Part shown: positions 1 through 31,809 of the stretch, in pieces
How the letters are laid out: each line of letters begins with the position of its first letter
Position numbering within the stretch: the first letter of the stretch is position 1
Source of the DNA: a virus
Direction: 5' to 3' (one strand)
Length of the DNA stretch: 31,809 nucleotides
Virus record (IMG/VR): IMGVR_UViG_3300045988_016297
The notes under the pieces: model-generated
Database searches by the model: none
What the model saw: the letters and a program-made list of their open reading frames with translations, nothing else
What the model was told of the DNA's origin: nothing
Translations under genes and position numbers: made by a program

Positions 1-55
1 AGATTCATGTATAGGGCGAATGGATAGCCAATGGCTGTAATTAAAATCATAGCTG
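1..55. repeat. Terminal 55-bp direct repeat, copy 1 (identical to 31755..31809)
   Basis: AGATTCATGTATAGGGCGAATGGATAGCCAATGGCTGTAATTAAAATCATAGCTG occurs at both window ends. This looks like a circular-contig overlap rather than a biological repeat. Confidence 0.9.
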
Positions 56-251
56 TGTGACTTACTAGCCCTTTTCTCCATTTTCTACTTGAGAACTCAT
101 GGTAGGCCCATGCTCTAGCTACACCTAAAACGATATCTAGAGCCACAATGGCCATCAAGAGAAATACAATCATGTGTTCATCAATTCCGTGATCATAGAA
201 GTCACGTACTACTTCGATAATTCCAAAGATTCCATCTGGTTCTTGATACAT
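1..251 (-). CDS. Holin (phi-LC3 / holin_4-like, multi-TM), N-terminal part. The gene is split by the window boundary and continues at 31550..31809.
   Basis: The ATG at 251 (minus strand) reads MYQEPDGIFGIIEVVRDFYDHGIDEHMIVFLLMAIVALDIVLGVARAWAYHEFSSRKWRKGLVSHTAMILITAIGYPF... with no stop down to base 1. Bases 1-55 equal 31755-31809 and join in frame to ORF 31550..31804, giving a 151-aa protein with hydrophobic helices and a Lys-rich tail. It lies just upstream of a second holin and the endolysin. Confidence 0.8.
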   Translation of the reverse strand, partial: MYQEPDGIFGIIEVVRDFYDHGIDEHMIVFLLMAIVALDIVLGVARAWAYHEFSSRKWRKGLVSHTAMILITAIGYPFALYMN

Positions 252-269
252 CAATCACACTCCATTCAA

Positions 270-941
270 TTAAGATTCAGGGTGTGCGACTGGTTGAGTT
301 TCAAGGTCTCCTGATGGTTTGTTTTGCTTCTCTTCTTTTGGGATTTCCCAATTATAGATTGCAAGCTTGCCATTTTGGAGCAGTGGGCCTTTCAAGTCTT
401 TGATTGATTCCCCGTTGTATGTGAAATCATAATTAACTTGCACGAGTACACGTTTTCCTTCACTGTATTGTTCATTGTGATCTGGATCAATCAAAGTGAA
501 GATATCATGTTCTTTGTAGGTCTTGCCTACTTGAGCAGCTTCCACAAGCTCAAGCGCTCGCTTGTAAAGAGTTGGATCAAGTGGATTGTCTTGATTAGTT
601 ACAGCTACAAGGACAGACCAGTCAGCAAGTGCTTTGTTATTTTGAATTAGGACATCTTTCTTTTCATTCTCCTGAGTGAGTTCTTGAATTTTCTGAATAG
701 CATCCTTATTGGCATCAACAGACTTGTCAAGTTCCTTCTTGAGTGCTACGATAGCGCCAGAAGGGTCCAGCTCCATGCGTACGATGTTCAATACTGCTTC
801 AACAAGTGTCGCATCATCTTCAGCCATGCGATTTGTTGGCAAAATTTCCTCGAATACACGGTATGGGAAATCTTGCTTGATTGCTACCTTGGTAGTGTTA
901 GCTACTGCATCGTATGATTTAAATTGTAATTTATAATCCAT
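270..941 (-). CDS. Hypothetical protein between the tail fibre and the lysis cassette (223 aa, central coiled coil)
   Basis: Long ORF whose ATG overlaps the stop of the upstream gene by 1 nt (TAATG). It is co-oriented with the tail module. I do not recognise a motif. Confidence 0.75.
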   Translation of the reverse strand: MDYKLQFKSYDAVANTTKVAIKQDFPYRVFEEILPTNRMAEDDATLVEAVLNIVRMELDPSGAIVALKKELDKSVDANKDAIQKIQELTQENEKKDVLIQNNKALADWSVLVAVTNQDNPLDPTLYKRALELVEAAQVGKTYKEHDIFTLIDPDHNEQYSEGKRVLVQVNYDFTYNGESIKDLKGPLLQNGKLAIYNWEIPKEEKQNKPSGDLETQPVAHPES

Positions 942-1162
942 TATTTAGTTACCTCGTTTTTGTTCTTAACTTCTTCAAACAGGTCTTTCAAATCTTTGTC
1001 AGATTCCAGAACAGAGCGATATGTTTCCAACTCTTGAATAAGCTGTGCTTTTTCCTGTTGCGCTTCAGTCAATCGTGCTTTGAATTCAGCCTCGTTGATT
1101 GACTTACTAGCTAATTGATTAGCTAGATCATTGATGATTAATACATAAGTGTTTTCTTTCAT
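941..1162 (-). CDS. Small coiled-coil protein (73 aa), tail-fibre-proximal
   Basis: GAAAGG RBS 7 nt upstream of the ATG. Heptad-rich sequence (AEFKARLTEAQQEKAQLIQELETYRS). Translationally coupled to the downstream ORF. Confidence 0.7.
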   Translation of the reverse strand: MKENTYVLIINDLANQLASKSINEAEFKARLTEAQQEKAQLIQELETYRSVLESDKDLKDLFEEVKNKNEVTK

Positions 1163-1174
1163 TTTTTTACCTTT

Positions 1175-4100
1175 CTAAATTCCAAACTTATCAAAATCCC
1201 GTAATGAATTTGCTACTGCATTTCTAATTGAACTATGAAGCGCTGTTCTCATAGACTTCCCATTTTGTGGTGTGAAGTCATCTGTTGCAAATCCTGCATT
1301 GACAAAGTGCTGAAGCGCTGTTCTGAGGGTTCTCAAAACTTGTCTGAGCCACACGCCATTGTTTCCGTTATTAATGAGTAGGAAGTCACCAGCTTGGATG
1401 TTGGTGTTCCTTCCATTTGTCCCGAATGGAGCGATTGTTGTTCCTCCCCAAGTGGTTATTCTCCAACCATAAGGATTGCTTCCCGTGGCTTTGTCATAAT
1501 CATAAGAGTGAGTAAAATTGAATCTATCGCCTACAAAAGTGACCTTATCTGCATTGTCATGATCTCCTGTCCCAACTCCTTTGATGGTATCAACAATCAT
1601 CCCATTAAATCCACCTTGGTTCCAGTGATTTCTGATGTCATTATCACGACGGTCAGCCCCAATAATAGCTTTTGAATTTATGTAGCGTCTTCCGTTTATT
1701 GTCACATTATCATTTCGGAAAAAAAGTCCTTGACTTGAAGCGTTTGTTTGATCACGGAAAACCCCTGTGAAATTATCGTATAATGACAATCGTCCATTGT
1801 CTAGATCAAAAATAGACACACCGGAATTTGCTGTCAGTCTTCCTCCACGGATATCATTTGCAGAAATTCCCACAGATGTCAGTTGAGTGATGAAAGCTCT
1901 CTGTGAAGCTAGTTCTCTGATAAATGCTTGATTTGATACAAACTTATTGATCATGGCAGAATCTACTAACAACTTATCTGCTGTTACTGCATTACTCGCA
2001 AGAATCTGAGTTGTTACTGATCCTGCTTCAAAATTACCTGTTTTAAGCTTGTCAACCATTGCAGATTTAATCACTGCGTTATCAATTAATGTATCGCCAG
2101 TGATGTGAGTAGCCCTACCAGTGATCCGATTCAAACCACTTGCTCCTAAATTGATACCAGAAATTAAATCTCCTGCGCTGTTTAAGTTTTGGATAGCATA
2201 CGATCCAGCAAGCTGTGTGACTTGCGTCCGTGTAGCCTCTGCCGTAGCTTGTGCCTGTCTGGCTTGCTCTGCGACTTGGATTGCCTTAGTTTGAGCGTCC
2301 TCTGCTTTTTCTTGAGCTGTTTGGGAGATTCCAGCGGCTTGATCTGCTCTAGCTTGAGCACCGATAGCAAGTTGTTTAGCCTCTGCCGTTGCGCCCGATA
2401 CTTCGCCAATTTTTGAAGTCATTTGTGATTCAAGCGCTTTTGTTTTTGCAAAAGCGTCATCAAACTGGCTAGGCTTGTAAGGCCCTGTGTTTGATCCACG
2501 GACAAGGATTGGTTCTTTGAACTCTATCCATCCATTTTTTGCCAAATAGATATAAAATGGATAGTTTGCGTCTTCGCCAAAAGCAAAATCTTCTTGGATG
2601 GTAAAAGTCTTCTGGAATTCCTGCCATTCTCCTAAAGGTGGTTTATTTTTGCCAATATCGGAAGATAAAAGGATTTTATTTAATCCGTGATTTTTTATGT
2701 TAAAGGCAAAAGAGCTATCTGGATACTCTTTGATACGGTATTTAAAACCAAGGGTGTATGTTTCACCGTGATAGATTTTCTTTACGTAAATTGGTAGCGA
2801 AAATCCAGACCAGTTGTAACCTGTCAATCCCTGCGCCTTTATTGTAAAAATACCATCACTAACAGATACGCTTGCCTTTGGATTGTTATTCCCAACAAGC
2901 GTATTTTTGTCCATCGTCATGGAATTAACAATCAAGTTGTTATCATCAGTGACATATTTCCCAACCTCTGTTTGAAATATCTGGCTAGACATGATCAAAC
3001 GTGACATTTTGTTTGGTAAATCAGATTCTGAAGTGCCTAAAACACGTTCATACAATGCTGAGTTCTCTCGAACTCGCTGGAAGTCAGATTGGTTGACTTT
3101 ACCGTTTAGCAAACTAGTGATTTCAGTGAATCTTCCATCAATACCTTGCTTGTAAGTAGATAACTTAGCATCTTGTTCACTTGTGAGTGCTTCAAATCTT
3201 CTTTCAACCGTTCTTGCATTCTCATTATAAGTTGCTTTGTTAATATAATTTGTTGATAGTTCTTCACGGACTGCGGTTATATTGGTTGATGTCTCATTTC
3301 TGACATAACGCTTCAGTTCTTCAGTACGGTTGCCATCGTTATCAACGTATGTCTTAATTTCAGCAATCTTAGTTGCAATTCCATCAGTTGTATTTACAAC
3401 TTCATTTAATTTAGTCCCGTACTGATTTTTAAAAGCATTGATTTCTTCTGATAATGTAGTTTGAGTTTTTTGTGCAGATTTCTTAAAATCAGCCAATTCT
3501 GATTTGATTTTATCATTGTTATCAATAGCATATAATGCTTGAGTTGATGCTTGTTGTGCCTTCTCAAATGCATTGTCAGCCGTGAAACGTACAGACCACA
3601 TTTGATTAAATGCAGCTTCTGCTTGTCCTTTGGCCTCTAAAATCTTACTGGATTGATTGTCTAATTCTGTTTCTATACGAAGATTGAAATCATTGAATCT
3701 TCCAGTGATCTGTGCTGAGATTTCTTCTTTGACTACTTCAGCTTGTGCTTTCGCCTGCTCAATGCCATCAGTGATCTCTTTTTCCAAAGCTCCTGCTTTG
3801 TCTTCAAGAGCCCTGTTGGCATTATCAACCAATATTTTCAATTTCTTGTGGTATTCATCATCCTCCTGAGTCTTTTGAACTGTATCAAGGATTTCAGATG
3901 CTATATCAGAAATTCCATTAGATCCTGACATGCCTCCACCATGACCGGCTTTGTCATCAAATGTAAGAGAGATATACTCTTCTGAAAGGGCATCAAAAAC
4001 ATAGCCTACAGCTTTCTTCTTCAGCATGACATCATGCTTCAAGCTCATGATGGTCACTGTGTCACCAAGATGAACAGTTTGACCATCTAGCTCATAAGCT

Positions 4101-4951
4101 TCAATTTTGATCTGATCAGTGGTTTTGTCAATATTTCCATTCTTGAATTTAGCTTCACCCCATTTTCTCAATTCTTCATCTGTAGTAAGATCATTGTTCT
4201 CATACTCAGCTTCATTTATATAAGGGTATTTGCTAATGAGGGGGCTGTCAACGGTAACTTTCAGAACCGTGTCTTTTTCTGCTCCTTCTGGCTTGAATGT
4301 TGATTTTAGATGTAGTCTTGTGATAATGCTGGAACTGCTCTTGTTCCGTTCATATTGCTTCAAGTTTTGATGTGTGGTGATTACCACACCACGATCAATG
4401 CCCCGACTCTTTGGAATATCAATCAGGAAGTTGTCACGAATCATCTCACCTTCCCAAGCACCAACAATGGAATGCTTACCATCCATCAGGATCTTATAAA
4501 GTGTTTCATCTTCAGTAGTGTTGAATGTTCTATTGTCCATGATGTTGCTTGAGAAGGAGAATTTCCCAAGTGGTGTCTTAACTGCTGAGATCATAGCATT
4601 CAAGGCGATTTGACAGGTTGAGTTTGAAACCTTGATAGGACGAACAGAGCGCTTGAAGATGTCTTCTGTGATGTGCTGACAAGTCAGACTTACTGTGTCA
4701 TCTTGCTCGCTGATCTCCTTGATCCGGAAAAGTTGCCGGCCAGTGATAGGAGTTGGGGCGATGATGAGCATGTCTTCCTGAAATTTCTTATAAATTTCAG
4801 TGTCTGTGATTGGGTAGTCAACTTTGAGCGTGTAGCTCATGTTGATTACTTCCTCAACTTCTGCTTTTGTCGCTTCGTGGAGCGGTTGCCCATTCCACTT
4901 CACTGTTTGAACATTTCTGTCTAATAGATATAGAATTATAACCACCCCCAA
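1175..4951 (-). CDS. Tail-associated lysin-type tip protein fused to fibre / receptor-binding modules (Tal/host-specificity protein, 1258 aa)
   Basis: It lies directly after Dit, and the N-terminus (..ILYLLDRN.., about 380 aa) is of the siphovirus Tal / prophage-tail family. This is followed by long coiled coils and a beta-rich CBM-like module (GYNWSGFSLPIYVKK...WIEFKEPILVRG). Next come an Ala/Gln-rich coiled coil and a C-terminal fibre/head region. The start is uncertain: the track uses TTG at 4951, and GTG at 4945 or a nearby ATT/ATA are also possible. Confidence 0.8.
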   Translation of the reverse strand: MGVVIILYLLDRNVQTVKWNGQPLHEATKAEVEEVINMSYTLKVDYPITDTEIYKKFQEDMLIIAPTPITGRQLFRIKEISEQDDTVSLTCQHITEDIFKRSVRPIKVSNSTCQIALNAMISAVKTPLGKFSFSSNIMDNRTFNTTEDETLYKILMDGKHSIVGAWEGEMIRDNFLIDIPKSRGIDRGVVITTHQNLKQYERNKSSSSIITRLHLKSTFKPEGAEKDTVLKVTVDSPLISKYPYINEAEYENNDLTTDEELRKWGEAKFKNGNIDKTTDQIKIEAYELDGQTVHLGDTVTIMSLKHDVMLKKKAVGYVFDALSEEYISLTFDDKAGHGGGMSGSNGISDIASEILDTVQKTQEDDEYHKKLKILVDNANRALEDKAGALEKEITDGIEQAKAQAEVVKEEISAQITGRFNDFNLRIETELDNQSSKILEAKGQAEAAFNQMWSVRFTADNAFEKAQQASTQALYAIDNNDKIKSELADFKKSAQKTQTTLSEEINAFKNQYGTKLNEVVNTTDGIATKIAEIKTYVDNDGNRTEELKRYVRNETSTNITAVREELSTNYINKATYNENARTVERRFEALTSEQDAKLSTYKQGIDGRFTEITSLLNGKVNQSDFQRVRENSALYERVLGTSESDLPNKMSRLIMSSQIFQTEVGKYVTDDNNLIVNSMTMDKNTLVGNNNPKASVSVSDGIFTIKAQGLTGYNWSGFSLPIYVKKIYHGETYTLGFKYRIKEYPDSSFAFNIKNHGLNKILLSSDIGKNKPPLGEWQEFQKTFTIQEDFAFGEDANYPFYIYLAKNGWIEFKEPILVRGSNTGPYKPSQFDDAFAKTKALESQMTSKIGEVSGATAEAKQLAIGAQARADQAAGISQTAQEKAEDAQTKAIQVAEQARQAQATAEATRTQVTQLAGSYAIQNLNSAGDLISGINLGASGLNRITGRATHITGDTLIDNAVIKSAMVDKLKTGNFEAGSVTTQILASNAVTADKLLVDSAMINKFVSNQAFIRELASQRAFITQLTSVGISANDIRGGRLTANSGVSIFDLDNGRLSLYDNFTGVFRDQTNASSQGLFFRNDNVTINGRRYINSKAIIGADRRDNDIRNHWNQGGFNGMIVDTIKGVGTGDHDNADKVTFVGDRFNFTHSYDYDKATGSNPYGWRITTWGGTTIAPFGTNGRNTNIQAGDFLLINNGNNGVWLRQVLRTLRTALQHFVNAGFATDDFTPQNGKSMRTALHSSIRNAVANSLRDFDKFGI

Positions 4952-5661
4952 TTAGTTTCAAAGACAAGTGATTGAATACCTGGTCCTAAAACCACACCAA
5001 CAGTCTTCTGACCTTGGTTAGCGTCAATTGTGATGAAGTCTCCTGACCACTTCACCAGATTCCCTTTCTTATCAAGAAAACTTGGATTCTGTGGGTCATT
5101 CACCATCACAGCGCTCTCAGATAGTTGTTCAAGCTTGATGGTTTGCTTTCCAATCGTGAAGCTAGTCTCAGATGAGCTATTTCCTCTAATTATGATTTTA
5201 GGGAACGCTAGTGAGCTACCTTGTAGCCTGATAACACCATTTGAGGTGAGAGTTTGAACATCGTTGTTCTTCATGTATTTTGTAGGGTGACAAACAAATG
5301 TCACCTCTAAAGAATACATTTTAGTTTTATCTCTCTGAGTGTCAGACACCTTTGTCTGATAGCAGAACCATCTTGTGAGCTTGTTCTGTTGATTCTCAAG
5401 CCAGAAATTCCTTTTTGAGAGAAATTGGACAAATTCAAGGACTTGCAATTCTGTTGGGTTGATGAGCTGAAGAGTGTATTTTTTCTCAATCGCTTCCCTA
5501 TGAGGGTTTGACTGAACAATATATCCACTAACTCCATCATGGCTCAAAAGTTTGTCCTTTGAGAGACCTACTTGAATTGTAGGGCCTTCAAGCACGATCA
5601 CATCAAATGGAAATGATGAAGTTCCAACTCCATCAATAATCAATTCATTGTACTTTACCAT
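4936..5661 (-). CDS. Distal tail protein (Dit)
   Basis: 241-aa ORF between the tape measure and Tal. Its ATG overlaps the TMP stop. Size and position are typical of siphovirus Dit. Confidence 0.75.
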   Translation of the reverse strand: MVKYNELIIDGVGTSSFPFDVIVLEGPTIQVGLSKDKLLSHDGVSGYIVQSNPHREAIEKKYTLQLINPTELQVLEFVQFLSKRNFWLENQQNKLTRWFCYQTKVSDTQRDKTKMYSLEVTFVCHPTKYMKNNDVQTLTSNGVIRLQGSSLAFPKIIIRGNSSSETSFTIGKQTIKLEQLSESAVMVNDPQNPSFLDKKGNLVKWSGDFITIDANQGQKTVGVVLGPGIQSLVFETNWGWL

Positions 5662-8600
5662 GCAGGCGCTCCTCTCAATTCTCTCTGTCTCCTCAATTCA
5701 GCAGCTATCTTCTGAGATACCTTATTAGCGATCTTCTCAATATCTGCTTCTTCTCTGATGATGTTGTCAGAGATGTTGATGTTGATTACGGTTCCTTGTG
5801 GGTCCATTGTTTGGGCGATGCCACGGCCAATGGCGCTCAAGTTCCGTTCATTCAGTGGTAGGACTGCTTCTTTTCCGGCTTCTCCACCAACCATCAAGCT
5901 GTTTCCGTTCATGCCAAATGCTGTGGGCTTGGTTAAGATCCCACCTTTGGCATACCAGTCAATGCCAATGCTTGGAATTCCTTTACCTTTCAGCCAGTCC
6001 AATGGGTTCAGTGACCCACTGGCCTTAAAGTGAGGTAGTGGGATGTGTGGCCACTTAAATTGAAAATTGAAGAAGCCTTTAATGGCATTGATAGCATTCC
6101 CTACTAGATCTTTGGCTCCATTGATAGCACCCCCAATTGTGTCTTTGATCCCGTTCCAAATGCTTGATGCAGTGGAGCTGATTCCATTCCAAATTCCTGA
6201 AATCGTGCTTGAAATTCCGTTGAATACGCTTGAAACTGTACTAGAAATTCCGTTCCAGATTCCTGATAGAGATGAGCTGATCCCATTCCAAATGCTTGAT
6301 GCAGTGCTTGAAATAGTATTCCAGATGTTAGATAGAATCTGAGCCATTGCATTGAATACAGACTCACAGATACTTTTGATCCCGTTCCAGATACTTTCTC
6401 CAATCCCTTTGATGGACTCCCAAGCTCCAGACCAGTCACCGTTGATGATTTGCATCACAGTCTTAATGATGCCTAATACCACGTTGATGGCTGTTTCTAC
6501 AACGGTTTTGATAGTCTCCCAGACCGTTGAAATTACGGTTGAAATATTATTCCATGCAGTTTCAATGAATGGTCCAAGGACATTCATGATTGTGGTGATA
6601 GTTGCAGAAATAGCATTCCAGACGGTCTCTGCTGTCTGTCTAATCAGTTGTTGATTATCATTCCACCAGCTTGTCAGTGTCCCCCAAATTTGCATTACAA
6701 AATCAGAGATAGCTTTGACAATTGTGTTGATGACTGACATGATAGCATTCCAAACTGTTTCAACAGCGTTCCTGAATCCCTCATTGGTTTCCCACAAGTG
6801 TTTGATGACCAAGACTATTCCTGTGACTGCTGCAATAACAGCGGCTATCACTGCGATGATTGGCAATGCAGCAGCTATCAGCCCTCCTATACTTGTCCCC
6901 ACAGCTACAGCAGCCGCCTGAAGGGCAAGGAAGATTGGTGCAAGTACACCGGCCACTGTTACAATTGTTCCAAAAACCACAACAAAGTTTTTGATGGGTC
7001 CGGGTAAGTTGTTGATCCATTCTGCGACTTTTTTGAAGACATCCACAATGATGTCAAGGGCAGGGGCGAATGTTTCAGCAATAGCTCCACCGACTTCAGC
7101 CATAACGATTTTTAAACCATTTTGGGCAGTGGTGAATTTATCAATAGGATCAAGGGTGCTTTCGTAAGTATTTGAAACAACTCCTGTTGCATCTTCAGCT
7201 GTTCCCCTTAGCTTATCGAAACTCAAGGCACCACGCTTGATGGCATCTATCATTTGAGGGGCTTTCTTAGCTCCAAAGATTTCCATAGCGATCCCCATTG
7301 CCTCTGTCTCTGATTTGCTGTTCTTGATGGCTTCGATGGTCTCTTTGAGACCTTCCTTCATGGTCTTTCCTTTTTTGGTGTAGACTCCTGCTGCCTTTGT
7401 CATTCCTGACAATGCTGCTGATGAGTCAACCCCACGCTGTTCAAGCTGACCAATCAGGGCGACAGCTTCATCAAATTCAAGACCAAGCATCTTGATTTGA
7501 GGCGCTCCATCTGTTGCTTTTTTCATCAGATCATCAACAGAAACCCCTGTGGATTGTGCCACATAAGTGGTAGTATCAAGTACATCAGATAGATAGTCAA
7601 CAGAATACCCATAGGCTTCCAATGCTTGTTTTGACTGGATTGTTGCGTTTGTGATGTCAGATCCGTTTATTTCTGCGAATTTGATCATGTCAACAGATGT
7701 GGTCTTGAGTGCATCTCCTGTCAAGCCAAATTGAGTATTGACTTCACCAACCGCATTCCCGATCTTGCTGAAATCTGTAGGGATTTCAGTTGCTATGCCA
7801 TTGGCAATTCCTTGCATCTGTTCAAGGGACTTCCCACTTGCACCAGTTTTGGTAACAATAGTGTCCATTCCCTCATCAATTTCCCGGAACGCATCAAGGG
7901 CGCTCTTACCAAAATCAACCAACTTTTGACTAATTTCAGATAGCTTTTCAGAGAATTGATTCAACAATTCAGCTTTTAGAAGCCTATTTGTTTCTTCAAG
8001 ACCGCTACTAGCTTTCTTTCCTGACTCGCCCAGATTTTCCATTTCATTGGCAAGCCCGTTGAAGGCGGCCTTGGACTCATTCAGTTGAGTTTCTAGCTTA
8101 TTGACTTCTGTTGAGTTCTCGCCATACTCTTGTTTTGCAAGAGCCAATTGTTTTTCAAGGTTTTCAATCTGTTGGGCGACAATCTCGCTTTGCTTCCCAA
8201 TCTTCTGTTCAGCAAGGGCAAGCTTATCTGCTTCACTAGCATTGGAACCCATTTGGCTTTCTTGTAACTTGAATGAGCTGACAACTTTGTCACCTTCACT
8301 TGCAAGGCGCTGTTGCTCATTTTGAAGCTCTTTCAGTTGTTCCCGGTTGGACTTGGTAGCATTACCATTTCCATCTAATGCCTTATTGACATTCTCAAGC
8401 TTGTTCTCATAGCCCTTCAGGATGTTCTCTGTCTGGACCACTTCCCGTTGAAATGCACGGTATTGATCAGCACCAATGTCACCGCTCTTGAATTGAGCTT
8501 CAACTTGTGCCTGTGCCTGCCTCAATGTTTCCAATTTTTCTTTGGTAGTTGAGACTTGCTTTTGAAGGACTTCTTGTTTTTGAGCCAATAGGGTCACGTT

Positions 8601-8747
8601 CCCTGTATCAAATTTCAGAGCCTTGTCAATGCTCTTCAATTCTTTTGCTGCTTCAATAGAGGCAGAATTTACTTTTTTCAGGGCATTTTGAAGGGGCTGT
8701 GTGTCACCGCCAATTTCAATTTTTATCCCTTTAATATTACCGGCCAT
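5655..8747 (-). CDS. Tape measure protein
   Basis: About 1030 aa. The likely start is the ATG at 8747 (MAGNIKG), preceded by AAAGGAGG; the track's GTG at 8762 overlaps that RBS. It has an N-terminal coiled coil, a central hydrophobic TM-like block and 11-residue W/F periodic repeats. The C-terminal motif is ...GIDWYAKGGILTKPT.... It lies downstream of the G/GT chaperones. Confidence 0.92.
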   Translation of the reverse strand: MAGNIKGIKIEIGGDTQPLQNALKKVNSASIEAAKELKSIDKALKFDTGNVTLLAQKQEVLQKQVSTTKEKLETLRQAQAQVEAQFKSGDIGADQYRAFQREVVQTENILKGYENKLENVNKALDGNGNATKSNREQLKELQNEQQRLASEGDKVVSSFKLQESQMGSNASEADKLALAEQKIGKQSEIVAQQIENLEKQLALAKQEYGENSTEVNKLETQLNESKAAFNGLANEMENLGESGKKASSGLEETNRLLKAELLNQFSEKLSEISQKLVDFGKSALDAFREIDEGMDTIVTKTGASGKSLEQMQGIANGIATEIPTDFSKIGNAVGEVNTQFGLTGDALKTTSVDMIKFAEINGSDITNATIQSKQALEAYGYSVDYLSDVLDTTTYVAQSTGVSVDDLMKKATDGAPQIKMLGLEFDEAVALIGQLEQRGVDSSAALSGMTKAAGVYTKKGKTMKEGLKETIEAIKNSKSETEAMGIAMEIFGAKKAPQMIDAIKRGALSFDKLRGTAEDATGVVSNTYESTLDPIDKFTTAQNGLKIVMAEVGGAIAETFAPALDIIVDVFKKVAEWINNLPGPIKNFVVVFGTIVTVAGVLAPIFLALQAAAVAVGTSIGGLIAAALPIIAVIAAVIAAVTGIVLVIKHLWETNEGFRNAVETVWNAIMSVINTIVKAISDFVMQIWGTLTSWWNDNQQLIRQTAETVWNAISATITTIMNVLGPFIETAWNNISTVISTVWETIKTVVETAINVVLGIIKTVMQIINGDWSGAWESIKGIGESIWNGIKSICESVFNAMAQILSNIWNTISSTASSIWNGISSSLSGIWNGISSTVSSVFNGISSTISGIWNGISSTASSIWNGIKDTIGGAINGAKDLVGNAINAIKGFFNFQFKWPHIPLPHFKASGSLNPLDWLKGKGIPSIGIDWYAKGGILTKPTAFGMNGNSLMVGGEAGKEAVLPLNERNLSAIGRGIAQTMDPQGTVININISDNIIREEADIEKIANKVSQKIAAELRRQRELRGAPAW

Positions 8748-8861
8748 ATTTCCTCCTTTCACATAAAAATATAAAGAGCGCCTAAAGGATTCTTGTGATC
8801 AATCGTCCATCTATTCAATGAACTTGACCTCAGATTCTTCCTCTCAGCACTCTATTTCAGA

Positions 8862-9424
8862 CTAGAATGAGTCAAAATCTGACTGTGTGGCCTTGCGTGT
8901 CTCTGATTTGTTTTCAGTACGCAAATTCACATAATCTGTTTGGTAATCTAGAGCCATTCCAATAGAAATGTGCTTCAGATCATCAATTGTAAGCCCGGTC
9001 TCTTTACAGCAAGAAAGGTAGGATTCTACTGTAAAGATTTCATCACTGGCTGATTCTGACTCATCTGGTTTTTTTTTGATGTCATCGTGTCGTTGATCAT
9101 TTCCATTAGAATTGGAGCGATGTCCTGTAATGGAAATTCCTCCATCTCCATGAAAAATTGTTCATAAGGCTTGATGTGTGGATTCCCTGATTTAACGAAA
9201 ACCCAAAACAAGCGATTGAAGAAGGTCATGTCAAAGTTGGCCAGCATGTTGATGTCAACTTCATTGTTGCCATTCTCAGCCATTGCCATGATATTTTGGT
9301 TTGAGAGCATTCCAAATAAATCTTGGAAGAAATCTTTCCCAAACTCACTCTTATAAGCGATAGGAGTGTAAGCATTGGTTACAAGCTCATACTCCTTTTC
9401 ACTAATGATCACACTCTTACGCAT
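8862..9424 (-). CDS. Tail assembly chaperone fusion (gpGT-like) made by a programmed -1 frameshift
   Basis: After the A9 run, the -1 frame stays open: ...KKKPDESESASDEIFTVESYLSCCKETGLTIDDLKHISIGMALDYQTDYVNLRTENKSETRKATQSDFDSF, ending at a TAG at 8862-8864. This fills the otherwise non-coding gap before TMP. Confidence 0.75.
9026..9424 (-). CDS. Tail assembly chaperone (gpG-like, 0-frame product)
   Basis: 132-aa ORF between the major tail protein and TMP. GGAGG RBS 6 nt upstream of the ATG. It contains the slippery run near its 3' end. Confidence 0.85.
   Translation of the reverse strand: MRKSVIISEKEYELVTNAYTPIAYKSEFGKDFFQDLFGMLSNQNIMAMAENGNNEVDINMLANFDMTFFNRLFWVFVKSGNPHIKPYEQFFMEMEEFPLQDIAPILMEMINDTMTSKKNQMSQNQPVMKSLQ
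9069..9077 (-). promoter_or_regulatory. Slippery sequence for the G/GT -1 ribosomal frameshift (A9 run, ...ACA UCA AAA AAA AAC C...)
   Basis: Nine consecutive T on the plus strand (A on the mRNA) sit 13 codons before the 0-frame stop. The -1 frame is open for about 70 codons beyond it. Confidence 0.7.
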
Positions 9425-9434
9425 TTAAGACCTC

Positions 9435-10004
9435 CTAAACTTGAGTAGGTTCATAGACCTTTTCGAACCATTTCTTATAAACTTCTTGATCATCCGCTGA
9501 TGTGATGGAACGTTTCACGACCTGATCACCGGGACGAGGACTGGCATTGAAGCTCAATTCACGTTCATTTACATTAGTTCCGTTCTTGGTAGATGATCCA
9601 CTTGATGGGCGACTTGCTGAACAGTAGTACATGACATGACGTGTTTTATTAGCGTCCCCGGCAAATTCAAACATAAGAGCAAAGTTGGTTGTCTTGGCAT
9701 CTGCTTTTTCTGTGATGACTCCTGTTGTAGTGTCTTTGATATCGCCCAAGATTTTTGTAGCGAATGCTTCAATAATGTGTGGGACTTTGAACTTACCTTC
9801 ATATCCCTCATTTGAATTGATGAAATGATAATCAATGTTATCAGCTTTCACTGAGCCAGAATCCCCTTTAGGGTCTAGCGTCAATTCCATTGCTCCCGGA
9901 AAACGGAAGACCGGTCCATAAGTGATCACTCCTGTTTCACTGATGGATTGGATTGGTGCCACATGGACATTTTCAAGTCCATAGGTAACTTTGTTTTCAG
10001 TCAT
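9435..10004 (-). CDS. Major tail protein
   Basis: The start is most likely the ATG at 10004 (MTENKVTYGLENVHVAP...), preceded by GAGGAGG; the track's TTG at 10019 lies inside that RBS. Its position is immediately upstream of the chaperone pair. The sequence resembles phi13-family major tail proteins. Confidence 0.85.
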   Translation of the reverse strand: MTENKVTYGLENVHVAPIQSISETGVITYGPVFRFPGAMELTLDPKGDSGSVKADNIDYHFINSNEGYEGKFKVPHIIEAFATKILGDIKDTTTGVITEKADAKTTNFALMFEFAGDANKTRHVMYYCSASRPSSGSSTKNGTNVNERELSFNASPRPGDQVVKRSITSADDQEVYKKWFEKVYEPTQV

Positions 10005-10015
10005 TTCTTTCCTCC

Positions 10016-10339
10016 TCAATATAGATAGACTTCATAAGACTTCACGAATAGTCTTTCTGATTCAATAAAATTTTCTTCTTGAACATCATAAAAGAGCTTG
10101 TGGCTATTCCACAGCTCTTCCAATCGTTCTTCTAATTCCTCATCTTTTCGTTCAAAGGCTAATTCCACAGTGACAGCACGGATCTTGTATGATGCTTGAT
10201 TGTCTGCTCCTGTGATTGTTGGTAAGCTTTCAAAATAGATGAGGTAAGGCAGTGAAGGGACATTACCTTCTCTAAATGCCTTATAAGTGACTGGCAACCC
10301 AGCTTGTTCCAAAATTTCTGCAAACTCTGACAGCTTCAT
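10016..10339 (-). CDS. Neck / tail-completion protein (107 aa)
   Basis: Overlapping, coupled ORF between the HK97-gp10-like gene and the major tail protein. The function is inferred from gene order only. Confidence 0.6.
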   Translation of the reverse strand: MKLSEFAEILEQAGLPVTYKAFREGNVPSLPYLIYFESLPTITGADNQASYKIRAVTVELAFERKDEELEERLEELWNSHKLFYDVQEENFIESERLFVKSYEVYLY

Positions 10340-10683
10340 TTTCCAAGCTCCTTCAATTTCTTTTCAAAATTCTCAATAGCGTGATCTTCTGCCGGCTTGA
10401 TGTGTACGATGCCGGAAACCCGTCCCCCGTTCCTTTTGATATGTCCAAATTCAAGCAAATGAGGGAGACGGTAATTTGTATTGTGTACTACAAAATTACC
10501 TTTCCCCATTTTCTTTTTCTTCCACGTTTTGGCATACTTTCCAAATCGTTTTGGACTTGTCGTTTTCAATTCTTGGACGGTCTCTTCTGCTGTTTCTTCT
10601 GCTATCTTGTCAACTTTCTCTTCAACTTCAGTGGAATACTCTGCTAATGCTTTAGCAATTTGACTGGCTAGATCTTGGCTCAT
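10336..10683 (-). CDS. Head-tail joining protein, HK97 gp10-like
   Basis: 115 aa with the characteristic ...NTNYRLPHLLEFGH... motif. It has 4-nt overlaps with both neighbouring genes. Confidence 0.7.
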   Translation of the reverse strand: MSQDLASQIAKALAEYSTEVEEKVDKIAEETAEETVQELKTTSPKRFGKYAKTWKKKKMGKGNFVVHNTNYRLPHLLEFGHIKRNGGRVSGIVHIKPAEDHAIENFEKKLKELGK

Positions 10684-10979
10684 GTCATTTTCTCCACTAA
10701 AGTCAATTCAAGGATGTTGAGGTTGATTGGATATGTCTTCAAAATCCGGTACTCTTTACCGCCAAATTCAGCAAACTCCTGATTGTCGTATTCAAAACTG
10801 TGAATGTCAACAATCAGATTTGGCCGGATGCCAGCCTGGTTGGCTTGGTAAAATTCGGACCGTGTAATAGATTTCTTTTTACAAAAAATTGTAGTCTTTA
10901 CTTTCTCAGTCAGATCTTGCTTGAGCTTGTCATTACCTGTAATTTTAAAACCTATCAATGTGATTTCATCATTCCACAT
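10680..10979 (-). CDS. Head closure / head-tail adaptor protein (about 100 aa)
   Basis: The real start is likely the ATG at 10979 (MWNDEITLIGF...), 1 nt after the upstream stop and preceded by GAGGTG. The track's longer 148-aa version would overlap the upstream gene by 147 nt. Confidence 0.7.
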   Translation of the reverse strand: MWNDEITLIGFKITGNDKLKQDLTEKVKTTIFCKKKSITRSEFYQANQAGIRPNLIVDIHSFEYDNQEFAEFGGKEYRILKTYPINLNILELTLVEKMT

Positions 10980-10980
10980 T

Positions 10981-11247
10981 TCACACCTCTTTCTTGGAAG
11001 AGATTTGCAGATTGTGCAAGCGCCATTGAAGGTGACGTGGTAGATCAACACCGCCTTCATAGCGATAAGCAGCAAAGTCAACAATGAACATTTCATGGTC
11101 AGCACGATCTGGAACCAATTCAACACCCAGATTGTTTGTTAATTCGCTGATGACGCTTGAGACAATCTTCTCCAGTGTTTTATCTCGCAAATTTGAAGCA
11201 ATTCCTAATTTGATTTTAAGTAATTCCACTAACTGACCATTGTCCAT
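10981..11247 (-). CDS. gp6-like head-tail connector (DNA-packaging/QLRG-type) protein
   Basis: 88 aa (MDNGQLVELLKIKLGI...RHLQWRLHNL). Size and position after the capsid module are typical. Confidence 0.65.
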   Translation of the reverse strand: MDNGQLVELLKIKLGIASNLRDKTLEKIVSSVISELTNNLGVELVPDRADHEMFIVDFAAYRYEGGVDLPRHLQWRLHNLQISSKKEV

Positions 11248-11248
11248 G

Positions 11249-11566
11249 CTATTCTTCCTCTTTCTTGGTTGCTTTCTTGCGTTTTGGTTTTTCTTCAGTG
11301 GTTTCTTCCACTTCTTCAGTGGTTTCTTCTGCTTTCTCAGCAGTTTCTTCCACTTCTTCAGCAGCCTCTTCTACTTTCTTAGTAGCTTTCTTTACTACTT
11401 CATCAGTGATGAAGATTGAACCTGCTGAGTTGAATCCTGTCAAGAGTCCTTTAACAAACTCTTGATCAGGTTCATACCCTTTGCGTGGGAACACATCATC
11501 AATTTGATATTCATGTTGTTCCGTGTCACGCATGTCCTTGAATGGACGGATTACTGTATAGGTCAT
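11249..11566 (-). CDS. Hypothetical head-module protein with an acidic repeat tail
   Basis: 105 aa. The C-terminus is KKVEEAAEEVEETAEKAEETTEEVEETTEEKPKRKKATKKEEE, encoded by imperfect tandem DNA repeats at about 11280-11400. It lies directly after the major capsid gene. Confidence 0.7.
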   Translation of the reverse strand: MTYTVIRPFKDMRDTEQHEYQIDDVFPRKGYEPDQEFVKGLLTGFNSAGSIFITDEVVKKATKKVEEAAEEVEETAEKAEETTEEVEETTEEKPKRKKATKKEEE

Positions 11567-11577
11567 GTGATACCTCC

Positions 11578-12750
11578 TTACGCTACAACATCAGTGTATG
11601 TGCCAAAGAATCCAGCAGCTTCATCTACTTTCTTGACATCAAGACGTAGGAAGAGCCCAAGCAATTGGCCATAGATGTCATTGTTAATCCATTTAACTGA
11701 TACTTGAAGACGGTCAAACAATTTAACGAATTCAGCAACATCTCCAATAAAGAACTTCATGTCACCTTCATTGCCAAATAGGGTGTCATCCACTGGATAA
11801 ATCTTTTTACCACCAAATGAATAGCCTGTAGGTGATGTAACATCTGGTTGAAGCATATATTTCCCATTTTTATCCTTGACCTTGTCAAGCGCTGCAAACA
11901 TTGATTGAGTTACAACAATACTTGCTTTGTAGATTGATTTTAATTTCTTGTTGTAGATGTCTTTGATGCCATCTAATCCAGCAGCATCTGCTGGAGTAGC
12001 TGTTTTGAGTACAGCAGTAATTAATGAAAGCTCAGTATTTTCACCTTGATTGACTACTTCATCTTCTACAATAGACATGATGTCGTAGTCTGCATCATCA
12101 ATCATTTCTTGAGACACAGGAATGTATCCACGGTAAGTCTTGATTGAGTAATCAATTTCACTGATCTTTGGTTTTCCAAGCTCAGGATTTGCTTTCAATT
12201 CATTAGTAGAAGCCATTTTCCCATCTGTCTTCTTGATAACTGGATATTTACCAGAACCACTATTCACTTGAACACGTTGGACAAGATCCAAGAGTGGATT
12301 GCGTGTCTTTTCAAGGAAGTGAGGTTTTAACACTTCAGTTGGGATCAAAGCAGCGCTTCCAGAGTCAGTTGTTTTAAGACCTTCAATGTCACGAGTTTGA
12401 CCAGTACGAATGAATTTAGCAATTGCGTCACGTTGTTCCAATTTCTTTCCTCCACGTTGCTCAACATCTTTGAATGTTGGGGCTTTCCGGTTTTGTTCAT
12501 CAACTTGTTTTTGAAGATCTTCAATTTCTTCTTCAAGTTTTGCTTTTTCTGCCTGCTTCTCTTCTAATTCTTTTTGAAGATCTTCAAGGCTCTTTTCAAC
12601 TGCTGAAACTTCTTCCTCAGTTTCAGCACGGTCCAATTTTTCTGCTTCGATTACTGAACGGTTGTTCAATTCTTCAATTGCTTCTTCCAATTCAACAATC
12701 TTGTTTGCTTTAGTGCGCATACGTGCGCCCAGAATCAATGCTTTGTTCAT
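11578..12750 (-). CDS. Major capsid protein, HK97 family (with an N-terminal coiled-coil delta/scaffold domain)
   Basis: 390 aa with a Glu/Lys-rich coiled-coil N-terminus followed by the capsid fold region. It comes immediately after the prohead protease with an ATGA overlap. Confidence 0.9.
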   Translation of the reverse strand: MNKALILGARMRTKANKIVELEEAIEELNNRSVIEAEKLDRAETEEEVSAVEKSLEDLQKELEEKQAEKAKLEEEIEDLQKQVDEQNRKAPTFKDVEQRGGKKLEQRDAIAKFIRTGQTRDIEGLKTTDSGSAALIPTEVLKPHFLEKTRNPLLDLVQRVQVNSGSGKYPVIKKTDGKMASTNELKANPELGKPKISEIDYSIKTYRGYIPVSQEMIDDADYDIMSIVEDEVVNQGENTELSLITAVLKTATPADAAGLDGIKDIYNKKLKSIYKASIVVTQSMFAALDKVKDKNGKYMLQPDVTSPTGYSFGGKKIYPVDDTLFGNEGDMKFFIGDVAEFVKLFDRLQVSVKWINNDIYGQLLGLFLRLDVKKVDEAAGFFGTYTDVVA

Positions 12751-13331
12751 AGATTGTATTTCTCCTTAATTTTCATTTTGCGTTCATTTAACGCTTCACT
12801 ATTAGCACGTTTCAGACATTCAAAGTCTTTCTTGCGTGCAGCAATTTCAGTCTGTGGATATGCTGGGAACGTGCAAGGACTGACTTCAAAGATTTCAAGT
12901 TCTAGCACTGTATCAAGATAGGAACCATCTTCACGCTCAATAGTGTCCACCTTAATAGGCATGAATCCAAAACTGCATCCAACAATATCCCCACGCTGTA
13001 CACGGGCATAGGCTCCCATAGCGTCAGGATCATTCCTGTTGATGATAATGTCACCATAGAGGCCTTTGTCATCAACTTTGAGACTCACTGTGCTGTTTCC
13101 TGTGCGCCCTAAAACTAGGTTATGATCATGATTGAATAATGCACGGATATCAGCATTTTTGATTGCTTCTTCCACTCCTGCACGTTTGATCACTTCAAAA
13201 TAGCCTGGCCACAGCTCAGTTTCTTCATCGAACCGGATGAAGTAGCCACTCAGGATCAAGTCACCAGATTCTTGTTCTTCTCGTGTCTCAAATTGAGTAG
13301 CGATGTAGGAATTACGTTTCTTCACTGGCAT
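12747..13331 (-). CDS. Prohead (capsid maturation) protease, HK97 / S78 family
   Basis: 194 aa containing ...RALFNHDHNLVLGRTGN...GDIVGCSFGF.... It sits between the portal and capsid genes. Confidence 0.88.
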   Translation of the reverse strand: MPVKKRNSYIATQFETREEQESGDLILSGYFIRFDEETELWPGYFEVIKRAGVEEAIKNADIRALFNHDHNLVLGRTGNSTVSLKVDDKGLYGDIIINRNDPDAMGAYARVQRGDIVGCSFGFMPIKVDTIEREDGSYLDTVLELEIFEVSPCTFPAYPQTEIAARKKDFECLKRANSEALNERKMKIKEKYNL

Positions 13332-14514
13332 TTCCTCCTTCCTTATTTAGTTTGTTCTGATTGCCTAACTCGCCTTGTGGCAGATAGTTTTCAAGAACAA
13401 TAATTTCATCCATTTCAGGATCTGGAGTCATACCAACCCAATCTCTCCACTCATTTCTACGCATTGCAGCACTGTTTGTCATTTGTTGAGCGACAGTTGA
13501 AAGCTCTGTGATGTCGTATGAATACAATGAGCGTGGATTGAATTTAAAGTAGCGTGTGGTTGAAGTCAGTAGGTCCCTTGTAAGCGTTTGAGTGATCGTT
13601 GTGGCGATGCTCATGATGGTTGTGTTCACAAAGTTGTTGTATTCTTCTTTGTTGAAATCTCCCACCCCCAAAACAAAAGCCGGAACTCCTAACATTCCAG
13701 CCACTGTTTTCTTATCAATTTCTACCGACTCATTCAAAGCGATGTCATTCAAACTTAATGGCTTCACTTGTTCCACTTCCAGCAAAGCTTCTGGAACAAT
13801 CCAAGGTTCACCGGACTGTCTTGTGGTCAGATATTTCTTAGCGATTTTCTCACGGCCTTCCACTGTTCCAAGTTCCTCACTTGATGAATCCACCTTGATA
13901 ACAAGGCTTGGAATGTTTTTTCCATTCATGAAGCCTTTCTTGGTCTGTGTAGCCATGTTCAAATTGCGAACAATATCTTTCAAAGCAAATCTAAAACCGG
14001 TCCCAATATAAGGCCGGTCTGGATCTGGATTGATGGCAAAGTGGACCACTTCATCTGGATTGAAATCAGTGTCCCTAAAATGGATCATGTATGTCAGATC
14101 ATTACTTTTGAATGACACTTCTGACATTGGGAACGGTCTGAGATTGCTGATGTAATCAGTCATCGGATCATATTCTACATGTAGCACAGAATTCCCATCG
14201 CCATATAGAAGTAAATCCCGGACAATCTTGAAGATCCATGATTTCCTTGTCATGTGATCGCAAGGGTTGATGTCAATCTTACGGGCCAGACCGTCCTTGA
14301 TTCTTACATCACCAGATTCTGTGTTTTCCATTAGCTGAATTGTCATGTTTGAAACCATATCAGCAATTTTATTGACAGCCATGATCACATCTGGATTCCT
14401 TGCTAATGGAATGTAGCCATCACCGTCATACATGATGCCAAGATCTGAATTTCCAAAGCTTGTGAACATCGTTTGAGATTTTCCACGCTTGAATAATTTG
14501 TCAAAGATTCCCAT
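13312..14514 (-). CDS. Portal protein, HK97 family
   Basis: About 400 aa after terL. The likely start is the ATG at 14514 (MGIFDKLF), with AAAGGAGGTG upstream; the track's GTG at 14523 lies in that RBS. Confidence 0.9.
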   Translation of the reverse strand: MGIFDKLFKRGKSQTMFTSFGNSDLGIMYDGDGYIPLARNPDVIMAVNKIADMVSNMTIQLMENTESGDVRIKDGLARKIDINPCDHMTRKSWIFKIVRDLLLYGDGNSVLHVEYDPMTDYISNLRPFPMSEVSFKSNDLTYMIHFRDTDFNPDEVVHFAINPDPDRPYIGTGFRFALKDIVRNLNMATQTKKGFMNGKNIPSLVIKVDSSSEELGTVEGREKIAKKYLTTRQSGEPWIVPEALLEVEQVKPLSLNDIALNESVEIDKKTVAGMLGVPAFVLGVGDFNKEEYNNFVNTTIMSIATTITQTLTRDLLTSTTRYFKFNPRSLYSYDITELSTVAQQMTNSAAMRRNEWRDWVGMTPDPEMDEIIVLENYLPQGELGNQNKLNKEGGNASEET

Positions 14515-14534
14515 ATTTCTCACCTCCTTTCTAC

Positions 14535-16310
14535 TTAATCAAAGTAAGCCATCACATTCTTATTCTTACCAAGGTTAGAAAGCGCCTGAATACAAGCGAA
14601 AACACTCGCATCAAACAAGTCAATTCTTGCTGTACCGCCATCCCCGTCCAATTTCTCATACTGGACAGCATCATCTACTTTCTCAATGGCTCTGACATTG
14701 CTGACACAATACTCATAAGCGTCCGAATGCACATAATAGAATTCTTTATTCTTCACTTTCAATTCAATTCTTCTGAATCCCTCTGATTTCAAATAGAATA
14801 GCTGAGGCTGGTCAATCATTTTGAATTTAGCTTGCTTCATTTTTAGCATGAACTCTCTACCAAATTTCCTGTCCATACCGACAGCAGCAATTTTGAAGCC
14901 CTTCTTTCTCATCTCTATGAACCATTTAACAATGTCATCATAGAGGACTGTTGGAGTGTTGCTCATAGTCAGCCATCCATCTGATTGCCACCCAAAAAGT
15001 GGGATGCCATCATCATTGGCTTTCTTTTGAGCATTGACACGAGGGAAGAAAGCGTGTGTGATACAAATATCAACATCTTTTTCCCCGTCATTGTACACAC
15101 CATAAAGAGCAGCAGCGGTCAAGTCATGCAGCCTTGAAAGGTCAGCCCCTCCATACCATCGAATAGGAAGCCTTGCAAGCTCCTCAATAGTCCAGTCATA
15201 ACAGTCATCACTAGCAATAAACTCATCAGGATTGAAATAAGCGTTCATTGAGTTGGTGAAGACATTCAGTGTCTTATTGAAGAACTCATTCCTAGTCTGT
15301 GGATCATTCAATGCCTGTTCTGCTTCAGCTCTCAAAGCAGGCATGGACACCGTGACACCCCAAGACGGATTTGCCATCTTCAAAACATTATCATCAAGAT
15401 AGTCACCAACATCGCCATCCGTTGTCTGATTGGCTTTACAAATAAAGATAAATAAAGCCTCATCCTGTACCAACTGCTTAAGCACTTTCTGACAGTATTT
15501 CAAACGGTTAGCAAGAAATCCAGTGGGAATATCACCAGCAGTTGAGATAACAAAAAGCATACTGTTTCGGTATGCTGACATTGTTTTCTTCATAAGACCA
15601 TACTTCTTACTGTTCCTCATCGTGTGAGCTTCATCAATGACCGTGACATTTCCATTGAGAGAGTCCAAACGGCTTTCATCGTTGGCCAAAGCCTGAATAT
15701 AGAATGACCCATCATCTCCAAAATTAGCTGTGATAGAGTGTTCTTGGTTATTGTCTTTGATACGGATAGATTTGTCATTCCATCGTTCTACGTTGAACTT
15801 GATGAAATTAAAGGCTTCCAGCGCTTGCTTGACAGAGTTGGCTACGATATAGCATTTTGAACCACTATCAGCATCCAAAATCTGATAAAGCAGAGCAATA
15901 GCAGCAGTAAAACTGGTCTTGCCGTTTTTCCGTGCCAGCATTATCAAGGCTTCCTTAAATCTACGCTCATTCGTACCAGCGTGATAGAACCCAAAGAGAT
16001 TGACAACTGTGAAATGTTGCCACGGTTGCAAAATCAAAGGCTTATTACGGATAGACATGGCAAACATGTCATCTCCTTGTTGATGAACAATAGAGTTCTC
16101 AATGAAGTGAACTGCAAAATCAACTATATCCTCATCAAGCTCATATGCTGGATTTTCTAAATCCCTCAAAAAGCGTTCAGCAGCCAAAATCCGTTCTTCG
16201 TTATGTTCCTCTTGATAGTTCAGGACATAACCAACATAGGCTTTAGCTTTTCCAAGATTGGTTGTAGCGTGGCGAAAATCGGCAAAACGTTTTTCAAAGT
16301 CTTTATCCAT
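14535..16310 (-). CDS. terL: Terminase large subunit (Terminase_1 type)
   Basis: 591 aa. It has a Walker-A-like ARKNGKTS motif and the typical C-terminal nuclease region. It overlaps the terS 3' end. Confidence 0.93.
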
Positions 16311-16692
16311 CTTTCACTCGCCTCTTTTTCAGTTCATTTTTAAACTTCAGAACCTCTGTGAGAACTGATCCATTATCTTGCTCTACCACTTCACCCAATG
16401 ATTTAGGATTCATCATCAGTTGATTGGAATAGCTGAGTATGTCTTTCCGTAGAATTTCCATCGCTGTCAGGATGGGGACCTTACGTTCATTCTCAGCTCC
16501 TGCCTTGTTCACATAGACATCTGTGACAGGATAGCCCATGTCAGCATAATTCTGAGCAAGTTTCTGATACTGATAGAGCATACCTGCAAAGATATCAATG
16601 ATCATGTCAAATTCTTTGCGATAGGTTCCAAGCTCTTTCATCTGTTTGATGATTTTTGACTTTATTGATTTAGCTGTTATTGGTTTTGCCAA
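16303..16692 (-). CDS. terS: Terminase small subunit (P27 family)
   Basis: 129 aa. It uses a TTG start 8 nt after a strong GGAAGGAGG RBS. It lies between the cos region and terL, downstream of HNH, which is the typical cos/HNH packaging trio. Confidence 0.85.
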
Positions 16693-16715
16693 AAACTAGG
16701 CCTCCTTCCTGAAAT

Positions 16716-16862
16716 CCCTTTAGTTTTTATCCCCTTTTTGTCTGGAGGCCCCCGACTTGGAAAAAGTTCCCTTCACCGGTTCCCAGACGCTTTAAAAAAA
16801 TTTTTTTCGATGGGGGGGATAATCGAAAAAATCAAAAATTGAAAAATTGAAAAATTCGATTT
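16716..16862. other. Putative cos / terminase recognition region
   Basis: Non-coding gap between HNH and terS. A locally GC-rich core (tctggaggcccccgacttgg...ccggttcccagacgc, with GTCTGG/CCAGAC inverted) sits in an AT-rich genome. There is an A7T7 palindrome at 16794-16807. A 10-bp inverted repeat, TTTTTTCGAT/ATCGAAAAAA, flanks a G7 run at 16802-16831. Three tandem (G/C)AAAAATT units lie at 16832-16856. Confidence 0.6.
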
Positions 16863-17195
16863 TTACAAAATTTCGTTTTTTTGATTTTTGTAAAAATTCA
16901 AAAATTCCTTTTTTCGTTTCTTTTGCCAAAAAATTCCTTGACCAATAACTTTATCATTTGTTCTGTCATGAAAAGTATTGTGTCGCTTGTTAGTTAGAGG
17001 CAAGCAATTCCATTCTTGAAATTCTAGCTCAGGAAATTCTGACACAGGAAAAATATGGTGAACCATTTCAGCCGGTTCTGATATTCCATATCTCAAACTC
17101 TCTTGACATAGATAATTATATTTTCTTAGAATCTTATCCCGGAACTTCTCCCACTTCTTTGTCTTCAAAGAAGGTCTGACAATTTTGTTATACAT
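16863..17195 (-). CDS. HNH endonuclease (packaging-associated)
   Basis: 110 aa with ..MVHHIFPVSEFPE...NCLPLTNKRHNTFH.. (H-N-H). GAGGAGG RBS. It lies immediately upstream of cos/terS. Confidence 0.88.
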   Translation of the reverse strand: MYNKIVRPSLKTKKWEKFRDKILRKYNYLCQESLRYGISEPAEMVHHIFPVSEFPELEFQEWNCLPLTNKRHNTFHDRTNDKVIGQGIFWQKKRKKEFLNFYKNQKNEIL

Positions 17196-17208
17196 TTAAT
17201 CCTCCTCA

Positions 17209-17242
17209 CACAAAAAGGACAGACCAAACTAGTTGGCTGTCC
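17209..17242 (-). terminator. Rho-independent terminator, 14 nt upstream of the HNH start codon and abutting its RBS
   Basis: The minus-strand RNA reads GGACAGCCAACUAGUUUGGUCUGUCC. That forms 6 bp plus 4 bp with a single-U bulge and a 5-nt loop, followed by UUUUUGUGUG. Confidence 0.75.
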
Positions 17243-17265
17243 CCCTCATACTCGAAAGCTATGCT

Positions 17266-17311
17266 ATCATAATATTTTATTTTATGTAAGAAAACAAGAG
17301 CTTATTTTCTC
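17266..17311 (-). promoter_or_regulatory. Left copy of the duplicated hairpin + promoter element (putative late promoter)
   Basis: 38/46 identical to 19164-19209 with no gaps. On the minus strand: inverted repeat GAGAAAA-N10-TTTTCTT, then -35 TTGTTT (17292-17297), a 17-nt spacer and -10 TATTAT (17269-17274). Confidence 0.55.
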
Positions 17312-17316
17312 ATCTT

Positions 17317-17604
17317 TCAATCTGTCTTAAAATTATCACCAATCTTAAAATGTTCAAAATCTTTTTTGCTCACCTTAAAATCTTCCTCAATAGTTTTGTT
17401 TCCTGATTTTCCTTTAACGGTTATAAAATATTTTCTATCGGTTTCCATTGGAACTAGCACCGTTGTCTTTCCAGATGAAATTGGCATCAATATCATTTTT
17501 GGTTCTTCGATATATTTATCAGTGATGGTTCCACTTGAAATCTTATGGCATGATGCTAGTAATATTCCAAAAGCTAAAATACATAAAATTTTAAAATACC
17601 GCAT
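17317..17604 (-). CDS. Small lipoprotein (95 aa precursor)
   Basis: MRYFKILCILAFGILLASC: a signal peptide with an L-A-S-C lipobox. ATG at 17604 with GAGGAA upstream; the track's first M is a GTG. It is the last gene before the terminator. Confidence 0.75.
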   Translation of the reverse strand: MRYFKILCILAFGILLASCHKISSGTITDKYIEEPKMILMPISSGKTTVLVPMETDRKYFITVKGKSGNKTIEEDFKVSKKDFEHFKIGDNFKTD

Positions 17605-17798
17605 CACTCTGCTTCCTCAGTTTCTTCAATGATGAATGCTAATAATTCTCTAGGGTTAATATAGAGGTTGTTAATACGCATTAGATGGCCATCATTAAAC
17701 TGGCTAGCTAAACGGTCAATATCTGATTGTTTCACACCAAAAGACTCAGCGGTCTTATTGTTTGTTAAACGAAAAATGATTTTATTTATAGCCATCAT
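17604..17798 (-). CDS. Hypothetical protein (64 aa)
   Basis: ATGA-coupled to the upstream gene. GAGGAG RBS. No recognisable motif. Confidence 0.65.
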   Translation of the reverse strand: MMAINKIIFRLTNNKTAESFGVKQSDIDRLASQFNDGHLMRINNLYINPRELLAFIIEETEEAE

Positions 17799-18316
17799 TC
17801 TATCTCCTCTATTTCAATTCCTTCACAATCAAAGACCCAACCAAACCCGGATTCTTCTAATTGCCATTTTGTAAGTCTTGAAAAGATTCTGGTGTCACCA
17901 AAAAAGATTGTGTCTTCATCAGGATTTCTCAAGAGGTATTGTCCAGATGATTTTAATTTTATTTTATAGCACTTTTCTTCTTCTACATCATATCCGAACT
18001 GTAACATATTAATTAGTGTTCTGATAGGATTTTGTGTCTCTCCAAACCATATTTCGAATTCACTGAATTCGGTTATTGAGGCGATTCTTCCGCCTGATAC
18101 AACAACTTGACAAATGCTTTTATCTAAATCATGTTTATGTTCCTCAAACCATTTTGCAACATATCGTTTCACAGTTGGTTTGAATCCTGTGTAAATCATG
18201 GACTCCGGAATTGAAACGGTAAGTCTGTTTTCCAGTTGAACTACAGACCTATCATCTCTCTTGTCATTTTTATCTTTCCCGAAAACCTTCACTTTTATTA
18301 TTCCATCTTTTAGCAT
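17795..18316 (-). CDS. DUF1642-like phage protein (paralog 1, intact)
   Basis: The likely start is the ATG at 18316 (MLKDGIIKV), after GAGGGGGAG. It shares ...P I(R/K) T L I N M (L/K) Q F G Y ...EK.Y... and a C-terminal ..GFGWVFDC.GIE.EE.E with the 20505-21031 locus. Confidence 0.7.
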   Translation of the reverse strand: MLKDGIIKVKVFGKDKNDKRDDRSVVQLENRLTVSIPESMIYTGFKPTVKRYVAKWFEEHKHDLDKSICQVVVSGGRIASITEFSEFEIWFGETQNPIRTLINMLQFGYDVEEEKCYKIKLKSSGQYLLRNPDEDTIFFGDTRIFSRLTKWQLEESGFGWVFDCEGIEIEEIE

Positions 18317-18456
18317 GTTTCTCCCCCTCACTTTCACATATCTTATATTTTGTTAAGCTCGCCTTGTTTCTGAAATCCTTTTAGGATATAGCTTTCATTC
18401 GTTTCTCTTTTTCTAGCTTATGCCTAACTCATTATGTTAATGTCAAAATTATAAAA

Positions 18457-18999
18457 TTAAATAACAAAGTTTCTTAAAGCATCATCTAGTTCAGCTTGTT
18501 CAATTCCAATATATCTCAGCGTTATGGCTGGAGATGAGTGATTGAACATCTTCTGTAGTGTGCCTACGTCCTTTGTTTTATTGTAGTATTTGTATCCAAA
18601 TGTTTTGCGCATTGTATGAGTTCCCACATTGTCAATGCCCAATTCTTCAGCAGCTTCATGGATGATCTGGTAGGCTCGTTCACGAGTGATGGCCTTGTTT
18701 CCTCCTTGCCTGCTCTTGAATAAGAAATGATGGAATGGCTTCCCTTCAACATACTTTCTCATTTCTCGTTTCAGTTCTTTCGTCATTCTACGGGAAATCT
18801 GTTTGCCAGTCTTTCTCTCTCGTAGTTTGATGTGCCATCCTTGAACATCTTTGACTTTGAGTGTGAGGATATCACCAACACGCAAGCCTGTATTGAGACC
18901 AGTGATGAATAGCATGTAATACATTTCATTCCATTCTCTCAGATAGTCTTTCATCGCTTGAATGTCATCTGTGTCTTTAATGGGTGAGACCTCTTCCAT
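18457..18999 (-). CDS. Short tyrosine recombinase (catalytic domain only, about 180 aa)
   Basis: All catalytic signature residues can be placed: R in GLRVGD, K in ERKTGK, H-x-x-R in THTMRKT, H in FNHSS and Y in TLRYIG. Only about 25 aa precede the catalytic domain, so there is no core-binding or arm-binding domain. The likely start is the ATG at 18999 (MEEVSPIK), after GAGGGGG; the track's start at 19035 is less likely. Confidence 0.8.
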   Translation of the reverse strand: MEEVSPIKDTDDIQAMKDYLREWNEMYYMLFITGLNTGLRVGDILTLKVKDVQGWHIKLRERKTGKQISRRMTKELKREMRKYVEGKPFHHFLFKSRQGGNKAITRERAYQIIHEAAEELGIDNVGTHTMRKTFGYKYYNKTKDVGTLQKMFNHSSPAITLRYIGIEQAELDDALRNFVI

Positions 19000-19041
19000 A
19001 CGGTTCCCCCTCTCTATATTAAAATTGATTTTCATAAGGAA

Positions 19042-19113
19042 TTGGGAGTGCAGGAATCGAACCTACTCCTACTGTTTTCCGTCAGTACGCTCTACCATTT
19101 GAGCTAACTCCCT
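19042..19113 (-). tRNA. tRNA-like element with a non-canonical anticodon arm (possible pseudo-tRNA or specialised tRNA)
   Basis: The minus strand reads (A)GGGAGT-TA-GCTC-AAATGGTA-GAGC-G-TACTG-ACGGAAAA-CAGTA-GGA-GTAGG-TTCGATT-CCTGC-ACTCCC(A)-A. The D arm and the T arm (GGTTCGATTCC) are canonical. The anticodon stem closes an 8-nt loop lacking U33, the variable region is only 3 nt, and the acceptor stem is 6 bp or 7 bp with an A:A 1:72 mismatch. No CCA is encoded. Confidence 0.5.
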
Positions 19114-19163
19114 AACAACTATTAGGAGACCCTCTCATCCATGATTTGATTATCATGAACAAG

Positions 19164-19209
19164 ATTATAGTATTTTATTTTGTGTGAGAATACAATAACT
19201 TATATTCTC
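19164..19209 (-). promoter_or_regulatory. Right copy of the duplicated hairpin + promoter element
   Basis: It starts 4 nt after the arpU-like stop codon. On the minus strand: inverted repeat GAGAATA-N10-TATTCTC (19186-19192 / 19203-19209), then -35 TTGTAT (19190-19195), a 17-nt spacer and -10 TACTAT (19167-19172). A TATAAT at 19164-19169 overlaps the -10. Confidence 0.55.
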
Positions 19210-19212
19210 AAT

Positions 19213-19617
19213 TTATAGTACACCTTTCATTCTGGCATACGTTTCCAAAATGCCAGCACGCTTGCGGTAAATTGTAGCGTTGCTAACAAATTGCTTTTCT
19301 GCAATTTCTTCCCAATCAAGATTTGCTTGTCCCCATCTTAGGTAGAATATATCAAGCTGTTCCCATGTCAGTTGCTTCTTAAATGATTCAACAGTTTCTT
19401 TGAACAGCTCAAGATTCTTCAAAGTCACATCAGTAGCAAATTTCATCACTGTGTTTTCTGTTGGTTTGCTGATTCCTGATTTTCCTCCCCCAACTAGATC
19501 ATCACCGTTCTTTGCCATCAATTCTGCTTTGCGTGTCCAGATTGCCCGGTCAATTCCACGAAAATTGAATAATTCTTGGTCAAGGTTAAGCAATTCTCTA
19601 TTGTTTAATTTTTTCAT
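19213..19617 (-). CDS. ArpU/RinA-family late transcriptional regulator
   Basis: 134 aa. It has a C-terminal sigma-region-4-like HTH (..FVSNATIYRKRAGILETYARM..). Its position as the last regulatory gene before the packaging module is typical of Gram-positive phage late activators. Confidence 0.75.
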   Translation of the reverse strand: MKKLNNRELLNLDQELFNFRGIDRAIWTRKAELMAKNGDDLVGGGKSGISKPTENTVMKFATDVTLKNLELFKETVESFKKQLTWEQLDIFYLRWGQANLDWEEIAEKQFVSNATIYRKRAGILETYARMKGVL

Positions 19618-19787
19618 TCAATAACCTCTCTTTGATAGATTTCTACTATCCCTTTCCCTTTTAGTCTTTCACAGTGAGCAAGTGCTTCATGTCTTGTCCC
19701 GAATTCAGCTTCAGTGTATTCAGCTAAATGTTTAGGATCAATCCAACTTGAATGACCGTGATATTTTCTTACAACATAAGTTCTCAT
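19614..19787 (-). CDS. Hypothetical protein (57 aa)
   Basis: MRTYVVRKYHGHSSWIDPKHLAEYTEAEFGTRHEALAHCERLKGKGIVEIYQREVIE. It has ATGA overlaps at both ends. It is below the 60-aa ORF-track cutoff. Confidence 0.55.
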   Translation of the reverse strand: MRTYVVRKYHGHSSWIDPKHLAEYTEAEFGTRHEALAHCERLKGKGIVEIYQREVIE

Positions 19788-19885
19788 TTATTTTTCCTAC
19801 TTCTGTAAACAATAACTGATGCCCACAATAATCCAGTGAGCCAAATACAAGCTAGCAACAAATAAATAAAATTTTGAAATTCCAT
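19784..19885 (-). CDS. Mini membrane protein (33 aa)
   Basis: MEFQNFIYLLLACIWLTGLLWASVIVYRSRKNK: one hydrophobic helix and a basic tail. It is coupled to the downstream ORF. Confidence 0.45.
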   Translation of the reverse strand: MEFQNFIYLLLACIWLTGLLWASVIVYRSRKNK

Positions 19886-19893
19886 AATAAATC

Positions 19894-20049
19894 CTACTTA
19901 TCCCATATCATTTTAGCTACCACTAAAATCAAAACAGCAATTACTAGATCAGCTATTGCAGGCAGAAAGACATAGAACCAGCCCCAAGAGATTACACCTA
20001 ACAATTTCAAAGCTATTAATAATAAAGTTAACCAACTAATAAATCCCAT
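19894..20049 (-). CDS. Small membrane protein (51 aa, two hydrophobic segments)
   Basis: MGFISWLTLLLIALKLLGVISWGWFYVFLPAIADLVIAVLILVVAKMIWDK. A GAGGAGGTGGAG RBS lies 3 nt upstream of the ATG. Confidence 0.6.
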   Translation of the reverse strand: MGFISWLTLLLIALKLLGVISWGWFYVFLPAIADLVIAVLILVVAKMIWDK

Positions 20050-20068
20050 TACTCCACCTCCTCGTTGT

Positions 20069-20245
20069 CTATTCCTTTACATCAATAATGGACTGACCTT
20101 CTACAAAGACCTTGCCATCTCTGAAAGTAACGCTCGAATTATTTGATTTTATGTTATAAGCATTGATATAGCCACAATTTAAATTTGAAATTTGTTTTTC
20201 AATAATTCTTATTTTTCCGCTATACGGATATCGTTTTGGTCTCAT
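20069..20245 (-). CDS. Hypothetical protein (58 aa)
   Basis: MRPKRYPYSGKIRIIEKQISNLNCGYINAYNIKSNNSSVTFRDGKVFVEGQSIIDVKE. It has an ATGA overlap with the upstream gene. Confidence 0.55.
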   Translation of the reverse strand: MRPKRYPYSGKIRIIEKQISNLNCGYINAYNIKSNNSSVTFRDGKVFVEGQSIIDVKE

Positions 20246-20508
20246 GATTCCACCTCATCAGCATTTTTAAGGGCAAATCCAACTCCATACATTAACAAGT
20301 AACTTTGAAGTCTTACAAAGTCTTCAATCAATTCCGCTTCTTGCATATCGTATTCAGCGACTTCATTTAAAAAATATTCTATGTCGTCATGTTGTACACT
20401 GCCGTATTTTGTTCTTGTGTGATTCATTTCAAATTCGCAACCATCTACGTCGATTATGTAATGAATCCCATCTATCGAATTTTCGTATTTATAATCTTTA
20501 ATAATCAT
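20242..20508 (-). CDS. Hypothetical protein (88 aa)
   Basis: ORF with GAGGAGG upstream. Acidic. No recognisable motif. Confidence 0.7.
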   Translation of the reverse strand: MIIKDYKYENSIDGIHYIIDVDGCEFEMNHTRTKYGSVQHDDIEYFLNEVAEYDMQEAELIEDFVRLQSYLLMYGVGFALKNADEVES

Positions 20509-21031
20509 TCTTCTACCTCCTCTAACTCAATCCCCGGACAATCGAACACCCAGCCGAAGTCGGCTTGTTCTAGTTCTTTTCAGGTGTGTTGTAATCTGAC
20601 ATAGCTATATCTGTGTCTGTTACCCATGAACCAACTTTTATTCTCGATGTTATATTTCAAACTACTCATACCAGACATGATTCCTTTACAAGATACCGCT
20701 TTTCTTTCTCGACCTTATAACCAAACTGCTTCATATTTATAAGAGTTTTAATAGGTTTATTTCTTGAATAATTCATCCATACTTTAAACTCTGATTCCTC
20801 CTGTTTATACCAATCTAAAATATAATCCCAAATATGAAATTCTAGGTCATCTTTGTTTTCCTCGTACCAATCCGCCACAAACTGCGGTACGACTGGTTTC
20901 TGGGGTTCGTCTAGTTGTTTCAGATCTTTCAAAACTTCCTCATAAGCCTCCGTTTTGTAGTAATCTCCATAGACTTTATGGACTTTATTCAGAGCGCTTT
21001 TATATTTTTCAATCAACTCTTGTTTATTCAT
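20505..21031 (-). pseudogene. DUF1642-like gene (paralog 2) disrupted by a frameshift and an in-frame TGA
   Basis: ORF 20666-21031 ends at ...EKEKRYLVKESCLV*. The -1 frame continues MSSLKYNIENKSWFMGNRHRYSYVRLQHT (20583-20669). After a TGA at 20580-20582 it reads KELEQADFGWVFDCPGIELEEVEE* (20508-20579). That reproduces the C-terminus of intact paralog 1 (..LTKWQLEESGFGWVFDCEGIEIEEIE). Confidence 0.65.
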
Positions 21032-21335
21032 TTTCTTGCTCCTCGTCGTATTCTTTTACCAATTGATTCAACCATGACCAATCATTGTCGTCTTCATCAA
21101 TTGGTTCAACTTCTCTTTCTTGTAACCAAGCAGAGAAATCAATTACGTTGTCAATATAGATCGTGAAATAATCACCCCAGCTCCACCAAGTTAGGTCGAT
21201 ATTAGTAGTCTTTCCATTTTCATCTTCTACTGTGATAGAGCCGTTTTCTACCATAGCCGTCCCAAAGCATATCTCACAAGTTCCTGTCTGTTCTTCTTGT
21301 ACATCTGATACATAATCAATAACTTTATACTTCAT
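21024..21335 (-). CDS. Hypothetical acidic protein (103 aa)
   Basis: ORF overlapping both neighbours. Trp-rich and acidic. Confidence 0.7.
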   Translation of the reverse strand: MKYKVIDYVSDVQEEQTGTCEICFGTAMVENGSITVEDENGKTTNIDLTWWSWGDYFTIYIDNVIDFSAWLQEREVEPIDEDDNDWSWLNQLVKEYDEEQENE

Positions 21336-21831
21336 TCTTCAAATCCTCCTCTTTAACAAACGTTCCATCAATCCATTTACCCTTACGATCCTTGATTTCG
21401 TTATATGCCAGCTCAAAGCAATCGGTAAAGTCGTAGTCAAGCGCCTTACTAATAGATTTTAAGTAAGCTACTGCACGTACCAGATTATGACGACACATTT
21501 TTTTACTTGCTAAATCTTGAGATAGTTGAAACTCACTGATATTGGCATTTAGCAGTTTGAAGCAGTCCATTGCTTCTTTTCGTCTAATGTTATTAGACTC
21601 TTCAAAGATGCTCTGTACATCCTCTTTGATAAGCAATGCTAGACCTACAACTACTACAGCACAATCACCAATGCTGTCTTTTGTTAGTGCTTCATTCTTT
21701 TTCAAAAATCCTGCACATAACTCGCCAAATTCCTCACTTAATTTTAAGGACTGTTTATCTAGCCGGCCCCCGTTTTCTAGATCTCGATCAATAAACCATT
21801 TTTTTACTTTGTTTAAAATTAAATTCTCCAT
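21325..21831 (-). CDS. MazG-like nucleotide pyrophosphohydrolase
   Basis: 168 aa. It has an EEFGEL...D..GD acidic metal-binding pattern in a helical context. AAGAGG RBS. Confidence 0.6.
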   Translation of the reverse strand: MENLILNKVKKWFIDRDLENGGRLDKQSLKLSEEFGELCAGFLKKNEALTKDSIGDCAVVVVGLALLIKEDVQSIFEESNNIRRKEAMDCFKLLNANISEFQLSQDLASKKMCRHNLVRAVAYLKSISKALDYDFTDCFELAYNEIKDRKGKWIDGTFVKEEDLKNEV

Positions 21832-21843
21832 TTTTACCTCTTT

Positions 21844-22233
21844 CTATTTTTTCACAAGTTTTAGATTGCCAGTCTCTTTGCCTTTTTTGTTTAAATCTGC
21901 ATAGAATTTCAATAGCAATTTATCTTTCCCTGTGATTTTGCTTAATTTCTTTAATGAACCAGTACATAAATAGCGCCCGTTTTCATAGAGCTTATAATCT
22001 GCCAACTCATCTGCATCACCCATGATGGCTTTTTCTCCTATTTCAAAATACTCGCAAATCATCTTTATGTGATATTCGTGTACTTTTCTTTTGCCAGTCA
22101 ATAGACTGCTTATAGTAGTCATTGAGTAGCCTATTTCTTTGGATAATTCTCTAGCTGTCAAGTTATGGCTTTTCATTAAGAGCTTGAGTTGCTCTTTAAA
22201 ATGTTCTATCTGATTTTTTGTATAGCCTGCCAT
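21844..22233 (-). CDS. XRE-type HTH DNA-binding protein (129 aa)
   Basis: N-terminal ..LTARELSKEIGYSMTTISSLLTGKRK.. helix-turn-helix motif. Confidence 0.7.
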   Translation of the reverse strand: MAGYTKNQIEHFKEQLKLLMKSHNLTARELSKEIGYSMTTISSLLTGKRKVHEYHIKMICEYFEIGEKAIMGDADELADYKLYENGRYLCTGSLKKLSKITGKDKLLLKFYADLNKKGKETGNLKLVKK

Positions 22234-22249
22234 GATACATTAGAACTCC

Positions 22250-22444
22250 TTATTCAATTTCTACTGGATAGAATGTACCAAATGACTTTCTTAAAGCATT
22301 TCCTACCTGGATAGCTACTCCACGAGATGCGAATTTCATTGCTTTCGCTTCCTCAGAGAAAGAGACATCCAAACCAGTGGTCCTAATCACTACAGATTTT
22401 ACAAATGGTTTTGCTTGTTTTGATCCATGTTTTAAAATAAACAT
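22250..22444 (-). CDS. Hypothetical protein (64 aa)
   Basis: TAATG coupling to the replisome organizer gene. Confidence 0.6.
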   Translation of the reverse strand: MFILKHGSKQAKPFVKSVVIRTTGLDVSFSEEAKAMKFASRGVAIQVGNALRKSFGTFYPVEIE

Positions 22445-23343
22445 TACTTCCCATCCTTTTCTAATTTCTGTAGCATTTTATTTTTTGCTTCCTCCAAAGC
22501 TTTTTTCTCTTGATCACTTGTTTGATTGGTGTAATTTGGTTTTGACCAATCTGGAACGTTTGATTGTTGCTTTGTTGGTTGTCCTTTTGTTTTGCTTTCC
22601 TGGAACTTCCGTTCTCGTTCGTTTACTGCTGTAATTGATAACAATCCATCATTTTTCCAATTTTGCAAAATAGCTCTAATATAGCTGAAATTTCTTTTAC
22701 CATTGTCAGCGGCTAAACTGATAGCTTTTAAGACTACATCTGGTTCCATACCATCAAGAGTTATGAATTCTTTTAAAGTTTCAAATTGGATTCCATCAAT
22801 TGGTGAAATACGAGACTGATACTCATCTACGATGATTTTGAGTGTGTTTTTCTCTAAATCTTTCTCTATATCTTTCTCTATTTCTTTCTCTATCTCTATC
22901 TCTATCTCTGGTGGATGTTCGTCCGACATTTGTCCGGACAAATGTCCCAACAATAATTTTTGTTTTTCCTTCTCAATTCTTCTGCGATAGTCACGCTTTC
23001 TATCAGCTTCCGTGTTAGATTTTCCAATAAATGATTCAATGTCTAGCATAAAAATGGCGCCATTGTCCAAAACATCAATTAGGTTCATTTCCTTGAAAAT
23101 GCTGACAGCTTTTTCAACTACTGCCACAGGATGCCTTGTAATTTTTGAAAGCATTTCAGAATTGAATGGGATTCGATCATTAAACATCAACTTACCATTG
23201 TTTTTCAAAGATCTCAGATAGAGTTTGATCAAAATGTTAGAGTATAGAAAACCATCTGGCATGCTTTCTAGGATAATCATTTCATCACTATCGTAAAAAT
23301 TTTCTTTAACCCTCAGATAGTAGTATTTCTTATTATCTGACAT
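22444..23343 (-). CDS. Replisome organizer (Rep-org N-terminal domain + DnaD-like C-terminal domain)
   Basis: 299 aa. The N-terminus MSDNKKYYYLRVKENFYDSDEMIILE... is typical of phage replisome organizers. The C-terminal NFSYIRAILQNWKNDGL is a DnaD-domain signature. GGAGGA RBS. Confidence 0.85.
   Translation of the reverse strand: MSDNKKYYYLRVKENFYDSDEMIILESMPDGFLYSNILIKLYLRSLKNNGKLMFNDRIPFNSEMLSKITRHPVAVVEKAVSIFKEMNLIDVLDNGAIFMLDIESFIGKSNTEADRKRDYRRRIEKEKQKLLLGHLSGQMSDEHPPEIEIEIEKEIEKDIEKDLEKNTLKIIVDEYQSRISPIDGIQFETLKEFITLDGMEPDVVLKAISLAADNGKRNFSYIRAILQNWKNDGLLSITAVNERERKFQESKTKGQPTKQQSNVPDWSKPNYTNQTSDQEKKALEEAKNKMLQKLEKDGK
22851..22909. repeat. Direct-repeat array inside the replisome organizer gene (putative ori)
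   Basis: Three 12-nt units TCTCTA(A/T)(A/T)TCTT at 22851-22886 are followed by about four 6-nt TCTCTA/TCTATC units. The array encodes the EIEIEIEKEIEKDIEKDLEK linker between the two protein domains. Confidence 0.6.
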
Positions 23344-23357
23344 TTCATTCCTCCATT

Positions 23358-23771
23358 CTAGAATGGCAAACCATCATCAGGGATATTCATTTGATTACTC
23401 TCAAACGAAGGAGGCATTTGCTCGTCCATAGAGTTCCGGTTGGCTGAATTGTCACGCTTTTCTAAGCTTCTGAAACTATCAATAACAACTTCAGTGACAT
23501 AGACACGTTGACCTTGCTGATTCTCATAATTACGGGTTTGGATGTGACCAGTGATGGCTACAAGATTTCCTTTTTTGATCCAATTTGCGAAGTTTTCAGC
23601 TAATTTCCGCCAGATCACACAATTGATAAAATCTGCATCATATCCACCATCTTGATTTTTAAAATTTCGATTTACAGCAAGCGTGAATTGTCCAACTGCT
23701 TGATCTTGAGATGTTCGATGTAGTTCTACATCACGAGTTAAGCGCCCGATAAGTACAACATTATTAATCAT
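23358..23771 (-). CDS. ssb: Single-stranded DNA-binding protein
   Basis: [17 protein letters not shown]... OB-fold N-terminus and a canonical acidic tip ending ...DDGLPF. The ATG at 23771 follows a GGAGG RBS. Confidence 0.93.
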
Positions 23772-24063
23772 GTTTACCTCCAATAAATGCATCTGTCTTT
23801 GTCAATGCCTCTTCTACCTTTTTCGATGCCTCTAGCTGGAGCATTATAGCCTTCTCTTTCTCGATCAACCAATCCATGTGAACCTTTGCTTTCTCCAAGT
23901 CCTCAATCCCATTTTTTTTGCGATAGCGAAGGAGGTATTTTAGGGTATTACCCAAATGATACCCTGTTAACTGTTCATCATTCATGAAATTGCGATGAAC
24001 ATCAATTGCTTCTATGCCATTCCGGCCTTGGTAATGTTTTGGATTTTTTACATTGTCGTTCAT
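23764..24063 (-). CDS. DUF3310-family phage protein
   Basis: NPKHYQG..IEAIDV....[20 protein letters not shown] pattern. Confidence 0.65.
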
Positions 24064-24269
24064 AGTTCAGACATTCCTTTCACTGTTCTTTTTTGATGAA
24101 TTTCTGACATTCTCTTATTCCACATTTCACGCTGATATTTTGCTGATTTGTAATGCTTCATTTTGGCTTTCTGGCGAACGATTACTTCACGCATCACAAA
24201 GATTGCAAATCCTGAAAGTAAAATGTATGTTACAAAAGCTACTGCTAAAATAATTTCAATTGTTGTCAT
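24060..24269 (-). CDS. Small membrane protein (69 aa)
   Basis: N-terminal TM segment (IEIILAVAFVTYILLSGFAIFVM) and a basic C-terminus. Coupled to its neighbours. Confidence 0.7.
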   Translation of the reverse strand: MTTIEIILAVAFVTYILLSGFAIFVMREVIVRQKAKMKHYKSAKYQREMWNKRMSEIHQKRTVKGMSEL

Positions 24270-24534
24270 TTTCTTCTACCTCTTTTGTTTCTTTTTGTGG
24301 GAAAAGTTCCCGGTTGAATTTGTTAATCATCACATCTTGAGCCTTATTGGTCTCTTTGATTTTTTCGATACTTTTGGCCCAATGACCTGTACTTTCAAAG
24401 TTCATTTGGACCGCATTTTCTAGATCCTTGATATGTTGTTCTTGATCGTACATGATTTTCATTGTTGCGCCTGCAAATAATAAGAATAGTGTTGTAAGTG
24501 ATAAGACAGTAAATTTTAATTGTTTTAAGCTCAT
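24256..24534 (-). CDS. Membrane-anchored protein (92 aa)
   Basis: N-terminal TM segment (FTVLSLTTLFLLFAGATM). Confidence 0.7.
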   Translation of the reverse strand: MSLKQLKFTVLSLTTLFLLFAGATMKIMYDQEQHIKDLENAVQMNFESTGHWAKSIEKIKETNKAQDVMINKFNRELFPQKETKEVEENDNN

Positions 24535-24698
24535 ACTCTAATCACCCCATCATTCTTAAAATCCAGAGCCATCTGATGAAGTTTATCTTCAAATTCGTTA
24601 TCTGGCAGTTTCATCAATTTGGCTTTTTCTTCTACTTTTAATGTCCTATTGGCATCTTGCCAATCCATCATTTTCAATAATTTTTTAATTGGATCCAT
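24531..24698 (-). CDS. Hypothetical protein (55 aa)
   Basis: MDPIKKLLKMMDWQDANRTLKVEEKAKLMKLPDNEFEDKLHQMALDFKNDGVIRV. GAGAGGA RBS. ATGA overlap with the next gene. Confidence 0.55.
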   Translation of the reverse strand: MDPIKKLLKMMDWQDANRTLKVEEKAKLMKLPDNEFEDKLHQMALDFKNDGVIRV

Positions 24699-24711
24699 TT
24701 CAAAATCCTCT

Positions 24712-24867
24712 CTATTCTTTATTTTTCTTTTGTTCTATAGCTCTTAAAATTATTTCATGAGCTATATTTTTAGTAAGCTTTTCTAGTTTGATTAAAGCTT
24801 CTCTATAAGTCTCTGATTGTTCAATTAGCCAGTCAGACAATTCTATAATTTTATCCTCAAAATCCAT
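24712..24867 (-). CDS. Hypothetical protein (51 aa)
   Basis: MDFEDKIIELSDWLIEQSETYREALIKLEKLTKNIAHEIILRAIEQKKNKE. The RBS is weak. Confidence 0.4.
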   Translation of the reverse strand: MDFEDKIIELSDWLIEQSETYREALIKLEKLTKNIAHEIILRAIEQKKNKE

Positions 24868-24988
24868 CTCAAGACCGATGACCTTTCTATATTATTTTGG
24901 TAATTTACTACCGACAAAAACGATTAAATAAGACCTCTTACTCCTTATGAAAGTCGTGTGTCAAATATCCAAGAAAGGAGGACAACTT

Positions 24989-25297
24989 ATGACTTTTGAT
25001 TTTTCAGGATTAGACAAAGTGTTTGATGAACTCAATCAGAAAGCTGAGCAATTAAGTGGTAGCTATGATTTTGATGAAATTTTCCCAAAATCATATATGC
25101 AATCAGTAAGTAAATATGACTCAATAGAGGACTTTTTAAAGGCAAGTCCAGAGACTATTACGAATGCTGAAGAGTTCGAAAAAGCTGATGAAGCGGTTCT
25201 TGATGTGTTTGTATCAGAGAATACTAATTTCTCAACATGGCAAGAAATGCTTAATGATGCTAGTTCTCGATTTGTTGTGGAGAAACTGAAATTTTAA
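24989..25297 (+). CDS. Acidic orphan protein (102 aa) encoded antisense to the early operon
   Basis: AAAGGAGGA RBS 6 nt before the ATG at 24989 (MTFDFSGLDKVFDEL...). By hand count it has about 22 Asp/Glu versus about 9 Lys/Arg. It is the only plus-strand gene outside the lysogeny module. Confidence 0.75.
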   Translation: MTFDFSGLDKVFDELNQKAEQLSGSYDFDEIFPKSYMQSVSKYDSIEDFLKASPETITNAEEFEKADEAVLDVFVSENTNFSTWQEMLNDASSRFVVEKLKF

Positions 25298-25415
25298 TTT
25301 CAAATTGTTCTAGCTGAGTAATTGCTTCTTGCAATTCCTTGGCTTTTTTTGAAACTTCGTTCAAGATTTCATTTAATTCATTTTGATTATCTAAAGTAAT
25401 ATTAATTTTCGTCAT
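25260..25415 (-). CDS. Hypothetical early protein (51 aa)
   Basis: MTKINITLDNQNELNEILNEVSKKAKELQEAITQLEQFEIKISVSPQQIEN. AAGAGG RBS. Its last 38 nt overlap the 3' end of the convergent plus-strand gene. Confidence 0.5.
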   Translation of the reverse strand: MTKINITLDNQNELNEILNEVSKKAKELQEAITQLEQFEIKISVSPQQIEN

Positions 25416-25437
25416 TATTTAAACCTCTTATATTTAT

Positions 25438-25704
25438 CTAAATAACGATATTCCTTTGAATGAATTGATCTAATTCATTCTTGTCAATTCGTTTTGTTCC
25501 ATCAATTTTATAAAGATTCAATCCCATCTTGATCCATTTTCTGATGGTATTTGAACTACAATCCGCATAGTGTGCTGCACTTTCTAGTGACAACCACCGC
25601 TTTTCTGCTATCTCCTGGTCTAAGAATTCCGTGAAAGATTCTTTAAATTGAATTCGAACCACTGATCTTATTCCGTTTTCAAATTCTTCGCTTAGAATAT
25701 TCAT
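25438..25704 (-). CDS. Excisionase-family / MerR-like HTH protein
   Basis: ..WLSLESAAHYADCSSNTIRKWIKMGL..YKIDGTKRIDKNELDQFI.. is the typical Xis-type winged HTH. The start is probably the ATG at 25704 or 25710; the track's TTG at 25716 is unlikely. Confidence 0.65.
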   Translation of the reverse strand: MNILSEEFENGIRSVVRIQFKESFTEFLDQEIAEKRWLSLESAAHYADCSSNTIRKWIKMGLNLYKIDGTKRIDKNELDQFIQRNIVI

Positions 25705-25750
25705 TGTCATCTCCAATTTGTGATATAATGTAAATAGTTTCTTTTGTTGA

Positions 25751-25779
25751 GCGCCTGACTTCAGTTAGGTGCTTTTTAT
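25751..25779 (+). terminator. Plus-strand-specific intrinsic terminator
   Basis: GCGCCUGAC-UUCA-GUUAGGUGC followed by UUUUUAU. Two pairs are G:U on the plus-strand RNA and become A:C mismatches on the minus strand, so the hairpin is only strong on the plus-strand transcript. Confidence 0.5.
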
Positions 25780-26483
25780 GCGTTGTAAGCATTCAATTTC
25801 ATGATTTTCATTTTAGTGTTGGTGCTTGGTTCCCAAGTCATCCAATAGGCAAGTGCTGCTTCTGCGAATTTTTTTGGCAGTAAGTCATAGCGACTGATAT
25901 TGAAATGATCCTTGAAATCAATCTCAGCTTGTCTGAAGACCGATTGAGCGAATGCCTTATCTGCATAAGCTGGACTGTCAATTCCACCAAGACAAGCAAC
26001 GACACGAGCTTTGCGTTTCTTCAGTAGAGATTGAGCATAGCTTGGATGGATTGGCTGTTCATTCTTGAGATAGTCGATATCTTCTAGCATTGTGACTTGT
26101 TGTTTCCGAAGTTCTTTTTGACCAGTAAATAGAGCAATGAAGGCATCTTCGTCTAGGTCCTCACGAATGAAACCACCTTGTCTGCGAATAGCTGGAAGAA
26201 CTTCTGATGTCACCCAACGTTTAAATTCTTTTGCCTGTGGTAATTTACTAGATAGGATAAGCGAATATAAACCTGACTCGTTGACGACCAGCATTTCTTG
26301 AATTCCTCCGCTAGTAAGGATGCCCTGTTTTAGGGCGTCCTCTTCGTCAACGTGAAGAGCAATCGCATTTCTAGCCTTGCTATATCCTAAGATGTCAGCT
26401 ACATCTTTTCCAACGAACCAAGGCTCGTCATTGATTGTTATAGTACGGACTTCTTGCCCGTGAAAATTAAAAATCTCATTCAT
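25776..26483 (-). CDS. Antirepressor (Bro-N domain + C-terminal phage antirepressor domain)
   Basis: The N-terminus FNFHGQEVRTITINDEPWFVGKDVADILGY is the Bro-N signature. It is the second gene of the cro-side operon. Confidence 0.85.
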   Translation of the reverse strand: MNEIFNFHGQEVRTITINDEPWFVGKDVADILGYSKARNAIALHVDEEDALKQGILTSGGIQEMLVVNESGLYSLILSSKLPQAKEFKRWVTSEVLPAIRRQGGFIREDLDEDAFIALFTGQKELRKQQVTMLEDIDYLKNEQPIHPSYAQSLLKKRKARVVACLGGIDSPAYADKAFAQSVFRQAEIDFKDHFNISRYDLLPKKFAEAALAYWMTWEPSTNTKMKIMKLNAYNA

Positions 26484-26485
26484 TT

Positions 26486-26671
26486 TTATTCCTCCATCAA
26501 GTCGCTGATTGAAACACCAAGATATTTGGCGACCTTATTCAATGTTTGGGAAAGCGGAATGCTAGTATTCCATTTTCTGATGCTTCCATTGCTAAGGTCC
26601 AGATCTCTTTCTATTCGATAAATAGAAATATTGTTTTCTTTTGCTATTTTTTTAATTTTGTCATATAGCAT
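26486..26671 (-). CDS. Cro-like XRE HTH regulator (61 aa)
   Basis: First gene transcribed leftward from the switch. Its HTH ..ISIYRIERDLDLSNGSIRKW.. is paralogous to that of the divergent repressor. Confidence 0.85.
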   Translation of the reverse strand: MLYDKIKKIAKENNISIYRIERDLDLSNGSIRKWNTSIPLSQTLNKVAKYLGVSISDLMEE

Positions 26672-26945
26672 CTTTTTCTCCTTTCTTTGGAAAATTTTAT
26701 AAGAAAATTATCTTTTTTATTGACAAACGATAGAAAATATTCTACTATTAGGGTATAGAAAAGAACACTATTAAATAGGTTTTGATATCTGCTGTCTTGG
26801 CGGACCACGTTGATATGTTTAAAACTTATTTATAGCTTTGAAATTAACTTACAAGAATAGTATAATAGAAAATTTTCCTCTTGTCAACAGATAAAATAGA
26901 AAATTTTACATTTTTTGTAAGTTTTTTTTAAAAAAGGAGGAAAAA
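26672..26945. promoter_or_regulatory. Genetic switch region with divergent/overlapping promoters and four repeated operator-like motifs
   Basis: Plus strand: TTGAAA(26838)-17-TATAAT(26861) and TTGACA(26720)-17-TACTAT(26743). Minus strand: TTGACA(26887-26882)-17-TATACT(26864-26859) and TTGTCA(26726-26721) with TATAAA/TTATAA about 18-19 nt downstream. The motif A(T/A)AGAAAAT(T/A)(T/A)T occurs with its AGAAAAT core at 26702, 26732, 26867 and 26898. Confidence 0.65.
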
Positions 26946-27290
26946 ATGAGTCTACTTGATAGAATCAAGTTGTTAGCAGCTACTCATCAGATGACTATGG
27001 CTGAACTAGAAAGAAAACTAGATTTCAGCAATGGTAGTTTAAGGAAATGGGGAAGCTCTATGCCTAGCGGTGACAAAATAGAAAAAGTTGCTGATTATTT
27101 CAATGTCTCTACAGACTACTTATTGGGAAGAACTAATAACCCGAATATCGCAAACAATGGTGATGCTTCTGCACCATTGGATCTGCGTGATATTGCGGCT
27201 CAATCCATGCTGTTTGATGGAAAACCACTTACAGAAGAAGATATTGATTTCATCACTGCTGTTCTTGAGGCTCATTTAAAAAATAAATAG
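26946..27290 (+). CDS. Short XRE-family repressor (CI-like / ImmR-like, 114 aa, no peptidase domain)
   Basis: HTH ..MTMAELERKLDFSNGSLRKW.. with a strong AAAAAGGAGG RBS. It is divergent from the cro-like gene and is followed by an ImmA-type protease gene. Confidence 0.85.
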   Translation: MSLLDRIKLLAATHQMTMAELERKLDFSNGSLRKWGSSMPSGDKIEKVADYFNVSTDYLLGRTNNPNIANNGDASAPLDLRDIAAQSMLFDGKPLTEEDIDFITAVLEAHLKNK

Positions 27291-27301
27291 AGGTACATTA
27301 T

Positions 27302-27682
27302 ATGACAGTACAAGAGCTTTGTGCCAAGGAAGGTGTGAATCTCTGCTACTTTGATGGAAGCAACTGGCACAGCCCTGGCTTCTTCAATCCTACGTTGAAT
27401 GTTCTAGCGCTAGACATTAATTTGTCAGTAGAAGATCAAAAACAAGTAGCTCTTCATGAATTAGGGCATAAAGAACATACTCCTATTCAGTATGAGCTGA
27501 ATAGGGAGCTTTGCGAATTACAAGCTGATAGAAGCATGATTCATCATTTGCTTGAAGAAGAATTAAAGCTAATGGATGATATTAGGGATTTTAATTATCT
27601 TCATTTTATGGAAAAATACAGTCTGAAGACCATCGCAAATGAAACGATGGTTAAAGACGAGTTTAATTCACTAATTAGTTAA
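27302..27682 (+). CDS. ImmA/IrrE-family zinc metalloprotease (anti-repressor protease)
   Basis: It carries the HEXXH motif (VALHELGHKEH). It is 126 aa and lies immediately downstream of the XRE repressor. Confidence 0.75.
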   Translation: MTVQELCAKEGVNLCYFDGSNWHSPGFFNPTLNVLALDINLSVEDQKQVALHELGHKEHTPIQYELNRELCELQADRSMIHHLLEEELKLMDDIRDFNYLHFMEKYSLKTIANETMVKDEFNSLIS

Positions 27683-27695
27683 ATAGGAGGATCTA

Positions 27696-28190
27696 ATGAA
27701 AAAAAGTAGGCCTTTTTATAAACAAGTTTGGTTTATAATATTTATTATTTTGGTTGTTATTGGCGGTATAAGCTCTCTAACTAAACCAAAATCAAAAACC
27801 ACAAGTAGTGCAGAAAAGTCTGCTACTATTAAAAACAACACTTTTAAAATGACGGATAAGCTTGGTGAAGAGTTTGCTGTTTATCTGCGAGAAAATGCGG
27901 AAGTCTTGGACAATGGTGATAAAATAGAATTTGTTACAGGTGGAAATGCTACTGCTGTTTCTGTCCGTGTTGGAGAATCGTGGAGTGCTGAAAGTGCAAG
28001 TCGTAAAATCTATCTTGCTAATTCATTTCTTAAACAAAAAAATGAGCTGTTTAAAAAATGGGCGGCAGAAAATAACTATCAAGTTAACCTAAATAAAGAT
28101 AACCCAGAATTAATAGTTAAAGTTTCTGATTCAGATAAAACAACAATTGCCCAAGAGCATAGTGGCAAGATGAAGATACTTAATAATTAA
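27696..28190 (+). CDS. Membrane-anchored protein, candidate superinfection-exclusion (Sie-like) factor
   Basis: N-terminal TM segment (VWFIIFIILVVIGGISSL) plus an extracytoplasmic domain. It lies between the repressor module and the integrase, which is where lactococcal P335-type sie genes are found. Confidence 0.5.
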   Translation: MKKSRPFYKQVWFIIFIILVVIGGISSLTKPKSKTTSSAEKSATIKNNTFKMTDKLGEEFAVYLRENAEVLDNGDKIEFVTGGNATAVSVRVGESWSAESASRKIYLANSFLKQKNELFKKWAAENNYQVNLNKDNPELIVKVSDSDKTTIAQEHSGKMKILNN

Positions 28191-28312
28191 GTAAACAAAA
28201 AATCCCCACAATCGCCTGCAAGCTAAAATGTGAGGATGTGCTGTATAGAAAGAATGGCATTAAAAGGCCCTCTTTACTATACCCATTTTAACAAGAAATG
28301 AGGTAAAAATCA

Positions 28313-29416
28313 ATGATCAAAAAATATAAAAAAGGCGATGGTTTCGCCTACTATTTTAAAGCCTATCATGGAATTGATCCTTTGACTGGCAAGAAGATTA
28401 TAACTCTTAGGCGTGGTTTTAAAACCGAACGTGAAGCTAGACTTGCTGAAGCTAAGTGTTTGGCTGATTATGAGAAGAAAACCTTTAGAAGCAGAAATAC
28501 AACTACTACTTTCAAACAGGTATATGAAACTTGGAAAGAGCATTATAGAAATACAGTTAAAGAATCTACCTATGTTAGCCAAATTGACAAAGCTGACAGA
28601 CTTATTATCCCTCATTTTGGAGATAAGCCCATAAATAAAATTACTCTATCTATGTGCCAAGCTCAGGTCAATAAATGGGCTGAGGATTATAAGAGATTTT
28701 TTGGGATCATCAGCATTGCTAATCAGATATTTGATTATGCAATATCTATGGAATTAATTGATAGCAATCCAATGAGAAAAACTCTAAAACCAAAAAGAAC
28801 AAAGAAAGATAAGGAAGAGCTTGAACAATTCTATAATAAAGAAGAACTAAAAACTTTTTTCGAAATGGTCCAGGAACTTGATGATATAGAAATGCTCACT
28901 TTCTTCCGTTTATTGGCTTTCACAGGAATGAGGAAGAACGAAGTAGGCGCATTAAGATGGACTGATATTGACTTAGAGAGTGGGCAACTAAAAGTTAATC
29001 AAACACTAGCAAAGGGAGAAAACAATAAAATCATATTTCAAACACCGAAAACGAAAAAAAGCCAGCGAACAATATCGCTGGATCCAAAGACTATTGATAT
29101 TTTGAAAGATTGGCACAAATACAGTACAAAAGGCTTATTATTTAAAAATGAAACAGGCAGCCCTAAAAGTATTGTGCATGTCAATAACTTGCTGAACCGA
29201 GTTTGGAGAAGGTACCCTGATTTCAAGCGTATCACTCCTCATGGATTCAGGCATACACATTGCTCCCTACTGTTTGAGGCTGGAGCAACTATCAAAGAGG
29301 TCCAGGAACGACTAGGACATGAAAATATACAAACAACGATGGACATATATGCTCATGTAACCCAAAAAGCAAAAAATGAAGTTGCTGACAAATTTGCTTC
29401 CTACATTGGTTTTTAG
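28313..29416 (+). CDS. int: Tyrosine integrase (full length, 367 aa)
   Basis: It has an N-terminal arm-binding-type region (KKGDGFAYYFKAY..DPLTGKK), a SAM-like core-binding region and a catalytic domain (..TGMRKNE.., ..HGFRHTH.., ..LGHENIQTTMDIYAHV). It is adjacent to the attP-like repeats. Confidence 0.92.
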   Translation: MIKKYKKGDGFAYYFKAYHGIDPLTGKKIITLRRGFKTEREARLAEAKCLADYEKKTFRSRNTTTTFKQVYETWKEHYRNTVKESTYVSQIDKADRLIIPHFGDKPINKITLSMCQAQVNKWAEDYKRFFGIISIANQIFDYAISMELIDSNPMRKTLKPKRTKKDKEELEQFYNKEELKTFFEMVQELDDIEMLTFFRLLAFTGMRKNEVGALRWTDIDLESGQLKVNQTLAKGENNKIIFQTPKTKKSQRTISLDPKTIDILKDWHKYSTKGLLFKNETGSPKSIVHVNNLLNRVWRRYPDFKRITPHGFRHTHCSLLFEAGATIKEVQERLGHENIQTTMDIYAHVTQKAKNEVADKFASYIGF

Positions 29417-29838
29417 AATATGGGTATCACCGTGGGTATCAAAACAAAAAAACAGGCTATCCGAATATATCGGAAAGCCTTATTTTATGCTATCTAAAGC
29501 AATTATTTTGCGATTGGGTAAACAGAAACTTGTTTAATGAACACTATACAACATTTTTAGAAATAGGATTAAAAGCCTTATTAATTCAAGGTTTTCATGA
29601 TGAAATAGTTATAAAAAAATGTAATGTTTATAAAACATGGGTATCATTTTGGGTATCAATCGCACTGAAAAATGTAATAGTATATTTGCTGTTATAACCA
29701 ACATTTTAAGAAATTTCTATTATAACAGGCAAAAACTACTCATTTTAGTGGTTTAAAAATATAGGCTATCTCTCTTAAATTTCGTTTACGACTGCACTAG
29801 TCATAATCTGTCCATGCTTGGATTTTTCAGAACATTCG
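29417..29838. other. attP region
   Basis: Non-coding 422 bp downstream of int. Four copies of TGGGTATCA form two pairs 12 bp apart (29421/29433 and 29638/29650). An 11-mer, AAAAATGTAAT, lies at 29615 and 29668 and flanks the second pair. The core crossover site is not identifiable without attB. Confidence 0.6.
29454..29488 (+). terminator. Rho-independent terminator of int
   Basis: AGGCTATCCGA-ATATA-TCGGAAAGCCT (10 bp with one mismatch) followed by TATTTTAT. Confidence 0.65.
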
Positions 29839-30045
29839 TCAAGCATCTTTATTATTTTTCTTCTCTAATTCTTCCGCAAAATTCGTCAATTTGATAGCAT
29901 TTTCTAAACTCATTTTTTTGATAGGGGTTTTACCTGTTACCCATCTGCTGATTGTTGTATCGCCTATCCCAGTAGCTTTTGAAATCTTATAGGCAGTTAC
30001 AGTTTTTAGTAATTTTTGGATTTTGCTCAAATCTGCTTTATTCAT
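29839..30045 (-). CDS. Small HTH DNA-binding protein (68 aa)
   Basis: ..ISKATGIGDTTISRWVTGKTP.. helix-turn-helix motif. Its ATG shares one base with the stop of the upstream 22-codon ORF (TAATG). Confidence 0.75.
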   Translation of the reverse strand: MNKADLSKIQKLLKTVTAYKISKATGIGDTTISRWVTGKTPIKKMSLENAIKLTNFAEELEKKNNKDA

Positions 30046-30113
30046 TATTTTTTATCTCCTGAATACCAAGCGATAGCGATCGCAATGATTGCTGCAACTA
30101 GAATAATTTTCAT
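30045..30113 (-). CDS. Hydrophobic micropeptide (22 aa)
   Basis: MKIILVAAIIAIAIAWYSGDKK. GGGAG lies 10 nt upstream of the ATG. It is translationally coupled to the HTH gene. Confidence 0.4.
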   Translation of the reverse strand: MKIILVAAIIAIAIAWYSGDKK

Positions 30114-30144
30114 CTTGTTATTTCTCCCGCTTTCTGATACAATG

Positions 30145-30178
30145 AAAGGCAAGGAGAGCTTTCGCTCTCTTACCCTTT
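30145..30178 (-). other. Strand-specific RNA hairpin with a GAAA tetraloop (attenuator or processing site?)
   Basis: The minus-strand RNA reads AAAGGGUAAGAGAGC-GAAA-GCUCUCCUUGCCUUU, giving 14 pairs and one bulged C. Two G:U pairs become A:C mismatches on the other strand. It starts 6 nt after the stop of the 51-aa ORF. Confidence 0.5.
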
Positions 30179-30183
30179 AGCGA

Positions 30184-30339
30184 TTATCTCTTCCTACGTC
30201 TGCGAAACTTTGGAGCGATTTTCGCTTTTTTATTTTGCTCTTTTAGCACTTGGTACCAAGAGCGACTTTCCTTTGAAATTGCTACTGCAATTCCAATCCC
30301 GACTGTGACCCTTGCTAGCCACTCGTCTAGGTTGTCCAT
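30184..30339 (-). CDS. Small membrane protein with a polybasic tail (51 aa)
   Basis: MDNLDEWLARVTVGIGIAVAISKESRSWYQVLKEQNKKAKIAPKFRRRRKR. A strong AAGGAGGTGA RBS lies 5 nt upstream of the ATG. It is the first gene after a consensus promoter. Confidence 0.6.
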   Translation of the reverse strand: MDNLDEWLARVTVGIGIAVAISKESRSWYQVLKEQNKKAKIAPKFRRRRKR

Positions 30340-30363
30340 TTGTATCACCTCCTTACATTATTA

Positions 30364-30392
30364 ATTATACCGCATTTTAATGCACTAGTCAA
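30364..30392 (-). promoter_or_regulatory. Near-consensus sigma70-type promoter of the small-gene cassette
   Basis: Minus strand: TTGACT (30392-30387), a 17-nt spacer, then TATAAT (30369-30364). The spacer contains the small palindrome GCATTAAAATGC. Confidence 0.7.
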
Positions 30393-30422
30393 CCCTTTTT
30401 TATAACTTTTTTTATATTTTTT

Positions 30423-30460
30423 TAAAACAAAAAGCCCTACTAGCTAAATGCTAGTAGGGT
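30423..30460 (-). terminator. Rho-independent terminator after the endolysin gene
   Basis: CCCTACTAGC-ATTTA-GCTAGTAGGG (10-bp perfect stem), extended by a G:U pair whose 3' C leads into UUUUUGUUUU on the minus strand. Confidence 0.85.
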
Positions 30461-30476
30461 TGAATTATATTTTTTA

Positions 30477-31214
30477 TTATTCTAGCATACCCCATAGATC
30501 TGTACGGTTGCCGGCTTCATCCACGGGACCGATAGCCATATAGTTACGGTTGCCTGAAACTCCCACGTAAGAGATCCAGCGATAGCCCGCATTTGTACCC
30601 TTGGAATCATAATGAACCTTTTCGCCCGGTTGATAAGTTGCCACGATTTCACCGGTTAAATCCGGATAACGGCGGACATTGATAGGACTATCACCAACTG
30701 TAAAGGTAGCTTCTTCAGGGAAAAACGGTACTTCATGACTTTCCATGACTTCCGTAATAACTTCTTTAAGTTCTTCTTTTGGAAGTGGTTCGCCTTTAGG
30801 TCGAAAAGCCGTAGGATATAAAGCAGAATAAGGGAAGGCCAAAAGATTGAAAGCACCCCCACCATTTGGCCCAGGTGTTCCGCCTTGGTTTTGGCCAAGG
30901 AACCAGCCTTGGTTTCCGTCAATATCACTTACAAACATAGCGACGTGAGAAACCGGGGTCAATTCGTTTTCTGTGAAAATACAAACTTCTCCGCCTTCTA
31001 ATTTTTCTACTTCGTCGAAGTAATCAAGAATTCCATTACTATAACGCTGTTCCCAAATATCTTTAACATAGCCGGAATTGGTACAGTTAGCAAAGGGGAG
31101 GCCTAGCCAAATACAATATTTAGCATATCCGTCCCAGCATTGCCACCCGTAAGATCCATCAATATCAAAGCCATATCCTAGCACTTCATTTTGAAATAGT
31201 TGAATTTTATCCAT
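30477..31214 (-). CDS. Endolysin: N-terminal CHAP domain + C-terminal SH3-like cell-wall-binding domain
   Basis: ..YGWQCWDGYAKY.. contains the catalytic Cys context and ..VSHVAMFV.. the His of the CHAP domain. A Pro/Glu-rich linker follows. The C-terminus is ..INVRRYPDLTGEIVATYQPGEKVHYDS..GYRWISYV.., typical of SH3b. GAGGTG RBS. Confidence 0.85.
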   Translation of the reverse strand: MDKIQLFQNEVLGYGFDIDGSYGWQCWDGYAKYCIWLGLPFANCTNSGYVKDIWEQRYSNGILDYFDEVEKLEGGEVCIFTENELTPVSHVAMFVSDIDGNQGWFLGQNQGGTPGPNGGGAFNLLAFPYSALYPTAFRPKGEPLPKEELKEVITEVMESHEVPFFPEEATFTVGDSPINVRRYPDLTGEIVATYQPGEKVHYDSKGTNAGYRWISYVGVSGNRNYMAIGPVDEAGNRTDLWGMLE

Positions 31215-31223
31215 GTTTTCACC

Positions 31224-31553
31224 TCATTTTTTCCAGGCGTCATTAGCTGTTTTTACCGCTGACTCAATAAATGTATTTAACTGATCATTGGTTAAATAAA
31301 TGTTATAAGCTTCAAGGCCTTCAATAAGGCTTGTTTTAGCGTGTTCTAGCTTGTCAGCGCCGTGAATGTCTAACTTATCGGCCACTTGTTCGGTAGCCTG
31401 TACGGCGTTTTTAGCTAGAATTTCAGCGGTTTCAAGTGCTTTCTTCCCCCCACGGGTGAGAAGGTATTGTTTGACTGAATTAACAACAATTCCCACTAAC
31501 ACTACAAGAATACTCATAGCCCCACTTACAACAATATCAGTAATTTGATTCAT
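31224..31553 (-). CDS. Holin-like protein, LL-H type (single N-terminal TM, 109 aa)
   Basis: MNQITDIVVSGAMSILVVLVGIVVNSV TM segment followed by a helical soluble domain. It has an ATGA overlap with the upstream holin. Confidence 0.65.
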   Translation of the reverse strand: MNQITDIVVSGAMSILVVLVGIVVNSVKQYLLTRGGKKALETAEILAKNAVQATEQVADKLDIHGADKLEHAKTSLIEGLEAYNIYLTNDQLNTFIESAVKTANDAWKK

Positions 31554-31809
31554 TTCTTTTTCTCCTTCGTTTTTTTAATTAGCTTGCTAGGTTCTTCTAG
31601 CCCTTCTTTGAGTTGAAATTTTTCATGATCAATATTTTGTTTCACAAGACGATCAAGCCAAGAAATTTCTACTCCCAAAGCTGAGAGACTGGCAAGAATA
31701 CTGGAACCGTATGCTGCCATCATTGCGACAATAAAAGCATCAACTACAGGCCCCAGATTCATGTATAGGGCGAATGGATAGCCAATGGCTGTAATTAAAA
31801 TCATAGCTG
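31550..31809 (-). CDS. Holin (phi-LC3 / holin_4-like), C-terminal part; the N-terminus is at 1..251 via the circular junction
   Basis: It reads in frame from the window end. The last 55 bp duplicate bases 1-55. It ends ...EEPSKLIKKTKEKKK*. Confidence 0.8.
   Translation of the reverse strand, partial: AMILITAIGYPFALYMNLGPVVDAFIVAMMAAYGSSILASLSALGVEISWLDRLVKQNIDHEKFQLKEGLEEPSKLIKKTKEKKK
31755..31809. repeat. Terminal 55-bp direct repeat, copy 2
   Basis: Identical to bases 1-55. Confidence 0.9.

Follow-up and report, generated by a model that had tools for sequence, protein, structure and literature searches.

The 47-bp repeat that occurs twice in the late region of this Streptococcus phage most likely represents a late promoter with its operator, both dependent on the phage's own activator Ltr and both duplicated, so that the late genes would be read as two transcription units. 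The DNA analyzed, IMG/VR virus record IMGVR_UViG_3300045988_016297, is a stretch of 31,809 nucleotides, to which we refer as the window. The features on which this reading rests are as follows:

19213..19617, minus strand: late transcriptional activator gene Ltr (RinA/Alt-like, 134 aa; phrog_36, E=6e-22)
19164..19210, minus strand: upstream (UP) copy of the repeat; palindrome at 19185-19210 (TGAGAATA-N10-TATTCTCA), TTG at 19193-19195, 12-nt spacer
19167-19172, minus strand: -10 hexamer of the UP copy, TACTAT, overlapped by TATAAT at 19164-19169
17266..17312, minus strand: downstream (DN) copy of the repeat; palindrome at 17287-17312 (TGAGAAAA-N10-TTTTCTTA), TTG at 17295-17297, 12-nt spacer
17269-17274, minus strand: -10 hexamer of the DN copy, TATTAT

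In the mechanism that we propose, a palindrome with 8-bp arms, centered ~37 bp upstream of the predicted start, would overlap a weak -35 with its right arm and be followed at a fixed 12 nt by a sigma-A-type -10 hexamer. The palindrome would most likely be bound by Ltr, and accumulation of this protein would switch on both late units together: a first one giving a tRNA-like RNA, a short recombinase, and small accessory genes in varying combinations, and a second one giving HNH, cos/terS, terL, and the morphogenesis genes. From this arrangement we infer a reason for the duplication: the second copy would provide the packaging genes with an activator-dependent start of their own, irrespective of what the variable slot contains.

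A repeat search aligned 17266-17312 with 19164-19210 (minus strand) in direct orientation and without gaps, with 39 of 47 positions identical and a spacing of 1,898 bp; the initial annotation had described the same bracketing repeat as 38/46. A degenerate consensus of the two copies, applied with up to three mismatches, found two sites in the window (expectation from 100 shuffles, 0.00), and no further 47-mer within 13 mismatches of either copy occurs elsewhere in the window. Likewise, the window holds no additional operator sites beyond the two copies, as two other matches with 2 mismatches are at chance level. Both copies do lie just after stop codons, as had been proposed: the right, UP copy begins 2 nt past the TAA of the activator gene, and the left, DN copy begins 4 nt past the TGA of a 96-aa lipoprotein-like gene (17317-17607, minus strand). 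The region is AT-rich, and similarity of this kind might be a chance product of low-complexity sequence; however, the shuffle expectation and the conservation of both copies in ~90 relatives have already refuted this idea.

The general form of the element is a palindrome, TGAGAAW-N12-WTTCTCA, followed after exactly 12 nt by the -10 hexamer. The 7-bp inverted repeat of the initial annotation is present and is longer than was claimed: the right-copy palindrome has 8 perfect pairs and can be extended to 11 pairs (one G-T) round a 4-nt center, with a folding energy of -10.7 kcal/mol as RNA. In the left copy, one arm carries a mismatch in the window (TTTTCTT), where most relatives have TTTTCTC. The promoter hexamers, TTGTAT-17-TACTAT and TTGTTT-17-TATTAT, were both found as previously described. 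Their -35 is poor (3/6 positions match, the TTG only), and for this reason neither promoter was listed by a simple sigma-70 scan of the window. A poor -35 fits activator dependence, although it proves nothing.

Alignment of 17 sites from seven sequence classes revealed the geometry of the element. The distance from the end of the palindrome to the hexamer is 12 nt in all 17 sites, despite differing spacer sequence, and within the hexamer T1, A2, and T6 are invariant, with at least 90% conservation of A5. In most classes, a -10-like TAGCAT directly follows the -10. The arm cells are complementary in 94% of cases (36-67% in slid controls), and none of 500 shuffles reached the observed arm symmetry. 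Four of the eight arm positions change on both sides, as in GAGAA/TTCTC, GAGAC/GTCTC, and GGCAC/GTGCC. The compensatory swap in the stem that was reported between the two copies is real in the window, but the same arm position is unpaired in 5 of the 17 representative sites; thus, the stronger evidence for symmetry comes from the other arm positions. In class B, the inner part of the palindrome is non-complementary, leaving only 6 pairs that close a 15-nt loop, and a dimer-binding site therefore fits better than a hairpin.

The last observation bears on the idea that the palindrome folds in RNA, as a 3'-terminal hairpin that terminates or stabilizes the mRNA of Ltr or of the last accessory gene, with the promoter being a separate entity. 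On the one hand, each copy lies 2-4 nt past a stop codon, the arms covary, folding energies of -10.7 and -7.2 kcal/mol were computed for the class-A palindromes, and a terminator has been inferred in the ltr-distal intergenic region (PMC3753634). On the other hand, the palindrome is followed by A-rich sequence (CACAAAATAAAA) with no U-tract, the class-B version would be a poor hairpin, and neither the distance to the -10, exactly 12 nt in every class, nor the co-variation of both copies with Ltr is explained. We consider this role quite improbable.

Ltr matches the Alt-like phrog_2198 (E=3.5e-5), and its sole NCBIfam match is the RinA model TIGR01636 (29 bits, below the cut-off of 31.9). It shares 36% identity with ORF25 of Lactococcus r1t and with a protein whose annotation reads "transcriptional activator of late promoter." Pfam yielded no match for Ltr, and neither Pfam nor NCBIfam an ArpU model. 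The label "ArpU-like," which had been given to this gene, is not borne out by any ArpU profile match; by profile, the protein is nearer RinA/Alt. The gene lies immediately upstream of the late region in the window, this order is kept in all relatives, and the palindromic recognition-block candidate, with inverted repeats, stands 2 nt past its stop.

Both copies of the element were found in ~90 Streptococcus phage and prophage loci, collected from IMG/VR, GenBank phages, and prophages and representing at least eight Streptococcus species, with one copy after the Ltr gene and one before HNH-cos-terS. In 48 related loci, the UP and DN copies are each conserved with 0-4 mismatches, the DN copy is always directly upstream of the HNH leader, and the differences specific to each copy are preserved. 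At least one copy is present between Ltr and HNH in every relative examined, and most have both. Only the upstream copy was found in loci L112-L115 and in phi3396, and only the downstream copy in L061-L064 and L088, where the recombinase directly follows Ltr. Single promoters of the same build are seen in the distant phages phi3396 (TGGCACTA-N11-TAGTGCCA, 12 nt to the hexamer), Javan17 (TGAGAC-N14-TTCTCA, 12 nt), and r1t (TTGTCA-N16-TGACAA, 11 nt). The order that the initial annotation had expected, with the activator followed by one element and the packaging genes, exists in Javan17 and Lactococcus r1t, but only in such distant phages. This makes an ancient insertion, followed by duplication of the promoter, a possible history of the region.

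The palindromes fall into at least six sequence classes, in which the two arms vary jointly and so do both copies within one genome. The class-B palindrome is present at both sites in 29 of 30 class-B loci, the remaining locus having a hybrid DN copy, and upstream copies of class A always have a GAGAA-type downstream partner. Class-B Ltr proteins are 47-50% identical to that of the window, whereas the recombinases encoded between the copies are 96-97% identical. In class D (S. suis and S. hillyeri), both palindromes have changed again, even though the leader resembles that of class B. In this comparison, the class of the putative recognition block follows the class of Ltr at both copies, across near-identical recombinases. 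The co-variation rests on roughly six independent classes, and because the UP copy is physically linked to ltr and HNH is also class-variable, phylogenetic confounding is reduced but not removed. The duplicated late promoter, which was one of two readings initially offered and would have the interposed genes expressed along with the late genes, is therefore supported by the anatomy of promoter and operator, by the presence of both copies in ~90 relatives, and by the tracking of class with activator.

Experimentally mapped Ltr recognition repeats form a block that directly follows the ltr stop codon, is Ltr-specific, and is required for terS transcription (Quiles-Puchalt et al. 2013, PMC3753634), and the position of our element right after the ltr stop matches these blocks. 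As in the RinA/ArpU/LtrA-C systems, a small activator gene is found just before the packaging genes, the late operon begins with HNH/terS, and a candidate recognition block, which appears to be activator-specific, follows the stop codon, with a putative terminator in the same intergenic region. However, the published Ltr sites are 7-nt direct repeats, and for RinA over 155 bp separate them from the mapped start (PMC3753634, PMC3152322), whereas the motif in the window is inverted and adjacent to the -10. Unlike in these systems, the site in the window is twofold, with a tRNA, a recombinase, and accessory genes between the copies, and the activator falls under the RinA cut-off without an ArpU match. 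Alt from the lactococcal P335 phages (TP901-1, r1t) was reported, as cited in PMC3152322, to bind repeats at -76 to -32, and the predicted -50 to -25 position of our palindrome would overlap this interval. Ltr, as noted, resembles r1t ORF25 and the Alt-like PHROG, and the palindrome, the hexamer, and the leader hairpin all recur in r1t. Unlike the window, r1t has a single copy with HNH straight after it and neither recombinase nor tRNA.

The following features lie between the two copies:

19041..19114, minus strand: tRNA-like gene (Rfam tRNA, 40.4 bits, cut-off 29; ARAGORN, 8-nt anticodon loop ACGGAAAA)
18457..18999, minus strand: short tyrosine recombinase, catalytic domain only, 180 aa (PF00589, E=9e-22; phrog_216, E=1e-75)
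18338..18456, minus strand: conserved non-coding block with boxes CATAAYGAG ... ACAAAATATAAGATATG; upstream border of the variable gene slot
17795..18337, minus strand: accessory gene 1 (DUF1642, 180 aa; PF07852, E=2e-16; slot family F1)
17604..17798, minus strand: accessory gene 2 (64 aa, function-unassigned; phrog_35353; family F5), with 4-nt overlaps with its neighbors
17317..17607, minus strand: accessory gene 3 (96 aa, with a lipoprotein-like signal that ends in LLASC; phrog_6716; family F4)

The tRNA-like element, which would be the first product of the UP transcription unit, was confirmed by both Rfam and ARAGORN, and an Rfam scan of the window returned this tRNA only. Its anticodon loop has 8 nt instead of the 7-nt form with U33 and reads [G/A]CGGAAAA in about 40 relatives; in about 17 relatives, the same slot holds a canonical tRNA-Lys(UUU). 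Compensatory changes among relatives in the anticodon and T stems show covariation of the cloverleaf. In the collection of papers searched, nothing relevant turned up on phage tRNAs with 8-nt loops or on the short recombinase. We also considered and rejected a link to frameshifting: the tail-chaperone frameshift is of the ordinary -1 type, occurs on a nine-A run, and has no connection with a GGAA quadruplet.

The initial assignment of the next gene as a tyrosine recombinase holds: it matches PF00589 (78 bits; cut-off 27.1), and its catalytic R, H-x-x-R, H, and Y align to the XerA/XerC-like structures 4a8e/5hxy. The true start is probably the ATG at 18999, giving 180 aa, rather than the in-frame ATG at 19035. 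The protein is 50% identical end to end to the "integrase" of phi3396. An N-terminal core-binding (SAM-like) domain is absent, and Xer/integrase profile matches cover the catalytic domain only. In this respect and in size it resembles the FimB/FimE invertases (~180-200 aa, catalytic domain only), although the match to the tyrosine-type DNA invertase profile is weak (31.8 bits versus a cut-off of 222), making it a non-member by score. Unlike in the FimB/FimE systems, no inverted segment was seen: an invertible switch was rejected because neither repeat occurs in the opposite orientation in any of 84 loci, and inversion of the ~120-bp block after the recombinase gene was rejected because every locus with this block has it in the same orientation. 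In PH10-type phages, an 11-bp inverted repeat encloses the block; the left arm of this repeat is degenerate in the window. Phages of Gemella and S. dysgalactiae retain the motif of the block, and the fold of 18338..18456 as a structured RNA is non-significant (z=-1.2).

Direct repeats that flank a catalytically intact recombinase, each with an internal inverted repeat like the core site of a recombinase, could also delimit, in the manner of attL/attR, an integrative cassette or hitch-hiker that the recombinase would excise as a 1.9-kb circle, and the gene content between the copies indeed differs among relatives. However, that variation is limited to the DNA that follows the recombinase and the conserved block beside it: only the stretch from the block to the second copy is variable, with 15 gene families in 28 arrangements. 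The relatives all encode the recombinase itself, even those in which the repeat occurs only once. In every close relative and in many distant ones, its gene occupies the interval from the activator gene to HNH, and this position is kept in S. parasanguinis, S. oralis, S. mitis, S. pneumoniae, S. infantis, S. suis, S. hillyeri, S. dysgalactiae, and Gemella. A check for empty sites among relatives found no close relative without the recombinase. L092 initially appeared to be one, but its assembly gap (a run of N) beside an integrase remnant and a tmRNA gene makes it uninformative. The two copies also have unlike central 10-nt spacers (AAGTTATT versus the AAGCTCTT region), their specific differences persist across the 48 loci, and the class of the palindrome changes while the recombinase hardly does. 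Furthermore, the junction expected from precise deletion had no matches in viral and metagenome contigs, compared with 83 matches to intact junctions (43 + 40). The mobile cassette of the initial annotation, deletable between its repeats, is thus largely refuted, and we regard it as highly improbable; the repeat is not evidence of a recent insertion. Integron-like capture was rejected as well, because adjacent cargo genes share 4-nt overlaps (17795/17798 and 17604/17607), which leave no room for sites of their own.

The accessory slot resembles the moron or accessory hotspots of temperate phages in being bounded and filled with interchangeable small genes in one orientation. Unlike these hotspots, it lies inside the late region, between copies of the putative late promoter and beside a conserved recombinase gene. 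A search for defense or anti-defense roles of the cargo gave no PADLOC match, and Pfam matches were limited to DUF1642 and YopX.

Downstream of the DN copy, the following features begin what would be the second late unit:

17212..17245, minus strand: terminator-like hairpin and T-run, past the DN promoter and ahead of the ribosome-binding site of HNH; the leader has an MFE of -26.3 kcal/mol (z=-3.4)
16863..17195, minus strand: HNH endonuclease, first gene of the packaging/morphogenesis operon (phrog_119/144, E about 1e-19)
about 16700-16860: cos region, between HNH and the terminase small subunit (a match to satellite phages covers 16722-16784)
16303..16692, minus strand: terminase small subunit (PF05119, phrog_361)

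The hairpin, ~50 nt downstream of the promoter, is in tension with a late promoter at this place, because it should also stop the promoter's own transcripts unless it is leaky or overridden. It is not peculiar to the window: a hairpin with a T-run stands between the promoter and the first ribosome-binding site in 71 of 72 distinct DN leaders (median -15.4 kcal/mol) and in all 32 UP leaders that lack the tRNA (median -12.5 kcal/mol), and the leader hairpin is also present in r1t, phi3396, and Javan17. These observations raise a variant of our explanation in which Ltr acts by another mechanism. The element would then be a promoter combined with a loading site for processive antitermination: the promoter would fire weakly or constitutively, transcripts would end at the leader hairpin, and Ltr bound to the palindrome would let RNA polymerase read through. 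The TAGCAT after the -10 recalls a sigma-dependent pause element, and Ferrer et al. (2011) noted that simple activation does not explain the distance between the RinA site and the start (PMC3152322). The arrangement is reminiscent of lambda Q at PR'-tR', where a late promoter with a regulator site is followed by a close intrinsic terminator before the late genes; unlike that of Q, the candidate regulator site in the window is upstream of and over the -35, and antitermination here is hypothetical. Furthermore, published work describes the Ltr proteins as activators, without which reporter fusions stay silent (PMC3753634), a leader hairpin is equally able to insulate against read-through or to stabilize the mRNA, and the class-A UP leader carries the tRNA in place of a terminator. 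A Q-like switch, duplicated so that two late units, one of them a swappable accessory slot headed by an unusual tRNA and the recombinase, are released together, therefore seems unlikely to us. If true, it would alter the view of how the whole RinA/ArpU/Alt superfamily works and might explain the site-to-start distance of staphylococcal RinA.

Activation by Ltr at a duplicated late promoter would have consequences beyond this phage. The palindrome, which occurs naturally in at least six specificity classes, is a candidate operator for late activators in phages that infect oral and pathogenic streptococci; these activators control packaging and hence the transfer of phage, satellite, and host DNA. 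Furthermore, the "second integrase" and the variable genes adjoining it are part of the standard late region of this phage group rather than a mobile insertion, a reading that should aid the annotation of many Javan and IPP prophages.

The direct repeat described in the initial annotation was borne out: its two copies align without gaps, are identical at 39 of 47 positions and lie 1,898 bp apart, and a search with their consensus, allowing up to three mismatches, returned just these two sites in the window against 0.00 expected. The late-region genes around them all lie on the minus strand and are transcribed from high to low coordinates; read on this strand, the right copy is upstream and the left copy downstream. 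The features, in order, are as follows.

Minus strand, 57-aa ORF, first in this order, before the Ltr gene
19213-19617, minus strand, gene for Ltr, the predicted late transcriptional activator
19164-19210, minus strand, upstream (right) copy of the repeat, after the Ltr gene
19041-19114, minus strand, tRNA-like gene, after the upstream copy
18457-18999, minus strand, short tyrosine recombinase, after the tRNA-like gene
18338-18456, minus strand, non-coding block of 119 nt, right after the recombinase stop codon
17317-18337, minus strand, three overlapping small genes (DUF1642, a 64-aa protein and a lipoprotein-like protein)
17266-17312, minus strand, downstream (left) copy of the repeat, after the three small genes
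Minus strand, leader of 70 nt between the downstream copy and HNH
17212-17245, minus strand, terminator-like hairpin and T-run in the downstream leader
16863-17195, minus strand, HNH, then the cos region, terS and terL
28313-29416, full-length integrase, elsewhere in the window

The presence of the full-length integrase makes the short recombinase a second recombinase. Both the tRNA-like gene and the catalytic residues of the short recombinase were confirmed; the activator, previously labeled arpU-like, is closer to RinA/Alt by profile.

Each copy of the repeat starts with a palindrome, TGAGAATA-N10-TATTCTCA in the upstream copy and TGAGAAAA-N10-TTTTCTTA in the downstream copy, and in both a TTG within the right arm is followed by a hexamer (TACTAT or TATTAT). 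An alignment of 17 sites covered seven sequence classes. Besides the window type and the PH10 type, it took in another two types of the mitis group, the types found in S. suis and S. hillyeri, and those of the pac-type phage Javan17 and of S. dysgalactiae phi3396. The distance from the end of the palindrome to the hexamer is 12 nt in all of them, despite differing spacer sequence. Hexamer positions T1, A2, and T6 are invariant and A5 is nearly so; these four are the key positions of the sigma-A -10 element. The -35 element is weak or absent, as is typical of activator-dependent promoters, and if the start is set 7 nt past the hexamer, the palindrome falls at about -50 to -25. This anatomy points to a promoter combined with an operator.

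In the same alignment, 94% of the arm cells are complementary, and four of the eight arm positions vary on both sides (GAGAA/TTCTC, GAGAC/GTCTC, GGCAC/GTGCC). Such symmetry was reached by none of 500 shuffles, and slid controls gave 36-67%. Judged from these sequence comparisons, the symmetry of the palindrome is under selection. The compensatory swap at arm position 7, which had been offered as an argument for this, does occur, but it is the weakest case of symmetry, being unpaired in 5 of the 17 representative sites. The inner part of the palindrome is complementary in the window type only (PH10-type sites are predicted to form 6 pairs closing a 15-nt loop), and no U-tract follows the palindrome; this fits a DNA site bound by a dimer better than an RNA hairpin.

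Megablast against GenBank phages matched 41 Streptococcus phages (Javan, IPP, PH10, and OlisA1). The order activator, short "site-specific recombinase," a few small genes, HNH, and terS was found in every record whose annotation was inspected, with the exception of Javan366, where a frameshifted remnant occupies the recombinase position. In that prophage (locus L087, at about 1986-2539 in activator-to-HNH orientation), the gene is unannotated, and tblastn recovers it as two pieces that overlap. It has probably become a pseudogene through a frameshift, so the recombinase gene can decay away, as at least one prophage suggests. Searching IMG/VR with the recombinase yielded 80 loci, and an HNH-based search with one genome per species yielded 30, from S. 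parasanguinis, S. oralis, S. mitis, S. infantis, S. suis, S. hillyeri, and Gemella, the closest relative among the latter being from S. parasanguinis (96-97%). A scan of the loci from these searches found the element twice in about 90 of them, with the copies 1,227 to 2,844 bp apart among relatives. Phages of this group normally have the two-copy arrangement. In 48 window-type loci, upstream copies have 0-4 mismatches to the upstream copy of the window and 7-10 to its downstream copy, and downstream copies show the mirror pattern, which argues that the duplication is old and that the two copies have been kept distinct.

An earlier reading held that the repeats bracket an integrative unit with its own recombinase, deletable by recombination between them. 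Relatives with a single copy speak against it. Loci L061-L064 and L088 have the downstream copy alone, the upstream one being missing; a short hairpin separates Ltr from the recombinase gene in L061-L064, and 12 nt alone do so in L088. Loci L112-L115 and phi3396 have the upstream copy alone, and the recombinase and small genes run straight into HNH. In Javan569 (S. suis), there are two copies again. Thus, the interval between Ltr and HNH always holds at least one copy, and none of the three configurations lacks the recombinase. The predicted deletion product (Ltr gene end, element, and downstream-specific leader) had no matches in IMG/VR or the metagenome collection, where the intact junction had 43 and 40, respectively. 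With the recombinase in every configuration and no deletion junctions, there is no indication of a currently mobile cassette or hitch-hiker. The expected "empty-site" arrangement of activator, one element, and packaging genes was found in distant phages only, Javan17 and r1t (in r1t, the gene after the single element is HNH), so it is possible that the recombinase module was inserted anciently and the promoter duplicated afterwards. The other initial proposal, a duplicated late promoter, was supported: the duplication is real, well conserved, and probably regulatory.

The recombinase ORF opens at ATG 19035, and ATG 18999 is favored as the real start because of 180-aa homologs, a phi3396 protein aligned from its first residue, and the ribosome-binding site GAGAGGGGG. 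The block at 18338-18456, which was also examined in L111 and L120, is better conserved than the neighboring genes; it keeps a single orientation throughout, and its core motif A(C/T)A(A/T)ATATAAGATATG is retained in mitis-group, Gemella, and S. dysgalactiae phages. The RNA fold of this block was not significant. Of the candidates for the DNA target of the recombinase itself, or for an accessory-gene promoter or leader, this block is the best. Variation is confined to the stretch from this block to the downstream copy. A census of 102 loci found 15 protein families in 28 arrangements of zero to five genes there, mostly in late orientation. The set of DUF1642, 64-aa, and lipoprotein genes occurs in 7 loci, window included, and homologs of these three are also found in early regions of other phages. 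None of these genes matched a known defense family.

In the tRNA, the anticodon loop measures 8 nt, ACGGAAAA, and ARAGORN reads the anticodon as "ggaa." Among related phage contigs, about 40 retain the loop [G/A]CGGAAAA, and their anticodon and T stems show compensatory changes. About 17 sister phages have a canonical tRNA-Lys(UUU) in this slot that shares the acceptor, D, and T arms. The 8-nt-loop tRNA could serve to decode quadruplets or frameshifts; alternatively, it could act as a decoy or be a variant that resists anticodon nucleases. AAA (Lys) is the commonest of six codons counted in the late genes (47 per 1000), and the tail-chaperone pair shifts into the -1 frame at nine consecutive A (9065-9081, minus strand; TCAAAAAAAAACC), which extends the 132-aa ORF by about 80 residues; either may be related to the tRNA-Lys of the sister phages.

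A hairpin and T-run lie between the promoter and the first ribosome-binding site in 71 of 72 distinct downstream leaders and in all 32 upstream leaders without a tRNA, tRNA-carrying upstream leaders being the exception. Equivalent leaders with a terminator-like hairpin occur in about 100 loci, and those of r1t, phi3396, and Javan17 also have one. The downstream leader of the window folds at -26.3 kcal/mol (z = -3.4). The window-type downstream hairpin exists in two near-reverse-complement forms, GGACAGCCAATCAGTTTGGTCTGTCC and GGACAGACCAAAGAGATTGGCTGTCC. The hairpin may insulate against read-through or damp expression; that it marks an antitermination step coupled to Ltr is improbable.

Farther downstream, at 16826-16922, a cluster of the 8-nt repeats AAAAATTG and AAAAATTC and a 37-nt imperfect inverted repeat run from the HNH 3' end into the beginning of the cos region and may serve as binding repeats for the terminase small subunit. 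A cos-region stretch of roughly 60 nt between HNH and terS (16722-16784) is common to at least nine Streptococcus satellite phages at 87-93% identity. In satellite Javan726 (L118), the cos-like stretch lies directly 3' of its own Ltr-like gene (136 aa), and the Ltr-like proteins of other satellites are about 33% identical to that of the window. This suggests that the satellites borrow the cos packaging of a helper.

Both copies within a genome share one palindrome class: 29 of 30 PH10-type loci carry the PH10-type palindrome twice, the remaining one has a hybrid downstream copy, and in no locus is a GAGAC copy upstream combined with a downstream copy that is entirely of the GAGAA type. PH10-type loci are 96-97% identical to the window in the recombinase and only 47-50% in Ltr. 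In the S. suis and S. hillyeri class, both palindromes have changed again and a PH10-like leader is kept. By sequence, palindrome class tracks the activator, not the recombinase, a co-variation with about six classes behind it. In staphylococcal and enterococcal phages, the Ltr recognition repeats form a block directly 3' of the ltr stop codon and were shown by experiment to be Ltr-specific and needed for terS transcription (PMC3753634). Block position and activator specificity match in the phage group of the window. On the other hand, the Ltr sites described in the literature consist of direct repeats, and RinA sites lie far from the mapped start (PMC3753634, PMC3152322), whereas the repeat of the window is inverted and adjoins the promoter. 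Ltr would bind the palindromes and switch on two late units. The most likely reading of the element is a novel version of the Ltr-dependent late promoters already known, rather than a hitch-hiking cassette.

Follow-up and report, generated by a model that had tools for sequence, protein, structure and literature searches.

What does a phage gain from a tRNA whose anticodon loop has eight nucleotides and no U33? The question is raised by an element on the minus strand of the IMG/VR virus record IMGVR_UViG_3300045988_016297 (31,809 nt in total, referred to here as the window). We know of very few natural tRNAs with anticodon loops of other than 7 nt, and outside organelles such loops are mostly those of quadruplet decoders made by engineering or of frameshift suppressors from the laboratory. 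The allele described here, an 8-nt-loop tRNA without U33, is common in the phages of a human oral commensal. As a description of an 8-nt-loop tRNA from a phage or a streptococcus, we found in the literature only a one-line mention, in the Atkins 2016 review. The features of the locus are collected in Table 1.

Table 1. Coordinates and supporting evidence for the features of the tRNA slot in the window
Feature	Position	Strand	Sequence details and evidence
Late transcriptional activator gene (Alt-like, phrog_36)	19213..19617	-	PHROGs E = 6e-22; immediately upstream of the promoter
Late-promoter-like element	19164..19210	-	Inverted repeat GAGAAUA..UAUUCUC, then AAAAUAAAAUACUAUAAU; repeat family D1
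5' leader, promoter -10 to tRNA	19114..19163	-	Sequence; near-identical at allele A and allele B loci
tRNA, allele B	19042..19113	-	72 nt, A1 to A73; Lys-derived body with replaced anticodon arm; ARAGORN, Rfam, MFE, covariation
Anticodon stem-loop	19070..19087	-	Stem UACUG/CAGUA (19087-19083, 19074-19070); sequence, covariation
8-nt anticodon loop	19075-19082	-	ACGGAAAA; GAA (invariant in variants) at 19077-19079
Variable region	19067..19069	-	GGA, 3 nt, unusually short (allele A, 5 nt, UGGUU); sequence
Small tyrosine recombinase gene, 180 aa	18457..18999	-	Catalytic domain only; Pfam Phage_integrase E = 9e-22; phrog_216
Second late-promoter-like copy	17266..17312	-	Upstream of the HNH, TerS, and TerL genes

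The element is the sole tRNA call in the window. ARAGORN placed it at 19041-19114 (-) as tRNA-??? with a 4-base anticodon, ggaa, and it matched Rfam family RF00005 over its full length with 40.4 bits, above the gathering score of 29 (E = 2e-5). Both checks had been proposed in the first-pass annotation, which was made from the letters of the window. The MFE and centroid structures were both the cloverleaf with the 8-nt loop (-24.1 kcal/mol), and the folding energy (z = -3.2) was equalled by 1 of 200 shuffles. The cloverleaf with standard D and T arms described in that annotation was recovered in every structural detail: on the minus strand, the acceptor stem is AGGGAGU/ACUCCCA, followed by the linker U8 A9, the D arm GCUC-AAAUGGUA-GAGC, G26, the anticodon stem, and the T arm GUAGG-UUCGAUU-CCUGC. 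The stem lengths are those of the tRNA family (7-bp acceptor, 4-bp D, 5-bp anticodon, and 5-bp T stems), and the tertiary nucleotides U8, A14, G18, G19, A21, G53, U54, U55, C56, A58, and C61 are all present. The peculiarities noted in the same annotation, namely, the 8-nt loop without U33, the 3-nt variable region, and the unpaired A1·A72, could likewise be read directly from the sequence. The discriminator base is A73, and CCA is not encoded (the 3' end reads ...CCCAA, followed by UUCC).

In a subgroup of temperate siphophages of oral Streptococcus (S. parasanguinis type), the tRNA occupies a slot of fixed position and order, after the late activator gene and the late promoter and before the small recombinase gene. 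Homologues of the activator in PH10, IPP11, and Javan73 are annotated as transcriptional regulator or activator. The promoter copy predicted upstream of the tRNA is indeed present: the element shares 83% identity with the second copy in Table 1, with which it forms a direct repeat, and its TATAAT (19164-19169) ends 51 nt ahead of the tRNA. It is kept in relatives both with and without the tRNA, and because it has no good -35, it is probably activator-dependent. At position -1, the leader has a U, which could pair with A73. The small recombinase, which is the first protein gene after the tRNA (RBS GAGAGGGGG at ~19006-19014), is 96 to 100% identical in the best 80 of 359 viral loci. As the first-pass annotation held, the stretch from the tRNA to the start of the recombinase gene has no terminator-like site, which is consistent with co-transcription of the two.

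Homologous elements, whose absence would have counted against the element according to the first-pass annotation, were found in related cassettes, and two alleles alternate at the slot. Allele A is a canonical tRNA-Lys(UUU) (ARAGORN Lys-UUU, 70.6 bits) with 89 to 92% identity to E. coli tRNA-Lys; allele B, to which the window copy belongs, scores ~40 bits and comprises at least 28 unique sequences. The allele A tRNA of Streptococcus phage Javan372 (MK448920, ~11.8 kb) has the same locus, promoter, leader, and trailer as allele B. The two tRNAs differ little or not at all in the acceptor, D, and T arms, and both have the A1·A72 mismatch and lack an encoded CCA. However, the anticodon arm of Javan372, AUUGA-[C/U]UUUUAA-UCAAU, has a 7-nt loop with U33 and is followed by a 5-nt variable region, whereas allele B has another anticodon stem, the 8-nt loop, and the 3-nt variable region; the replaced segment covers positions 27 to 48 (anticodon stem, loop, and variable region). 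Because some B variants (e.g., L014) carry a body identical to that of allele A, B derives from A, the ancestral allele, in which the arm was replaced wholesale. The locus also indicates that a swap of the anticodon arm, as a module, can alter tRNA identity at a single stroke.

Only alleles A and B were found in the viral, metagenome, and genome collections, and no third allele was seen. No flanking gene co-varied with the tRNA allele. A search of the genome within 3 mismatches for a silent copy of either arm, prompted by the idea of a shufflon or cassette, found none. A donor of the B arm was sought in the genome collection, which returned only S. parasanguinis prophages and chance matches inside coding sequence, in the phage database, which returned nothing, and in E. 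coli genomes, which gave no match. A plasmid candidate for the donor proved to be an ordinary tRNA-Val.

An alignment of the 28 unique allele B sequences was examined for covariation, with 500 shuffles and slid alignments as controls. Across the variants, 95.1% of the stem cells were paired, compared with 29 to 57% in the slid controls; pairing was 100% in the anticodon and T stems, 1:72 was always A·A, and the sole broken stem cell was one A13·G22. One pair in each helix had changed on both sides, namely, 6:67 GC/AU, 11:24 CG/UA (UG intermediates), 28:42 AU/GC, and 49:65 GC/AU (GU intermediates), and the covariation values were reached by only 0 to 1 of 500 shuffles. U8, A14, G18, G19, A21, G53, U54, C56, A58, and C61 were invariant, and U55 was replaced by C in 2 of the 28 variants. 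The variable region was fixed at 3 nt with free sequence (GGA, GGC, GAC, GAU, GAA, and AAU). Although the length of the D-loop drifted between 7 and 9 nt, deletions and changes in anticodon-loop length were absent.

The anticodon loop, always of 8 nt, has the consensus [A/G][C/U][G/A]GAA[A/G]A. Positions 4 to 6 (GAA) and 8 (A) are invariant, whereas positions 1, 2, 3, and 7 vary (A/G, C/U, G/A, and A/G, respectively), with the variation concentrated in the 5' half; the second position is C in all variants except L088 and L136, which have U. Position 7 is always a purine, as expected of position 37. The invariance of GAA is statistically weak, since with 4 of the 8 loop positions varying it has a chance probability of ~7%. 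The resemblance to a tRNA-Phe loop noted in the first-pass annotation thus stood in part: GAA and the final A hold throughout the population, but the layout is NYR + GAA + RA, not U33 changed to G plus an extra A. Taken together, the comparisons among variants indicate that the whole cloverleaf, the 8-nt loop length, the tertiary nucleotides, and GAA are preserved by selection in allele B.

Allele B is at least as common as allele A (64 versus 46 loci). Distances between recombinase genes were similar within and between the alleles (A-A, 0.071; B-B, 0.064; A-B, 0.071), and the nearest neighbour carried the other allele for 16 of 64 loci when judged by the recombinase gene and for 21 of 61 when judged by the activator gene. 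Being frequent and on intermixed backgrounds, allele B is therefore not one clone, and these distances indicate that it spread by recombination over intermixed phage backgrounds and then diversified. Its diversity (0.064) is about one third of the value for synonymous sites in the adjacent gene (0.175), 2.5 times that of allele A (0.025), and above that of its own immediate flanks (0.026 to 0.031). The higher diversity of allele B could reflect weaker constraint than that on a working translator. Allele B presents itself as structurally selected, freely recombining, and competing with a textbook tRNA-Lys at one locus.

The same data bear on whether allele B is a relic, that is, a tRNA-Lys broken by one illegitimate recombination that hitch-hikes with the essential promoter and the recombinase gene. 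A low covariance-model score, features outside normal tRNA rules, diversity above that of allele A and the immediate flanks, and the C55 variants would all suit a relic. Yet four independent compensatory pairs, full pairing of the anticodon and T stems in 28 variants, unchanged loop length with no deletions, and invariant canonical tertiary nucleotides argue against decay, as do a diversity one third of that at neighbouring synonymous sites and a frequency equal to that of allele A or higher on intermixed backgrounds. We regard a relic as very improbable and as already largely refuted by the covariation.

The first-pass annotation had made a related proposal, in which the element would be what decay has left of a tRNA, or an att site once used by the neighbouring recombinase. 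We reject it: the tRNA is full length, with compensatory changes in all four helices across at least 28 variants. An att remnant was also set aside on the grounds that the sister allele is a high-scoring tRNA-Lys. The true integrase gene lies at 28313-29416, 9 kb from the tRNA, and the attP region near it contains no tRNA fragment that would point to an att remnant or to tRNA-dependent lysogeny. The neighbouring recombinase is without the DNA-binding arm and core domains and is present in hundreds of phages without any tRNA, and the tRNA is absent from at least 79 of 80 PH10-like loci that carry this recombinase. In the systems of tRNA att sites and tRNA-dependent lysogeny (Guerrero-Bustamante and Hatfull 2024, PMC10865867), a tRNA likewise stands beside a tyrosine-recombinase gene; here, however, the adjoining recombinase consists of the catalytic domain only, the tRNA is complete and structurally selected, and the integrase is located elsewhere.

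The position of the tRNA suggests another role, in which it would be only a processing or stability module, a site at which RNase P and RNase Z trim the late leader and define where the recombinase mRNA begins. The content of the anticodon arm would then be irrelevant, which would be why the arm could be swapped. In line with this, the tRNA comes first in the transcript with no terminator after it, it takes the place that in related phages belongs to a structured leader with a terminator-like hairpin at its end, and the phages tolerated the exchange of the arm. Only the acceptor/T-arm half of a tRNA is required by RNase P and RNase Z. However, compensatory changes have also kept the D and anticodon stems, which these enzymes do not need, and this weakens the suggestion, made in the first-pass annotation, of a processing signal only. 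In addition, the loop length is fixed while the D-loop drifts, GAA is invariant, and only one replacement arm is found rather than many different ones. A processing module alone is therefore improbable in our judgement.

The enlarged loop could also serve to read four bases. A dedicated +1 frameshift tRNA, with the anticodon GGAA or with GAA and a SufJ-like 5' insertion, would read UUC-C/U or any UUY and shift by +1 at a specific site, giving an alternative late phage or host protein. The 4-base anticodon of the ARAGORN call and the strictly conserved loop length agree with such a role, and so does the precedent of SufJ, whose anticodon is normal apart from an additional nucleotide on its 5' side: SufJ binds the cognate triplet in the zero frame at the A site, its affinity being normal, and the +1 shift follows (PMC4238358). 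An 8-nt anticodon loop is shared by allele B and SufJ, SufA6, SufB2, and SufD (PMC4238358, PMC7803779). The latter are laboratory-selected mutants rescuing frameshift mutations, whereas allele B is a natural, widespread polymorphism for which our scans yielded neither a frameshifted target gene nor a codon-context footprint.

No UUCC, UUCU, or UCCG site in the window joins ORFs or opens a +1 extension. On both strands of the window, UUCC, UUCU, UCCG, and UCCA as joins of ORFs of at least 60 codons yielded only two irrelevant UCCA overlaps, and a per-gene scan for +1 extensions of at least 15 codons yielded none; the window was the one B genome covered from end to end. Across all loci, candidate sites numbered 2 of 562 in B and 4 of 446 in A, and were thus no commoner in B. 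The window's own genes contain 57 in-frame UUC-C/U sites, and such sites are not depleted in B phages compared with A phages (34% versus 33%). The AGAA in the loop of variant L111 would, moreover, change the quadruplet that is read. A slippery tail-chaperone site tracking the allele was also considered and rejected, as the known programmed shift site of the tail chaperone gene in this B phage is an A-run needing tRNA-Lys. Of what marks a quadruplet tRNA, allele B thus has the 8-nt loop, but a cognate +1 site did not emerge from the scans run; the GGAA or +1 frameshift function put forward in the first-pass annotation gains no support from the ORF-join, extension, A-versus-B, and depletion tests, and we consider it quite improbable.

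Which amino acid, then, would allele B carry? Although its body is Lys-derived and A73 is present, its loop offers no U-containing anticodon in place of the UUU or CUU of tRNA-Lys. U35 is the main determinant for LysRS. Allele B does contain GAA-R-A, A73, U20, and G44, and in most variants also U59 and U60, but its GAA is one position off register in the 8-nt loop. The identity nucleotides of E. coli tRNA-Phe reportedly include U20, U59, U60, and G44. Phe codons are in demand in these phages, at ~50 per 1000. We tentatively favour the view that allele B works as a tRNA, with GAA displayed as an anticodon of Phe type in a loop laid out as 3+3+2 (NYR-GAA-RA), as in SufJ and yeast mitochondrial tRNA-Thr1. 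A Ser-type GGA/AGA or a GGAA reading of the loop would fit the same data.

Under this Phe-type reading, the allele B RNA would be transcribed late and joined to the recombinase mRNA, cut out by RNase P (with U at -1) and by RNase Z (with no encoded CCA and a U-rich trailer), and given CCA. It would then act at the ribosome on UUY (Phe) codons as a phage-supplied tRNA, most likely charged by PheRS. On account of the altered 5' half of its loop, with C33 and an extra purine, a host anticodon-loop nuclease may cut it poorly, so that allele B would be the counterpart of the tRNA-Lys allele against a different host threat. Several features speak against a translating tRNA. Most B variants lack U33, and allele B as a whole departs from the 7-nt loop with U33 of canonical elongators, although the purine after GAA is present. 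A bacterial elongator tRNA does not normally have a variable region of 3 nt: class I variable regions have 4 to 5 nt and a position-48 partner for position 15, whereas the last base of the allele B region is A, C, or U, opposite A15. In two variants, C55 replaces the near-universal U55.

These departures would be less troublesome for a mimic that folds and is processed like a tRNA but has no use in protein synthesis, with the anticodon arm serving as a binding surface. Such a molecule might sequester or inhibit a tRNA-modifying enzyme or a defence protein of the host that is directed at tRNAs, or, as a permanently uncharged 'tRNA-Phe', it might switch host T-box or stringent-response sensors. 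The retention of the whole L-shape, D and anticodon stems included, is compatible with mimicry, as are the poor translation features (no U33, the short variable region, C55 in two variants, and ~40 bits) and phage genes with no codon-context footprint; diversity above that of the translating allele A is what would be expected if shape and a short motif suffice. On the other hand, the loop is unlike that of tRNA-Lys, and allele B is therefore no decoy for a Lys-specific nuclease, while the 3' loop half GAAAA is already abundant on ordinary tRNA-Phe, so that a pairing or sponge role would add little. The neighbouring genes encode no partner protein, the phage has no tRNA-directed function, and the purine at position 37 and the canonical tertiary nucleotides are retained as in working tRNAs. 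A non-decoding mimic is possible but lies, in our estimate, on the unlikely side. Two pairing ideas for the loop were dropped: loop-loop pairing with tRNA-Lys (AAAA with UUUU), as ordinary tRNA-Phe has the same GAAAA, and pairing with the trailer UUCC, as the trailer is identical in allele A.

A tRNA that evades or decoys anticodon nucleases, one of the functions listed in the first-pass annotation, remains a live reading. We know of no host nuclease that targets tRNA-Phe, and Pfam and PADLOC searches detected no tRNA-directed toxin or defence gene in the phage. Phage tRNAs can evade anticodon nucleases through changes in the loop (van den Berg et al. 2023, PMC10264068; Azam et al. 2024, PMC11555353), and, like allele B, those tRNAs are phage-borne with a loop that departs from the host type outside the anticodon triplet. 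Indirect pointers are the variation in the allele B loop, which is concentrated in the 5' half, the part cleaved by several anticodon nucleases, and the circulation of both alleles on shared backgrounds. However, the tRNAs of those studies have 7-nt loops, the isotype of the depleted host tRNA, and a demonstrated nuclease, whereas allele B has an enlarged loop and an inferred isotype. In a bolder version, the slot would be a two-allele counter-defence locus kept polymorphic through host immunity, with allele A replenishing tRNA-Lys and allele B supplying an enlarged-loop tRNA that decodes or frame-shifts at Phe codons and is immune to an undescribed streptococcal anticodon-loop nuclease. We think this version unlikely; if true, allele B would be the first natural tRNA of a bacterial virus proven to function although its 8-nt anticodon loop has no U33.

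Matched A and B phages with identifiable lysogens, such as those of S. parasanguinis with allele B in the assemblies NZ_JBDGEA01 and NZ_JALDUR01, constitute a natural experiment. It could address what bacterial ribosomes and synthetases make of an enlarged loop, whether tRNAs with such a loop hold frame or shift, and whether phage tRNAs can evade tRNA-targeting immunity by enlarging the loop. For the preferred Phe-type triplet reading, a close comparison is yeast mitochondrial tRNA-Thr1, whose 8-nt loop, UUUUAGGU, decodes triplets (Su et al. 2011, PMC3113583). Like allele B, it is a natural 8-nt-loop tRNA with three nucleotides 5' of the anticodon (3+3+2), derives from a tRNA of other identity (His in the case of Thr1), and is kept across species. 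It differs in being organellar, in using the synthetase MST1, and in reading CUN as Thr, and it arose by point changes or insertion, whereas allele B arose by replacement of the whole arm. In addition, tRNA-Thr1 has U before the anticodon, whereas in allele B it is usually C that precedes the extra purine.

The tRNA element (here allele B) is a derived, structurally selected, and widespread allele of a tRNA-Lys gene carried by phages, in which the anticodon arm is new and the loop enlarged. Its sequence has the textbook D and T arms, the 8-nt anticodon loop lacking U33 and closed by a 5-bp stem, the 3-nt variable region (GGA), and the A1·A72 acceptor mismatch described in the first-pass annotation; the discriminator is A73, and CCA is not encoded. 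ARAGORN reports tRNA-??? with the four-base anticodon 'ggaa', and the score with the Rfam tRNA model is 40.4 bits (gathering score, 29). Both the minimum free energy and the centroid folds are the cloverleaf with the 8-nt loop (-24.1 kcal/mol; z = -3.2). By structural tests, this only tRNA in the window is a tRNA; it lacks the 7-nt loop with U33 and the 4- to 5-nt variable region of canonical elongators, and its anticodon is not that of tRNA-Lys. All ~40 unique sequences, whichever the allele, have A·A at 1:72 (window positions 19042/19043 and 19113/19114), and a conserved terminal mismatch is unusual in an elongator tRNA. A U at position -1 could form a pair with A73, and ARAGORN chose that register.

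The window is a temperate Streptococcus siphophage genome, complete and circularly permuted, with genes for an integrase, a cI-like repressor, and an ImmA-like protease and with holin and lysin genes wrapping around its ends; the nearest isolate is Streptococcus parasanguinis phage Javan372. A late-promoter-like sequence, consisting of an inverted repeat, an A-rich stretch, and TATAAT/TATGAT without a good -35, occurs after the Alt-like late activator gene, with its TATAAT 51 nt upstream of the tRNA, and again before the HNH and terminase genes. It is probably a binding site of the activator. The two copies bracket a module of the tRNA, the recombinase, DUF1642, and two small ORFs. As had been claimed, no terminator-like site was found between the tRNA and the recombinase gene, making cotranscription plausible.

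Coordinates of the tRNA alleles and associated features (L numbers are homologous loci in other phages, prophages, and contigs)
Feature	Position	Strand	Description
tRNA element (allele B)	19042-19113	-	AGGGAGU UA GCUC AAAUGGUA GAGC G UACUG ACGGAAAA CAGUA GGA GUAGG UUCGAUU CCUGC ACUCCCA A
Tyrosine recombinase	18457-18999	-	180 aa, catalytic domain only; RBS then gene, downstream of tRNA
Late-promoter-like element	19164-19210 and 17266-17312		47 nt, two copies, 83% identical
Alt-like late activator gene	19213-19617		Immediately upstream of promoter-like copy
Packaging and head genes	11.5-17.2 kb		
Integrase	28313-29416		Full length
Allele A arm and variable region			G-AUUGA-[C/U]UUUUAA-UCAAU-U[G/U/A]GUU
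Allele A copies with G3:U70	L001:4301-4373 (Javan372); L012, L019, L028, L050, L061, L062, L069		
Terminator-like hairpin and U-run	L079:2177-2367 (PH10), L080, L078, L081, 79/80 of L162-L241		GCCAGC..GCUGGCUUUUUG; between late-promoter element and recombinase RBS

The homologue in Javan372 has the same flanks, acceptor, D arm, and T arm as the tRNA element and a wholly different anticodon arm and variable region; its loop has the normal 7 nt, and ARAGORN identifies it as tRNA-Lys(UUU). Viral contigs, metagenomes, and species-representative genomes were scanned by pattern, and two surveys were anchored on the recombinase; the tRNA-bearing slots held exactly two alleles, this one (allele A) and B. 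Allele A scores 70.6 bits with the tRNA model and is 89 to 92% identical to Escherichia coli tRNA-Lys genes. Some B sequences, such as that of locus L014, have a body identical to that of allele A, indicating that B derives from A, with positions 27 to 48 replaced. No donor of the B arm was found in phage and plasmid databases, and a genome scan for the arm yielded only two S. parasanguinis prophages and chance matches in coding sequence. Cassette switching was rejected, as no silent copies of either arm were found in the genome. About 10 of the 46 allele A copies have G3:U70 (3' acceptor strand ACUCUCA) with G2:C71 and A73. As G3:U70 is the classical identity pair for alanyl-tRNA synthetase, such copies might accept Ala besides Lys.

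At least 28 different B sequences were aligned, and standard pairs fill 95.1% of the pair cells; A1·A72, shared with allele A, is the sole constant exception. In every helix, both sides of one pair have changed (6:67, GC/AU; 11:24, CG/UA with UG intermediates; 28:42, AU/GC; 49:65, GC/AU with GU intermediates). Only 0 to 1 of 500 column shuffles matched the observed values, and slid controls gave 29 to 57% pairing. The elbow and core nucleotides U8, A14, G18, G19, A21, G53, U54, C56, A58, and C61 are invariant, and two variants carry C instead of U55. The D-loop varies from 7 to 9 nt; the anticodon loop is fixed at 8 nt and the variable region at 3 nt. Nucleotide diversity is 0.064 for B and 0.025 for A, compared with 0.026 to 0.031 in the immediate B flanks and about 0.18 at third codon positions of the neighboring recombinase gene; B is thus constrained, though less tightly than the Lys allele.

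Allele B is not one clone. Flanking-gene distances are equal within and between alleles (0.064 to 0.071), the nearest neighbor bears the other allele in a quarter to a third of cases, and one activator-gene sequence is common to both. B was found at 64 loci and A at 46 (some redundancy included), and one metagenome data set contains both. The covariation, fixed loop length, diversity, and nonclonal spread do not fit the decayed remnant or former att site suggested initially, and a relic is very improbable; a hitchhiking pseudogene was rejected on the same structural and population-genetic facts. The population-genetic evidence for a function of B is strong.

B would be transcribed late. From what is generally known of tRNA maturation in Firmicutes, RNase P would cut after U(-1), RNase Z would cut the CCA-less precursor with its U-rich trailer after A73, and CCA would then be added. 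The D and anticodon stems are kept, and not just the acceptor/T half, which argues that the selective agent recognizes the complete L-shape together with the anticodon arm; that B is only a processing module is unlikely. Candidates for this agent are a synthetase, the ribosome, and a tRNA-binding protein. That B is a nondecoding tRNA mimic, the main rival reading, is possible, if somewhat doubtful.

The loop consensus is [A/G][C/U][G/A]GAA[A/G]A, in which GAA and the last A are invariant and a purine always follows GAA. This matches the 3' half of the tRNA-Phe anticodon loop, bearing out the Phe-like character noted earlier, and the loop carries its extra base 5' to this triplet (3+3+2). The same layout is found in yeast mitochondrial tRNA-Thr1 (UUUUAGGU), which decodes triplets (PMC3113583), and in SufJ, which pairs normally in the zero frame before a +1 shift (PMC4238358). 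The invariant GAA in this layout and the two precedents favor reading of UUY codons. We tentatively propose that B acts at UUY codons, probably charged with Phe, and that its altered 5' loop possibly shields it from an anticodon-loop nuclease, the latter agreeing with the counter-defense view of phage tRNAs (PMC10264068, PMC11555353).

Frameshift suppressors have the same loop size as B, but their defining partner, a suppressible site, was not found. Contrary to the proposal of a +1 frameshift tRNA, no UUCC, UUCU, or UCCG site anywhere in the window links ORFs or leads into a +1 extension of at least 15 codons, and candidate sites were not in excess in B across all loci (2/562 versus 4/446 in A). 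The window genes contain 57 in-frame UUC-C/U sites, and B phages show no depletion of this context (34% versus 33% in A phages). A dedicated +1 frameshifter is quite unlikely. The one recognizable programmed shift site is an A-run in the tail assembly chaperone gene (ORF 9026-9424), where nine A's (UCA AAA AAA AAC; about 9074-9086, minus strand) shortly precede the stop and the alternative frame stays open down to about 8860, towards the tape-measure gene. The arrangement resembles the programmed frameshift common in such genes, here dependent on tRNA-Lys.

tRNA-dependent lysogeny is a known phage system (PMC10865867); it was rejected here, as no tRNA fragment was found at attP. No phage-borne tRNA toxin or defense gene was found, and A and B have the same neighbors, with no allele-specific genes. 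The INPHARED collection contains only the Lys allele, and no description of B was found in the literature; a passing remark in one paper mentions phage tRNAs with nonstandard loops and no known frameshifting (PMC5009743). New here is a natural enlarged-loop tRNA that occurs in a phage and competes with a second allele; the system lends itself to experiments.

Across the surveys, only one subgroup of these phages has a tRNA at the slot. In PH10, IPP11, Javan73, and Javan110 and in 79 of 80 PH10-like loci, the slot lacks a tRNA and is filled by a leader with a terminator-like hairpin and U-run at its end, which suggests control by read-through or antitermination; in the S. parasanguinis phage subgroup, the tRNA occupies the position of this hairpin. 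A fourth slot version (L129, L134, L137, and L138) has neither promoter element nor tRNA; here the activator gene is followed by a short hairpin (AAGCCAGC..GCUGGCUU) that connects it straight to the RBS of the recombinase. The recombinase gene is the first protein gene of the late transcript, beside HNH and terminase. Its product is 96 to 100% identical in the best 80 of ~360 matches in each of two viral-contig surveys, and despite this conservation its third codon positions are highly diverse (π, 0.18). A subthreshold Rfam match to the trpB noncoding RNA motif (30423-30527, minus strand; 35.1 bits versus a gathering score of 59; E = 0.008) lies in a hairpin-rich region downstream of the lysin gene and is probably just a bidirectional terminator.
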